This document shows positions 1-64,000 of a DNA stretch of 64,000 bases, piece by piece (within the stretch, counting starts at the first letter, position 1; the number at the start of each line of letters is the position of its first letter). The stretch comes from Octopus vulgaris. Its lineage: Eukaryota. The notes beneath the pieces were generated by a model. That model did no database searches. It was given only the letters and a program-made list of their open reading frames with translations, and was not told the DNA's origin. The DNA is taken from NCBI GenBank assembly GCA_951406725.2, contig OX597823.1:87544001-87608000 (forward strand). The letters are read 5' to 3'. The position numbers were made by a program, and so were the translations under genes.

Positions 1-347
1 TAAAAGACCACGTTAGAGAAATGCTTCATTTCTGCTCATTGCGAGACGATGTGTTGGTTGCTGTCTAACTCACATTTTTGGTTTTATTCAGAATTATGAG
101 AACGCTGATAAGCACTTATTTAAATCAAGTTTTCACATATGAACGCAAAAACAAAATTGAAATGCAATTTTAAACTTTTCTAATTTATGACGCAACTTTA
201 TTTTTCATTTTGATGTTGGATTTGCGTGATAGCTTCTCATTTAAGAGTATCTATAGCATCTCAGTTCCATCAGTACAAATATATCACATATTTTTATCTT
301 TAAAGGTTATTGGAAAAATATGCCTGTCTATCATTGTGGAAGTACTG

Positions 348-362
348 TTATTATAATTATTA

Positions 363-431
<69 letters not shown>

Positions 432-458
432 GTATTGTTATTATTATTATTATTATTA

Positions 459-516
<58 letters not shown>

Positions 517-622
517 CATCACTATTATTATTATTATCATTATTATCATTATTATTATTGTCATCGTCATTTACGTTCTTCTGAATAGCTGCTAACTGTT
601 TAGTTCATTTATTTATTTATTG

Positions 623-694
<72 letters not shown>

Positions 695-745
695 TTATTT
701 TATTTATTATTATTATTATTTTATTTATTATTGTTATTATTTTTA
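348..745. repeat. two (ATT)n microsatellite tracts
   Basis: Near-perfect ATT arrays at 348-570 and 623-745. Confidence 0.98.
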
Positions 746-957
746 TGTTATCGATGATTAATATCATGATATTTCTGTTCTCTAACTCAGAGCAGATGGT
801 TGTTAATCTCTGCAAAAATAATCCTGATCGTTTATACTCGTGTGTATAATTTGACATATTTTACGTTCAAACTAAATGCCTTGAATACGATCAGATATCT
901 AATTTGCTCAGAGCCTTTGTTGTAAAATTTACACTATTTAATGCTGCCCTGTCATTT

Positions 958-1250
958 ACAGGTGAATCGAGAAACTATTGAACAACTTGGTCATTAATCC
1001 TAGGCTGAGTAATATATTTTCTAAAAGAATCTCTTTACTCTACAATGCATGAGTTCAACAACCTCTTGGAGGTTGGTACGTACTCACTTTGGAGTTTATC
1101 TCGCCTGTGCTTCAAAAGGAAATGTGTTTGTTAAGTATCAAGTAACTCAGGTCATGAAACTAGCTTCCAGAATGTTTAGCAAAGATTTGAATACTCCACG
1201 AGACCCAACTAGTTTGCTCCTAACCCAACATATTCTAAATGCTTATATTT
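958..1250 (+). mobile_element. possible Tc1/mariner-type remnant
   Basis: TA-CAGGTG start; peptide SSTTSWRLVRTHFG loosely resembles the HTH segment of DD37D/DD41D transposases. Confidence 0.2.
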
Positions 1251-2045
1251 CCATCAATTCTTTATAGAATCTAGAATACTAAAATTGTTTAAGATATAAA
1301 GATATTTTACATACAGTAAATCGCGTAATTTATATAAATATCCCGTTTTATATAACGTACGAAGTTAACTTCGTATGCTCTAAATCTTCTTTACTTCACA
1401 ATAAAGCTGTAAAAACATAGAAGTGTTAATAATATTGGTTTCAAATTTTAGCACAAAGGCAACAAATTCGGGGGTGGGTGCTAGTCCATTATAGCAGCGG
1501 TAGTGCTGAGATCTTGTGCTGAAACAAAAACAATTGCGGCGTAGTTATTTGTAAGCCATTCAAGAACACACAGAAACCGTTTTTTATCACGGCACTACTA
1601 AAATACAGAGGTATCGATGCATCTGTGAAACGATATGAAGGGGGTTAGTTTTGTACGCAACACCTGTATTTAAGTAGTACCTCTGTATTTAAGTAGTCCT
1701 AGTTTCATTTCAACGTTAAAATTTCATTTGTGTTAAAATATTTCCTTCGCTTTGAAACCGCTACCTGTTCACTGACAAAACTTTACTGACAGAACTTCGC
1801 AAAAGTAATGCATCACGAAGTTTTGTCACTGAACACCAAACACAAACACACACACACGCACACATTTATTGCCTTTCATTTACATGTATGCCTCTCTATG
1901 TGTGGGCGCAAGTGTGTTAGGAAAAAATTTAATTCAGATTAATATGGTTCTTAAGTTGAGGCACCAAAATTTAGTATGGTATTATCCATAAATTTCAAAA
2001 TAAAGTGATTAAAATCAAAATAAGCAACACGGATATCCAGAAGTA

Positions 2046-2133
2046 ATGCAGTAGATCGTTTCATGCAATTCCATTTAATTGAACAATGCAATCATGACAT
2101 CAATTTAAAATGTAGAGCAATCTTCAGCTGCAC
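2046..2133 (-). ncRNA. type I hammerhead ribozyme motif
   Basis: Minus strand GUGCAG-CUGAAGA-UUGC...GCAU-GAAA-CGAUC-UA-CUGCAU; 6-bp stem I, long stem II, near-palindromic stem III. Confidence 0.75.
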
Positions 2134-2571
2134 AAACACATAGAATTTAATTAAATTAGAACACATGGACACATTAGTATTATTATACCTAAAATCTCGA
2201 AGAAGTTAAGGAGATGGATAAAGAACAGGTTGTACCTACAACACCATAGTTGTAAGAACAATTTTCAAGGAGACACTGCCTGTCACTGATCTTTTTTTTT
2301 ATGTGGTCACTTTTAATTTATAGACTAGTTTATCAAATCCCTTGTATATTTAAGGTTGAGAGAAACAGAGGGCCGCATTTTTTTGGGGTAGATTTGAGGG
2401 AGTAGACAGACATTCTAGATAGTATAGTCATAAAAATCAAGATTTGTTAGAGGCAAAAATATATAGGGTAGCGAATAATTATCAATTAACATCTTGTTTT
2501 AAGATTTCCCTTACTATACATACATATATATTTTTTTTCTCTCCTTCTTTCTGTGTTTTTTTCTCTGTGTA

Positions 2572-2609
2572 TCTTTCTGTTCAAGAGCGTAGGCTCGAAA
2601 CGTTAAAGA
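2572..2609 (+). ncRNA. minimal hammerhead-like motif with non-canonical core
   Basis: UCUUU-CUGUUCA-A-GAGC(GUAG)GCUC-GAAACGUU-AAAGA; stems I and II perfect, core differs from CUGANGA. Confidence 0.6.
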
Positions 2610-2733
2610 CTTGTTTTAATTATATTTCCTGAGCGTCATACTAATACAATTGTTTGTTTGTATTCCACCTGCCTTCGTCTTTTGTTTATTTCCGTAAACC
2701 TGCCTTCGTCTTTTGTCTATTTTCATAAAACTT

Positions 2734-2736
<3 letters not shown>

Positions 2737-2807
<71 letters not shown>
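2737..2807. repeat. (TA)n microsatellite
   Basis: Perfect TA array. Confidence 0.98.
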
Positions 2808-2809
<2 letters not shown>

Positions 2810-2810
<1 letters not shown>

Positions 2811-3563
2811 GTGGTTTAGTAAGGGAAATCTTAAAACAAGATGTTAATTGATAATTAAGGAGTTGCCCATTAGCAGACTTATAAAAATGAAACAGGGGAA
2901 TTCTTATCATGTAGTATTATAGTTAAATACTTTAAAACAATGTTGCTATGTTGTTGAAGTTTAGGGTTATTCAAAGGATTATTAAGAAGAATATTGTAAC
3001 AAAAGGATAGACATTTATGAATACTTGAGTATATATAAAACTTTTACCACAATAGAGGGAGGAAAAGAAATTATATAGAAATAGTTTAATATCTATACAT
3101 ATTGTACACTTAAATACAAGCTCATCAGATGGTATCTGTGAATATTGATTAAATGATATTTATAATTAGCATGTTCTTTTCCCTCAATACTCTTTTATTA
3201 ATACCAGTAAATACCATTTAATCAATATTCACAGATACCATCTGATGAGTTAGTATTTAAGTATACAATATGTATAAATATTAAACTATTTCTATATAAT
3301 TTCTTTTCCTCCCTCTATTGTGGTAAAAGTTTGATATATACACATACGTATTCATAAACTTCTATCCTTTTGTTACAATATTCTTCTTAAAAATCTCTTG
3401 AGTAATCCTAAGCTTCAACAATATATCAACATTGTTTTAAAGTATTTAACTATACTACTGCATGATAAGACTTCCCCTGTTTCATTTTCATTAATCTGCT
3501 AATGGGCAACTCCTTAATCATCAGTTAACATCTTGTTTTAAGATTTCCCTTAGTAAACCACCA
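2810..3563. mobile_element. foldback element with ~355-bp inverted arms carrying mirrored hammerhead motifs
   Basis: 2810-3163 is the reverse complement of 3207-3563 with scattered mismatches; ~45-bp spacer; (TA)n on both sides. Confidence 0.9.
3462..3531 (-). ncRNA. type I hammerhead motif in right arm of the foldback
   Basis: AUGUUAA-CUGAUGA-...-GAAA-C(AGGGGAA)GUC-UUAUCAU; stem I 6/7, GUC triplet, imperfect stem II; mirror copy at 2841-2910 (+) has core mutated to UUGAUAA. Confidence 0.55.
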
Positions 3564-3653
3564 CTGATATATATATAGGGTAGCGAATATTTTTAGAAAT
3601 ATCACTTCCAGTGGCCTAGCATGTATAAAAAGTCAATAGACAAAATATTCCCC

Positions 3654-4106
3654 ATATAAAATTAGTGTACATATAAACACCAAAGAGGCGGCATTTAACA
3701 GGCAGCCTTACACGTTAGAAGGAGCAGTCAAAACGACCAAATCCACATTTAAGAGCAGTTTCGAAGGGAATGAAAAATAAAAAAAATTGTCTTGTCTTTT
3801 ACAGCTATACCTAGATTTCAAACTCTAATTAGCAAATATAATAACTTGCTGGGCGGAGTTCTCATCAGTGGCTACGCCAAAATATTAACATATAATTTAG
3901 AGACAGAATAACACGTGTTTCATACTTATATATTATAATGTTTCAAATTCACCGCGCAAGCGCGTTTCAGTCGGTAACAAGTGAGTAGCTACCAAATTAA
4001 TCTTCTGAAATTGCTAAAATCTTATTCGTAAAATGCTCCTTCTAGCATGTAAGGCTGCCTGTCAAATGTCGCCGCTTTGATTTTTATATGTACACTAATT
4101 TGATAT
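3654..4106. mobile_element. element bounded by ~72-bp inverted repeats enclosing hammerhead motifs
   Basis: 3654-3726 vs 4034-4106 inverted (AAATTAGTGTACATATAAA...TAGAAGGAGCA / TGCTCCTTCTA...TTTATATGTACACTAATTT). Confidence 0.8.
3803..3873 (-). ncRNA. type I hammerhead ribozyme motif
   Basis: AGCCA-CUGAUGA-GAACUC...GAGUUU-GAAA-UCUAG-GUA-UAGCU; 6-bp stem II with AGCAA/UUGCU extension, self-complementary stem III, stem I 4/5. Confidence 0.75.
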
Positions 4107-4741
4107 ATGTATGTACACATATATATATATATATATATTTACACACGCACACACACAAACACAGACACAAGTTTTATACCACATGAAATCAAATATTTTG
4201 TTTTTGTTAGCAATATGTAACTTCTTGCGCAATCCTCTACATCGTAGATAGATTTAATGAGCTAGTTTTGTGTCAATCAGCCATTCTGTAATTTTGGAGA
4301 AAAAGAAACTGTTAGTGGTCGCTCATAACCATCCTGTTGCTACAGCGCAACTGATTCCGATGACATAAACCGAGAAAAAGAGGACCGAATATGGGGCGAA
4401 GGTGAAAATGAGAAATTAAGTCGTTCTTACAACTTGACTTTCTCTTCTTCTAATAATTCCAGATCAGAAGAGACAAAAAGCATATCGGTGTCCTTAGACA
4501 ACCGGAACAAGTGCTGCAAGGCATTCGAAGCTCGCTGCAAATTCAACTGTCAGTTATAAGGTTAAACTTCTTGACAACGTGCTCAGTGCATTGTTCTCCA
4601 GAAACATAAGCCTACTTATATTCATTGTGATTCAACATGAGATACTTAGCATTTGACGCTTCTGGGCTACCGTAATTTTTGCCGCTTCCGCACTACCAAA
4701 ATATTAACCTCTCTCTTTCTCTGTCTGTCTGACTCTCTCCC

Positions 4742-4745
<4 letters not shown>

Positions 4746-4819
<74 letters not shown>

Positions 4820-4845
4820 TATGTATATATATATATATATTGTGT

Positions 4846-4932
<87 letters not shown>

Positions 4933-4933
4933 G

Positions 4934-4971
<38 letters not shown>

Positions 4972-5148
4972 TAGATCTGTCTATCTAGCAATCTATGTTC
5001 ATGTGTATGTTTGTGAGTGTGCGTATGTGTGTGAGTATGTGTGCATTTGTGTCCGTGTGTCCGTGCATGTGTGTATATGAATGTATGGGTGTGTGGATGT
5101 ATGTGCGTTTGTGTGTGTGCGTTTGTGCGTGTGTGTGTGTGTGTATGT
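4746..5148. repeat. compound (TA)n/(TG)n microsatellite
   Basis: Direct reading. Confidence 0.97.
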
Positions 5149-6179
5149 TCGGGAGATTGCTTTATATTTGTCATATAGAAAACACCGATTCTCGAAAGAG
5201 AACCACTATGTTGTATATGACATGGCCGCGAGCAGAGTTTTAACATATATGAATTATGACAGCAATAACCCATCCTTAAAAGCATATTAGTTTGCATTTT
5301 AAAACTTTTGCAGAAAGGTCTGATAAGTATGTTTTAAACAACCTCCTTCGCAACCAAATCACTGTTCGCTGCTATAAAGTGATTGATTTGAAAGGAAAGA
5401 TTATTATACAGAGTGTGTACAAAAAACATGTAAGTACGTGCGTGGCTATAAACATCAGAGAGTAGCTATATGTACGAAAATGTGCATTTATGCGTGTGAT
5501 AATTACTTAAGCATGAGAACATGGAAAAAATTATTCTGTGCGTGTGTGAATTTGTAGTCGTGTGTACTGAGATATGTGTTTGTATAGGAGAAATTTATAT
5601 GGAAATATGTAAACGAGTATGTGGAGTATCGAAGCGTGCACGTATGCAAAATGGAGGTCTTTTGATGTATGTAGATACAGCGTTCACACCTGCGTAAGCT
5701 TGAAGGAATATTCAAATGATGGCAGCATGCAGATTTCGAATTATACGAAGGCATTTATGTATATTCATGAATATGCTTATACATTACTCATATAGACTAG
5801 CATTGTGGATTGAAATTATATTTGAAATGCGCCTCCAGATTCTGCATGTAACACTTTCTGAATATTATTTAATTTAAAATAAACGATAATACTTCAAATT
5901 TTTCGCCCGATCGATAGACTGTATAGTTACAAATATGTAAAATGGTGGAAAATCAACGACAGCGACAATCAATTAATTGAGTAATTGAGTGATACTCAGT
6001 CTGTCATTCTGTAAAGAGAACAAGCAACACAATATTAGGTAGTTAAGTGATAGTAAGTACTCCGCAAATCCAATGTATGTTGTAGCAACGCTACTACATA
6101 CATAAAAAAGTAACGTACCTGAAGAGAATCGTATATGAAACCTGACTAACACGTTATGATACATGTACTGTATCATATA

Positions 6180-6401
6180 TAGCAATCCCTCGCCATACCA
6201 CGGCTCACCTATCGCGGTTTATTATTTAAGCTTACGCCGATACCTCCGTGGTTTTGTTTTGCATTTATAATAAAATAAATATATACAAATTATTTTTAAA
6301 AATTTACAGTACAGTACTGTTTCTACTGCGTGTATTTCACCTATCGCGGTGTATGTGTGTGTGTCTGGAACGTAACAACCGCGATAGTCGAAGGATTACT
6401 G
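6180..6401 (-). mobile_element. Tigger/pogo-like MITE
   Basis: TIRs TAGCAATCCCTCG / CGAAGGATTACTG with TA flanks; homologous to 20759-20994 and 62735-62966. Confidence 0.8.
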
Positions 6402-6711
6402 TAATATATAAATCATGTAAATATATTTCAAATCTTATAAGTATATATTTTAAGGGTGTGGTTAATGGCTTTCTCAGATATCGAGGTATTTTATTGTTTA
6501 AAGTAGTTTGTGAACCATCTTTTGTACCCATGGTTCCTATCTTACTCGGGCGGATCTTTATAACCATTCCATTAAAAATATACAATAGTTTTAAATATAT
6601 TATTATATTTGCTTATAATTAAATATTTGTAGTGGTTGTATGAAAAAAAATTAATAACTGCTGGTTTAAATTCGTGTTCAGTGACCGTGCTGATGTCTTC
6701 ACGAAGAAAAC

Positions 6712-6916
6712 ATGCTGAAAAGTTCCTGGTTTGAACGTTGTCGCGAATGGCCTGGTTAGAGGACCAACCTTCAGATTTCTCTTAAAAGGCATAGAAAAAC
6801 TGAAGGACTGTTTAATAAGCGTATGAATCTAAGAGAGGAATATGTTGAAAAAAATTATAATTAACTGAGCCTCCAGCATTTTCTTTTACCCAAAGCCAGA
6901 AACTATTCGGCACTCA
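6712..6916 (+). mobile_element. mariner-derived MITE
   Basis: TIRs TGCTGAAAAGTTCCTGG / CCAGAAACTATTCGGCA; interior encodes a mariner C-terminal remnant (GIEKLKD...KRMNLR-GEYVEK-like). Confidence 0.75.
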
Positions 6917-7904
6917 CTATGTTAGTGCTAATATTTCTCCTTGTTACCTAGTATGTTAATTTGTTCATAATAGTAAACTCATTTGGAGAGACATAGTACT
7001 AATCGGAGACGAGGTTGGTGTAATTTGTTCAAAATACATTAAAGAATGAAGTGAAGCAATTTTAAGCAGTCTAAGTACTGTTTAAAAGTCGTTCAAGAAA
7101 CATAGCTTGATGTGTGGTTGTAGCGACCGTCAATGAAATTGAACTAAAAACTACGTTTATACGAAGCGAATTTCTGTACCACAGATGCATCCACGTAACC
7201 AATCATAATGCTGTAATTTATATTCGAGTTGAGTGTTTTCATAATTACTTTATGTCAACTCTACCTTTGACGTAAATACAATATATTTATGTTGTATGAA
7301 TTTGGAAAAGAAATAATAAAAAATAAAATTGTTAATGTTTGGAAAACTTGTTTCATTGGATCTTCTCAACCACTCACTCTCGCCCGCTCTCAGATACTTT
7401 AGTCAATATGCTTCATAACAGTTTCAAGTTTATCACGGAAGACTACACGACATAATTTCAAATCTTATCTTCTAAGAGCTGTCATCAGCGTTATCGGTTA
7501 AAATGTATCTGTACATTTTCAACAATATTACAACAGCTGACAATGAAAAATAGCTTAACTCTTCACTGATATAAGTTACAATCACATAACAATTGCCATA
7601 TAACATTTTTAGATTGATAAAGGCGTTTCTAATCGTTACCACTAGAATTCTAACCTTAGCAGTTATTCGTGTTTGAATAACATGCTGTATACAATCGATT
7701 CTGTGTGACATAACAGATCACTATCAATATATTTTATATATCATTGAGATAATTTGCTTCTCCTTTCACATACTGTCACACACATTTCACTCTTCAACTC
7801 ACCTAGCTTGAATACCAATATTATCTCCTAATATATACAGGAATATTGTTGTATATCCACATACGCATATGGTTTTACATAGGTACGTACATTCATTCAG
7901 ACAT

Positions 7905-8352
7905 TCATACGTACATACACACATACATATATGCACACATACATAGATACATATATACCTGTATATATATATGTATGTGTGTATGTATGTATGTATGTAT
8001 GTATGTATGTATGTATGTATGTATGCATGTATGTATGTTTGTATGTATGTGTGTATCTATGTATGTGTACGTATGTAATCACACACACATTTCTGATGTT
8101 TGTTTATATATCAAGTTAGGAATCTTGACAGTAAACTTAAGAATTAATGCATGTTTCTGTTCCCGTGTACACATAGACGAATACATATTTACTTTCGTGC
8201 ATACATAAATACATACGCTCATGTATACATACGTGATTACATAGGTATACATATATACATACACATGCGCACAAACACATACACATACACACACTGACAC
8301 ATACACAAACACACTGACACATACACAAACACTAACACACATATATATATAT
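7905..8352. repeat. compound (TATG)n/(CA)n/(TA)n microsatellites
   Basis: Direct reading. Confidence 0.9.
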
Positions 8353-8462
8353 GGAGACACAAAGGCCCAGTGATCAGGCTAGCGGACTCGCGGTTTCGAT
8401 TCCCAGACGGGGAGTTGCGAGTGGATATTAAGCAAATACAACTAAAGCTCTACGAGGCGCAC
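8353..8462 (+). mobile_element. SINE family C, 5' fragment
   Basis: GGCCCAGTG...GCGGACTCGCGGTTTCGATTCCCAGAC matches the head of 37611-37999. Confidence 0.8.
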
Positions 8463-8551
8463 GAAGAGATGACAGACTAAGTGCTTTCAGAGAATTTTGA
8501 ACACCCCATGTGACTGAAGGTGAACTAACTGAATACAATAAGTAAGAACTG

Positions 8552-8950
8552 AAAGGCGGCGAGCTGGCAGAACTGATATCACGCCGGGCGAAATGCCTAG
8601 CGGTATTCCGTCTCTCTTTACGTTCTGAGTTCAAATTCCACCGAGGTCGACTTTGCCTTTCATTCTTTCGGGGTCGATTAAATAAGTACCAGTTACGCAC
8701 TGGGGTTCGATATAATCGACTTAATCCGTTTGTCTGACCTTGTTTGTACGCGTGTGTATTTATGTATATCTGTGTGTAAAGAAATAAGTATTTCGTCTGT
8801 CTTTACGGTGAGTTCAAATTCCACCGAGGTCGACTATGCCTTTCATCCTTTTGGGGCTAATGAATTAAGTACTAGTTGCGTACTGTGGTCGACCTAATAG
8901 ACTGGTCCCCGCCTCCATAATTTCGGGCCTTGCGCCTAGATTAGAAAAGG
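8552..8950 (+). mobile_element. SINE family A, dimeric copy
   Basis: Head AAGGCGGCGAGCTGGCAGAA, B-box GAGTTCAAATTCC, core GACTTTGCCTTTCATCCTTTCGGGGTCGAT..AAGTACCAG present twice; core resembles the MetaSINE domain (from recall). Confidence 0.92.
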
Positions 8951-9145
8951 AAATCTCAATATCTGGGACAATAAACGTTTGCAAGATCTTAAGATTTAAA
9001 CGATGATGACTAAAACACGATGTTTTCCTTCACAACCTTCCTTCATACATATATAAATAATACATTCATATATCTGTTTGTATGAATATACAATATATTT
9101 GTTTGTACGCGTGTGTATATGAGAGTATTTATGTATATCTGTGTG

Positions 9146-9339
9146 AGAGGACAAACAAGGACAAAGAGATTAAGTCGATTACATCGACCCCAGTGCGTAA
9201 CTGGTAATTAATTTATCGACCCCGAAAGGATGAAAGGCAAAGTCGACCTCGGTGGAATTTGAACTCAGAATGTAACGGCAGACGAAATACTGCTAAGCAT
9301 TTCGGCCGGCGCGCTAACGTTTCTGCCAGCTCGCCGCCA
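9146..9339 (-). mobile_element. SINE family A monomer
   Basis: Reverse complement of family A head plus unit. Confidence 0.92.
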
Positions 9340-9781
9340 TGAATATACACTATATTTGTTTGTATGTGTGTGTATGTAAGAGTATTTATGTGTATTTGTG
9401 TGTGTAGTATTTTATAGAAATTATATTCAATATCGTGTGTAAAACACTGAAGATCCATCTAGGAATGAAAAATAAAAAATAAAAACTTTCGTGTACGTAA
9501 TCAGGAACTGCTGGCGACATGAATGTTTCTGAAACAAGTCTTAAAAAAAGTTTTTTACGTTGTATTATATCTCTTCTTATGCGGAAAAAGAAGTGAACAA
9601 TATGAATTTTATGAATATTTATGCTGAAAATCAGGAGATTTGTATCTATAGAAGTAAATAAATTGAGGAATGATTGGTTGTCTAAAGGATGGAATCGATC
9701 TCAAACCTGTTTCGGCAAACAGCATCACAAATAATGTTAGAAAATAATATTTTTGCGGATATCCAGCCTGCTTAAGAGACA

Positions 9782-10117
9782 CAGTGGTTCCCATAAGCTG
9801 AATTACGGCGCACTTGTGTACCGAAAAAATATAGACAAGTACACAACTTAAATAATTGAATTATTTGTACAAATGTGAAAAATAGCAACCTAAATTCGAC
9901 TTATTAGATTGCTATCGATTATGGAATAAGGAAATATGTACTTAATAATTTATATAGTTGAAGTTGTCTATATTTATAAGTTAACATATATAAATGACCT
10001 TTTTCGATATATTTGCTGTTGTAGTGCCAAAGAATATTTTATTTGCACCCAAATGGGGCGAGTGAAAAAGAAAAAAAAAGAAACAAAGAAAGGAGAAAAA
10101 TAATTTGGGAAACCCTG
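9782..10117. mobile_element. hAT/Charlie-like MITE
   Basis: CAGTGGTTCCCA... / ...TTTGGGAAACCCTG termini; 8-bp TSD matches only 5/8. Confidence 0.45.
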
Positions 10118-10289
10118 GATAGAAAAATATGTTATTCGCTTGCTGGAGAATGTCATTTAGTAGAATGGACAAACGCCAAAGACCTCCTCAGCATCTGGTA
10201 TATATACGTAGAGAAACATTTCGACGGTTGGTGAACATGATTAAGTATGAATTTTTATTCTAATGTTTACACTCAGGCACACATATGTG

Positions 10290-10358
<69 letters not shown>

Positions 10359-10395
10359 ATGTATGCATATATGTGTGAGCATCATCAAATGACTA

Positions 10396-10437
<42 letters not shown>

Positions 10438-10599
10438 GTGTGTATATATATATGCGCTAGTGTTAGTGTTTCAATGCCGCAATAAAAACACTTTGCACTA
10501 GAGGAAGCGGCAATCTCAGAGTTAGGTGCAGTGCGTGAACCGTGGATTGATATGAGTAACGATGCGTTGTTTCGCGTGCATATAACCAAGATGGTGTCA

Positions 10600-11040
10600 A
10601 TATACAAGCGAATGACCGGATCGATTCTGAGAACTTTCAGAACAAGGAACTAGCACTGGTTCTTTGGAGAACATTCGTACTCAGCCGTCTAGACTACTGC
10701 TCTCAACTGAGGACGTTCAGCGGTACAGCACAAGGAAGATCTCATCAATGGAACAGTTGAGCAACTGGGAGAGTGAATACCATTTGCTGTAGTAGTTTGA
10801 GATTCAAAGGCCCACAGCTACGCCTTGCCAAAAGATCTGAAGGATCCTCAAGGCGAAAGGGTAGTTCATAGATGAGATGAACCTATATCACGTCAAGAAA
10901 CTCAAAGTTTGACACTGGTACCCACCTTCTCCAAAATCTAATCGCATTAGAATGGCTATTGAAATGGTAATTACACAGACGGTGTTCCAGCGTGGCCGCG
11001 GCTTTTTAGATGCAACTTATATAGGAACAAAAGAATGAAT
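10600..11040 (+). mobile_element. CR1-clade LINE 3' fragment (internally deleted)
   Basis: Peptides RMTGSILRTFRTR, LVLWRTFVLSRLDYCSQL, EDVQRYSTRKISSMEQLSNWE, SLRFKGPQL, LPKDLKD; 3' tail GGTGTTCCAGCGTGGCCGC. Confidence 0.8.
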
Positions 11041-11322
11041 ATACATATATATACACGTGTGTGTGTGTGTGTGTGTATGCGTGTGTGTGTGAACTTTAGG
11101 CTATTTAAGATATGTTTGAGTCATCTTTCAACTTCTAAAGTTATGTTCACTGAAGTTACAGTGGAGATCATTTTTTCTCTTATGTTGTACCGAAAGAGAG
11201 AATATTTCTGAACGGTGACTGCAGTGAGTTTACGTTTAAAAATTGAAATATCTTAACTAACCTAAAGTTCGCTTATGCCTAAACATTGTTTGGCGCCGAT
11301 ATTACTGTAATATATATACATA

Positions 11323-12100
11323 TACCGGGTGACCATAAAGTCACGCACTATAGTGCAATATGTTAAATTGCTAACATTCTCTTTCTTTTTATCTCTTTCC
11401 CAAACTGCCGACATTACTCACAAACAAATCCTCATTGGATGGAGGCAGATAATCAACAAGGCGGGGGAAACGTAATTGTGTGGTGTGGTTTGGCACCATC
11501 AAGTAACTGGTCCATTTTATTTTGTAGGCTCTGTGACAGGTGATTCGTATCTGTACATACTGCGCAACAAGATGATGCCTCACCTGCATTCACTTGCAAG
11601 GGGAAATCTGAGGGATCCTCATGGCAAAAGGGTAGATGTTTTCAAGAAACAATTTGATCTCCTGCTATCCAAGGTTCCAGGTGAGATGAATCTATGTCAC
11701 GTCAAGGAACTCAAAGTTTGGTAATGGTACTCTCCTTCACCAAAACCTAATCGCATTAGGTTTCAGCAGGATGGGGCTCCGCCGCACTATGCATTACAGG
11801 TTCGTGATTTTCTGAATTAGCGTTTTCCATGGAGATGGCTCGCACGTCGCGGGCCAATTGAATGGGCAGCACGGCCAGCAGATTTAACTCACGTGGATGT
11901 TTTTGTTCTGGGGCCATATTAAATCCCTTGTGTATCCTGAAAAGATTCTTGACCAAGAACATCTTCTTCAAAGAATTGTTGAAGCGTGTGAACAAGTCAC
12001 CGCCAATGAAGAGCTATTTGAGAGAGCTCAACGCAATTTCAAATTCCATATAAACACTTGTTTAGATCTACATGGCGAACACTATGAATATTTGTAATGG
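11323..12100 (+). pseudogene. rosa-type (DD41D) Tc1/mariner transposase remnant
   Basis: TA-CCGGGTG terminus; VWCG, GPFYFVGSVTGDSYL, FQQDGAPPH...W..RPADLTHVD (41 aa between 2nd and 3rd D), LFWGHIKSLVY, C...HGEHYEYL; stop, frameshifts and a nested insertion. Confidence 0.88.
11592..11759 (+). mobile_element. CR1 3' fragment nested in the transposase
   Basis: Homologous to 10824-10951; encodes NLRDPHGKRVDVFKKQFDLLLSKVP. Confidence 0.8.
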
Positions 12101-12405
12101 ATTACCTACTTCCCTGCTAATAATGCAAGTCCAAAAAGCGTCGCAGTTCGAGCCAGTCTTAACTTATGAGGCAACGGAAATTACCGAAACTGACCTCTGT
12201 ATTAGGACCTTACGATTAGCATTTTTCGGACGATTAAGGTCTCTCCTAGGATATATATTTAAATTCATCTGCGTTGACTACAACATTAGAGCATTTTAGC
12301 ACTTATTTCTAGCAATGTAAGTGTTTTTAACACCCTAGTCACATTTAATGACAATCATAATTCTCCTTTTTTCGGTGAAACATTGCAAACTGCAGTTTCC
12401 ATTAA

Positions 12406-12469
<64 letters not shown>

Positions 12470-12931
12470 CTGTGTGTGTATGTGTGCGTGCGTGTGTCTG
12501 TGTATGTATGTCACAATCCTCTAGTCCCTGAGCTTCGTGAAAAAATTATGATATGTGTGTTAGTTATTTCGCGTTAACAAGAATAATTTCGAAGTTAAAT
12601 TTTGAACAATACTAACCTGTTAATATTGAATTCCGTACACAAACTGCATTTTTGTAGAGTGTGACATGTACAATCACTACCAATCTTTCAACAAAACCTA
12701 CCTCCATATCCACACTTTTGAAGGAATATCAGACAAAAGTTGTTTTACCGTAAAAAATCCCTAGTGTCGTTCAAGAGAATATTTTGGATTTAAATGAATA
12801 GAAACGCAACCCCTTGCTGTAAGTCTGTTCTTGAATGGCCCTATTAAACTAACATTTCTGCGTATTATTTTTGCACTAATTAAAGAATAATGAGTGGAGG
12901 TATAAATTCCCTTTAATATCTATAATGATTG

Positions 12932-13220
12932 AAGCGACGAGCTGCCAGAATCTTTAGCACGCCGGGCACGCTGCTTAGTTGCATTTTATCCGTTCTGAAT
13001 TCAAATTTTGCCGCGGGCGGTCGACTTTGACACTCATCAATTCATCTTTGATAAAACTATGAACCAGCGGATCACTGGGGTGGATATTATTGACTTACCT
13101 CCTCACCCGACATTCCTTAATATTGATTTTTACATATTGGTACAAGACCAACAATTTCGGGCAGGGGGTATGTCGATGACATGAACTCCAGGACTTCATC
13201 TGGTACTTATATTATCGAAT
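12932..13220. mobile_element. two degraded SINE family A fragments, tail to tail
   Basis: AAGCGACGAGCTGCCAGAA head (+), then inverted tail fragment from ~13135. Confidence 0.65.
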
Positions 13221-13604
13221 GGGCCAGAACTCAAAATGCTTTAAGTTTGTTAGAAATTCCTTCATCACAAACATAAATTTATTCCAGTCTCTTACTTGTG
13301 AATGATGCAAAACAATCAGAGTTGGTGTATCTGCGTCATGTGTTTGAATAGTAACAATTGTTTTTAGACTGCAGTAGGCACAATAATTTGTTTAAATAGT
13401 AAAGCATTCATAAGAACTAATTTAATAGTTTAAGTCGTCCACACCTGCTTTTGTGTAAACGTCAAAGCGGTTTCCTGTTACTTATACGATATACGACTCG
13501 AGATCTGTGGGTGGTTCTCATCACTCTTTCAGTTCGTACTTGTAAAGTTGTAAAGACATTGTTAACGTGTTTATATCCATATATGTACGTGGGCACGTAA
13601 TTAC

Positions 13605-13768
13605 ATGTGAGTGTGTGTGTGTGTCTGTGTGTGTGTGCGTATGCAAGTAAATATATATACATGCATATACATACATATATATATATCTTTAAATGTAATA
13701 TAAATAATATATATATTCATTATATGTTTTGTATAAATATATATATATATGTATATATATATATGTAA

Positions 13769-13825
<57 letters not shown>

Positions 13826-14000
13826 GTAAATATATATGTTTGGTATATATGGATACATAGGAGTATACAATATATAAACATTTATTCCTTATATATATAT
13901 CATACATACACACACACACACACATACCTATGTATAAAAGTTCGTGCGTGCAATGTCTGTGCGTGGGTGTGTGTGCGCGTGTGCGCATGTATCAGTGTGT
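13605..14000. repeat. compound (TG)n/(TA)n/(CA)n microsatellites
   Basis: Direct reading. Confidence 0.93.
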
Positions 14001-14267
14001 GTTATTGTTGTGCATAGACATTACTTTCTTTTGAATAGATGAATTTTGTCGGCTTCCCAGAAACACTGCCCCTAGCGGTCAGAAGTAAGGATTTTGCTAT
14101 GTATCCGCATCATTTGATACTCAATGGTTTCTTTAGCAACATTGTTTGGCTTTGTATATTTTTAAATGTTGAAATTCTAAGTGTTTATTTTTATTATTTA
14201 TTATATGTAAATCACTTTTCCTGATAACATGCCGCACATTAGACAAATTTCAATTTTTATTTTCGAC

Positions 14268-14500
14268 ACATGAAGATGCGTGGCCTAGTTGTCAGTGTGT
14301 TTCACTCACGATCAAATGACTGTGGGTTCGATTTCCTGTCCGAGCTGCGTGGAGGCTTGGAGCAAAACACATCATTTCACGTTGCCCCTGTCCACTTTTT
14401 GGAGCGGGGAAGGGGAACTAAAACAACGCAACGTGCATCACGACCAGCGAAGTGTAAGGCCATGTGATAGTGTGGTCGATCACATGACCATGTAATTATC
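14268..14500 (+). mobile_element. SINE family D (old tRNA-derived)
   Basis: A-box TGGCCTAGTTG, B-box GGTTCGATTTCC, GAGCAAAACAC..ATTTCACGTTG core. Confidence 0.7.
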
Positions 14501-14910
14501 ATCACATGCATATTCAGCTTTTATGTTAAAAAAAATTCTCAAAGAATACGATTAGTATTGAATTTTTTAATTCAATTTTGCAGTATTGTTTCATTAAGTA
14601 TAAATATAGACATGACTCAGGCGTATTAAACTGATTTAGCTCAATACTTACATCAAATAAACATTTGTTTTAACTATACATAACCTCTTATTCATTGAGC
14701 AAGTATTTTCGTTGGTAAATCAGATGAAATATGTCTCGTCGATAGAGAGAAGTTTCAGATATTAATTTTAAGCACAAGGCAGTTAATAGTGGGCTGTGAG
14801 CTAGTAGCTCGGTGTCTGTAACTAATGAAATGTAACAAAGAAAAAAAGCAAAAGAGCATGGGTCATACGAAGCGATAACATCATCCATGGCTCAGTGGTA
14901 TTCTTTTCTC

Positions 14911-15187
14911 AAGGCGGCGAGCTGGCAGAAAGGCGGCGAGCTGGCAGATAAGGCGGCGAGCTGGTAGAAACGTTAGCACGCCGGGCGAAATGCGTAGCCG
15001 TATTTCGTCTGCCGTTACACTCTGAGTTCAAATTCCGCCGAGGTCGACTTTGCCTTTCATCCTTTCGGGGGTCGATAAATTAAGTACCAGTTACGCACTG
15101 GGGTCGATGTAATCGACTTAATATCTATGTCTGTCCTTGTTTGTCCCCTCTGTGTTTAGCCCCTTGTGGGTAGTAAAGAAATAGGTA
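14911..15187 (+). mobile_element. SINE family A with triplicated head and TSD
   Basis: AAGGCGGCGAGCTGGCAGA x3; TSD GGTATTCTTTTCYC at 14897-14910 and 15184-15197. Confidence 0.95.
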
Positions 15188-15940
15188 TTCTTTTCCCAAT
15201 AATTGACTCTTGGGAGAATTTCTATCCAGCGACAGCTTTCGCAGTGGATATCTTTTCATTTGAAAGTGCACACGAACGTATTAAATATATTTGTAAATAC
15301 CTGTATTTCTATGATACTTTCTAAGTATTCCTGTAATTAATTAATTTCTTCTCGAAAAGCTGTTCACACAGCAATAAATGATTTGTCTATTAGATATAGA
15401 GACGGCAGTCTTTAGTGAGCTGTGAAAGACAGTTTCGGTTTCTCAGCTGATGAAGCGTAATGACGCAGAAAAATTGCCTTACGGTCCCATGACATAAAGT
15501 TTTGCCCACTGTTAGTCATGTATTGTCTGGAAGCAAAATTTCTCTCCATAGATGGGTTCTCGCAGACGAGGTCTTTCCATATTAGAGTGTACACAACCAT
15601 ATCGGATATAATTGTACACGCCTATATTACAAACATTGCTACTATGGGTGCCTCTAATTGAATTTCCTTTATATTTCCATATATGGTTTATAAGGAAAAG
15701 CGAGGATAAGTGGCTAAGTTCACCATGTAGGCATCGAGGAAGAAGTGATGTGTAACATAACCTTGTATAGCTTCATACATGTTGATGCAGCTGTGGTATG
15801 TAAGCTGTGAGAAAGTGTGGCGTAAGAACGTTTTCTGAAAATAAAATGGCAAACATTGTTATAAAACATATTATCTTCCATATCCCTCAGATTTACGATA
15901 AGGACAACTGCTTGTGAAATACAAAGGCATACATGCTTAC

Positions 15941-16000
15941 CATCTTTCACTAAGCTGGAAGTTAATTTGATCGAGAAGCAAAAAATATCATGGTCGAGAC
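15941..16000 (-). CDS. candidate 60-nt internal exon of an unidentified gene
   Basis: TTTATAG acceptor and G|GTAAGC donor; single open frame GLDHDIFCFSIKLTSSLVKD; followed by a 106-nt intron ending TTTTATTTTCAG at 15835. Confidence 0.4.
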
Positions 16001-16715
16001 CTATAAAGACATAGTCATATTTTTACATGATTTATGTATATAAATTAGTGTTGTTTTATTGTTAGACAAAAACTATGCGGTTACAATTTGTATAATGTCT
16101 CAGATATGTCATTTTCTTTTCTGTGGTTCCTTTTTAAAAATATTTCTGTTATTTTATATACATAATATTATTTTACTGCTAAAAGAAATCACGTCCTCGA
16201 ACTGAATATTCTAAAAAATAATGTTTTGTTTTTCAGTGTTTAAAATATTGAACGGAAAATATTTCATTGGAAACAATACTGAAAAAAAAAAAAAAAACTG
16301 GAAAGAAAAATAACAATCAAATGATAACAACATAAAAAGCAAAAATCAAACATTTGAAAATACAAACAAGAAGAGCAGCAGCACAGCTGACATTGTTCAT
16401 CTGTCTTTGACATCAAACAACAGAGAACTGACTGGTTCGTGCTATCGATTCTTTTTATATTGGCTTCGGTCCAAATTGGATGTTAAATTTTTGACTTGGT
16501 TTAATTGAACCAACTTGCTATTATTTCAACCGGATTCTTGAATAAAAAAAATAAATGATACGGCACAAACAAACAGAAAGAAAATCAAATAACATATACA
16601 CAGTCAAAGTAACAATGTAAAATATATGCACAAATATGTATATATATATATATATATATACGGGTATCGATCGCACTCTCTCTCTCACCAAATACATATA
16701 TATAGATACACATAC

Positions 16716-16766
<51 letters not shown>

Positions 16767-16869
16767 TATATATATATTTGGGTATGTGTATATGAATATA
16801 AGTGTTGTTTGTGTATGTGCGTGCGTGTGTGTGTGTATGTGTGTGTGTTTAGACGTCTATATATCTTCA

Positions 16870-17470
16870 ACCAAGAATACTGGTTTGGTCAGAAGGCCTG
16901 CAAAATGATTTTCTAATGGCGACTTACAAGTCAACTGCAGCGGGAGAAAAAATGCCAACAGAGTGAACTTCAGAAGGTTAGATTTAGTATTTTTGCTATG
17001 GAGGATGAGAGTTGGTAGAGTGTACAGGAATCAAGATGGCATGAGATAAATGAAACAGAAATCAACTGAGCCGAAGCAGTTCAACATCAGTTAGTTCTGA
17101 GAAGTAAATCAACTGTGTGATTGTAACAATGCCAAGATAAAAGATGCAAAATCTGTAAGACAGAGAAAAATGTACATTGGGTAAGTGACATGAGCCTATT
17201 GCCCGAGAGGTTTTTCATTGAAATTGGATAGCAACGGCGTCCCTCGTAGGGAAATATTGCTGCAGGTTTTAAGGGAGTAGGTGTGGTGTGTACACGTTTG
17301 GTTATTTTGGTGGATGTAGGGAATGAAGCTGGTAAATACGCACTCTACATCATTCCAAAGACGACAGGTTTCCCCTGGCTTCAAGTACCTGAATCTTTCA
17401 TATACATGTTCGTTGTGGAAAAGAGGCTGACCAACTGCATTGACCACGATCATTTTCGATCTAACAACTT
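16870..17470 (-). mobile_element. highly degraded LINE ORF2 remnant (EN-RT linker and RT start)
   Basis: RLWNDVECVFTSFIPYI..NN resembles the FW..VK....S.IP.L linker; downstream HP...KSN-like motif. Confidence 0.4.
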
Positions 17471-17667
17471 TATTCTGAATTATGGGTAGAGATGTCTATG
17501 CAAGTGTGTGTCAAAATGTTCAGATGCATGATTATATATATATATATATACGTATGTGTGTGTGTGGGAGTGTATGTGTGTGTATAATATATATATATGT
17601 GACCGCGTGTGTACCGTTGGTGACTTTTTCCTCTGTCTTCCCTTCTCTAGATCTTTCCTTCTCCTAT

Positions 17668-17702
17668 GTTTCCGACGAAGAGCTCCGCTCGAAACGTTAA
17701 AC
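17668..17702 (+). ncRNA. minimal hammerhead motif (U4C) in a ~210-bp TA-flanked element (~17598-17803)
   Basis: GUUU-CCGACGA-A-GAGC(UCC)GCUC-GAAACGUU-AAAC. Confidence 0.7.
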
Positions 17703-17799
17703 CCTCCTTTTTTCCTTCTTTCCTGAGCGTCCAATAATACTATATTTGTTCCACGTCCTCGCGTTGTTGTGGTTTTTTTTGTGCTTTCATGTTTGGATT

Positions 17800-17850
<51 letters not shown>

Positions 17851-17965
17851 ATGTTATAGAATTAATAAAATAAAATAAAATAAAATAAAATAAAATAAAT
17901 TGATTTACTCTGCTATGTATTGAGTACCTTATTTACTGTGGTTAACCCCGACTCAACCCGGGACC

Positions 17966-18006
<41 letters not shown>

Positions 18007-18128
18007 CTGTATTTCTCTCACAATCTTTTTAGGTAGATTAATCAAATATTTTTAATAAATATCTTTAAAATTTAGGCTGGGATTCCGAATTCAATTCCAG
18101 GTAGTGCCTTGAATTAATAATAATAATG

Positions 18129-18171
<43 letters not shown>

Positions 18172-18250
18172 TAATAATAATGATGATGATGATGATAATA
18201 ACATTAAAAAAATACCTTAAGAATGAGAACCCAGAGCTCATTCAAAATTC

Positions 18251-18303
18251 TACCGGGAAACTTGATGATGGCTGGAGAATAAATCAGTCGAAACGTCGTG
18301 GTA
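18251..18303 (+). ncRNA. minimal hammerhead motif (C3U)
   Basis: UACC(GGGAA)AC-UUGAUGA-U-GGCUG(10 nt)CAGUC-GAAACGUC-GUGGUA; downstream of (TAA/TGA)n at 18116-18200. Confidence 0.65.
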
Positions 18304-18844
18304 ACATCAAACAAGATGAGGACCCATATCCGTCCACTGTAAATAATGTAAAAAACTGTATGAGACCCTTGCTATGCTCAGGTAGCATCAATATTGCTCT
18401 GAATCTCAGGAGGGATCGTGTCTTCCGTGACTCGATGAGCGGTCTCTTTGCTCCCAGATGAAAAGCTGATTTATGAAAGAACGTATTTATTCTCTGCACA
18501 TTTTAGTATTACTCCTTGTACACTGCTGATCAAAGCATAAAAACTTTTTCTTTGAGTCATAAATATCTTCTTACTATACTAACGCTGCTCCAGTTGTTTA
18601 CAGATATTTCTTGAGGTTGTAATTACTGAAACTTTAACGTAACCATAAATCCGGAGAATATTTTAGGAGGAATTCTTACAGACATAACTGTAAATTCAGT
18701 CCTCCACGAACATAACATATGTATGTAGTACAGCCAGGAATTATGAGCTCAATATATTTTAATTTGATTTCACAAAGTTTTCCTGTTTTTGAATGCTGAC
18801 ATCTGTAAGTTTTGTTTTCAAGAGTTTTTGTCCAAAACATAAAT

Positions 18845-18915
18845 ACATACGTACATACATACATACATACATACATACATACATACATACATACATACAT
18901 ACATACATACATACA

Positions 18916-18949
<34 letters not shown>

Positions 18950-18950
18950 C
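18845..18950. repeat. (TACA)n microsatellite
   Basis: Direct reading. Confidence 0.97.
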
Positions 18951-19400
18951 ATACCAACAAAAATACAAAATTTCACACACATTCATACGCATTAACACAC
19001 ACATGCACACACAAAAACACACGGTCGAGTGCACGCGCGAACATATATGGAATTTGTGAGTGCCCGTGGTGAAATAGTTACGATATTGCCTGGAAGATCC
19101 TGGTTTCGATTCTCGGATCTGGTGATAGGTTGACGAAAACACTTTATTTCCCATTGCTCACCTTTAGAGCAGACGTGTGGTACATCATACGCATGTAAAA
19201 GAAATGGTAATGTGATGGACAGAGTGAGATAATGTACAGCGCAAACATTTGATGGCAGTGAACGCCATCTTTCTGCGGGTTGTTCAGGAAGAAATTGCAG
19301 AACATATATATATATATATATATATATTGATAGAAATGGTAAGATAAGAATATAATGAAAGAGACCTCGATATTTTGTAAATAGAGGAATTTATCTCTAA

Positions 19401-19622
19401 ATATAATATGTGACAATTATTCAGTAGCCATGATAAGACTCCGAGTTGCGGATGTCGGGGCGGAAACCCACGCCGCCATCTCTTCAGTTATCCGGCCATC
19501 GGAAAATGCTATGAAAATGACCGTTAAACTGAAGAGATGGTGGCGTTGGTTTCCGACCCGACATCGGACATCCGAAACTCGGAGTTTTATCATGGCTAGC
19601 GAATAAGTGTCGCATATTGTAT
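19401..19622. mobile_element. palindromic MITE-like element
   Basis: ~95-100-bp inverted arms (TAGCCATGATAAGACTCCGAGTT...ATCTCTTCAGTT / AACTGAAGAGAT...AACTCGGAGTTTTATCATGGCTA). Confidence 0.85.
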
Positions 19623-20758
19623 ATATATATGTTAATAACATTATATTATAAGCTTAAATCTTATAGAGAACACCGACCAATGACTAAAGGAAATAGTCTA
19701 ATAATAGGGCATATGAGCCCACGACAGAAAAAAGCAGGTTTTGCCGGTGATCGCTCTAAGCTATACGCTTGTAAAATACTATTATTTACATCATCTTAAA
19801 AATCGACACTGCTTAACAAAACCATTCGCAGTAAAAAAAAAAATAGCACATGAAAGCTTCTTTACAAAAATAGCTACGACTTATAGTTCTTAAGTCAGAC
19901 AGAAAAAACGTTGGTAGGTTTGCTAGTGCAATCTGTAGGACACTCGTTCGCGTAAACAAAGGGTAGTGGGATCGAATCGTACAGAAAAACCTATTTTTCT
20001 TCTGTCGAGGTCTCATTTGTCTCATTATTAGACTATTTTCTGTAAGTCATTGCATGGTGATCGCTTTAAGCTTATAAAATACTATTATTTACAGAATTGT
20101 AAATATCGGCATTGCTTAGCAAAATCATTCACAGTAAAATATATATAATAATATGTATGCATGTAAATATATATTTAGGTATGTGTGTATGAATATTTAT
20201 GCATGTATGTGTTTATTCCACATAAAATTTAAAATATTTTGCATAAATATATATTATATGTTTATATATTGACATATATACATATATATGTATATAATAA
20301 GAGTTATAAAACCTAGGATATTCTCGTATAAAGGAAATAAACATGCAGAATATATAATTTAGATTTTAAAAATGTAAAAATCATAGAAAATAATATGACA
20401 AATATGTAATTAAAGCATCAAATAAAAATTGCAATAAATAATATGAAACTCTAAATATTACACTTAGTAATTGAATTAAAATATATTCAGAAATTTACGA
20501 AATAAATAAAGTAATTCTAATTACCTTCCAGTTTTCTACTACGATTTAAATATAACTGTTAATTTTTAATTATTATTACTTCAAGCTAGATACGAGTTTA
20601 TTTAATGTTTTGCAATCTTTAAATATAATTTATTTGTGTACAGGTGCAAAATACGAAATATATCGCCTATTCATATTGGAATATAACAATTTACGCCTGA
20701 GTCTATGCTGTTCCGATTCCTATCTAGATCTATTCAAAAGAGAAAACTATTTTAAATC

Positions 20759-20994
20759 TAGTTATCCCTCGACTATCGCGGTTGTTACGTTCCCAAACTG
20801 ACTTGCGACAAGTGGAAATCGAGCGAAGTTGAAACAGTATTGTATTGTATATATTTTAAAATTATTTCTATAATTTGTATATATTTTATTATAAAATGCA
20901 AAACAACACCACGAAGGAATCGACGAAAGCTTATATAATAAACTGCAATAGGTGAACTGTGATAGGTGAACCACGATATGGTGCGGGATTGCTG
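20759..20994 (+). mobile_element. Tigger/pogo-like MITE
   Basis: ATCCCTCGACTATCGCGG ... CGGGATTGCTG-TA. Confidence 0.8.
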
Positions 20995-21214
20995 TAAATT
21001 AATATAGAACCTGCTAATGTATGTTGTGTGTGTATATCATTATCTCTTTTACTCTTTTACTTGTTTCAGTCATTCGTTAATTTGTTTTGAAATAAGACCA
21101 AGCTATTTGTGTCTGTGAGCTTGTGAGAGTGTGTAAAGTGTGTGCATTCTATGTAACTGCGAAATCATTAAATCTCCATTGCAGATAATTTGCATGATTG
21201 TTTCTTTAACTATT

Positions 21215-21627
21215 ACTCTTTTTCTCTTTTACTTGTTTCAGTCATTTGACTGCGGCCATGCTGGAGCACCGCCTTTAGTCGAGCAACTCGACCCCGGGAC
21301 TTATTCTTTGTAAGCCCAGTACTTATTCTATCGGTCTCTTTTGCCGAACCGCTAGTGAACGGGGACATAAACACACCAGCATCGGTTGTCAAGCAATGCT
21401 AGGGGGACAAACACAGACACACAAACACACACACGCATATATATATATATACATACATATATACAACGGGCTTCTTTCAGTTTCCGTCTACCAAATCCAC
21501 TCACAAGGCTTTGGTCGGCCCGAGTCTATAGTAGAAGACACTTGCCCAAGGTACCACGCAGTGGGACTGAACCTGGAACCATGTGGTTGGTAAACAAGCT
21601 ACTTACCAAACAGCCACTTCTGCGCCT
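21215..21627 (-). mobile_element. SINE family B, full length
   Basis: tRNA-like head GGCGCAG..GTGGCTGT..GGTAAG..GGTTCAGTCCC, CORE-like CCTTGGGCAAGTG, internal (TA)(TG) microsatellite, tail GGTGCTCCAGCATGGCCGCAGTC..GAAACAAGTAAAAGAG. Confidence 0.95.
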
Positions 21628-21749
21628 ATCTGTACATTATATTTGATTATTTGACTTCGACAGCGTGCCATGAGATTTAGGCATATTACTTTAAGTTATA
21701 TCCATGGATGAGCTGAAACATATGTATTAGGCAGTTAATATTTACATAT

Positions 21750-21930
21750 TAAGACGGCGAGCTGGCAGAAAGTTTAGCACACAGAGCAAAAAGCTTAGCA
21801 GTATTTCGTCTGCCGCTACGTTCTGAGTTCAAATTACGCCGAGACCGACTTTGCCTTTCATCCTTTCGGGGTCGATGAAATAAGTACCAGTTATAGACTG
21901 AGTCGATATAATCGACTTAATCCGTTTGTG
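21750..21930 (+). mobile_element. SINE family A monomer
   Basis: Head plus unit. Confidence 0.9.
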
Positions 21931-22322
21931 TTTTCTACTCTAGGCACAAGGTCCGAAATTCTTGGGGAGGGGGCCAGGCGATTAGATCGACCCAGTACAC
22001 AACTGGTACTTAATTTTTCAACCCCGAAAGGATGAAAGGCAAAGTTGACTTCAGCGGAATTCATACTCAGAACGTAAAGACAGGCAAAATATCTATTTCT
22101 TTACTACTCACAAGTGGCTAAACACAGAGAGAACAAGGACAGACAAACGGATTAAGTAGATTATATCGACCCAAGTGCGTAACTGATACTTATTTAATCA
22201 ACCCTGAAAGGATAATAGGCAAAGTTGACGTCGGCGGAATTTGAACTCAGAACGTAACGGCAGACGAAATACGGCTACGCATTTCACCCGGCTTACTAAC
22301 GATTTTGCCAGCTCGCCGCCTT
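21931..22322 (-). mobile_element. SINE family A dimer
   Basis: Head, unit 1 and unit 2 with alternative tail; abuts the previous copy tail to tail. Confidence 0.92.
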
Positions 22323-23534
22323 TCAGTTCTTACTTATTGTAATCAGTTTGTCCACCTTCAATCACGTGGGGTGTTCAAGATTCTCTCATAACACTTAGCC
22401 TTTCATCCCTTCGTATTCGATGAAATAAAGCGTCAAACGGTTACTGGAGTCGATGTAATCGATCTGTCCCCTTCCCTTAAAATTGCCGGCCTTGCACACT
22501 GTAAAGGACTGGGGTTTTATTCAAGTGGAATGTTATGATCTCTGCAACTTAAACTCTACAGAAACCGGGCAACCGGCCTTAGGAATCCTAGGGCTCAAAA
22601 TTAAATTCCTCTCTTAGAAATCAATACATTTCATGCTATGCAGTGATCGGTTACATTGCAGTTTATCGACACTAAAAAAACATTATTTAAAATGGATTTC
22701 CTTTTTTAAAAAATGTTTATGTCATGTAGAACTAAGGAAGCGATAATTTAAAATAATTTCCCATGAGAACATCAAAATATTTATTTGTAGCTCAGCCTAA
22801 CTATAACGAACTTTTGTGTCCCTCAGACCCATTTTATTAGGTTTATAATTTGTTGCAACTTCATATTGATTTGCTCGTATTTTTCTAAATTATTATATCA
22901 TAATTTAAGTGAGACTAGAACGGAAGACGGGATTTTTCCAAAATTTTTTTTATAGCAAATATAGCCATGGAGAATCTAATTAATATCAACCTCAGGGAAA
23001 GAGAAGTAGTATCACTTCCTGCTTTTATCTTCCTAAGGGTTTATTGGACATTTATAAACATTAATTTGAGAAACGTAAAGAAAAAAAAAGAAAAAAGAAA
23101 CAGGATCAGTGTGTGATTTCTTCACATTCAGTGTCTGAGAAGTTTTATTAATATCATCGATATTTCTTCGTGTTTTTGAAATTGTTTAAACCTTGTTCAT
23201 TTGATTTACGTCAATGTAATACACTACTTAATTAATAGATTAGTTTTACAAAATGTGTTTTACCATCAGTTTCACTAAAGCGTTCTTGTTATTGATTAGC
23301 CACAAGTCAGACCTGTTCAAGCATACATATTCAAAGATCAAACGCATTCTAATCAAACACAATCTCGTTTTTCTTTCGGGTTAAGTAAACTATATCTAAA
23401 ACAACGTTATACAATGTTTTCGTTTCTAAGACGGATAGGAGTTTTTGGTAATTTGGCGATAGATTCTCTCTGATCAAATTATTAAGTAACAACTTTCTAA
23501 TTCAATCGACGCTAACAAACATATATATAATATC

Positions 23535-23900
23535 GTTTCTACTATAGGAACAAGGCCTGATATTTTTGCAGTATGGGCCAGTCGATTACATTGACGTCAG
23601 TGGAGTGTGAACTCGGAACGTAAGCCAGGAAAAAATTTCGCTAAGCATTTTATTCACCGTGTCAATGATTCTGCCAAGCTAACCCGATGTAATAATGGGT
23701 CCATATTTTAGGATAGGGCCAACAAGTTCGGGGGTAGAGTTAAGTCGATTACAACGTTCCCAGTGTACAGTTAGAGCTTATTTTATCGAACCCGAGACGA
23801 TGAAAGGCGAAGTCAACCTCGGCGGAATTTGAACTCGGCGGAATACAAAGACGGACGAAATATCGCTACGCGTGCAAACGCATCAACTACTTTGTCGTCT
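23535..23900 (-). mobile_element. two degraded SINE family A copies
   Basis: ACAAGGCCTGA..GTCGATTACAT and GATGAAAGGCGAAGTCAACCTCGGCGGAATTTGAACTC. Confidence 0.75.
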
Positions 23901-24399
23901 TACAGGGAACAGGTGTAATGTCAGCAAAGTTTTATATTCCCAATACACTATTGCATGCACCTTGTCGGTGTAGTAAGATCAAATACTCAGTTTCAGAACC
24001 TATAAATTAATTAGCAGCCAAGTACTAATATCGATTATCAAATCAGATAACAAAACAACAAAAAATATCCCTTCCACAAAATGGATTAGAAGTCACCAAC
24101 GTTAGACATTATGTTGTTTGGTTAGATATGTAATAAACAACGTAGAGGAGACGGTTTTAATTTTGTGACAGAATGTACAGCTTCTAATTAAACAATATTC
24201 AAAAGGAATTTTGTAGTTTACCGTGGTAGGTGATCAACACGTTGAGAAAATTTAAGAACATGAGATTATTATTATTATTATTATTACTATTATTATTATT
24301 ATTATTATTAAGGCGGTGAGCTGGCAGAATTGTTATCACGCTGAGATTCTTTCTACATGATAACAAGAACCACCTGTGCCATTCATTAAGATTCCTACA

Positions 24400-24580
24400 A
24401 CCACCACTAGGGCCACTACCACCAACACCACCGCCACTACCTCCAGAGCCACCACAACCATCTCCACCTCCAGAGCCACCACAACCATCACCACCTCCAG
24501 AGCCACCACCACTAGCAACAACAATCCCCCCTGCCATTGCCACCACCACCACCGGCATACCACCAGCACACCACCATCAC
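24400..24580. repeat. (ACC)-rich low-complexity tract with a 27-bp tandem unit
   Basis: CCTCCAGAGCCACCACAACCATC(T/A)CCA about 2.5 copies. Confidence 0.85.
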
Positions 24581-24669
24581 GATAAGTAGCGACAAAGAGA
24601 TGACAGCAACAATAACAACAATAATGATGATGGTGATGATGATGATAGTAGCAACAGCAACAAAAAAAA

Positions 24670-24891
24670 TCCTTTCTGCTATAAGCACAAGGCCTGAAGT
24701 CTTTTTGTTTTTGTTGGGGTGGACTAGTCGATTACATCGACCCTAGAATTTCAATAGTACTTAATTTATCGACGCCGAAACGATGAAATTCAAAGTCGAG
24801 CTCGGCGGAATTTGAAATCAGAACGTAGTGGCAGACGAAATACTGCTAAGCATTTCGCCCAGCGTGATAACAATTCTGCCAGCTCACCGCC

Positions 24892-24894
<3 letters not shown>
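24670..24894 (-). mobile_element. SINE family A monomer
   Basis: Head at 24894 abutting (TAA)n. Confidence 0.92.
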
Positions 24895-24962
<68 letters not shown>

Positions 24963-24965
24963 CTG

Positions 24966-26195
24966 AGTTGTAATAAGATGCACCACCCAAAGGCAGACGT
25001 AGATCGCCTTTACCTAAACCCAAGGAGGTCAGGCCTGATCCAATTTGAACTAGCTTACAAAACAACACAACTGGAATCCAAATATCTCGAAATATCGAAT
25101 GATTGGATGCTAAACTCGTGGAAAATAAGACGAAAGAAGCTTCATTCTATCATAAAGGAAAGCAAAAAATTTGCATTGATCTCTGCAGGATACCCAAACT
25201 GAACAACCCGAGGAAGTGCGGCAATTATTGTTGCAAAGAAGGTGAAAATAATGGCAACGAAAAAGCGCACGAGCAATTGGCTGATAGGTGGGAGGAGAAA
25301 CCTCTGCACGGCAAATATGTGACCCGCAGCAAACAAGCTGATGTTGACCAGAAGCAAACCCATCAGTGGCTACGGAGCTCAGGGCTGAAGCAGAGAGCGA
25401 AGGTTTCATCCTGGCTGCTCAAGATCAAGCCTATTAACCCGGAACTACCAGGCCAATGTGATGAAAAATGGAGCAGAACCAAAATGCCGATTCTGCAACG
25501 ACATGATTGAAACAGTGGACCACCTAATTCTGGATGTAAAGTCTTAGCACCAGTGGGTATAAATTAAGACATGACAGAGTTGGCCAATATCTACACTGGC
25601 TAATAAGTCGGCATTACAATATCAAAGCTGCCGATAAGTGGTATAATCACCACCCTGAGGCTGTAACTGAAGGAGAAAATGTAACCATTCTGTGGGACTT
25701 TCCAGTACATACAGACCGAACCATCAAGGCCAATAAACCAGATATTGTTGTGAAAGACCAAAACAATAAAGTTTGCTTATTGATCGACATGAGCATCCCA
25801 TGTGATCATAATATCTCAGCGAAAAGTTTGACAGCTCAGAAAATATAAAGACCTACTCATTGAAATTGAAAAAATGTGGCATCTCAAGCGGTTACAATAC
25901 CAGTGATCGTGGAGCACTAGGAATGATCAAGAGGAACTGAAAATTATATGAGAATGATCCTGGCTTACCATCCCCAAAGTGCAAAAGATTGTCTTAACTG
26001 GTACATCACACGTATTGAGAAGAGCATTGTCGATGTGAGAACTGTTGCTGCTCATGTATTTTAATTTAACTTTAAAAAAAAATGAACGAACTATTGAGTT
26101 TGGTTTAATGGCCTACCAATGTATATTATGAGTTTCTTTGCCTAGAGTCGGAAGACACTCGGCAAGAAATGGAACAAATTTGAAAGAAGAAAAAA

Positions 26196-26196
<1 letters not shown>
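24966..26196 (+). mobile_element. 5'-truncated R4/Dong-clade non-LTR retrotransposon (RT end, CCHC, RLE endonuclease)
   Basis: MHHPKADVDRLYL, WEEKPLHGKY, WLRSSGLK, AAQDQ, CRFC..ETVDHL, RHDRVGQYLHW, ILWDFPVHTDRTIKANKPDIVV, KYKDL; stop at 26038; frameshifted; (TAA)n on both sides. Confidence 0.93.
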
Positions 26197-26226
<30 letters not shown>

Positions 26227-26604
26227 GCATGGGAGATATAGAAACTGAAATCCATAGTACCGATTCAAAGGAAAGCACCATTCTATATTGACGAAAATCT
26301 TTCCAAGGATTCTTGAGTTCTCAGAAGACTCGTTGTCACCAGAACTCCATTTAACACTTCTGGAAATTAAATTAACAAGTAATAACTTTCGTATAATAAT
26401 AAATATAATCTCGCTACTAAAGGCAATTTTAAGCAATTCATTCATACTTACGAATTCTGAACGCTCAAATGTTGATTACAAAGTGTGTGCGGTAGGAAAA
26501 TAGATTACATAAAAAGAGAGATGTAAAGCATTTTACATAACATACAACAGCGGGGTTTTGGAATTTATTGAAGACATAAGAATAACTTCATACATTAACT
26601 AGAA

Positions 26605-26745
26605 TACGAGGAGGTGCTGAAAAGTTCCTGGCCTTCAGGGTGTCGCGTAAAGTGTGGTTGGAGGCCCAAACTTCCGAGTTCTTTTACAGGGCTTAGGAAA
26701 ACTGAAGGACAGCTGCAATAATGGGTGAAGCTGGGAGTGGAATAT
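26605..26745 (+). mobile_element. mariner-derived MITE, left part
   Basis: TA-CGAGGAGGTGCTGAAAAGTTCCTGGC; homologous to 6712-6916. Confidence 0.8.
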
Positions 26746-26761
26746 TATTTTATTGTGATAT

Positions 26762-26996
26762 TCTTTTACTTGTTTCAGTCATGTGACTGCGGCCATACTG
26801 AAACAAATTGACAAAATTATTTGTACGCCTAGTACTTATTCTATCGACTCTTTTGCCGAACCGCTAAGTTACGAGGACATAAACGCACCAACATCTGTTT
26901 TCAAGTGATGGTAGAGGAGAGAACAAATACAGAAACACAAATGCATACATATGTATAGACGAAGGGCTTCTTTCAGTTTCCGTCTACCAAATCCAC
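26762..26996 (-). mobile_element. SINE family B, 3' part
   Basis: TTTTACTTGTTTCAGTCATGTGACTGCGGCCAT...CAGTTTCCGTCTACCAAATCCAC. Confidence 0.85.
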
Positions 26997-27029
26997 CTGC
27001 AGAAAAATTTTCTTCCCCATCCGGCACAG

Positions 27030-27345
27030 CGTAGGCGCAGGCCTTGATACTTGGATATTCGGCTCATGATCGTAAGGTTGTCAGTTCGATTCCAGTTGGC
27101 GCATTGCGTCCTTGACCGAGATATTTTATTTCATGCTGATCCAGTCCATTTCACTGGCAAAAATGAGTAATACATGTAATTCAAAAGGCCAGCTTCGTCA
27201 TATTGTGTGTCACGATGAATTTCCCTGAAAACTGCATTAAGTGTATGTCTGTGTGTGGAGTTCTCAGCCACTTGCACGGTAATTTCACAAGAAGGCTGTT
27301 CCGTTGATCGGATCTACAGGAAGTTTGGGCGTTATAACCGATGGA
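27030..27345 (+). mobile_element. SINE family D head with family C-like tail
   Basis: AGTTCGATTCC B-box; tail CTCAGCCACTTGCAC..GGCTGTTCCGTTGATCGGATC. Confidence 0.75.
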
Positions 27346-27349
27346 GTTC

Positions 27350-28120
27350 AGTAACCGGCACACAATCCCATACTAGCCACACCCGGGTGAGTGCGACATG
27401 TCCGTCGCTCTCTTCTTTACATTCTAGTGCTGCATAGGCGCAGGAGTGGCTGTGTGGTAAGTAAATTGTTTACCAACCACATGGTTCCGGGTTCAGTCCT
27501 ACTGCGTGGCACATTGGGCAAGTGTCTTCTACTATAGCCTCGAGCCGACCAAAGCATTGTGAGTGGATTTGCTAGACGGAAACTGAAAAGAAGCCTTTCG
27601 TATATTTGTATATATATGCGTGTGTGTGTTTGCGTGCCTGTGTTTGTCCCCCTAGCATTGCTTGACAACCGATGCTGGTGTGTTTATGTCCCCGTTACTT
27701 AGCGGTTTGGCGAAAGAGACCGATAGAATAAGTACTAGGCTTACAAAAGAATAAGTCCCGGGGTTGAGTTGCTCGATTAAAGGCGGTGCTCCAGCATGGC
27801 CGCAGTCAAATGACTGAAACAAGTAAGAGAGTAAGAGAGAGTATACCGTTGTTTAGGAGACAGTAGAACTTTCTGAGAATTAAAGTTTCTCCATATGATG
27901 TTCACCTTCCTTTTGTCTTTGTCACTCCTCAGCATATATGCATAGCAAATCGGCTTTTCATCTTGATCTAACAGTATAATTCGTGTACTTCAACGCACTT
28001 GCTAGCAGAGCGTCCCGACATACGTCTTTGGCCTTCGAAGACCATTGCATAGACAGTGAGATACCAGACAAACGTATGTTTCGCCACCCACTATAAGCTC
28101 TTTGTTCGACACTTTTGTAT
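27350..28120 (-). mobile_element. possible Gypsy pol remnant interrupted by a SINE
   Basis: ASK...DQDEKPICYA (RNase H-like) near 27950 and THPGVASM (integrase Zn-finger-like) near 27380. Confidence 0.35.
27434..27843 (+). mobile_element. SINE family B, full length
   Basis: As 21215-21627. Confidence 0.95.
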
Positions 28121-29049
28121 ACGAAATATGGCAGTCCGGATTCTCACCTCAACTATTTTTACTTGAAGAAAATAGTGAAAGAGAAAAGTGAAGATGTTTT
28201 TATGTTGGTACAAACAATCAATCTGCTTTATGCCAATCAAAATTATATATGTCAACAGAAGCAAAATGTTATCTTAGCAACCGTTATTTTGTATTTTATG
28301 ACAGTTGCAATTCCTCTGCTTTACTAATATGTTGAAACGTGTATTGGAGAGAACGGAAGACAAAGTTCTTGATATGATGGTGAAGTGTGTAATGCGCTGC
28401 TACACATTAATTAAAGTTAAATTTGCAATTCTAGAGTGGAAAACCTGTAAACCATTACAAGATATATTCAAAAGCGTTTGACATCGATGTATTAGAAAAT
28501 AATATGTATTCATTTTATGTTTAATCCAAAGTTGTAAATTTAAAAACCATAAGCAATTTAAAAGGAACCCCAGTGTATTACAGATCCTTATTTTCCCAAT
28601 ATTTCTTAGAAGAATGTTATCATCAGCAATATATTATTTTATTTTGCTCTCATTTTCAGGAGTCTCACGACGCTGAAACATTATCATCAGTGGTTTGTTA
28701 TAAAATTCTATTAAACAGACCCCATGGCCTGATATTCGTATTATTGATCGTCAGTAATACATAATTTATATTGAATTACACAGCCCTTAAAGTAGACAGG
28801 GATGTTTCTCTACGTTTTATGTTTTACTCAAATCAACATTCTAAATAAGTTAGACATGAGAAAAAGCCATGCACTTTAGAGAAGAGGTCTACCACATAAA
28901 GTCTGCCACGTAAGGAATGAAATGAGATTTAACAACTAAAGGAACAGCTCGCAACCGAAAAATAAGTATTACAGAAGGCAACACTAATGAGCAAATATAA
29001 TTATAATTATCACGATTAACACCCTTACCATCTTCATAAAACTTCATCT

Positions 29050-29280
29050 TGATCATAATCCTAACTACCACCATCAATATTACCACCACCACTACCCCCA
29101 CCATCATCATCTTCGTCATCATCGTCATAGTTGTCATTGTCATCATCATCATCATTATCATCATCATCATCATCATTATTGTCATCATGATCATTACCAT
29201 CATCATCATTATCATCATCATCATTATCATCATCATCATCATCATCATCATCATCGTAATCATCATCACTATCATCATAG
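29050..29280. repeat. (CAT)n microsatellite
   Basis: Direct reading. Confidence 0.95.
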
Positions 29281-29604
29281 AAGCATACTCAACAACAATA
29301 ATATCACCGTGAAAAACAGTAAAAAAAAACATCATCGCAACAACATTACAAAAAATTCAAGATGAAGAGCAACAGCCAATACAGTGGGATGAACATGAGG
29401 ACCGGACGGACGAGAGATGGTGTAAAAAAAATGACCGAGAACAAATGTAGACACAGAACAACGGAAGGAACTGGAAATCAGAAAATAACAAAAACAAACG
29501 TGAACACATGTATGTTATTTAACGAAAGAAAAAAATCAATGACAGTTACGTTAATATGGACGAAAGACATAAACAAAACGTAATGCGAAGTGAAGTAATA
29601 CGAA

Positions 29605-29701
29605 ATATATATAAATATATAATATATACATATATATACATGTGTGTATATATATATAAGCATATATATATTTATTTATACATATGGATATATATATATA
29701 T

Positions 29702-29750
<49 letters not shown>

Positions 29751-29908
29751 CATGCATATGTTCACACATTATATATACGCATATATATATACACATATAT
29801 GCATATATGCATAAATATTTATATGTATATATATATATATATATATGTATCGATATTTATATATGTATATATGTAAGATATGTAAGATATGTATATATGT
29901 ATGTAAGT

Positions 29909-29958
<50 letters not shown>

Positions 29959-30012
29959 ATACATATATATAATTTATGTATATATATATATCTTTATATG
30001 TGTGTGTGTGTT

Positions 30013-30045
<33 letters not shown>

Positions 30046-30055
30046 ATGTATGTGT
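29605..30055. repeat. compound (TA)n/(TG)n microsatellite
   Basis: Direct reading. Confidence 0.95.
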
Positions 30056-30408
30056 TTAGACAAGTATAGAGAGAAGAGGAAATTCCAACAATGGCAACAA
30101 TATTAAAAATAAGCCGAATATCTCATACAATAAATAAACGACAGTACAACAGAAAAAAAAAGAAACGTCTGTTCTCTTTTGTCATGATACATAGAAAATA
30201 ACAATACTGGCAATAACATGAAGGAAGTCACAAATACATAAAACCGAAAAGAATAAACAAAAGTTAAATGAAAAGAAAAAGGAGGTATTGATCAGTTATA
30301 ATATCCTAAGCAAAACCAATAGAAGTAAATAACAAGCGAAAACAACATCTTCACCATTAACAATGAACAACAACACATAGTTCACTATAAGACAACGATC
30401 AAACGGAC

Positions 30409-30456
<48 letters not shown>

Positions 30457-31049
30457 AATGGATATGTATATACACATATATATATATATATATGTAAGTA
30501 TGTATAAAAGTATGTATGTATGTATATTTAACGTAAATGTCTCGAACGATGAAAATGAGTGCTCAGCGCCGCATTGGTGGATATAATTTCTTTATCTGGG
30601 AATTTAGGTTACCATTGATTTCATGTTTAGAAAAAGTAGGAATATATCCTAATGTCTTAAGTATTATTCAAGCCGATCGCATGAAGAAATGTTTTCAGCT
30701 ACATTTCGGGGAACGTATTCTTGTTAAATTCGCGGAGATCCTAGTAAAATTTCGTGAATAAAAGAACGAATCAAGCGACATTGCTCTTTGGTGACATCTT
30801 TGAATGTCTGTCTCCCTTGGATTTGTCTTTTGGGCAAACTCTTGTGAAGTCAATTTGTTTGTATTATTTTGCTTTTGCTGTGGGTGTGCCGAGGTAGTTC
30901 GTCATTGGGGCATGTTCCTTTTGTAGGTTGGTTTTTGTGAGCTATGTTTGTACAGATTTCGCGTTCAGGACATCCCTAGTGAGATTAACGTCGCAGATGA
31001 TGGCTCTTCTTTGAAGAATTTTAGTGTAAAATATTGCTTGTGTATTCAG

Positions 31050-31515
31050 AGAAAGAAGGGTTCATCCCAATATTGAAGATGTTATCCGTTGAGTGTATAA
31101 TGTTTAGTTTTTCAGTAATGCAGTGTTCACATTTAGTACCCCGTCCTCTCTGTTTTGGCTTCAGTTAAAATTTCCATTCTATCTGGAGACTGCTTATTCC
31201 ATCTTTCAATTCCCATATTAAATTAGCCAGGGATTTTGAATGTTTTTTTATATAGTTTTGTCTTTGAATGACCCAAGATGCTGAGTATATCTTACCTTGA
31301 ACGAGTTGCCCCTCATTCCAATATACGTCTTTGCTACTCCGTTGGCGTCCGTGATCTTGGCCTTGTATACGACTTCTTTCTCGTGACAGTTGTTGTTTAG
31401 AGGGCATCAATTTTCTGGATGAACAGTTGCATTGCCTTTCGGGAGTGATTCTCGCGTGTTTGTATTGAAGGTGATTCTTACTTCTCTTAATATGAAACGA
31501 ACAGTATCCTTAAGT
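31050..31515 (-). pseudogene. Penelope-like element GIY-YIG endonuclease remnant
   Basis: QCNC..CPLNNNC..EVVYKAKI...KTYIG...FKVRYTQH..SF...SLANLIWELK...IEW...CEHCITEK with frameshifts and a stop; the element probably extends to ~30540. Confidence 0.88.
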
Positions 31516-31651
31516 AACAATATATATATGTGTGTGTGTTTGTGAGTGTATGTGTGTATGTATGTGTACGTGTGTACGTATGTATATGCATATACATGCA
31601 TAATACATTTATATATGTATATATGCATACATACGAACATATATATAGGAA

Positions 31652-31687
<36 letters not shown>

Positions 31688-31689
31688 CA

Positions 31690-31736
31690 AAAACTGTCCG
31701 ATGAACGGCAACGGGAAACACAGAGTAACAGGTTTT
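31690..31736 (+). ncRNA. hammerhead motif (U4C) in a TA-flanked ~150-bp element
   Basis: AAAACUGU-CCGAUGA-A-CGG(CAA)CGG-GAAAC(ACAGA)GUA-ACAGGUUUU; stem II has one mismatch. Confidence 0.6.
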
Positions 31737-31895
31737 GTTGAATTTTCTGTTGCTTTAAATAAAGCATATTACTCGACCACTGGTATTTGAGTACTCTTTT
31801 TTTCCACCTTGTTTCACATTTATGTATTTACTCCGGTATATATATATATATAATTATGTATCTATGCACGTGTATATATATCTACATATATACAT

Positions 31896-31936
<41 letters not shown>

Positions 31937-32399
31937 TTTTCTTCCAAGTATATTCAACAACACCCTATTTTGGAATTATTCAATGATCTAGGGGTTACAT
32001 AATGAATTGTATGATCGAGTGATCATCTCCGAACACTTAATACCTACTGATAAGTTTGTGCTACAAAATGGATTCTGAATGAGGAGGCGATTCCGTTTAC
32101 GATATCCTGGAGGGCAAATCTCTTTGATCCTGTTCCCATATATTGTGAGATTAATCTGCGGTCTCCTGGGCCTATATTTTATAGAAGCATAGAGAACAAC
32201 AAAATTTCTCCCAAGCATTGTTTTGCAAACACTTCGGCTTATCACATTTCTTCATACCTTCTTGAGAGCAAATAACTTTACGCGTTCTTTTTACGAATTG
32301 TTTCAGCGTTGATTGTATCGAAACCTTTTTTTATAATTTTCGGAAATGTCGTTATTTCTATATTTCCAGAAATTATTTTCTTTTATATATATTTTATCT

Positions 32400-32750
32400 G
32401 TTACTTGTTTCAGACATTAGACAGAGGTTATATTAGGACACTACCTTGAAAAGGTGATCTTAGTTAATATTTATTTTATCGGTCTTTTGCCGAACCGCTA
32501 GGCTACAAGGATGTAAACAAACCAAACTGGTTGTCAAGCGGTGGCGGGGACAAAAAAAAACGAACGCAAAACACGTAGTTAGATATATGCGGCGTTTTTA
32601 TCGCATTCCGTCTTACAAAACCGTTCATAAGTCTGAAATCGACCTGGGGCTAAAATAGAACAAAATTACCGATGATGCCATGCAATGGAACTGAACCCCG
32701 AATCATGTGGTATGGAAGCAAGCTTCTTACCATAGTGCTATGCCTGTGTC
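32400..32750 (-). mobile_element. degraded SINE family B
   Basis: TTACTTGTTTCAG, TTGCCGAACCGCTAG, GAACTGAACCC..ATGTGG. Confidence 0.75.
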
Positions 32751-33949
32751 TATGCCTGTAAATTCCTGAATATATTATACAGATTTTTTCTTTGGTTTAG
32801 CTAATGCTTTGTTTCTTAAGTGAGATTCATTTACTAACCGTTCCCATATTTTATGACGCCATTCTTCGCTGTGAGTTCTGCGGTGAAAAGCAATAGAATT
32901 ATCTTATAAATAAAAGACGGAGCTTATTGTCCCTATTCTGGCGCAGTGTTGACTTTCTAAATTGTTTGAAATACTATTCAAGCTGCTTGAAATACCATTC
33001 AAATGAAAATTAATCACTTGTGCTACATAGAGAAACAAACTCAGTATTCTCGGGGCATTGTTAAAATAACAATGAGGATATAATAATAATAATACTGATA
33101 ATGATGATGATGATGATGGTAATAATAGTAATAATAATACTTCTACATTATTCATTGGACACAAATCATATAATGCATAATGAACATTTAAGTAAGGAGA
33201 ATTACAAGGCGTGTAAAATCTTGCCTAAATTATAATGTTAGGGACGTTGTACAATTAGAGGTTAAAACTTGAAACAAGAATAAATATGAAATTATTTGAA
33301 ACCTGATAATTAAAACAAGATACTATTCATATTAGAAATCATGGACATTGTTTAGGCTTATCTACCTACATAGGAATGATAAAGCTACACTCTAGTACAA
33401 TCAGGCGTGTACTTAGTTCTGGTATATCCAAAGGCTCTTGTTATCCTTATGTGTTTGGTGTGAGATGAATATTACAAAGTACTTGAGCTCCCTGTTTTTC
33501 ACATGCCCTTAATACTGTGATGAATACATAACATGCAACCTTATCTTTGCATTATTATAATTTCAGTTTTTAAAAGAAAATATTTAGCGTGAAATCTCAG
33601 TCGCTACTTGCATGTTCATGCACTTTCCCTGAACTGATGCACAGCTTGGTGCACTGCCATACCTTTTACATTTTCCCCCTCAGTTTGTACTGGTGTTCAT
33701 TCTTCCTTTATGAAAGTATTCCTTATTATTTCAGTTCTTGTATTTTAAAACAATGTTGGGTCTTTCTGGTTTTTTCGCATCAGTTCAATTTCCTTACAGA
33801 ACAATGGCTTGGTGATGCAGATATTTCCTACAGTCGAACAACTGGAGACATAGTTAATGGTTTCTATGGTGGAACAAATGTGAAGATGCCCTCTTCTTCC
33901 ATAGTAGTGAAAATCCTACTGGCTTTGATGCTGCCTCGATTTTGATCAC

Positions 33950-34700
33950 TACTGCTCCAACTCTTTTCATTTTTCTGCTTATTTCAGATCTGTGAAGAGG
34001 GTTCTCAAGAGACTTTTATTATCTCATATGTAATATATAGGGCTTTTGCACAGCACCATTATTTTCATGAACTTTATACCTGCATCTACAGTAGGACACA
34101 GCTCTGCTATGGCTTTGTGTCCTTTGAAGCTTTTTAGGACTTGGAAGTCAATTCTGACATATCCAATCAGTTGCCATCATTCGTTTATAAACCACCGACA
34201 GGAAGGTGTTCACCCCCAGACAGTGCATCTACGTCAACTACACAGCTTCATTTACTATAAATTCCAGCCAGTAAGACACGGCCTTCGGATCCTTGTTGAA
34301 AGAATGTGGTGGGGCGATCTTCAGGACATAATCGTTGATAGACGGATCTGTCTAAAATGCATAACAACACAGGCCAGTAATTTATAGAAACTGCAGGAGT
34401 ACGTCTGGTACAGTTTAATTAATACGCACTTCTTTCAAATACTCCCCATTTGTGTCAATCTCGGTATCGCCCCTAGTAGTAATTCCATTCGAAAGAAGAA
34501 TACTTGGAAATTGTTTATATTGGTCTTAGATCAAGAAGATTTCCGAAACAGACCAACTATTTCGACCTTATTGTCACTTCGATTTTCCGCGAGTAGGCCA
34601 TCGTTCTAACTCACCATAAGTCCTATATATTTTGCTAAAATAGATGATCACTCATTCCCATTGCAAGCGAAAAGTGAACATACAGCAGTTTCGATGCCGG
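33950..34700 (-). mobile_element. degraded RTE-like LINE RT C-terminal remnant
   Basis: Fragments GDTEID, FFQQ, FIVNEAV in the expected order; many stops. Confidence 0.4.
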
Positions 34701-35104
34701 TCCCCAATCATGTTCTTTTGTTGACCAAGACCTGTAGCCCTGGGAAAAGTACAAACCGTTAAAAACACGTCTTCGAACCCGAGACCATGACTTCTTACCG
34801 TTCAGGAAAGTCTGTATGTGGCACTACACGGGCGTGTGTCTAAGCATCAGGTTTCACGGTACACAGGAAACCCCGCTGTGAGTGAAGGCTTTTAACAGAT
34901 GGACAGCATAAATATCGATTTGTTTTCTTTCCACGGAAGCGGAGCAGCAGAGAAATTATGACAGACGTGATGCCACCATTCGACACATCAATTCAGCCCA
35001 CCTTTCAGAAATATTTTAAGGTAATTTCTTGATCGAATATGCCACTTCACTCTTGCCCTTAACCTGGTGAAAGTAGAAACTGAAAACCTCGCTAATACAT
35101 AGAT

Positions 35105-35340
35105 AATGTGTAGGCTCATGATCTCGTTGTTTGAATTTTGCACTTACGATCACAAGATAGTGGTATCGATTCCCGGACAGGTCTATGCGTTACATAATCG
35201 AGCCAAACATTTCCTTTAATGTTGCTGCAGTTCACTCAGCCGTAACTTAGTGTCCCTGCGATTAGCTGGTGTCCTATGGGAGTAAGTACTGTGACCCGGG
35301 TCACTTATACGCCATGGAAACGAGATAACTGTTTCTACGA
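35105..35340 (+). mobile_element. SINE family D, degraded
   Basis: CACTTACGATCACAAG..TCGATTCCCGGAC..GTTGCTGCAGTTCACTCAGC. Confidence 0.65.
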
Positions 35341-36174
35341 GTTCTAGAATGCGAAGCAGTTATGTAAAATAATATATAATAATAAAATACATTATCAGGA
35401 TAAACGATTATAACAAAACTCAATAATAAATTCTATAACAATATACAAAATTACATACAATAAGTATTAAAGCAATCGATATCATAAAAATGTTTCATGA
35501 CATTGTGTTGTATTAAATGACATTAGTAGGAGCTATTATAAAACGAAATATAAACTTTGCTATAATAAAACAGAATACAATAAAGAGCAATACATATACA
35601 GGAGCATAAAATATAATAAATATTCAGTGAAATAATGACCGACAGAATCGATTATGTACACTCTAAGATTAGATTCTACTTAAAAAATACTGTTCGTCCA
35701 AACAGTAAATAAAAATGGAAGAAACAAATTTTAAGTAATATTATTAAAAAAATATAACAGAACAATTTTAATTTCCAACATTTACTTTATTTTGGAAGGA
35801 GGTTTGAGTTCATCGACCCCAGAATATGACTGGTGCATATTTCAATGATCCCTATCAGATGATGGATGCAGGTTTGACATCACAGCGTGGATATAACTAA
35901 ACATCACAGTGGATATAACTAAATAGTTCATGGTAAATTCCCCCTCCACTGATTTTTCACACCATAATTACGTTTTCTAATTCAGATACAAGTCTGATAA
36001 TTTCAGTGGAAGGATTCATAGCTTTCATAGATAACTCTGAACTCAGTACATAACCTGCAATTTATCTTATCAGACTAATAAGGACTGAGAGCAAAGCTGA
36101 CCTCAACATTATTTGAATTCAGAACCAGAAGAATCGGTGGAAATACGGGAAAATTACTATGGCCCACGCTCAAA

Positions 36175-36395
36175 CGTGGTTCCAAATTTTGTCACTAGGC
36201 TAGGACTATCGCTTTACTGGGTGGGGGAATCGATTACACCGACCCCGGTGCTCAACTGATACTTATTTTAACGATCTCGAAAGGACAACTGGCAAAGTCG
36301 AATTGGGTGTAATTTCAACTCGGAACATAAAGGAGGACGAAATGGCGCTAAGCATTTGTCCCAGCGTAATAACGTTGCTTCCAGATCGTGGCCTT
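36175..36395 (-). mobile_element. degraded SINE family A
   Basis: TCGATTACACCGACCCCGGTG..GGCAAAGTCGA..AACTCGGAAC. Confidence 0.7.
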
Positions 36396-36622
36396 ACTTA
36401 CTCTTTTACTCTTTTACTTGTTTCAGTTACTTGACTGCGGCCATGCTGGAGCACCGCCTTTAGTCGAGCAAATCGACTCCAGTACTTATTCTTTGTAAGC
36501 CTAGTACTTATTCTATTAGTCTCTTTTGCGGAACCGCTAAGTTACGGGGACGTAAACATACCAGCATCGGTTGTCAAGCAATATTAGGAAGACAAACACA
36601 AACACACACACACACACACATG

Positions 36623-36654
<32 letters not shown>

Positions 36655-36820
36655 CAACGGACTTCTTTTCAGTTTCCGTCTACCAAATCCACTCACAAGG
36701 CTTTGGTCGGCCCGAGGCTAAAGTAGACGACACTTGCTCAGGGTACCACGCAGTGGGACTAAACCCGCAGCAATGTGGTTGGTAAGCATGCTACTTACCA
36801 CACAGCCACTCTTGCACCTA
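36396..36820 (-). mobile_element. SINE family B, full length
   Basis: As 21215-21627. Confidence 0.95.
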
Positions 36821-37610
36821 TAGCTACTTTATTTCATTAAAATTTGCCATAAACGTATTACAAAGAGTAGCTGCAGGCTGGACATATACATTGATGAGGT
36901 GAATGATGAAATAAGGATGACATTGATGAGAGAAGGCAAAAACGTCCGCCGATTTTCCTCTTCTCTAAAACATTGTTCTTTTTTTTTTAACAGAATAAAC
37001 AAAGCACCTATAGCCACTTACCACACAACCACTCCTGCGCCTATAGCTACTTTATTTCATGAAAGATTCGCCATTAAGACGTTACATAGAGGGGACATAC
37101 AATTACAGACAAACATATAGGGTGTAGCAGCTTAAAATGTTGGTGATTACAATAATATATATATATAATATTTACAATATAAAGTTTTAAAAATTTGGTA
37201 TTATACAGTAGGGCACGGATCCCAGCCATATGGGTAGAACCTTTACTTCTTGATCCGGTCACACTTACCTGGTGCCAGATATACCCAGCTAGCACGCTAC
37301 AGACTTCCATCTTTTCGCAAACATATCTCGTGACAGACACCTCTTCTCCAGCCTGATCTTACTACCGAGGTGGTACACACAGCCACTGCTGCGCCTATCT
37401 ATATTAAATAATAACATGTATATATGATTTAGGCACAAGGCTAATAACTTTAGAGACAAAGTGGTACTCAATTAGTGCAAAACCAATAACCAAGAGGATA
37501 AAATCTTGAGTTGACTGAAATTAACGACAATAAGAAGATATAACTGCTTTTATTGTTGTCCTTCCTTTCTCAATTATGTTCTTACTTTATATATTTTTGC
37601 ATACACACTT

Positions 37611-37999
37611 GGAAAATGGAAGCACTTCGTCGGTTACGACGACGAGGGTTCCGGTTGATCCGATCAACGGAACAGCCTGCTCGTGAAATTAACGTGTAAG
37701 TGGCTGAGCACTCCACAGACACGTGTACACTTAACGTAGTTCTCGGGAATATTCAGCGTGACACAGAGAGTGACAAGGCCGGCCCTTTGAAATACAGGTA
37801 CAACAGAAACAGGAAGTAAGAGTGAGAGAAAGTTGTGGTGAAAGAGTACAGCAGAGATCACCACCATCCCTGCCGGTGCCTCGTGGAGCTTTTATGTGTT
37901 TTCGCTCAATAAACACTCACAACGCCCGGTCTGGGAATCGAAACCGCGATCCTATGACCGCGAGTCCGCTGCCCTAACCACTGGGCCATTGTGCGTCCA
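37611..37999 (-). mobile_element. SINE family C, full length with 11-bp TSD
   Basis: tRNA-like head TGGCCCAGTGGTTAGGGCAGCGGACTCGCGG..GGTTTCGATTCCC; TSD CATACACACTT at 37600-37610 and 38000-38010. Confidence 0.95.
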
Positions 38000-38712
38000 C
38001 ATACACACTTACACACACACACACACGCACGCACACATGCATATGCTCTAACTATATTTTAGACAGATATAAAATCGAAAAGGTTTCGATTAATCTACTT
38101 TTGTCGAATATGCCAAAGCGGAGGAGAGACAGCTAGCGTATAAAGATAGATAGCTAGCTAGAAAGATAGATTAGAAGTGTGTGTTTGTGTGTGAGTCTGT
38201 GCGTCTGTCAGTGCGCGTGGCTGTGCATCTGCCAGTGTGTCTGTCTGTGTATGTGTCTTTGCCTCTGTGTGTATACACACTGCGAATATTTCTGCTATAT
38301 TCTGCTACACTACACGAAATCTCTGTTTATAACCATTCGGGATTTGTGTCTACGATTGAAAATTTTGATATAGATCTTAAATACCACTACCTTGTAAGAA
38401 CTAAATCGATAGAATACATTCTAGACACAAAGTATACGTAAAGTACATTATGCATCTGTGAATAAGCGCCCTATAATCAACACTATGTTGATTCCATATT
38501 TTTTATGAATCACTTTGAAATTACACCAATTTAGTATTTATTTCGAAATTTTATCATCCTCCATTTTGTGAACTATTATTGTTATATGTCTATATTTTAG
38601 TTTAGAATTATTTTATGCTAAACGTTAAATATTTCTATTTCTTCTGCTCTTCAGCCATTTTCTTTTCAGTTATTCTCAATATTTGAGAATTCAGTAATTC
38701 AGTAATACTCAA

Positions 38713-38878
38713 AGGCGCAGGAGTGGCTGTGTGGTAAGTAGCTTGCTAACCAACCACATGGTTCCGGGTTCAGTCCCACTGCGTGACATCTTGGGCAAGT
38801 GTCTTCTGCTATAGCCCTGGGCCGACCAATGCCTAGTGAGTGGATTTGGTAGACGGAAACTGAAAGAAGCCTGTCGTA

Positions 38879-38933
<55 letters not shown>

Positions 38934-39149
38934 ATGTGTTTGTGTGTCTGTGTTTGTCCCCCTAGCATTGCTTGACAACCGATGCTGGTGTGTTTACGTC
39001 CCCGTCACTTAGCGGTTCGGCAAAAGAGACCGATAGAATAAGTACTGGGCTTACAAGGAATAAGTCCCGGGGTCGATTTGCTCGACTAAAGGCGGTGCTC
39101 CAGCATGGCCGCAGTCAAATGACTGAAACAAGTAAAAGAGTAAAGAGTA
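38713..39149 (+). mobile_element. SINE family B, full length
   Basis: As 21215-21627. Confidence 0.95.
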
Positions 39150-39344
39150 TATCTTAAACTTCTAATAACTACTATTCATTGCAGTGCATTACTATTATAC
39201 TTGACGAAGCAAATCAGAAATGTCTGTATTACATAAGCCGCTTTTTACTAATTAATTTCATAGAAATAATACAGGATAATTAACACAGTTTCACAGTATC
39301 GATCAGATCACTAGATGCGGTTATACACCACTGCTTACATTGCA

Positions 39345-39860
39345 CTTCCAATTTTGTCTTGATAGCGCCCATTCCTCTTCATCTTAATCAAAACTGTTTA
39401 TCTAAATCGTTTTCTCAGCGTCTTCGAGGCCTTCTAAGTGGCTTTTCCGGTCTCTTGAATACCACTCGGAAACTGCACTGTTCTACTTGTCTAAGAGCCT
39501 TGCGACATGTTCGGCTCACCAGTACTTATACTTTAGGTATTTCGCGATCACATAGTCCACTTCGCTACGTTCTTGAATTATTTTATTTCGAATGTTCTCG
39601 TCATGATATTACTAGCATGATAACTATCCATCGCCCTTTGCGACGTGGGCAACCGGTGTTCGATCCTTTTCTTAGTAGCCTTCAGTATAAGAGCGCAGGT
39701 GGGACTGTAGCCTTGAGTATAACAGCGCAGGTGGGAGAGTCTGTCACATATGGTATTGTCTGGCCTAGTTTGAGTGCATCATTTATAGAACTGAATACCT
39801 TCCATCCTGCCGTTATTCTTTATGAGATTTCAGCATCCATATCTCGGTGCATATAAATAA
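39345..39860 (-). mobile_element. RTE-clade LINE 3' remnant
   Basis: DAEIS*RITAGWKVF, TVPPALLY, W*AEHVAR..D, EWYSRDRK. Confidence 0.78.
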
Positions 39861-40424
39861 TTCCAAAATGGCTGTCGCATTTGAAAGACAAGCGTAGGCT
39901 AATTATTACGCGTTAATAATTTCCGTCATTTGGCAGTTAGACAGTATATGATCGAAATATAGTCTCTGTTTTTTCTTTTGGCAATTTAAATTACGTAAGT
40001 GTAAGCAAAAAAATAAAAAAATGAAATACTAATTAAATTATCTCAATGCAATTAATGACAGTCTCAGTAACGTCACAGAAGTGAATGTCACTTAATTAAG
40101 AACATTTAAATCATATAATTTATTTTTCAACAAAATGGAATGTGAGCGTTAATGATCAAGATAAATGAAATCATATGAAACTAATACATTATGTGAATGG
40201 AAATGAAGGCATCTTTTAAATTCATATTTTATACACGTTGCGTTGTTGCTACGCCATATTGAATTGGTTCATCAAGATAGATGGAATAATCCTAATAGAG
40301 ATTCTAAGACGCAATATGTCTATAACGAGGAATTATCACAGTAAAAAATTATCATGTTTTACTTAAATTCTTTTGATGGATATTGATGCCCGCTCATTTC
40401 ATATATAAAACTGGCAGTGAAGGT

Positions 40425-40715
40425 GTGTAGATGCATGCTTAGAGATATTCGGTTCATGATCGAAAGTTCGTGTATCTGAATTCCTGCAGCGCGTTGTATC
40501 ATTCAGTCAAAAATTTTATTTCAGTTTGCTCCATTCCAGTCAGAAATAAATGATTTAAATGTAATCCAAAGGTCGAGCATTCGCCAGTACATAGAAGTAT
40601 GTTAAGACTACGCTTGTTTGTGGAGCGCTGATCAACTTGAACACTAATTCAAAGAATAAGCTCTTTCGTTGGTCGGGTTATCTGGAACACTTGCCTTCGT
40701 AACCGACGGAGTGCT
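40425..40715 (+). mobile_element. SINE family D/C-like, degraded
   Basis: Homologous to 27030-27345. Confidence 0.65.
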
Positions 40716-40819
40716 TTTTTAAATCTGGCGTGGCTCTGTGGTTATGATGCTCGCGACTCACCCACGTGTTTTCGGCTACATTCACACACACACACACACA
40801 CACATACACACACACACAC

Positions 40820-40851
<32 letters not shown>

Positions 40852-40854
40852 CAT

Positions 40855-40886
<32 letters not shown>

Positions 40887-41217
40887 CACACATATATATA
40901 TAGTTATGTCATATTCTGTTAAGTACGTAGTAGAGTACAATACAAGGCTCTTCAGATTTCTCCCGGTACTATCCATTAGTAGCACTGTACGTTCTGCTAG
41001 ATGTATGTTCGGGCTTCTGTGGTGAATTAATAGATAATTGAATAAGCTAGAGTCAACAAGATGATGTACAGTTAGAGAGTTATTTGTAATAACAATAAAG
41101 GTTACCTAACCAAAATCTGCAAACCTGGAGGACAACATTGCGTCAAAACAATTGTAGGGATTACAAATAAAAGTCCAACTGTACTTCCTTTTGTTGGCAT
41201 CAATTATTTAATTATAC

Positions 41218-41337
41218 GTATATATATAATTATATATATATATATATATATAAATATATATGTATATATAATATGTATGTATGTATACACACAAACACAC
41301 ATACATACATATATATGTATCTATGTATGTATATATG

Positions 41338-41381
<44 letters not shown>

Positions 41382-41432
41382 GTATGTATGTATACACACA
41401 TACACACATACATACATATATATGTATCTATC

Positions 41433-41506
<74 letters not shown>

Positions 41507-41520
41507 TATATACACATATA
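41218..41520. repeat. compound (TA)n/(TATG)n microsatellite
   Basis: Direct reading. Confidence 0.95.
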
Positions 41521-42104
41521 TGAACACATGTACCAATGTGCATTATTTCAACTTTTGAATTTTACAAACCATCTTCTGCTAGTTCTTTCATTCAAGTGTT
41601 CTGCTCCATAAGCTGGGTGAATATTTCGAGTAGCCTCAGGTGCAGAGTTCCCTTTTATAAAATCATGAAGCATTATGTGCCTCAATTGCTCCGTAGGTAC
41701 TTCTATGTTTTAAGAGCTATAATTAGTGAAATCTCAATTACGCTATCCTGCAAAATGAAATTTAATTTGTTTTAACATGTCCAAAAACATATAAATATTA
41801 CTTGATGCCATTAGACTTTCTAAAATACTGTTAAATGTTTGGAAACTGGAAATATAGAAGTCCAGAATTACTTATGGAATTAACTGATTATTATCTTCTC
41901 GGCCATCTAAATCGAATCAAAAAACAAAAAAAAATATTAAAAAAATAAAACAATGGATTTTTACAATATTCATCGATCTAGCATTCTTATACTTCCGAAG
42001 AGAATATAACACCATTGGTTTTTATATGCTTCTTTTTTTCACATAAAACACACCTGAATAGCCTACAATGATACAGTTGTTTATTAAGAGGAGTGGTGTT
42101 AATA

Positions 42105-42380
42105 TGAATGCGCGGGGCCTAGTGGTTAGTGTGTTGCTTTCTCAGGGGGTCGAATCCCGGATGGAGCTGCACGTTGTGTTCTTCAGCAAAACACCTCTTT
42201 TTAAATTGCTCCGGTTCACTTAGCTGTAAATGGGTAGAGCTGAGGTCGACGAACTTTCCAGTCATGCTTACCGCGGGGGGAGTAACTGTGACCAAATTCG
42301 AACGCTAAAATGACGCTAAGCGCATTGTGATCAGTGATGTACAACAACATCTAATAATCTTGTCGATTACTTCATCACTA
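42105..42380 (+). mobile_element. SINE family D
   Basis: GGCCTAGTGGTTAG A-box, GGTCGAATCCC B-box, AGCAAAACAC..TTGCTCCGGTTCACTTAGCTGTAAATGGGTA. Confidence 0.75.
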
Positions 42381-43092
42381 CTAATCTAAATGTCCTTTTA
42401 TCGAATGTCCCTCAAAGTTCGAATGGTGGTAATCTTTATACTCATCATCGATAAATGCATTTACCACTCGAAAGTTTACCACAATTGATTAAATGAAGTA
42501 CATCTAGAATACGCATCAGTACTATTTTTAATAACGTTCTGTTCACAGCTATTTAGTATCAACAGAGACTATTGATTACTTATATTCGACGCTTATAGTA
42601 AGAGGGGTACATTTGAGCTTATGGTGTTTTAAAAGTTTCGAGGGCATCACATGATAAATAGTTTCGTTTAATCATTATACCAGAATTTAGAATGAAATAA
42701 TAACCGGGTGAGACAGAATCTGTATTAATGAGATGAATTCTAACCTATCCAATTAAAACTAAAGATCATTAAAAAAATCTGTTAATCTTAGTGATGCGAC
42801 GTTATGTGGTTTTAATATTTTCATTGATTAATTATACTAATTAAAAATGTAATTAAACTGAGAATGAGATAGAAATTAGGCCAGTCTGTTTTCTTGCACT
42901 TATCGATAGTAGTAAATGAGTATGTAGCGTTCATTCTTTGAATAGGGAGAAATAGTATTCAATCTTCCTTGAAGTTGAAGATATGCGGGTTAATATATTT
43001 ATATGGGTGTGTGTGTGCGTGTGTGTGTTAAATAAACTGAGACAACAAAGTCAATGCTGTGTAAAATTTTCAGGACATTTATAAAGAGAATG

Positions 43093-43140
43093 GTCTTACA
43101 GTTGTTTCTGGGATGTTAGGGATATCCCTTCATCAGAGAC
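43093..43140 (-). ncRNA. type I hammerhead ribozyme motif
   Basis: GUCU-CUGAUGA-A-GGGAU(9 nt)AUCCC-A-GAAAC(AACU)GUA-AGAC; intact core. Confidence 0.8.
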
Positions 43141-43640
43141 GATGTGTGATGGTTAAATAGAGGGAAATAGTGGAGTTCAATATAAGGAGTTATTTTGGAG
43201 GAAAAGGATAGAAATAAGAAGTATAAAGGAAAATAAGAGAATAAAAGTAAAGATAAAAAATATATGTAGGATATCATAGTTACATTATCCAAAGAAAGTG
43301 GAGTATAGAATGGGTAGAAAAGGATCTTGTCCATGGTGTGTAAATTGCGATAGTTCATATTTTTTCATTATAAATAGAAATTGTGGAGACGTAGATTCCA
43401 TGCGCTGTTCATTCAAAGGGGTCTTGTGCTGCGAGTGAAATTTTGAGAATGTAGTGGTAGTATTAGGGATATAGAGGAGAGAAAGGCTGTGTATGTTAAA
43501 ATTAGAAGAATGATCAATATCAATAGGTGCAGAAAGAAGAAAGACAGAGGAAGAGAAAATGAAAAAGGAGTGTTAGTTGGAAGTCAAGATATTATGAGGG
43601 GGATGGGAGAGGAGTAGTGGAGAGATAGGAAGAGATAACA
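43141..43640 (-). mobile_element. probable Penelope-like 3' region upstream of the hammerhead
   Basis: Pyrimidine-rich minus strand leading into the HHR; weak GIY-YIG C-terminal-like peptide near 43400-43440. Confidence 0.4.
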
Positions 43641-43651
43641 ATGTTTGTATA

Positions 43652-44864
43652 TCTTTATATATATAAAACTGAGAATGTGTGTCTGTCTGTCTGTCTGTCT
43701 CTCTGTCTGTCTGTGTGTTTCCCTAAAACTTGAGAACGACACAACCAATTTCATTCAAATTTTACACATGCCTTACTTAGGATCCGGGGAGTGTCATCGC
43801 CAAACATTTTTTTAACTTTTTGCCTAGAGCGAGCCCACAGCAATATCATATCTTCTCCACTACGATTCCCTAAAACTTCAGAACTACACAACCAACTTCA
43901 TTCAAATTTTACACATGCCTTACTTAGGGTCCATGTAGTTTCATGGGCAAACAAAATGTTCAACTTCTTGCCTAGAGCGAGACCATAGCAATATCATATC
44001 TTCTCCACTATTACGGTATTACGTGTTAAAAGTGAAACAAAAACATTTCTCTATTTTATCTCAGATACTTTCACTTTAACAATAAAAATGATAATAACAA
44101 TTGAATTATATGTAGTAAGTAATAATTAAAATCAAACTAAAGTATACTATAATCGTAACATAAAAAAAGTAAAAATAGCATTTGGTATAAAATTGCATCA
44201 ATGACTTTAACTTGAATAAGTGGTTTCACATGAATGGGACTAAATTAAAAATAAAATTACCGTGCAGAAATGGAATAGTCCAGATGGATAATAAAAAAAT
44301 TAAATTAAAGAAATGACTATCGTCTATAAAGTATACAATATAGAGAAAAAAGAAGATTTGAACACATGGAGGAAAGCACCTTCGAAAAGGGTCTTGGTGC
44401 GACTATGAAAGGTATCTAATCAGAGGCGGTAAATTCGCCACAATAGAAGCAAGGTTCGAGTCAACGGAGCGTGCAAGGGAGTACTCGACTCGAACTTGCA
44501 AATGTAAATATTTTATATTTACCTTTATATCTGGGACGTAGTACGTCCCGGAAAAAAATTTAAAATACCCCCCCCAAAAAAAAACACCCCGAAGTAGAGG
44601 TAGGCTGGATTGTAGCCACACTTCTATACAAGAGGGAGGACAAGATACAATTGATCGAAATTACAAGAGACGGGCTAACAATTCCAGTCTGTTTTATATT
44701 TTGAGTATTGTTATTACTAGCGATATCAAGATATAGCATTGTATTTTGTATTTTATGTGTAGATGTATATATATAGATGTGCATGTAATATGTACACATA
44801 TATATATACACATATATACATGCACTAGCACTATGACCCGGCAACGACGGGTCTTTAATGCTAG
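43652..44864 (+). mobile_element. non-autonomous Helitron-like element
   Basis: A|TC start, TATATAAAACTGAGAATG then (GTCT)n; ~145-bp internal tandem duplication (43721-44010); hairpin GACCCG..CGGGTC then CTAG|T; 3' end assignment uncertain. Confidence 0.65.
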
Positions 44865-45172
44865 TATATATATATATAAGTACAAACACATACAGACACA
44901 TATGTTTATGTGCGTGTATGAGTGTATGTGTGTGCGCAAAACCAAAACTCACACACGTATAGCGATTTTCCACTCACCAACCCTACAAGGATGCGGGAAT
45001 ATATGTGCCGAGACCTTAAAACGTAAGTCGACTTTCTAGTCTTTGCTGTAGAGAATAAATCAAGAGACCAAGATCATGCAGATCCATCAGAACACCAGTG
45101 CAGTTTACTATATGTCAAAGGGTCAAGCTTTCCTAGATCGAAACATTTGAATTGTTGGGCACCATATTGACA

Positions 45173-45420
45173 ACTAGCATCGGTTGCCAAGCGATGTTGG
45201 GTGGGGGACAAACAAAGACACACAAACATATACACACACATACATATATCTATACATATATACGACGGGCTTCTTCCAGTTTCCGTCTACCAAATTCACT
45301 CACAACGCTTTGGTCGGTCCGAGGCTATAGTAGAATACACTTACCCAAGGTGCCACGCAGTGGGACTGAACCCGGAACCATGTGGTTGGTAAGCAAGCTA
45401 CTTAACACACAGCCACGTCT
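45173..45420 (-). mobile_element. SINE family B, 5' half
   Basis: Head and internal microsatellite. Confidence 0.9.
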
Positions 45421-46297
45421 CCATATAAGCATATTCGCTTTGGCTAAAATATTTCCTCCGCCCACTTATTCTTATTACAATATTGTGTGAAAACGATTGT
45501 ACGCACACACTTTGTCCAGGACAAGTTTTGTAAATACCAGTGACAGTGATCTTACATAGTAAATAATGTAATAAAGACATTTTAAAATGTTAGGACACAT
45601 CAGCACATAATATTTCTGTATTGAAGATGCTTTGTATTTATTTCAGATCCCTACAATCAAGTAGCACTCAAAGGAATTTATATTTTTAACTCCAATTATT
45701 CGCATTATTATGTCGTACAATATGTCTGAGTGTTTGCTATTCGCAAGTGTTATATTGTTGGCAATAATGGCAGTTAATTCCCTGCGGGGTTTTATTTGTT
45801 TCTCTGTTTTTATGTGTGTAAAAATAGATGTACGACTTCGTTTTCATAAGGTGAAGAACAAAGAAGAAATAATATAAAGAAAACAGCTTCCAGCTCTCGA
45901 ATATGAGGAGACTATTGCAAGCGAAAGATATCAATCATCTCAACAAGCCAACCGAACAGAGAAGTTATTAAAATTGTTAAATGATTTCTTGGTTATTTCG
46001 TAGTCTTCTTAACTGAAGAGAAAGTGTAATGAAAAGGAAAATAATAATGTATCGAAGTTTTCAACTCTATGCTGTGTGTTTGAATGAAGAAGAGATCGGT
46101 GATTGTTGGACAGTGTGGACGGTGGAATAAATAGTAAAGCCACCAACAAAGAATGCTAATCATACAGTGACACTATATTGTTTCACATGCAGAAGCAGCC
46201 TCTAAATAACTTCGTGTATTTACATATAAATGAGGCTCTCAATAAGAGCAGTTTGACTATGAAGTAATCAACAAGCATGTTATAAGATTAGGTTTTG

Positions 46298-46530
46298 ATA
46301 GGCGTCGAGCTGGCAGAAACGTTAGCACATCGGACGAAATGCTTAGCAGTATTTCGTCTGCCGTTACGTTCTGAGTTCAAATTCCGCCGAGGTCGACTTG
46401 CCTTTTATCCTTTCGGGGTCGATTAAGTAAGTACCTGTTACGCGCTGGGGTCTATATAATCGAATTAATCAGTGTGTCTGCCCTTGTTTGCCCTCTCTGT
46501 GTTTAACCCCTTATGGGTAGTAAAGAAACA
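46298..46530 (+). mobile_element. SINE family A monomer
   Basis: Head plus unit 1; TATAAGATTRGGYTTTGAT repeated on both sides (TSD-like). Confidence 0.92.
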
Positions 46531-46721
46531 TATAAGATTGGGCTTTGATTTACTTCAGTATTAAGTTCAAAACTGCCTGTGTATTTGGATTTGGACTTAG
46601 AGTTAGTGAGAAATGCTAATAGGGAAACTTCTGCCGTCTACAAGTGAGGGGTGTTATGCAGTTACGTCATTCTAATTTTTCTCTATCACAGAAGCCTGTA
46701 TCAGTTGATAAGTATGCTCTT

Positions 46722-46955
46722 TAAGGCGGCGAGCAGCCAGAACCGTTAGCACGTCTGGCGAAATGCGTAACCGTATTTCGTCTGCCGTTACGTTCTGAGT
46801 TCAAATTCCGCCAAGTTCAACTTTGCCTTTCATCCTTTCGGGGTCGATAAATTAAGTACCAGTTACACACTGGGGTCGATGTAATCGACTCAATTCGTTT
46901 GTCTGACCTTGTTTGTCCCCTCTATGTTTAGCCCCTTGTGGGTGGTAAAGAAACA
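46722..46955 (+). mobile_element. SINE family A monomer
   Basis: Head plus unit 1; AAGTATRCTCTTTA on both sides (TSD-like). Confidence 0.92.
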
Positions 46956-48364
46956 AAGTATACTCTTTATCAGGGAAACATTCCCTGACAATGATAATGG
47001 TTAACACGAAGTTATTTAACAGAACAATTATGTAGAAAAAAAAGGCTCACTGTCTTGCATAAATAAGATATAAGAAAAATGAATCAGAAGCGTGGTTCCT
47101 AGGTATAAAGATGATTTTCTTACAAATATGGAAGAGAATCGTCTGTAACACGAAGAAACTTTAACTCATCATTTAAATTACAAACGGTAGATGAAACACA
47201 AGTTATAGGTAAATTAGAGTTTCATCATAGCAAGATGATACGCAACATCTCAAATCCAGGTCGAATCTCCTTGTTCGTTCCTTGTGTTTATTTAAATACT
47301 ATTTTATACTACTTCGTTGTCATATAATGATGATCCACTAAAGCCTCCATTCAAGTCTTACATTCTGATGATTATTGGGCCCTTGGCGCCTGTTGCACCA
47401 GAAGAATACAAGTTTGAAGGACACCAGTGTGGACTGGCCCTCACAAACCATGCCTGCGCAAGACCTATCCCCAAACAGTCAAGCCCGACTCCTTCGCCAA
47501 ATAAACAGGAGAAGGACAGGAAAAGGCGAGTATCTGGCGCCATGTTAGGTATCTAAGCCGTTCTTTCCCTCCTTTCAATAATAAGTTCAAAGCAGTAGTA
47601 TTTATGATAATAATTTGTTACTTTAATACTAGAATGCCGTTCGTCAAATTACGTTTCTATAGGTAACCTTTCAGTAGTATCGCGGCTACGCATCCGTAAA
47701 TTTTTCTCTCTATCTCTATCTTGCTATCGGTCTCTGTCTCTCTCTCTTTCTTTCTCGCTCTCTGTCTCTCTCTTTCCCTCCCCCCTCTCTCTCTCTGGTA
47801 CACATACGTAGAGAAAATCAGCTGGCAATAAATATAATGGTAAAAATAAAGCACGAGGATAAAACATTAGACTTTAGTATAATATTAAGGCTAAAAAAAT
47901 GTCATTCCGGTATCATGCATCGCATATAGGGCGGAATTGCTTTAATTTTTGAAAATGTTGCATCAATTTCTTTTGATATATGACTTTGCATAATCCTAGG
48001 TCACATGTAAACTGTTCACGATTATATTCATTTTCATATCATCTGGATTCACGAGCCCATTACACAAAGTTCTGTGAAGTACAGCAGCATGAATTAGAGA
48101 AATAGTTGCTATCTCTAGCAGGCCGCGATACCAAAATAAGTGTCCAAGTTACTTGCTTTAATTTTGAATTTTTACAAGTAATATCTATGTGTGTATTTGT
48201 TTCCCGAGCGTGTAAATGATTGATTTTGAAGTTTGTGAATTAATTGTCTTGTTAAGGCTCTCTCTACGGATTTTCTATAGAAATTATAGCCAGTACTAAT
48301 TACCGATATATTGCCATATTTAGTGGCTAATTAGGTAAAGAGTTCGTGAAAGTTTAATGGGTTG

Positions 48365-48417
48365 GATGGGTGCTGATGAAGGCGTAAAACCCTTGAAATA
48401 TGGTATGTAGGCCTATT
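48365..48417 (+). ncRNA. type I hammerhead ribozyme motif
   Basis: GAUGGGUG-CUGAUGA-AGG..CCUU-GAAAUAU(GGU)AUGUA-GGCCUAUU; intact core, G-G mismatch at the base of stem I. Confidence 0.65.
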
Positions 48418-48514
48418 ACATATTTTCCCTCTTTGATCTCATTAGTGTTTATATCAGGCGGTTCGGATACGAAACATTGTACCAAAATCAGTGCTGGCTA
48501 TAATTTCTGTTACT

Positions 48515-48718
48515 GTTTTACTCTTTTACTTGTTTCAGTCATGCGACTGCGGCCATGCTGGAGCACCGCCTTTAGTCGAGTAAATCGACCATGGGACTTA
48601 TTCTTTGTAAGCCTAGAACTTATTCTATCGGTCCCATTTGCCGAACCGCTAGGTTACGGAGACGTAAACACACCAGCATCGTTTGTCAAGCGATGTTGAG
48701 GGGACAAACACAGACACA

Positions 48719-48782
<64 letters not shown>

Positions 48783-48950
48783 CCTGTATACGACAGGCTT
48801 CTTTCAGTTTCCGTCTATCAAATCTACTCACAAGAGTTTGGTCAACCCGAGGCTGTAGTAGAAGACACTTGCCCAAGGTGCCACGCAGTGGGACTGAACC
48901 CAGAACCATGGGGTTCGTAAGCAAGCTACTTACCACACAGCCACTCCTAC
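48515..48950 (-). mobile_element. SINE family B, full length
   Basis: As 21215-21627. Confidence 0.95.
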
Positions 48951-51101
48951 TATAGATAATCTGTAGTGATAGCATTATAAAGTGATGTAATAGCACTGCT
49001 AACACCATAGAACACTGTATTTATTTATAAAAACATTTAATATACTTTGTAGTATATTATTGTTGCATAACGAAATACGGTGCACCTGCCCCTACAGGTC
49101 ATTGATAGTTTTGTATTAAATCTACAATAAGCAATTCACCGAGGTTTCGGAGCAGGTTGTAATAATTTACACTTATTATGTAACGCCGAATCTTAAGAAT
49201 AATTCTTTTGTGAGGCTGGCATTCTTTACTGTTGAGTATTCATCTCTAAATCTTCTTCATGTCATGAATTGAAAGATAAACACTGACACACAACAGCTCT
49301 TTGAATAAAGACCATCCGTTGTTATACTTTGCTAACAGAAAATTGCCAATGAGAGTTAACTTGACATTAACTCAATGTAAGGCTAAATCAGTTAATAAAA
49401 TAGAATTCCATTTGCCAAGCATTACAGTAACATAAAGATACGTTTTGGAATTCAATTTCTCTAACTAATGGTAGAATACATTGATTTCACTCTGAATAGC
49501 ACAAATTTAGTTGCGAAATCATTGGATGTTGTAAACATGCTTTACTGCCATTTTTATTTATTTTACTTCTTCCTACCCAGCAAATTACCAAGTGATGTTT
49601 GACTAATGAACGGTTATAAGGAACAAAATGAATAATTGATTATCAAATTCTTTATTATGTGGGCTGTAGATTTTCACAAGAATTCTGGATTTTTGTTTTA
49701 GGCTTTAATCAGAAATAATCAAATTAATTTATCAGTATATTCCTTCTTATCTCTCTATATTTTGTGTTGGCGGTGAATTATTAAAGTTAGTTTCACCGAT
49801 ATTTTCTTTACATTTTTGACATCTATTTCTTTTTACACAGTAGCTGGGAAGCAGGAGCTATTTCCTGTAATTGAGGTGATACCATTCTCTTCATACCTAC
49901 AAGGAAATGGCAAAATGTATGGGAAATTTCTTGAAAAGCTTTTGAAGGCATATTGTTTCCACTATCAAATGTAGTTGACTAATTTTAATTTTATTTCATT
50001 ATTGAAAGACTATTAAATTTGTTTCTATTAGTATAATTGAATTTGCTTGTTTGAAATATGAACAAATATTCATATTTCCATTCGATCTGTTTTTGGTTCT
50101 ATTTTCAAAATATGTTATGTTCATTGCTTTTGTATTTAAATTTACGGGTTTGTGCAGTGTGGGAGCAGTTCTGTTTTCAGATGTAGCTTCTTCTTGCAGT
50201 GGGCCCCTTAAATCATATCGGATAATATCAATTTTTAACCAGGCTTAACAATAAAGGAAAAAGAAATAATGAAGCCAACGCGAAAGTAAGGCGGCAAAGA
50301 CTAACTGAATTAAAGAAAGAAATTGAGAAAACATATGAAGATATAGGAAGTAGAAAAATAAAATAATATATTTCAACGAAGCAATACAAATGATAAAGAA
50401 ATAAATATGAAAACATCGCTGTCGTTTGTTGAAGATAAATCTGATAATTTAAGAACTAAGCATATAATATTTAAAAGATGGACAGAATAGTTGATGGAAC
50501 TGCAAAGGACGATTCGGTTACAGATAATTTATGATATGTAAATAGAGAAACGGAAATTCACTTCTGAATTCATTTCCTTAATTATGGAAGATAAACAAAT
50601 ACATGTGATATATTATCTGGAATAGATAACAGAAATGATAAAGCGTGGAAATGATATCCCTGTAAAATACTTTGTATAATTTGTTATGGAGTTTTACGAT
50701 TTGGAGAATTTAACCACTATATAGAAGTAATCCCTCAGTTTTGTACTTCGACTGAACGGATGCGTCAATAGATGCAGCAAGCAGCCGTAAAATTAGTTTG
50801 ATCAGTCATCTATGAAGCATGTTGCTCATTGTCCAAGTATGGGTCACAGTCTTGGCACATGCCTGGCAACATCAGGTATAATATACTGACTGGTTTCTGT
50901 AGGAAAGTGCTGGCGGTAGATGAATTGCCAGATATGCGAAACACAACTCTTCTACTAAAACCAAAGACGAGGTATTCTAATCTAATCAGTTTACAACAAG
51001 GGTAAAACGCAACGAAGTTTATATAAGAAATAACCTTGGCGATATAAGCTTTATCCACTCTTACACGATTCTTTTCAGGAAATATCGTCACGTCAATATG
51101 T

Positions 51102-51544
51102 CTTTTCTACTCTAGGTGCAAGGCTCGAAATTTGGGGGTTCGTGGTGCCAGTCGATTAGATCAAGGCCAGTATGCAACTGGTACTAACTTTATCAACCCC
51201 GAAAGGATGAAAGGCAAAGTCGACCGCGGCGGAATTTGAACTCAGATCGTAGCAGTAGACGAAATACCGCTAAGCATTTCGCCCGACATGCTAACGTTTC
51301 TGCCAGCTCACCGTCTTGTCAAGTTAATACTTTTTTTCTACTCTATGCACAAGGCCCGAAATCTTTGGGTGGGGGGAGTCGATTAAATCGACTCCAGTAC
51401 GCAGCTGGTACTTAATTTCTCGACTCCGAAAGGATGAAAGGTAAAGTCGACCTCGCTGGAATTTGAACTCAGAACATAAAGTCAAACGAAATATCGCTAA
51501 GCATTTTGCCCAGCGTCCCAACGTTTCTACCAGGTCACCGCCTT
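51102..51544 (-). mobile_element. two tandem SINE family A monomers
   Basis: 51102-51316 and 51330-51544, both followed by CTTGTCA. Confidence 0.92.
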
Positions 51545-51639
51545 GTCACCTCTATATTTCGCTATAGGAACGATTTCCATATACGTAACCTATTTCAACT
51601 TCCTATTCAGATCGAACCGAACCTCAAGACTTCGAATAG

Positions 51640-52660
51640 AAACATCAGTTGAGAAACTCATTTCCTGAGTGTTATATTATCTGGAAACATCGGGGCTTAC
51701 GCTCCTCCACGCATACGTTAAGGAGTTCCTCCCCAATTCCTATTTTTCCGATAACTGTTCTAAAATTGACTGTTCTACTTGTATTAGGAGGTGAATCGTT
51801 TGACCGGTCCAATAAGCCGTTCCTGTGATGGTAGCCTAAAGGAGTGTTATATTAACTTCCTTTTTTGCCAGGACTGCCGCCATCAACCACATAGTGTCGA
51901 CTTGAGGTGGGACCCTTGGCATAAGTATCTTTGACGTCCTCATTCCCATATGTATTGGAATTAAAACAACTGAGTGCATTTGTGCAGTTTCTATATCTTT
52001 TAGTCGTACTTCGATAGTTCTAAGCTCCTCTCTTGGCTAGGCATGTGATATCCTGCCTGATGGGTTTCAAGCACTTCTCAGTTTTCTCTTCGCTCACTCG
52101 ATTAATTTTTTTTCCTTTTAGACAGTAAGATTTAAATATAATTGCTTTTTCTTTTTTCTAACATTAATACTTCTTCCGGGGATTTAACTTAACGCAACAC
52201 CGTCTTCAATTGTTATCATATCTTTGTACTTGATCATGTCATTTTTGTTTGTCCACAGCTGGCGGGTTCCACCTTCAGCCACCGATGCAAAACTTTTTTG
52301 TTTATGTTCTTCTGTTTGAAGGCTTTTCAAGTCAATATTCCTCTTTGCGACAGTACACATTGATGGTTGGGGAAATTCCCTTTTAGAAGAATCCGAAATA
52401 TCGCCAAATATTAAGATTTCAATTTTATTTGCCTCTCTGTCTGTTGACGACTCTTCGCCAGACGAAGTTACACTTTTCGACATCTTTCCAGCAATTAATG
52501 TTTCCACAACAGGGGACACGCGATAGTTTTCGAACGAAGAATATCACACAAATGATTATAACAAAAACAATAAAACCATAATTATAATAGGAAATAACAC
52601 AAAAACAATCAATGAAACTTGCACTTACTATACAGACACGCTCCAATAATAATTACCAAT
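51640..52660 (-). mobile_element. degraded Tx1/L1-like ORF1 (gag-like) region
   Basis: KSFASVA, RVPPQVDTMWLMAAVL, VCVEERKPRCF (decayed zinc-knuckle start). Confidence 0.45.
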
Positions 52661-52684
52661 AAATTCAAACTCACACAGACAAAA

Positions 52685-53325
52685 TACCCATTTCTTTACT
52701 ACCCACAAGGGGCTAACCACAGAGAGAGAAAAAAAAAGGACAGACAAATTGATTAAGCCGATTACATTGGCCCCAGTGTGTAACTGGTACTTAATTTATC
52801 GATTCCGAAAGGATGAAAGGCAAAGTCGACTGCATTTGAACTCAGAACGTAACGACAGACGAAATACAGCAAAGAATTTCGCCCAGCGTGCTAACGTTTC
52901 TGCCAGCTCGCCGCCTTCAAATGTAAACACAGACGAAATACCTATTTCTTTACTACCCACAAGGGGCTAAGCACAGAGAGGAAAAACAAGGACAGACAAA
53001 CGGATTAAGTCGATTATATCGACCCCAGTGCATAACTGGTACTTATTTAATCGACCCCGAAAGGATGAAAGGCAACATCGACCTCGGCGGAATTTGAACT
53101 GAGGACGTAGTGGCAGACGAAATACCTATTTCTTTGTTACCCACAAGGGGCTAAACACAGAGGGGACAAACAAGGACAGACATAGGTATTAAGTCGATTA
53201 CATCGACCCCAGTGCGTAACTGGTACTTAATTTATCGACCCCGAAAGGATGAAAGGCAAAGGTCGACCTCGGCGGAATTTGAACTCAGAATGTAACGCAG
53301 ACGAAAGACCGCTAAGCATTTCGCC
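52685..53325 (-). mobile_element. tandem array of three SINE family A units
   Basis: Units joined through GAAATAGGTA|TTTCGTCTG at ~53125 and ~52940; an extra head at 52918. Confidence 0.93.
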
Positions 53326-53624
53326 TTGTGTTTGTTCTTATTTGGTGCAACCCATTTTACTTCTATCTCTTGCAGTTATTATTGTTATAATTCTAGGTGT
53401 TGTTGTTGCTGTAGCTACTGTTATTCTTTTTGTTGTTGCATTGCAATTTGCCAACGCCATAACACTTCTCATAAATCTTGATGCTGTTACTCTTTTTGTT
53501 CCTCATGTTCTCCTTGGTCTATTAAATTAAATTTCTTCCTGTAGCTGTCAAAACTGTAGGTTTGTCGGTCACAACCTTGATTTCCCTGCCTCCCGCTTCT
53601 GCAGGCCCCACTTTCTTCTATCAC

Positions 53625-53694
<70 letters not shown>

Positions 53695-53800
53695 TCCCAC
53701 ACACACTGTCTTCCTTTCTCTCTCTCACTCATTCTTCCTCTCTCTCTCTCTATTTATTTTCACCCTCTGCCTGTCTATCTACTCTCTCTGTATCTCTCTC
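53625..53800. repeat. (CT)n/(CA)n microsatellite
   Basis: Direct reading. Confidence 0.9.
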
Positions 53801-54008
53801 ATTCTTTCTATTTTTGATATTTTGAGGTTCATCCAAGACGAGTATATAACTTGATCGAAGTACATAATCCGTACTTTATTTTATCGGCTCTAAAATGACC
53901 AAAGGTAAAATTGTGGTAGGCGGTATTTGATCCCACAACGTATGAGCCGCAAGAAATGTCGTTAAGCGATTTGACGACGCGGTAAGGATTCTGCCAGCAC
54001 GCTACCGA

Positions 54009-54280
<272 letters not shown>

Positions 54281-54282
54281 AT

Positions 54283-54687
54283 ATTGGTTTCCAATTTAAC
54301 CACAAGGGCAACCATTCTGGAGGAGGGGATGAGTTGGTTACATCGAACCCCAGTGTTTCATTGGTACCTTAATATATCGACACCTAGAGGATGAAAGACG
54401 AAGTCGACCTCGGCAGAATTTGAACTTAGAACGTAAAGACTGACGAAATACCTATTTCCATTACTAACCACAAGGGGCTAAACACAGAGGAGACAAACAA
54501 GGACAGACAAACGGATTAAGTGGATTACATCGACCCCAGTGCGTAACCTTTACTTAATTTATCGACCCCGAAAGGATGAAAGGCAAAGTCGACCTCGGCG
54601 GAATTTGAACTCAGAACGTAACGGCAGACGAAATACGGCTACGCATTTCACCCGGCTTGCTAACGATTATGCCAGCCCGCCGCCTTA
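54283..54687 (-). mobile_element. SINE family A dimer
   Basis: Head abutting (TAA)n at 54687, unit 1, unit 2. Confidence 0.92.
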
Positions 54688-54693
54688 ATAATG

Positions 54694-54752
<59 letters not shown>

Positions 54753-55412
54753 AATAATAATATAATAATAATAAAGTCTTATTATTAATGTTTATATTAC
54801 TGTAACAATAATAAGAACGATGGAGATGATAATTATAATGAAAATAATAAATGCAACAATAAAAAAACCCTGAATGACATAAGAAAACAGAAGTCAAAGG
54901 AAGACAATTAAAATTATACTGAGAGATAAAACAATAAAGATAAAATCCAAAGACCCGAATTATATACTTGAAAATCTTGAAAAAATTCTGTACGATGTTT
55001 GAAAATTTCTAAATATATTTTCAGCCCTTCACTACCACTACTACTACTGCCACTACGATGATCAACAACACCAACATCAACATCAAACTACCTCCACAAG
55101 TCAGCTAAGTTATATCTCAAATTGAAACAATATGATAACTGATTTTGAACAGTTCTCTGTGTGTACAGGGATCGGGGTGGAATGGTGAGATTTCCACTTA
55201 TACAATTAATGCATTTTTCTTTCGGAATCAGAAGGACTGGTGCCATGTTGACAATAATCATAAAGCAGGAAGACGCAATGCCTTCGGCTAAAATATTCTG
55301 CGGTGATTATATAGATTTTCACTTCAAAAGCACGCAACTGCATTATTACCAAAGTTCTTCTAAAACTAAATTTCATTTCTTAAAATCACCTGTTTTTTTC
55401 TCTTTCCTCATT

Positions 55413-55441
55413 TCATCGTCGTCATCATCATCATCATCATC

Positions 55442-55508
<67 letters not shown>

Positions 55509-56075
55509 CCATCACCATCAGCACCGCCGCCACCAAGACCACCACCAGCATTCTCCTCCACCTCTTCCCCCCATTCTCCCCACCATCATCACCATCATTA
55601 TCATCCTGATCTTCATCGTCTTGTGATGTTAATCATTGTGAAAAGGATGTGACGGTTTAGGATGATGATGATGATCGTTGTTGTTATCATCATCATCGGC
55701 CTGAACATAATCTTAATAATAATCATTCCTAACGCCATTGTAGTAATCTACATCATCATGATCATCATCACCCTTATCAAAAGGTTCTACCACTTTCATA
55801 TTTATCGTCCATTCGCGAAACACCCACATCAACTATATGAATGACGTCATCACCATAATCATCACCTCCGTCATCATCATCATCCCTTTCCTCCTCCCCT
55901 TCCTCATCATCCTTTCATCGTCACACTAACCATCATCCCATCACCCTAATTGCAAACGTCGTTGTCATCACCATCATCATCATCATCGTCGTCGTCGTCA
56001 TCATCATCATCATCTTCATCACCATTATCATCATCATCATCACCATCAACTGCATCTTCAAAATGACCATCATCA
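55413..56075. repeat. (CAT)n-rich microsatellite and low-complexity region
   Basis: Direct reading. Confidence 0.88.
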
Positions 56076-56224
56076 TAGATATTTATCTTAATAACCTTTC
56101 TGTATACGTGTGTGTGTTTGTGTGTGTATGCGTGTGCGTGTGTGTTTGGGTGTGAGTGTCATGTTTGCTTGTGTCAAGGAATGTGGAGCAGTCGTGATCG
56201 TGCGAGTTACAATAACAACGGGAC

Positions 56225-56375
56225 CGGCGTAGCTCCATGGTAAGGAATTTGCTTCCCCACCGCACAGTTCCGGGTCCAGTCCCACTGTGTGACGCCTTGG
56301 CAAGTGTCTTGAACATTAGCCACGGGCCCACCATGTCAATGGATTTGGGAACAGAAACGAAACGGAGTCCGTGGT
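56225..56375 (+). mobile_element. degraded SINE family B head
   Basis: GTTCCGGGTCCAGTCCCACTG..CCTTGGCAAGTGTCTT. Confidence 0.75.
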
Positions 56376-56782
56376 GCGCGTGTATGCATACATACATACA
56401 TGCATACATACATACATACATACATACATACATACATACATTATATATGTATGTATGTATTATGTATATATGTATGTATATATAAACCTTCGAACACACA
56501 ATCAACAGCGACGCCTGCTGGGTTTGCCTATTCTAAATTGATAAAGGGCAAATAACCTGAAATTAGTCTCTGGAAGTCTTAACCAGCATGGGGAAACTGA
56601 TGGCCTCCCCTGTTTGAAGGTTGTAAAGGACGCAGTTTTGTGTGTCACTTAGCTAGCTAGAGGCGATGGCCTCTTGGACCTAATCGACGGCAGCATTCCT
56701 GCTATTTTTCTGGACTGCAATGTTAGGTTGACGATATTAATACCCACTTCTGCTGCCGTAGTGTTTTAAAGGGAGATTTATA

Positions 56783-56838
<56 letters not shown>

Positions 56839-56839
<1 letters not shown>

Positions 56840-58397
56840 GGGGTAATTGAAGGGGACGGAATAAGGCATTCAGAGATGAAGGAAAGGATCAGGAGAGAAT
56901 GTTATCGAAGAGTGAGAGCAATACTTAAGACAGAGCTGAATGTAAGAAACAAATCGAAGCGATCAATGCATTAGCCATACCAGTCGTGACTTACAGTTTC
57001 AATATCATTAACTGGTCAATTACTGAAATATGTCAGCTTGACAGAAAAATACGAAAACTGTTGACAATGCATAGAATGCACCATCCTAAGGCGGATACAG
57101 AACGAATTTATCTGCCAAGAAAAGAGGGAGGCCGTGGTCTTTTACAACTGGCAATAACAATGAAGATTGCTACAATTGGCCTAGACACCTACCAGAAAAA
57201 GTCTGAGAACTGGATGTTAAAACTTGTCTCAAAACATGAAAACAAGAAAGCATCATACTCAGTAACAAAACAGGCAAAGGAATATCTAAGTGAATTCTGA
57301 ATACAACAAATTTCGGAATTAGAGATAGACATACAAGAAACAAGCACAGAAAAAGCTAAGCGCATGAAAACCCGTGCTAAAACTGCGGCCTTAGATATTC
57401 TGAATGATAAATGGCAAGAAAAAACTCTCTATGGAAAATACCCAAAGAGAGCGAATAATGCAGATATTGACAAAGCCCTGACTCATCAATGGCTAATGGC
57501 CTCTGGCTTAAAATCTGAAACAGTGGGGTTTATCATAGCAGCTGAAGATCAATGCCTACCAACAAGAAACTACCTGGCCAACATATTAAAGAACGGCAGT
57601 AGCCCAACATGTCGTGTATGTCGACAACAAAATGAAACCATTGATCATGTTGTATCCAAGTGCAGTCTTCTAGCGCCTACAGAGTATCTCAACAGGCATG
57701 ATAGAGCTGCACAATATATTCACTGGGTAATTTGCAAAAACCTGGATTTGCCCCATGAAAAAAACTGGTGCTTGAAAATGACCACATCTCACTCCTCTGG
57801 AACTTCACCATTCAAACTGACAGAAAGATAGATGCAAATACGCCAGACATCATATTGAAAGACTTCAGACAAAGAACAGCCTCCTCATTGATATAACTGT
57901 CCCAATTGACATAAACGTATCTGTCAAGAACTACCAAAAACTGAGCAAATATAAAGATCTTGAAATAGAAATCAGCAAAATGTGGAACCTGAAGACTAAA
58001 ACAATACCTGTTGTCATAAGTGCTCTGGGAATGATACCGAAAGGAGCTGATTGCTACCTAACTCAGATACCAGGAAACTCCAAAATGGCAGAAATTCAAA
58101 AGATAGTGCAAATGGGAACTGTTCATATCCTACGCAAAATACTTTCTATGTAATCTCAAGGTTTAAAACAAACAATTTTTATTTTTTATTTTATTTATTT
58201 ATTTTTTAAAATTTATTTATTTATTTTTTATTTACTTATTTATTTAGTAGACATTCCCTAGTACGACGCACAAAAAAAACAAATATATGGCACACTTGGC
58301 ATAACAACAACGTGAACTTCTAACCTGTTGTCTCTTGAGGTCTCTGGGTGAGACTTGGAGCCAACTTGTACCAATATAAAGCAAAAGTCAAACATAG
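56839..58397 (+). mobile_element. 5'-truncated R4/Dong-clade non-LTR retrotransposon
   Basis: AINALAIPVVTYSF, MHHPKADTERIYLPRKEGGRGL, LYGKY, GLKSETVGFIIAAEDQ, CRVC..ETIDHVVSKC, RHD, PDII, KYKDL; stop at 58153; (TAA)n on both sides. Confidence 0.95.
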
Positions 58398-58519
58398 AAT
58401 AATAATAATAATAATACTATTGAATAATATATATATATATATATATATGTATATGTGTGTGTGTGTATGTATACAAACATACACACAAATACACACATAT
58501 ATATACATATACACACATG

Positions 58520-58557
<38 letters not shown>

Positions 58558-58698
58558 ATAAATGCATATATTATACACGTATGAGAGGAAAACCACTATG
58601 TGGACACCCTTATACTAGAAATAGATCCGCTATGGTCTTACCACTAAGACATGTTCTCAAGAAAAATCAGCCAAATGTAACCAAAACATAATCGAGCA

Positions 58699-58776
58699 AG
58701 GCAAAAGGAATGTTTCTCTATCACCATATTACGTAATTTAACTTACGCAAGATGTCCGTAGATCTTCAGTGTGACC
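58699..58776 (-). ncRNA. degenerate type I hammerhead motif
   Basis: GGUCACA-CUGAAGA-UCUA...UUGCGUAA/UUACGUAA...UAGA-GAAAC; stem I 3' strand and cleavage site decayed. Confidence 0.5.
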
Positions 58777-59035
58777 GCCAAAATGAATATAATTTGCACA
58801 ACTGCATATTAGGGCGCCCGCACAATGTCAGACTTATAAACAGTTCTACCCTGTACACTCGTGGTAACTATTCAAATGTGCTCGTTTTGGCGCACTAAAT
58901 TACCGGAAAGAATGCTACTGCAGAAAATAATTCACTGTAGTGGACTTTGCCGGTTAGAGAACATATTAATTTAAATTTAAAATGAGGGTGAGACAATAGT
59001 TACTAATTTAATAAACATCGATTTTACACCAGTGA

Positions 59036-59131
<96 letters not shown>

Positions 59132-59132
59132 T

Positions 59133-59700
59133 ATGATATTTAAATGCCCTGATGCAATACCAAGCAGCGGCTCTCATGGCTTCTGATCTTAACTGACTGG
59201 AAGTGTTATCATGTACATTGTTTTGTCTTGGTATAAAAGATGGGCTACAGCAAATATTCTGCTCAATACCATAGATTTGCTTGTCAATCGCTTGACCGTA
59301 ACCAGTTGAGCGTGTCCCGCAGTGGCTGATGATATGTACATCTCTGATCACGAGCAGAAGTAGTGGGTGAGCATCATAGCCAAGTGTTGAGAGGGATTTT
59401 TGGGGGTTTGAATAATTCACCTCTGGAAACATGGGTGTTTCATTCAACATCCTTAAACAACCCTTAATCAGCGACCGTTTGAGCAGGATAGGTTACCCGA
59501 CTAGAAGAAAATTCTAACTGGGCCCCACCCGCAAGGTCATGCGCTGTTTATCTTGTTATGAGATCACCATGTCGCGCACATATGGTTGTGATGCATGTGC
59601 CTGGTGTACCCTTATCAGACGGCTAGTCATGATGGGTATACTGGGCTTCGCATATTTTACCCAAGTGTCACTTTGATGGCATGCACTGCTCTCTCACTCA
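59133..59700 (+). mobile_element. (TAA)n-flanked interspersed element, possibly derived from an RLE-type LINE 3' end
   Basis: Clean boundaries between TAA arrays (59037-59130, 59700-60041); decayed C..C...LQQI...RLT..NQ motif. Confidence 0.45.
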
Positions 59701-59716
59701 ATAATAATGATAATAA

Positions 59717-59756
<40 letters not shown>

Positions 59757-59799
59757 GATAATAATAATAATAAGAAGAAGAAGAGTAGTAGTAGTAGTA

Positions 59800-59908
<109 letters not shown>

Positions 59909-60010
59909 GAAGAAGAAGAAGAAGAAGAAGAAGAAGAAAAAGAAGACGAAGAGTAGTAGTAGTAGTACTAGTAGTAGTAGTAGTAATATAATAATAATAA
60001 TAATATTAAT

Positions 60011-60043
<33 letters not shown>

Positions 60044-60984
60044 TTTATTATCCTCGGGGGTTCATAATAATGAGGTCATGGCTAGAATAGTTGTGTGGGG
60101 CTTACATAAAAGATGCGGGAAAAGAAGTGGAAAGGACGGTGAAATCTGATAATGTTATACTTAATATACAAAATATGTGGATTCACTCCTCTTGATACTG
60201 CAACTGGAGCCAATCATTCATCCCTATAGATCTAGGATTATCCTGACCACGAAAACCCCGAGCCCTCTTTCATGTTTGTCACTCGACAGGAGCATGCTTT
60301 GACCATGATCATTCAACGTAACAATTTTTGCTGCAGCCACCCATCCTTTTATATAACGATTTGGTTAATTCGAAGAAGGAAATTATTTTACCAATGTAGA
60401 GCTATAGAATTAATACTCGAAGGAAACAATGCCAAAAAAATATTTTGGCTGTCAGAATTAGCTTGTTTCTGAAATAATATCAATTCACAAACAAACTACA
60501 ACAATATGACTATAATTATGCACAAGGTTGAGAAAACATGAATAATTATCAGATACAAAACTGGTAACAGATAACACTGAAACACCTCAAACAATGCTCT
60601 TCCATCGAATTACTTTATTATTATTTTTCAGTAGTCATCTAGGAATTTATTCGTTATTCGGTGAATAATGTTTTTCTATAGAATAGTATGTGTGAAAAAG
60701 CAATCAAAATATCAAAATATATGTTGTTTTTTTATTAGTTAAACATTATAAACAGTCTCTCCTTATATATATATATATTTATACGCATATGAAATAGTGA
60801 TGAAAATAATCCTTTCCACAATAAGCACAAGGTCTGGAAATAATAATAACAACAACAACAACAACAAAAACAACAACAACAACAACAATAACAATAATAA
60901 TAATAATAATAATAGCAGAGATAAAAGGGAACACAAAGAAAGGACAATATAGACATGAAAAATATTACGTAAGAAGGGACTATA

Positions 60985-61405
60985 CAATCAATTCCATGTA
61001 GCCACAAGAGAAGTTGCTGGAAAATATAGGTGAAATTGGCTTATGAAAGAAACCCTAAGAAATGAGTCTGAGAGTAATGTACTAGCAGTGCAGGACCAAA
61101 CTCTGGCCACGAACTGGAGGGTCAGCCTGAGGAATGACCAAATGTCTCTGCTGTGCCGCATCTGCAATAGAGTGGATGAAACTATTGCTCTCATCAGGAA
61201 CGAATGCCCTGGACTTGCTCAAAACCACTACACCTTGTGGCGACACGACCAGATAGCGAGGGAACTGGATAAAATGTGGGGGCTATAGAGAGACAAAACG
61301 TGGTATGAGCACAATCTGTTGAGTGTGGCAGAGTGTGAGACTAGCAAAATTCTCAGGGATTTCCCAATCCAAATGGATCAGGTACTAGACCACAATAAAC
61401 TGGAA
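60985..61405 (+). mobile_element. R4/Dong-clade LINE fragment
   Basis: LRNESESNVLAVQDQTLAT, CRICNRVDETI...C..LA...Y..RHD, ILRDFPIQMD...HNK. Confidence 0.88.
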
Positions 61406-61919
61406 CCCCAAAGAAAATGTTTTTGCCATACCCTGTATGGCACAAAGTCGCAGACACACGCTTTAGTTTGGAATGCTTGTATATCACTCATGTGGTTTCA
61501 CTTACATTATTTCTGTGTTGTACATCCGGCAGATGTCTTGTATTTTTGCCTCTCTTCGCTTGAAAACTTGTGAGTAGAACTGAGGGAACAGAAAATATTC
61601 TATTGATAACAGGTCAAGCGCCCAGTTTACATTGAATAAGCCGTGTCTTCTTCATTTTCTCTTCGATACAGGAAAGCTGTGCAATATTATCGTTGGGTAT
61701 TATCTATTCCCTTTTAGAAAACCATAAAGCAAATTGGTTCGTAGTGAATAAAACCCTTAAACCGAAAGTAAATCTGACTTAACTTAATAAATCCACCAAC
61801 AACGACTTTAAGACTATAAGTGACTTGTCTCCTACCTTTGTTAAATATTGTGTTTCTCAGAAAAATTAAAAGCTTCCCGATGAACTTTTTATTTTTTTTT
61901 TATTTTTTATAATTTTTTT

Positions 61920-62313
61920 TTACTTGTTTCAGTCATTGACTGCGGCCATGCTGGAGCACCGCCTTTAGTCGAGCAACTCGACCCCGGGACTTATTTTTTG
62001 TAAACCCAGTACTTATTCTATCGGTCTCTTTTGCCGAATCGCTAAGTGACGGGGACATAAACACACCAGCATCGGTTGTCAAGCGATGTTGGGAGGACAA
62101 ACATACAAACATACACGCACACACATACTTATATATATATACATATATACGACGGGCTTCTTTCAGTTTCCGTCTACCAAATCCACTCACAAGGCTTTGG
62201 TCGGCCCGAAGCTATAGTAGAAGACACTTTCCCAAGGTGTCAGGCAGTGGGACTGAACCCGGAACCATGTGATTGGTAAACAAGCTACTTACCACACAGC
62301 CACTCCTGCGCCT
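61920..62313 (-). mobile_element. SINE family B, full length
   Basis: As 21215-21627. Confidence 0.95.
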
Positions 62314-62358
62314 ATATTAATTGTTATATATTAAGTCCTATATATTAATTGTTAACAG

Positions 62359-62603
62359 TGTGGAGGCGCTGAGGTCCAGTGGTTAGGGCAGCGGACTCGC
62401 GATCGTAAGATCACGATTTCGATTCACAGACCGGGCGTTGTGAGTGTTTATTGAGCAAAAATATCTAAAGCTCCACGATGTTCCGGCAGGCGCTAGTGGG
62501 GCGAAACCAGCTGTACTCTTTTACCACAACTTTCTCTCACTCTTTCTCCCTTGTCATACTCTGTGTCATGCTGAATCTCCTCGAGAACTTCAGTAAGGTT
62601 ACA
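62359..62603 (+). mobile_element. SINE family C, 3'-truncated
   Basis: Homologous to 37611-37999. Confidence 0.88.
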
Positions 62604-62734
62604 GCTGTCAAATTTATTTGTAGTTGCTGTTAGTAGTAATGCCTCTTAGCTTTGCTCATCAATTCGTCTTAGATTTATCATGATGCTTGATATTGGTGGC
62701 TGATGTTATTACTTTCACTATTAGATGGTGTATA

Positions 62735-62966
62735 TAGCAATCCCTCGACTATCATGGGTGTTACGTTCAAAAACCCCGCTATAAGTGAAAGTCCGTGAAG
62801 TTGAAACAGTACTATATATATATATTTTTATTATTTTTATAAATTGTATATATTTATTTTATCATAAGTGCAAAACAACACCGTGAAGGTATCGGCGTAA
62901 GGTTAAATAATAGACCGCGATATGTGAACTGCGATAGGTGAACCCCGATATGGCGAGGGATTGCTA
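62735..62966 (+). mobile_element. Tigger/pogo-like MITE
   Basis: TA-TAGCAATCCCTCG ... CGAGGGATTGCTA-TA perfect 13-bp TIR. Confidence 0.88.
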
Positions 62967-63184
62967 TACATATTTGAAGGTGTCGGCTTGTTTGCGAGTC
63001 TCTATATGTATGTGCGTGTGTTGGGCCTGAATTATGTGGGTGCTGAGTGGATGCATGAAAGTCTGGTAAAAATATGTTTGCATCAGAATAATCAGGCACG
63101 TCGACAGATAACACTGTTGGCGTTGTGAATTTGTGAGCACCGGAGGTTAACCTCGTCTCCTGCGCCACTCAAGCATTCGTTCAT

Positions 63185-63589
63185 CTTTTACTTTTTATTG
63201 TCTACTTGCTTCAATCATTATAATACGGCCATGCTGGAGCACCGCCTTTTTAGTCGAAGGAATGAATCAACCCTAGTCCTTCAATTTTAAGTCTGGTACC
63301 TATTCTCCCGGTCTGTTTTCGCCGAGCCGCTAAGTTACGGAGATGCACACACAGACAGAATGACATACACGCACATACATACACACACACACACGCACAC
63401 ACTCATATATGTATATTTATATATAGGATGGGCTTCTTTCAGTTTCCGTCTACCCAATCCACTCACAAGGCTTTGGTCGGCCCGCAAATATAGTTGGAGA
63501 CACTTGCCCAAGCTGCCACGCAGTGGGACTGGACCAGGGACTATGTGGCTAGGAAGCAAGCTACTTACCACACATTCACGCCTGCGCCT
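63185..63589 (-). mobile_element. SINE family B with internal deletion
   Basis: Head and tail present. Confidence 0.88.
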
Positions 63590-64000
63590 GAGAAAAATAA
63601 TTAAGTTGATACAAACCACTTGGGAAGCCTTAAGGTTGATTGTGCTTTAAACGAAGGTTCTACATTAGCCATACACTGGATCACGATGACTCTGGCTAAG
63701 GTTTGTATGAAGAGAGCATGTGCATTGAGTGGAGTTATCTCTTTCCATTATAATTGAGTTTGTAGGAAGTCCAGCTAATTGAACGCCAGAATATTCATCA
63801 GCGAAACCATAAAAAGATCTGCTTGTTTGATTTAAGGACGTTGTGTACTATTGTATTTTGTATCAACGGATTAATTAAAATCGCACAAAGAGATATTTCG
63901 TCTTCTTGTCATAAAGAACATCTCTCTGTCATACACACACACTCTCACTCCCTCTCTCCGTCCTTTCTCTCTCTCTTCCTCTATCTCTCTTTCTTTCCCT

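What the first reader, a model, noticed from the sequence alone, without database searches (positions are those of the whole stretch)
2810..3563. 750-bp foldback in (TA)n with a hammerhead mirrored near each end
Seen: ~355-bp inverted arms with a ~45-bp spacer. A hammerhead lies ~30 nt inside each terminus (intact core at 3462-3531 minus, mutated at 2841-2910 plus). A second CUGAUGAG followed by a 10-bp hairpin but lacking GAAA lies near the centre (3242-3285, mirrored in the left arm). Established: Penelope pLTRs often occur in inverted orientation. Inference: a non-coding palindromic retroelement whose transcript from either strand would self-trim and fold into long dsRNA.
Basis: partly seen in the sequence, partly recalled or inferred. 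Interest (0 to 1): 0.75.

Follow-up and report, generated by a model that had tools for sequence, protein, structure and literature searches.

The report
TA-embedded foldback repeat, no intact ribozyme
This is a real 759-base near-palindrome from a very abundant non-coding repeat family, sitting in a TA microsatellite; it is likely an old non-autonomous foldback transposon, and its supposed self-cutting RNA motifs are incomplete in both arms.

Summary
The palindrome is real: 2808-3566, arms of about 355 bp with 28 substitutions, a 45-bp spacer, and AT runs on both sides. Contigs from 4 of 4 public runs show that arm and spacer belong to a high-copy family (summed depth hundreds of times that of the single-copy flank).

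The hammerhead claim mostly fails. The right-arm motif has CUGAUGA and GAAA but no helix II in a documented register. Its G8 is a minority allele: 94-100% of family depth reads A. The left arm has a helix II but lacks G12. Predicted hammerhead helices have probability 0.00 in both arms. The central CUGAUGAG has no GAAA. A decayed hammerhead is not excluded: the two cores differ by a compensatory C3-G8/U3-A8 swap known from Schistosoma Penelope elements.

Best reading (0.5): a (TA)n-targeting foldback MITE, like plant MuTAnT/SaTar elements, in an array of unrelated TA-linked elements. Main rival (0.32): an inverted Penelope pLTR pair with a dead ribozyme. Whether other copies are palindromic was not testable. 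A better-formed hammerhead lies in the neighbouring repeat (3876-3801, minus), outside the finding.

The parts
2737..2807 (.). (TA)35 target tract, left flank; ends ...ATAT against the element
2808..3162 (+). left arm, about 355 bp; carries the family-majority letter at 6 of the 9 near-fixed sites listed for the right arm
2841..2910 (+). hammerhead-like relic: core U3-A8 (2848-2854), 4-bp helix II flanked by U..U, A in place of G12 (2883), second GAAA at 2889, UUC at 2901-2903
3122..3128 (-). central CUGAUGA(G), left-arm copy; no GAAA within 70 nt
3163..3207 (.). 45-bp spacer; belongs to the repeat family (24-36 contigs per run carry the 3193 variant)
3208..3566 (-). right arm; outer end reads CAGTGG..., left end reads GAG--GTGG...
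3242..3248 (+). central CUGAUGA(G), right-arm copy; predicted to pair with upstream CAGAU; no GAAA
3462..3531 (-). hammerhead-like relic: core C3-G8 (3524-3518), GAAA at 3489 and 3483, GUC at 3471-3469, helix II broken; G8 is a minority allele
3567..3577 (.). 11-nt AT run linking the foldback to the next, unrelated repeat
2459..2516 (+). chimeric fragment: 19 nt of the right neighbour's end joined to 41 nt identical to the left-arm tip (inverted); likely a local templated copy

Best explanation
The 759-bp palindrome belongs to a high-copy non-coding repeat family and is likely a non-autonomous foldback DNA transposon (MITE-like) that inserted into a (TA)n tract. Shown: long inverted arms ending at equivalent bases, a short spacer, AT-run flanks, family membership of arm and spacer, and no coding match in the searches run. 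Inferred: a transposase supplied in trans (MULE- or hAT-type; not identified) recognised the ends and pasted the element into the microsatellite with an even-length duplication that the TA run hides. The arms would then have drifted apart (about 8%, roughly 11 My if the octopus rate quoted in PMC13282606 applies). The hammerhead-like letters are inferred to be parts of a local hairpin in the arm, with the CUGAUGA completed by a minority substitution. If transcribed through, the element would give about 350 bp of dsRNA but would not self-cleave.
For: Symmetric ends, no 30-40 nt one-sided tail, flanks AT|...|AT. Arm depth 7,765-36,120 vs 16.4 in the flank (X1), and similarly high in X2, X3 and X5. 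Spacer/arm depth ratio 0.60, 0.20, 0.44, 0.47, near the 0.5 expected if most copies have two arms (from; crude). No depth gradient rising toward the outer end, and internally deleted relatives (3325-3462 in 3 of 4 runs; 3232-3521 in X5). Both terminal motifs fail the hammerhead test. No Pfam hit of note in 9 frames; protein searches empty or spurious. Precedents: MuTAnT, a 292-bp foldback in (TA)n (PMC4486113); gSaTar arrays of unrelated TA-linked elements with 10-bp TSDs, some nearly all TIR (PMC5907723); pineapple mMITEs (PMC8449440).
Against: No second full palindrome could be seen: contig pieces are short, only one arm was laid, and none of the 15 joints shown (33 hidden) folds back at the spacer. 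No transposase partner and no non-TA copy with a TSD. The precedents are plant elements. Octopus Penelope families also prefer (TA)n (PMC8557442 File S1), and both neighbours look Penelope-derived. The C3-G8/U3-A8 swap between arms has naive p=0.002. Two CUGANGA in one arm occur in 0.25% of shuffles. One X3 contig has letters resembling an inversion at 3349, which would suit variable fold-back points (table 7; single contig).
Confidence: 0.5

Rival explanations
1. Two inverted copies of a Penelope-like pLTR or 3' fragment, laid down in one retrotransposition event by fold-back priming at a (TA)n target; the terminal motif is a decayed type-I hammerhead, with different lesions in the two arms.
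For: The cores differ by the compensatory C3-G8 / U3-A8 change reported for about 1,300 S. mansoni PLE hammerheads; the same paper reports paired hammerheads 100-700 bp apart on opposite strands (PMC4209133), and these two cores are 676 bp apart. The left arm's U-helix II-U layout matches Hydra-clade hammerheads. Motif rarity 0.17%. Inverted PLE structures and (TA)n preference are established. Penelope-like neighbours share the tract.
Against: Family-level covariation is not shown: A8 reaches 100% in X5, yet a matching change at position 3 (3524) is not among the 40 rows displayed. 142 rows are hidden; the displayed rows all reach about 99% in some run, which is my reading of the table. The majority letter at 3491 does not restore helix II. 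The 'stem I' partner pairs better with the core itself. The motifs point inward (tail-to-tail), the rarer PLE layout. No similarity to either neighbour or to Octopus Naiad/Hydra sequences by short motifs.
Confidence: 0.32
2. The family is not palindromic; this locus became a foldback secondarily, by local inverted duplication or by two independent insertions in opposite orientation in an unstable TA tract.
For: The right arm carries minority letters at 6 sites where the left arm has the majority letter. A chimeric local copy at 2459-2516 shows rearrangement here. Other inverted pairs of dispersed repeats lie in the window (8555-9338, 21751-22322, 36405-39144).
Against: Both arms end at equivalent bases. 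Spacer depth is roughly half of arm depth in 3 of 4 runs. Both arms share minority letters at 3511 and probably 3491.
Confidence: 0.1
3. One reading: an active palindromic retroelement whose transcript from either strand self-trims through a hammerhead and folds into long dsRNA.
For: Motif letters present in mirror positions; compensatory 3-8 change; strong predicted duplex.
Against: The left copy lacks G12; the right copy lacks helix II; hammerhead helices have probability 0.00; forcing the fold costs 18-24 kcal/mol (15 for the neighbour's better motif, so this test discriminates weakly); G8 is carried by 0-6% of family depth.
Confidence: 0.05

Closest known systems
Microsatellite-targeting Mutator-like MITEs: MuTAnT (PMC4486113), gSaTar (PMC5907723), Ac-mMITE (PMC8449440)
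   Same: Non-coding foldback with long TIRs, flanked by (TA)n, high copy, in non-nested arrays of unrelated elements joined by TA runs; a 10-bp TSD would fit the register seen here.
   Different: All are plant elements; the arms here are longer (about 355 bp); no MULE transposase or TSD is shown here; the neighbours look retroelement-derived.
hAT/Buster MITEs such as Mar (PMC3517528)
   Same: End begins CAG; an 8-bp duplication ATATATAT with central TA fits nnnTAnnn; AT-rich, non-coding.
   Different: hAT TIRs are 5-27 bp; the left end reads GAG; a TA tract fits any even-length TSD, so the match is not diagnostic.
Penelope-like elements with inverted pLTRs and minimal type-I hammerheads (PMC4209133, PMC8557442, PMC3846280)
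   Same: (TA)n target, inverted arrangement, opposite-strand hammerhead-like motifs under 700 bp apart, U3-A8 core variant.
   Different: No complete hammerhead, no G10.1-C11.1 pair, no tail, no ORF or pLTR homology found, motifs point inward.
Non-LTR retrozymes (bioRxiv 10.64898/2026.07.22.740005)
   Same: Short non-coding repeat with hammerhead-like letters.
   Different: Retrozymes are head-to-tail tandem units, each with a complete type-I hammerhead; this is an inverted pair. The right neighbour fits that class better.

Membership tests
Type-I hammerhead ribozyme (terminal motif) | Core CUGANGA, or the U3-A8 variant | tested here: met
   Right C3-G8, left U3-A8; family majority is A8, position 3 unresolved
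Type-I hammerhead ribozyme (terminal motif) | GAAA directly after a helix II of about 4 bp or more, in the same copy | tested here: not met
   Right: 0-1 bp in documented registers; left: 4 bp but A at G12
Type-I hammerhead ribozyme (terminal motif) | Helix I and an NUH cleavage triplet | tested here: inconclusive
   6 of 7 pairs possible with GUC/UUC, but predicted probability 0.00 because the partner strand pairs with the core
Type-I hammerhead ribozyme (central motif) | GAAA downstream of the core | tested here: not met
   None within 70 nt in either arm; family alleles there are not fully visible
Type-I hammerhead ribozyme | Self-cleavage | not testable with these tools
   No raw RNA reads listed; needs an assay
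Penelope-like element | RT plus GIY-YIG ORF, or homology to the pLTR of an autonomous PLE | tested here: inconclusive
   No hit in 9 frames against Pfam, one frame against 5.8 billion proteins, one frame against 1.84 billion; short-motif searches of published Naiad/Hydra/Chlamys sequences negative; other PLE clades and TE libraries not available
Penelope-like element | (TA)n target preference | tested here: met
   One locus only; shared with microsatellite-targeting MITEs
Penelope-like element | Variable 5' truncation, variable inversion points, 30-40 nt tail | tested here: inconclusive
   No tail at this locus; no clear depth gradient; one contig hints at another inversion point
Non-LTR retrozyme | Head-to-tail tandem units, each with a complete type-I hammerhead | tested here: not met
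   Inverted pair with no complete motif
MITE / foldback DNA transposon | Terminal inverted repeats ending at equivalent bases | tested here: met
MITE / foldback DNA transposon | No coding capacity, high copy number | tested here: met
   (depth is only a rough proxy for copy number)
MITE / foldback DNA transposon | Target-site duplication of superfamily-specific length | tested here: inconclusive
   AT|...|AT register fits 8 or 10 bp, not a TA dinucleotide or 9 bp, if the ends are intact; hidden by the microsatellite
MITE / foldback DNA transposon | Uniform two-arm structure across copies | not testable with these tools
   No genome held; spacer/arm depth is only suggestive
MITE / foldback DNA transposon | Autonomous partner sharing the termini | not testable with these tools
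   No genome held

The most novel reading that the evidence does not exclude
A high-copy Penelope-derived element that moves as a whole palindrome, carrying an inward-facing type-I hammerhead near each end, with C3-G8 and U3-A8 core forms coexisting in subfamilies: a 'foldback retrozyme' that cuts off its 5' tip and rebuilds it from the complementary arm. This locus would be a decayed copy.
Probability: 0.07. Interest if true: 0.6.

Novelty: new member of a known kind. Interest (0 to 1): 0.2.

Why it matters
As a foldback repeat in a repeat-rich animal genome it is ordinary. Modest value: if it proves to be a (TA)n-targeting foldback MITE, it would extend a pattern described from plants (TA-linked arrays of unrelated elements) to an animal; and hundreds of 350-bp hairpins would be a source of dsRNA for editing or silencing. 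Only the low-probability ribozyme reading would surprise specialists.

Tried and rejected
Whole-genome copy survey: no genome held. Rfam: no hit at gathering thresholds in the window and no hammerhead family at E<=10 in 2400-3700. Rfam also missed the neighbour's better motif, so these blanks are not evidence. Expression: no RNA holder listed; nothing concluded. DNA pattern scans: 0 matches in metagenome, viral and genome contigs. A second metagenome scan gave 6 loci, all 6 matching only the 21-24 nt seed, and dropped as chance. Idea that the arm is a decayed GIY-YIG coding region (by-eye resemblance): not supported in the two frames searched; the 2 phmmer hits were repeat-inflated, an NRPS and a tandem-repeat protein. 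Idea, by eye and untested, that the central motif is a hammerhead with a long loop III (6-bp stem I and 5-bp stem III can be drawn): set aside because GAA is absent in both arms. Homology of the arm to either neighbour: none above shuffles. Other copies in the window: only the 2468-2519 fragment. Published octopus repeat library: not in the held supplement; it is on Zenodo and could not be seen. Earlier findings: 4 look-ups, nothing. Promoter scan at chance level and not apt for an animal; no tRNA genes.

Full report
Observation. The window is a microsatellite-rich animal sequence; its repeats look octopus-like to me (recalled, not shown by a call). The element runs from 2808 to 3566 (759 bp, 27% GC). 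Global alignment of the arms gives 327 identical columns, 28 substitutions (16 transitions) and 4 gap columns, around a 45-nt spacer. The left flank is (TA)35; the right is an 11-nt AT run. Both ends sit in the same register...ATAT|element|ATAT..., reading GAG--GTGG on the left and CAGTGGTGG on the right. A transcript of either strand is predicted to be 88-90% paired at about -478 kcal/mol.

Family. No genome was held. Of 24 runs listed, 20 hold part of the stretch, none half of it, under 6 organism labels. I laid 4 of them on 3160-4700: spacer, right arm, right neighbour and single-copy flank. Summed contig depth over the arm was 7,765-36,120 in X1 against 16.4 in the flank; mean arm/flank ratios were about 1,126, 504, 527 and 325. 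The tool warns that this is not a copy number, but a high-copy family in 4 of 4 runs is clear. The spacer is part of it (24-36 contigs per run carry the 3193 variant), at 0.60, 0.20, 0.44 and 0.47 of arm depth. Relatives with internal deletions exist (3325-3462 in X1, X2, X5). Whether other copies are palindromic could not be seen: pieces are short, and 33 joints and 1,115 loose ends were hidden. In the flank X2 differs by 5 of 466 letters and the others by about 4%. One X1 contig (depth 232) matches 3411-3600, across the junction into the neighbour, with 1 difference; this is unexplained.

Terminal motif. On the minus strand the right arm reads CUGAUGA (3524-3518), GAAA (3489 or 3483) and GUC (3471-3469), with 6 of 7 possible stem I pairs. 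That combination occurs in 5 of 3000 shuffled arms. Helix II, however, has 0-1 bp in the three documented registers. The left arm has U-[4 bp]-U, as in Hydra-clade hammerheads (PMC8557442 File S2), but A at G12. In both arms stem I and helix II have probability 0.00, because the downstream UUAUCA pairs with the core itself in a local hairpin. At G8 (3519), 95.8, 98.4, 93.8 and 100% of family depth reads the A allele, so the 'intact' core is a minority form.

Evidence for a ribozyme past. The left core is UUGAUAA, i.e. U3-A8 against the right arm's C3-G8. This compensatory variant is reported for S. mansoni PLE hammerheads, as are pairs of hammerheads 100-700 bp apart on opposite strands (PMC4209133, text parts 1-2 of 4). 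Naively the double transition has p=0.002. Against it: a change at 3524 is not among the 40 rows displayed, all of which reach about 99% in some run (my reading; 142 rows hidden), while 3519 reaches 100% in X5. I leave a decayed hammerhead at about one in three and an active one at about one in twenty. Single 3 or 8 mutants abolish cleavage in a PLE hammerhead (PMC11167929, passages), and minimal PLE hammerheads do not cleave as monomers.

Central motif. CUGAUGAG occurs at 3242 plus and 3128 minus with no GAAA within 70 nt, and is predicted to pair with upstream CAGAU. One CUGANGA per arm arises in 7.8% of shuffles, two in 0.25%.

Coding. Nine frames read through with X gave no Pfam family of note (one hit at E=0.13). 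One frame found nothing among 3 candidates. Another gave 2 weak, repeat-inflated hits. The other frames were not searched against the large collections.

Context. The foldback lies between two unrelated elements that both end CCCTATATA toward it. The right one (3571 to about 4106) is very high copy, occurs in tandem in other contigs, has about 70-bp inverted ends, and carries a type-I hammerhead-like motif at 3876-3801 minus with a 6-bp helix II at probability 0.98-1.0; its stems I and III are weak. The left one (2520-2737) has a degenerate motif and a relative near 17660-17750. At 2459-2516, 19 nt of the right neighbour's end are joined to 41 nt identical to the left-arm tip (38 of 41 to the right arm), probably a local templated copy.

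Mechanism. I favour a non-autonomous foldback DNA transposon moved in trans (0.5). Shown: anatomy, family, target tract, failure of the ribozyme test. Inferred: class, transposase, TSD and age. The arm-to-arm distance of 0.083 gives about 11.6 My at the rate quoted in PMC13282606 (parts 1-2 of 3), if that rate applies. Plant precedents match the anatomy and the TA-linked array: MuTAnT (PMC4486113, passages), gSaTar (PMC5907723, abstract and section 13), Ac-mMITE (PMC8449440, passages). The end register also fits a Buster-type 8-bp site (PMC3517528, passages). The rival is an inverted Penelope pair with a dead ribozyme (0.32): Octopus Naiad and Hydra prefer (TA)n and PLEs form inverted structures (PMC8557442, passages and supplement parts 2 and 24 plus searches; PMC3846280, passages). 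It is not a retrozyme as defined in bioRxiv 10.64898/2026.07.22.740005 (part 1 of 5; supplements not seen).

Novelty. No listing in 9 literature searches described this family, but repeat libraries could not be searched and probably hold it. Either leading reading makes it a new member of a known kind. Interest 0.2.

Noticed in passing
window 3571-4106 (motif 3876-3801, minus): Very high-copy repeat with a better-formed type-I hammerhead-like motif (6-bp helix II, GAAA, short stem III, GUA), inverted ends at 3654-3726 / 4034-4106 plus an 83-nt extension to the TA run, and tandem junctions in other contigs; looks like a Penelope pLTR derivative or retrozyme.
   Followed up: partly
window 2520-2737 and about 17620-17800: Two related Penelope-like end fragments with degenerate hammerhead-like motifs (helix II and GAAAC present, first core half altered), each running into a TA tract.
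   Followed up: partly
window 2459-2516: Chimeric fragment joining the right neighbour's end to an inverted exact copy of the left-arm tip, i.e. sequence from both feet of the palindrome; suggests templated repair or template switching.
   Followed up: partly
window 3411-3600 in run X1: A contig of depth 232 matches arm end, TA run and neighbour start with 1 difference in 190, although that run's single-copy flank differs by about 4%; the junction may be amplified as a unit.
   Followed up: no
window 48365-48420, plus: CUGAUGA...GAAA with 3-bp helix II, 4-bp stem III and 6 of 7 stem I pairs; another hammerhead candidate.
   Followed up: no
window 8555-9338, 21751-22322, 36405-39144: Other inverted pairs of dispersed repeats; foldbacks are common in this window.
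   Followed up: no
window 31165-31509 minus; 25103-25848 and 56929-58153 plus: Decayed ORFs that by eye resemble a Hydra-type GIY-YIG end and non-LTR retrotransposon C-terminal regions; not searched.
   Followed up: no

Follow-up and report, generated by a model that had tools for sequence, protein, structure and literature searches.

Insertions of Penelope-like retrotransposons are highly 5'-truncated and often carry at their 5' end an inverted, likewise 5'-truncated copy of the element, which leaves the insertion flanked by inverted repeats (PMC8557442). The same inverted-copy layout is reported in PMC8969392, and inserts bounded by inverted pLTRs, mostly in head-to-head orientation, have also been described (PMC3846280). 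Several Penelope-like clades use (TA)n targets (PMC8557442), and these elements tend to insert in or next to their earlier copies (PMC6765202). The minimal hammerhead ribozymes of these elements are in most cases solo motifs of truncated copies; pairs of them lying 100-700 bp apart on opposite strands have been reported, and their dimeric folding requires matching stem III sequences (PMC4209133). For an anole Penelope-like element, the element's protein has been shown in vitro to nick AT-rich DNA and to initiate reverse transcription close to the RNA's 3' end, and hammerhead cleavage needed the protein and was dispensable for insertion (PMC11167929). PMC8557442 and PMC11167929 leave open the reason why Penelope-like elements keep their hammerheads.

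Here we present an analysis of a 64-kb stretch of Octopus vulgaris DNA, termed the window throughout, in which a preliminary description had placed, at positions 3654-4106, a cassette bounded by inverted repeats and holding a tandem series of different hammerheads on its minus strand. We put at about 0.65 the probability that this cassette derives from the 3' end of a Penelope-like retrotransposon, now decayed, which was truncated at its 5' side on insertion into a TA-rich site and has an inverted terminal cap and a single type I hammerhead. All the letters and coordinates quoted in the preliminary description were found in place; overall, what it observed was confirmed in part, and its interpretation is partly supported. 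The window itself reads as non-coding animal DNA: it is AT-rich (GC 0.28-0.42 per 2 kb), with many microsatellites, dispersed repeats of about 200 bp and fragments of LINE-type reverse transcriptases, and ARAGORN detected no tRNA in it.

Inverted arms and ends of the cassette

The outer parts of the cassette and the adjoining tract are as follows:
3654-3726, minus strand: left arm, located downstream of the hammerhead on that strand and putatively the element's 3' terminus
4034-4106, plus strand: right arm, a putative inverted, 5'-truncated second copy of the 3' terminus
4103-4138, no strand assigned: imperfect (TA)n tract abutting the right arm, 18 copies with 82% matches (TRF), the probable insertion target

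Self-BLAST of the window aligned the two arms as inverted repeats of 73 bp with 89% identity (E 3e-22), 65 of the 73 positions matching and 8 differing, which bears out the repeats of about 72 bp recognized earlier. The homology of the arms ends abruptly at 4034. Both outer ends of the cassette are flanked by ATAT, and the outermost ATAT is either arm end or target: as it is palindromic, arm end and target duplication are indistinguishable here. The left flank is unique sequence. TRF found no tandem unit inside the cassette, and the four cassette frames scanned gave no Pfam match. Neither arm nor interior has a second copy in the 64-kb window by self-BLAST, and blastn in its 'distant' setting found no match to the cassette in the phage and plasmid collections. 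The RNA of the whole cassette is predicted to fold as a long hairpin (z -10.8).

The ends might also be those of a DNA transposon resembling a MITE, in which the 73-bp arms would be terminal inverted repeats (TIRs) and TA or ATAT the target, and which would have captured a Penelope-like piece and would carry the hammerhead as passive cargo. The arms end at the identical base on both sides next to ATAT and would equally pass as TIRs, and the element is short, non-coding and, as RNA, a long hairpin. MITEs resemble it in being short and non-coding with terminal inverted repeats (PMC8969392), but hammerheads are not among the MITE features described there. Further marks of MITEs are a high number of copies of uniform length with fixed ends, and TIRs shared with an element that encodes a transposase. 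In this cassette, moreover, the strand of the hammerhead and its distance from the end fit a Penelope 3' end, and the same layout, with a hammerhead inside both arms, is found at 19398-19625. That the 64 kb hold no second copy is a weak point of this reading, as other small repeat families recur often in the window. On balance we regard an origin as a DNA transposon as unlikely.

The inverted terminal copy is compatible with, but not unique to, Penelope-like elements. Neither a clear 30-40-nt tail, which is optional in those elements, nor a long target duplication could be made out from this one copy, a point to be weighed against a Penelope-like remnant. The preliminary description had considered heterogeneous tandem copies inside inverted repeats to look unusual. 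For hammerheads inside inverted repeats as such, this is not supported, since flanking inverted copies are common in Penelope-like insertions and the window contains a second case at 19398-19625.

A complete but decayed type I hammerhead

The downstream ribozyme of the cassette, here motif C, had been placed at 3803-3873; its full extent is slightly greater:
3801-3875, minus strand: motif C, complete but decayed type I hammerhead
3875-3869 and 3807-3801, minus strand: stem I
3868-3862, minus strand: core, CUGAUGA
3861-3856 and 3825-3820, minus strand: stem II, with a second hairpin inside
3819-3817, minus strand: GAA
3816-3809, minus strand: 8-nt near-palindrome
between 3808 and 3807, minus strand: predicted cleavage site

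Motif C is the sole match to a strict type I descriptor on both strands of the 64 kb, an equally strict match being produced by 1 of 200 shuffles of the window and by none of 20,000 shuffles of the cassette interior. Its score with a log-odds scorer, 21.5 bits, was reached by none of 810 real 158-nt tiles, in a scan in which motif C itself straddles a tile boundary, and by 1 of 8000 shuffles of the upstream segment. It has the CUGANGA and GAAA boxes, U16.1 and a base other than G at position 17. For comparison, the best plus-strand candidate in the cassette interior scored only 1.5 bits.

The earlier account had called this hammerhead well-formed, a label that calls for some qualification. A C-A mismatch at the second pair leaves stem I with 6 of 7 pairs, whose pair probability does not exceed 0.07, and G-U wobbles close stems II and III. 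Stem II is predicted with probabilities of 0.82-1.0, and stem III is predicted to form only in a homodimer. The active fold is predicted at -6.0 kcal/mol as against -21.0 for the free fold of the monomer, and at -27.2 as against -49.5 kcal/mol for the homodimer; under one protocol the penalty for the active fold is 13.9 kcal/mol for motif C, compared to 5.1 and 10.3 kcal/mol for two other hammerheads of the window. Since nearest-neighbour models also disfavour the active folds of other window hammerheads, this energy gap is weak evidence of inactivity, and motif C in this copy is predicted to be inactive or weak.

A focused Rfam search of 3600-4098 returned no hammerhead family, nor was there a hammerhead among the 150 of 163 matches listed for the whole window. 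These results, along with an active fold disfavoured by 14-15 kcal/mol, could be taken to mean that motif C is a chance match, or a functional ribozyme adopted by the host, and that the inverted repeat has nothing to do with it, being a local fold-back duplication. We consider this highly improbable, given that strict matches are absent from the interior shuffles, that the other clear hammerheads of the window are likewise missing from the Rfam matches listed, and that the visible decay speaks against a selected function in the host.

Probable affinities with Penelope-like elements

The Penelope-type connection proposed earlier is supported by the architecture of motif C, which is that of the Hydra-clade hammerheads in PMC8557442 File S2: the core is followed by one extra nucleotide, a U or C precedes the GAA, and a palindromic stem III of 3-4 bp is present. 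Motif C is oriented toward the left arm, with about 150 nt between its cleavage site and the left end; the comparable distance is about 35-150 nt in six rows of File S2, as computed by hand on the assumption that 'position' there denotes the start of the printed string (PMC8557442). The cassette combines a sense-oriented hammerhead near the 3' end, an inverted 5'-truncated terminal copy and a (TA)n or AT-rich target, features that fit a Penelope-like remnant. Pfam was run on 150 translations, of which 8 came from local frames and 142 from a set of 226 complex frames of at least 55 aa, and no Penelope reverse transcriptase or GIY-YIG domain was found in them. That no such remnant ties the cassette to a Penelope ORF counts against this reading, although for the local frames a negative result is expected of a truncated copy.

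With endonuclease-positive Hydra-clade insertions the cassette shares the type I hammerhead near the 3' end, the extra post-core nucleotide, the palindromic stem III, the (TA)n target and the inverted 5'-truncated copy at the 5' end, the last as annotated for Penelope-13_HM (PMC8557442). It differs from them in having no ORF, a stem II extended by a second hairpin and an extra hammerhead-like motif upstream; as there is no ORF, the cassette is not assignable to a clade. By eye, the sequence of motif C differs from that of Hydra-1_oBim, the one octopus Hydra hammerhead that is published, which counts against a Penelope-like remnant. The minimal hammerheads of Penelope-like elements are similar in their short palindromic stem III, in the predicted need for a dimer and in being mostly solo motifs of truncated elements (PMC4209133). 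In contrast to the opposite-strand pairs, the inverted arm of the cassette is too short for a second hammerhead, and the candidate extra motif shares the strand of motif C but not its sequence.

Non-LTR retrozymes are likewise non-coding, a few hundred bases long, equipped with a type I hammerhead and linked to Penelope pLTRs; unlike the cassette, with its inverted arms and no tandem unit, they are arranged head-to-tail with one ribozyme (PMC7229834; bioRxiv 10.64898/2026.07.22.740005). Circular RNA in abundance is a further mark of retrozymes. Terminons, too, are Penelope-type units that end in a hammerhead at the 3' side, but they are described as giant, multi-ORF, telomeric elements in which reverse-complement telomeric repeats directly follow the ribozyme (PMC6431247), and the cassette shows none of these traits.

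If the cassette is a Penelope-like remnant, its origin may be envisaged as follows. A Penelope reverse transcriptase/GIY-YIG protein, acting in cis or in trans, would nick AT-rich DNA, and reverse transcription would start near the RNA's 3' end and copy about 380 nt (3654-4033). A second cDNA of 73 nt from the identical terminus would then be joined head-to-head, yielding the inverted repeats. In the parent element, cleavage by the hammerhead would have relied on a homodimer held together by the stem III palindrome, or on the help of protein; the ribozyme would be a passenger from the pLTR, and the present copy would have drifted since, the arms now differing by 11%.

In this likely case the locus means little in itself, as solo hammerheads left by truncated Penelope-like elements number in the thousands in animal genomes (PMC4209133), and the window alone has at least five more hammerhead loci besides the cassette. 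The practical lesson is that such insertions mimic MITEs and escape Rfam.

A possible second hammerhead upstream

Upstream of motif C on the same strand, the preliminary description had noted a decayed motif at about 3958-4010. It is present and extends further than described, through a CUUG-capped hairpin and a 5-bp stem I; its status as a ribozyme is only suggestive. The parts of this segment, here motif A, are:
3946-4012, minus strand: motif A, possible decayed second hammerhead with two core changes
4012-4008 and 3950-3946, minus strand: stem I, 5 bp
4007-4001, minus strand: core look-alike
3995-3988 and 3978-3971, minus strand: stem II, an 8-bp hairpin
3968-3965, minus strand: GAAA
3964-3953, minus strand: stem III, a 4-bp hairpin capped by CUUG (CGCG/CUUG/CGCG) after the GAA

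The core is not intact, having A in place of U4 and G in place of U16.1, and three extra nucleotides precede stem II. With lenient spacer limits, which were chosen after motif A had been seen, it scores 14.0 bits, a value equalled by 33 of 8000 shuffles and by 5 of 810 real tiles. These five tiles comprise two hammerhead remnants, part of motif C and two that were judged to be chance, and the latter, at 11061 and 7437, outscore motif A with 18.7 and 16.0 bits, respectively. With spacers of 0-1 nt, as in published motifs, motif A was not recovered, and the best score of the segment was equalled by 413 of 8000 shuffles. Its partial pattern occurred in 29 of 20,000 shuffles and recurs twice elsewhere in the window, and it is absent from the 13 loci that pass a relaxed whole-ribozyme descriptor. 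On the other side, its 14.0 bits approach the 14.7 bits of a real hammerhead at 19529, which counts against reading the cassette as a remnant with a single ribozyme.

We give near even odds to motif A being a real relic. Under the preferred reading of a Penelope-like remnant with one hammerhead, it would either have arisen by chance or be a one-off relic left by a different hammerhead; the habit of Penelope-like elements of inserting in or next to earlier copies offers a possible source for such a one-off relic.

The half-motif between the two

The orphan palindrome reported at 3910-3921 is indeed there (3921-3910 in the sense of the minus strand):
3910-3921, minus strand: motif B, GAA followed by an 8-nt palindrome and U, a 12-nt half-motif without a core of its own

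Around it, a hammerhead's 5' core box and stem II are absent, and no whole-ribozyme match includes it. The half-pattern arose in 444 of 20,000 shuffles (40 of 20,000 when C15.2 was required) and is found at 15 other places in the window. Motif B is most likely not a ribozyme. The CACGTG within it is the E-box sequence.

Two candidate folds involving this segment were rejected. For a whole ribozyme around motif B, the best stem I overlaps that of motif A and was matched by 2191 of 3000 shuffles; for a single ribozyme made of motifs A and B with a long stem III, an equally good stem I arose in 283 of 3000 shuffles and in 738 of 3000 random segments, which is no better than chance.

As a separate observation, 3932-3905 on the minus strand has, in order, a TATA-like box, the palindrome of motif B and, about 23 nt downstream, an initiator-like stretch. 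This could be the remnant of a pLTR promoter.

Proposed serial hammerheads and dimeric folding

Pairwise alignment with shuffles, in which A-B and C-C3prime were left out as overlapping segments, found no homology among motifs A, B and C beyond the motif itself. Patterns of the A and B types co-occurred in 1 of 20,000 shuffles, with thresholds tuned to the observation, a result that favours the earlier account: more than one hammerhead relic may be real. The claim of a tandem series depends on a statistically borderline motif A and a half-motif B.

The earlier account had also linked tandem copies to dimeric folding. For motif C this argument fails: its stem III is predicted to pair with motif A or B at only -0.6 kcal/mol, compared to -6.2 kcal/mol with itself, and without such pairing heterogeneous neighbours cannot rescue it. 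The stem III segments of motifs A and B, for their part, are predicted to pair over 5 bp at -5.0 kcal/mol.

These data bear on a further alternative, namely that the cassette belongs to a compact non-autonomous family derived from Penelope, whose consensus would have a row of two or three unlike hammerheads (A and C, perhaps also B) that cut the RNA into circularisable pieces of 50-150 nt. The score of motif A along with its 5-bp stem I, 8-bp stem II and true stem III hairpin, the resemblance of motif B to the 3' halves listed for Hydra-1_cRog and Penelope-17_HM, and the predicted A-B pairing would accord with such a family. Nevertheless, motif A has its two core changes and three extra nucleotides and is lost at the narrow spacers, motif B lacks a core and has a stem I at chance level, motif C forms no stem III duplex with either, and the known non-LTR retrozymes are, unlike the cassette, tandem repeats of one unit. 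We view a multi-ribozyme family as improbable, and a version with two hammerheads is equally doubtful; in it, the upstream motif with its tetraloop-capped stem III would cleave as a monomer, and the downstream one with its palindromic stem III would need a dimer. If true, the RNA would be cut under two different conditions, freeing a circularisable piece of about 143 nt. In the literature searched, which did not extend to the 2017 Terminon paper and the dimer-cleavage paper, no short element with a series of unlike hammerheads was found to be described. Were motif A to prove conserved across a family, the cassette would be a small system for testing why hammerheads are kept by Penelope-like elements, and also whether different ribozymes can stack on one mobile RNA.

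Other hammerheads and repeats in the window

In the segment 19398-19625, which has TA repeats at its borders, a single hammerhead-bearing end is present twice in head-to-head arrangement; it is a clean example of a Penelope-type inverted insertion, cleaner than the cassette. Its hammerhead cores are:
19529, plus strand: hammerhead core
19487, minus strand: hammerhead core

Beside this fold-back, in 19640-20150, one segment is duplicated in inverted orientation (19657-19742 and 19986-20073), whereas the copies of the adjoining one (about 19740-19845 and 20050-20150) are in direct orientation.

Hammerheads with intact cores are also found at 43136-43090 on the minus strand and 48373-48416 on the plus strand, scoring 19.2 and 19.4 bits, respectively. 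Two minimal hammerheads on the plus strand, at 2577-2611 and 17672-17705, are decayed and related to each other, each with a palindromic stem III of 4 nt; none of 300 shuffles aligned as well as these two. The remnants at 43136, 48373, 17672 and 2577 indicate that such hammerhead relics are common in the window. Among the hammerheads tested, the one at 43136, which is preceded by a long pyrimidine-rich stretch, incurs the lowest fold penalty. A covariance model built from seven hammerhead segments of the window was dropped, as the alignment put the GAAA boxes out of register.

A long palindrome occupies 2795-3577, with arms of about 370 bp at about 90% identity that are separated by 45 nt, and with (TA)n on either side. 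Close to the centre of the palindrome, both arms contain the 5' core box of a hammerhead with no GAAA box after it (5.1 bits), and the whole is possibly another Penelope-type fold-back. This palindrome, together with a third, short copy of its end (2476-2519), belongs to a composite some 1.1 kb long; the 22-nt direct repeat on its two sides (21 of 22 identical; 2459-2480 and 3571-3592) may represent a target duplication.

Frameshifted C-terminal fragments of LINE-type reverse transcriptase lie at 56929-58153 and 24816-25848. The zf-RVT domain at 57301-57828 is the only convincing Pfam match in the 150 frames scanned, and a protein search with the ORF at 57301 retrieved 10 reverse transcriptase relatives. 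Finally, at least two SINE-like families of 150-250 bp, with some ten or more copies each, often as inverted pairs, are distributed over 8538-63589.
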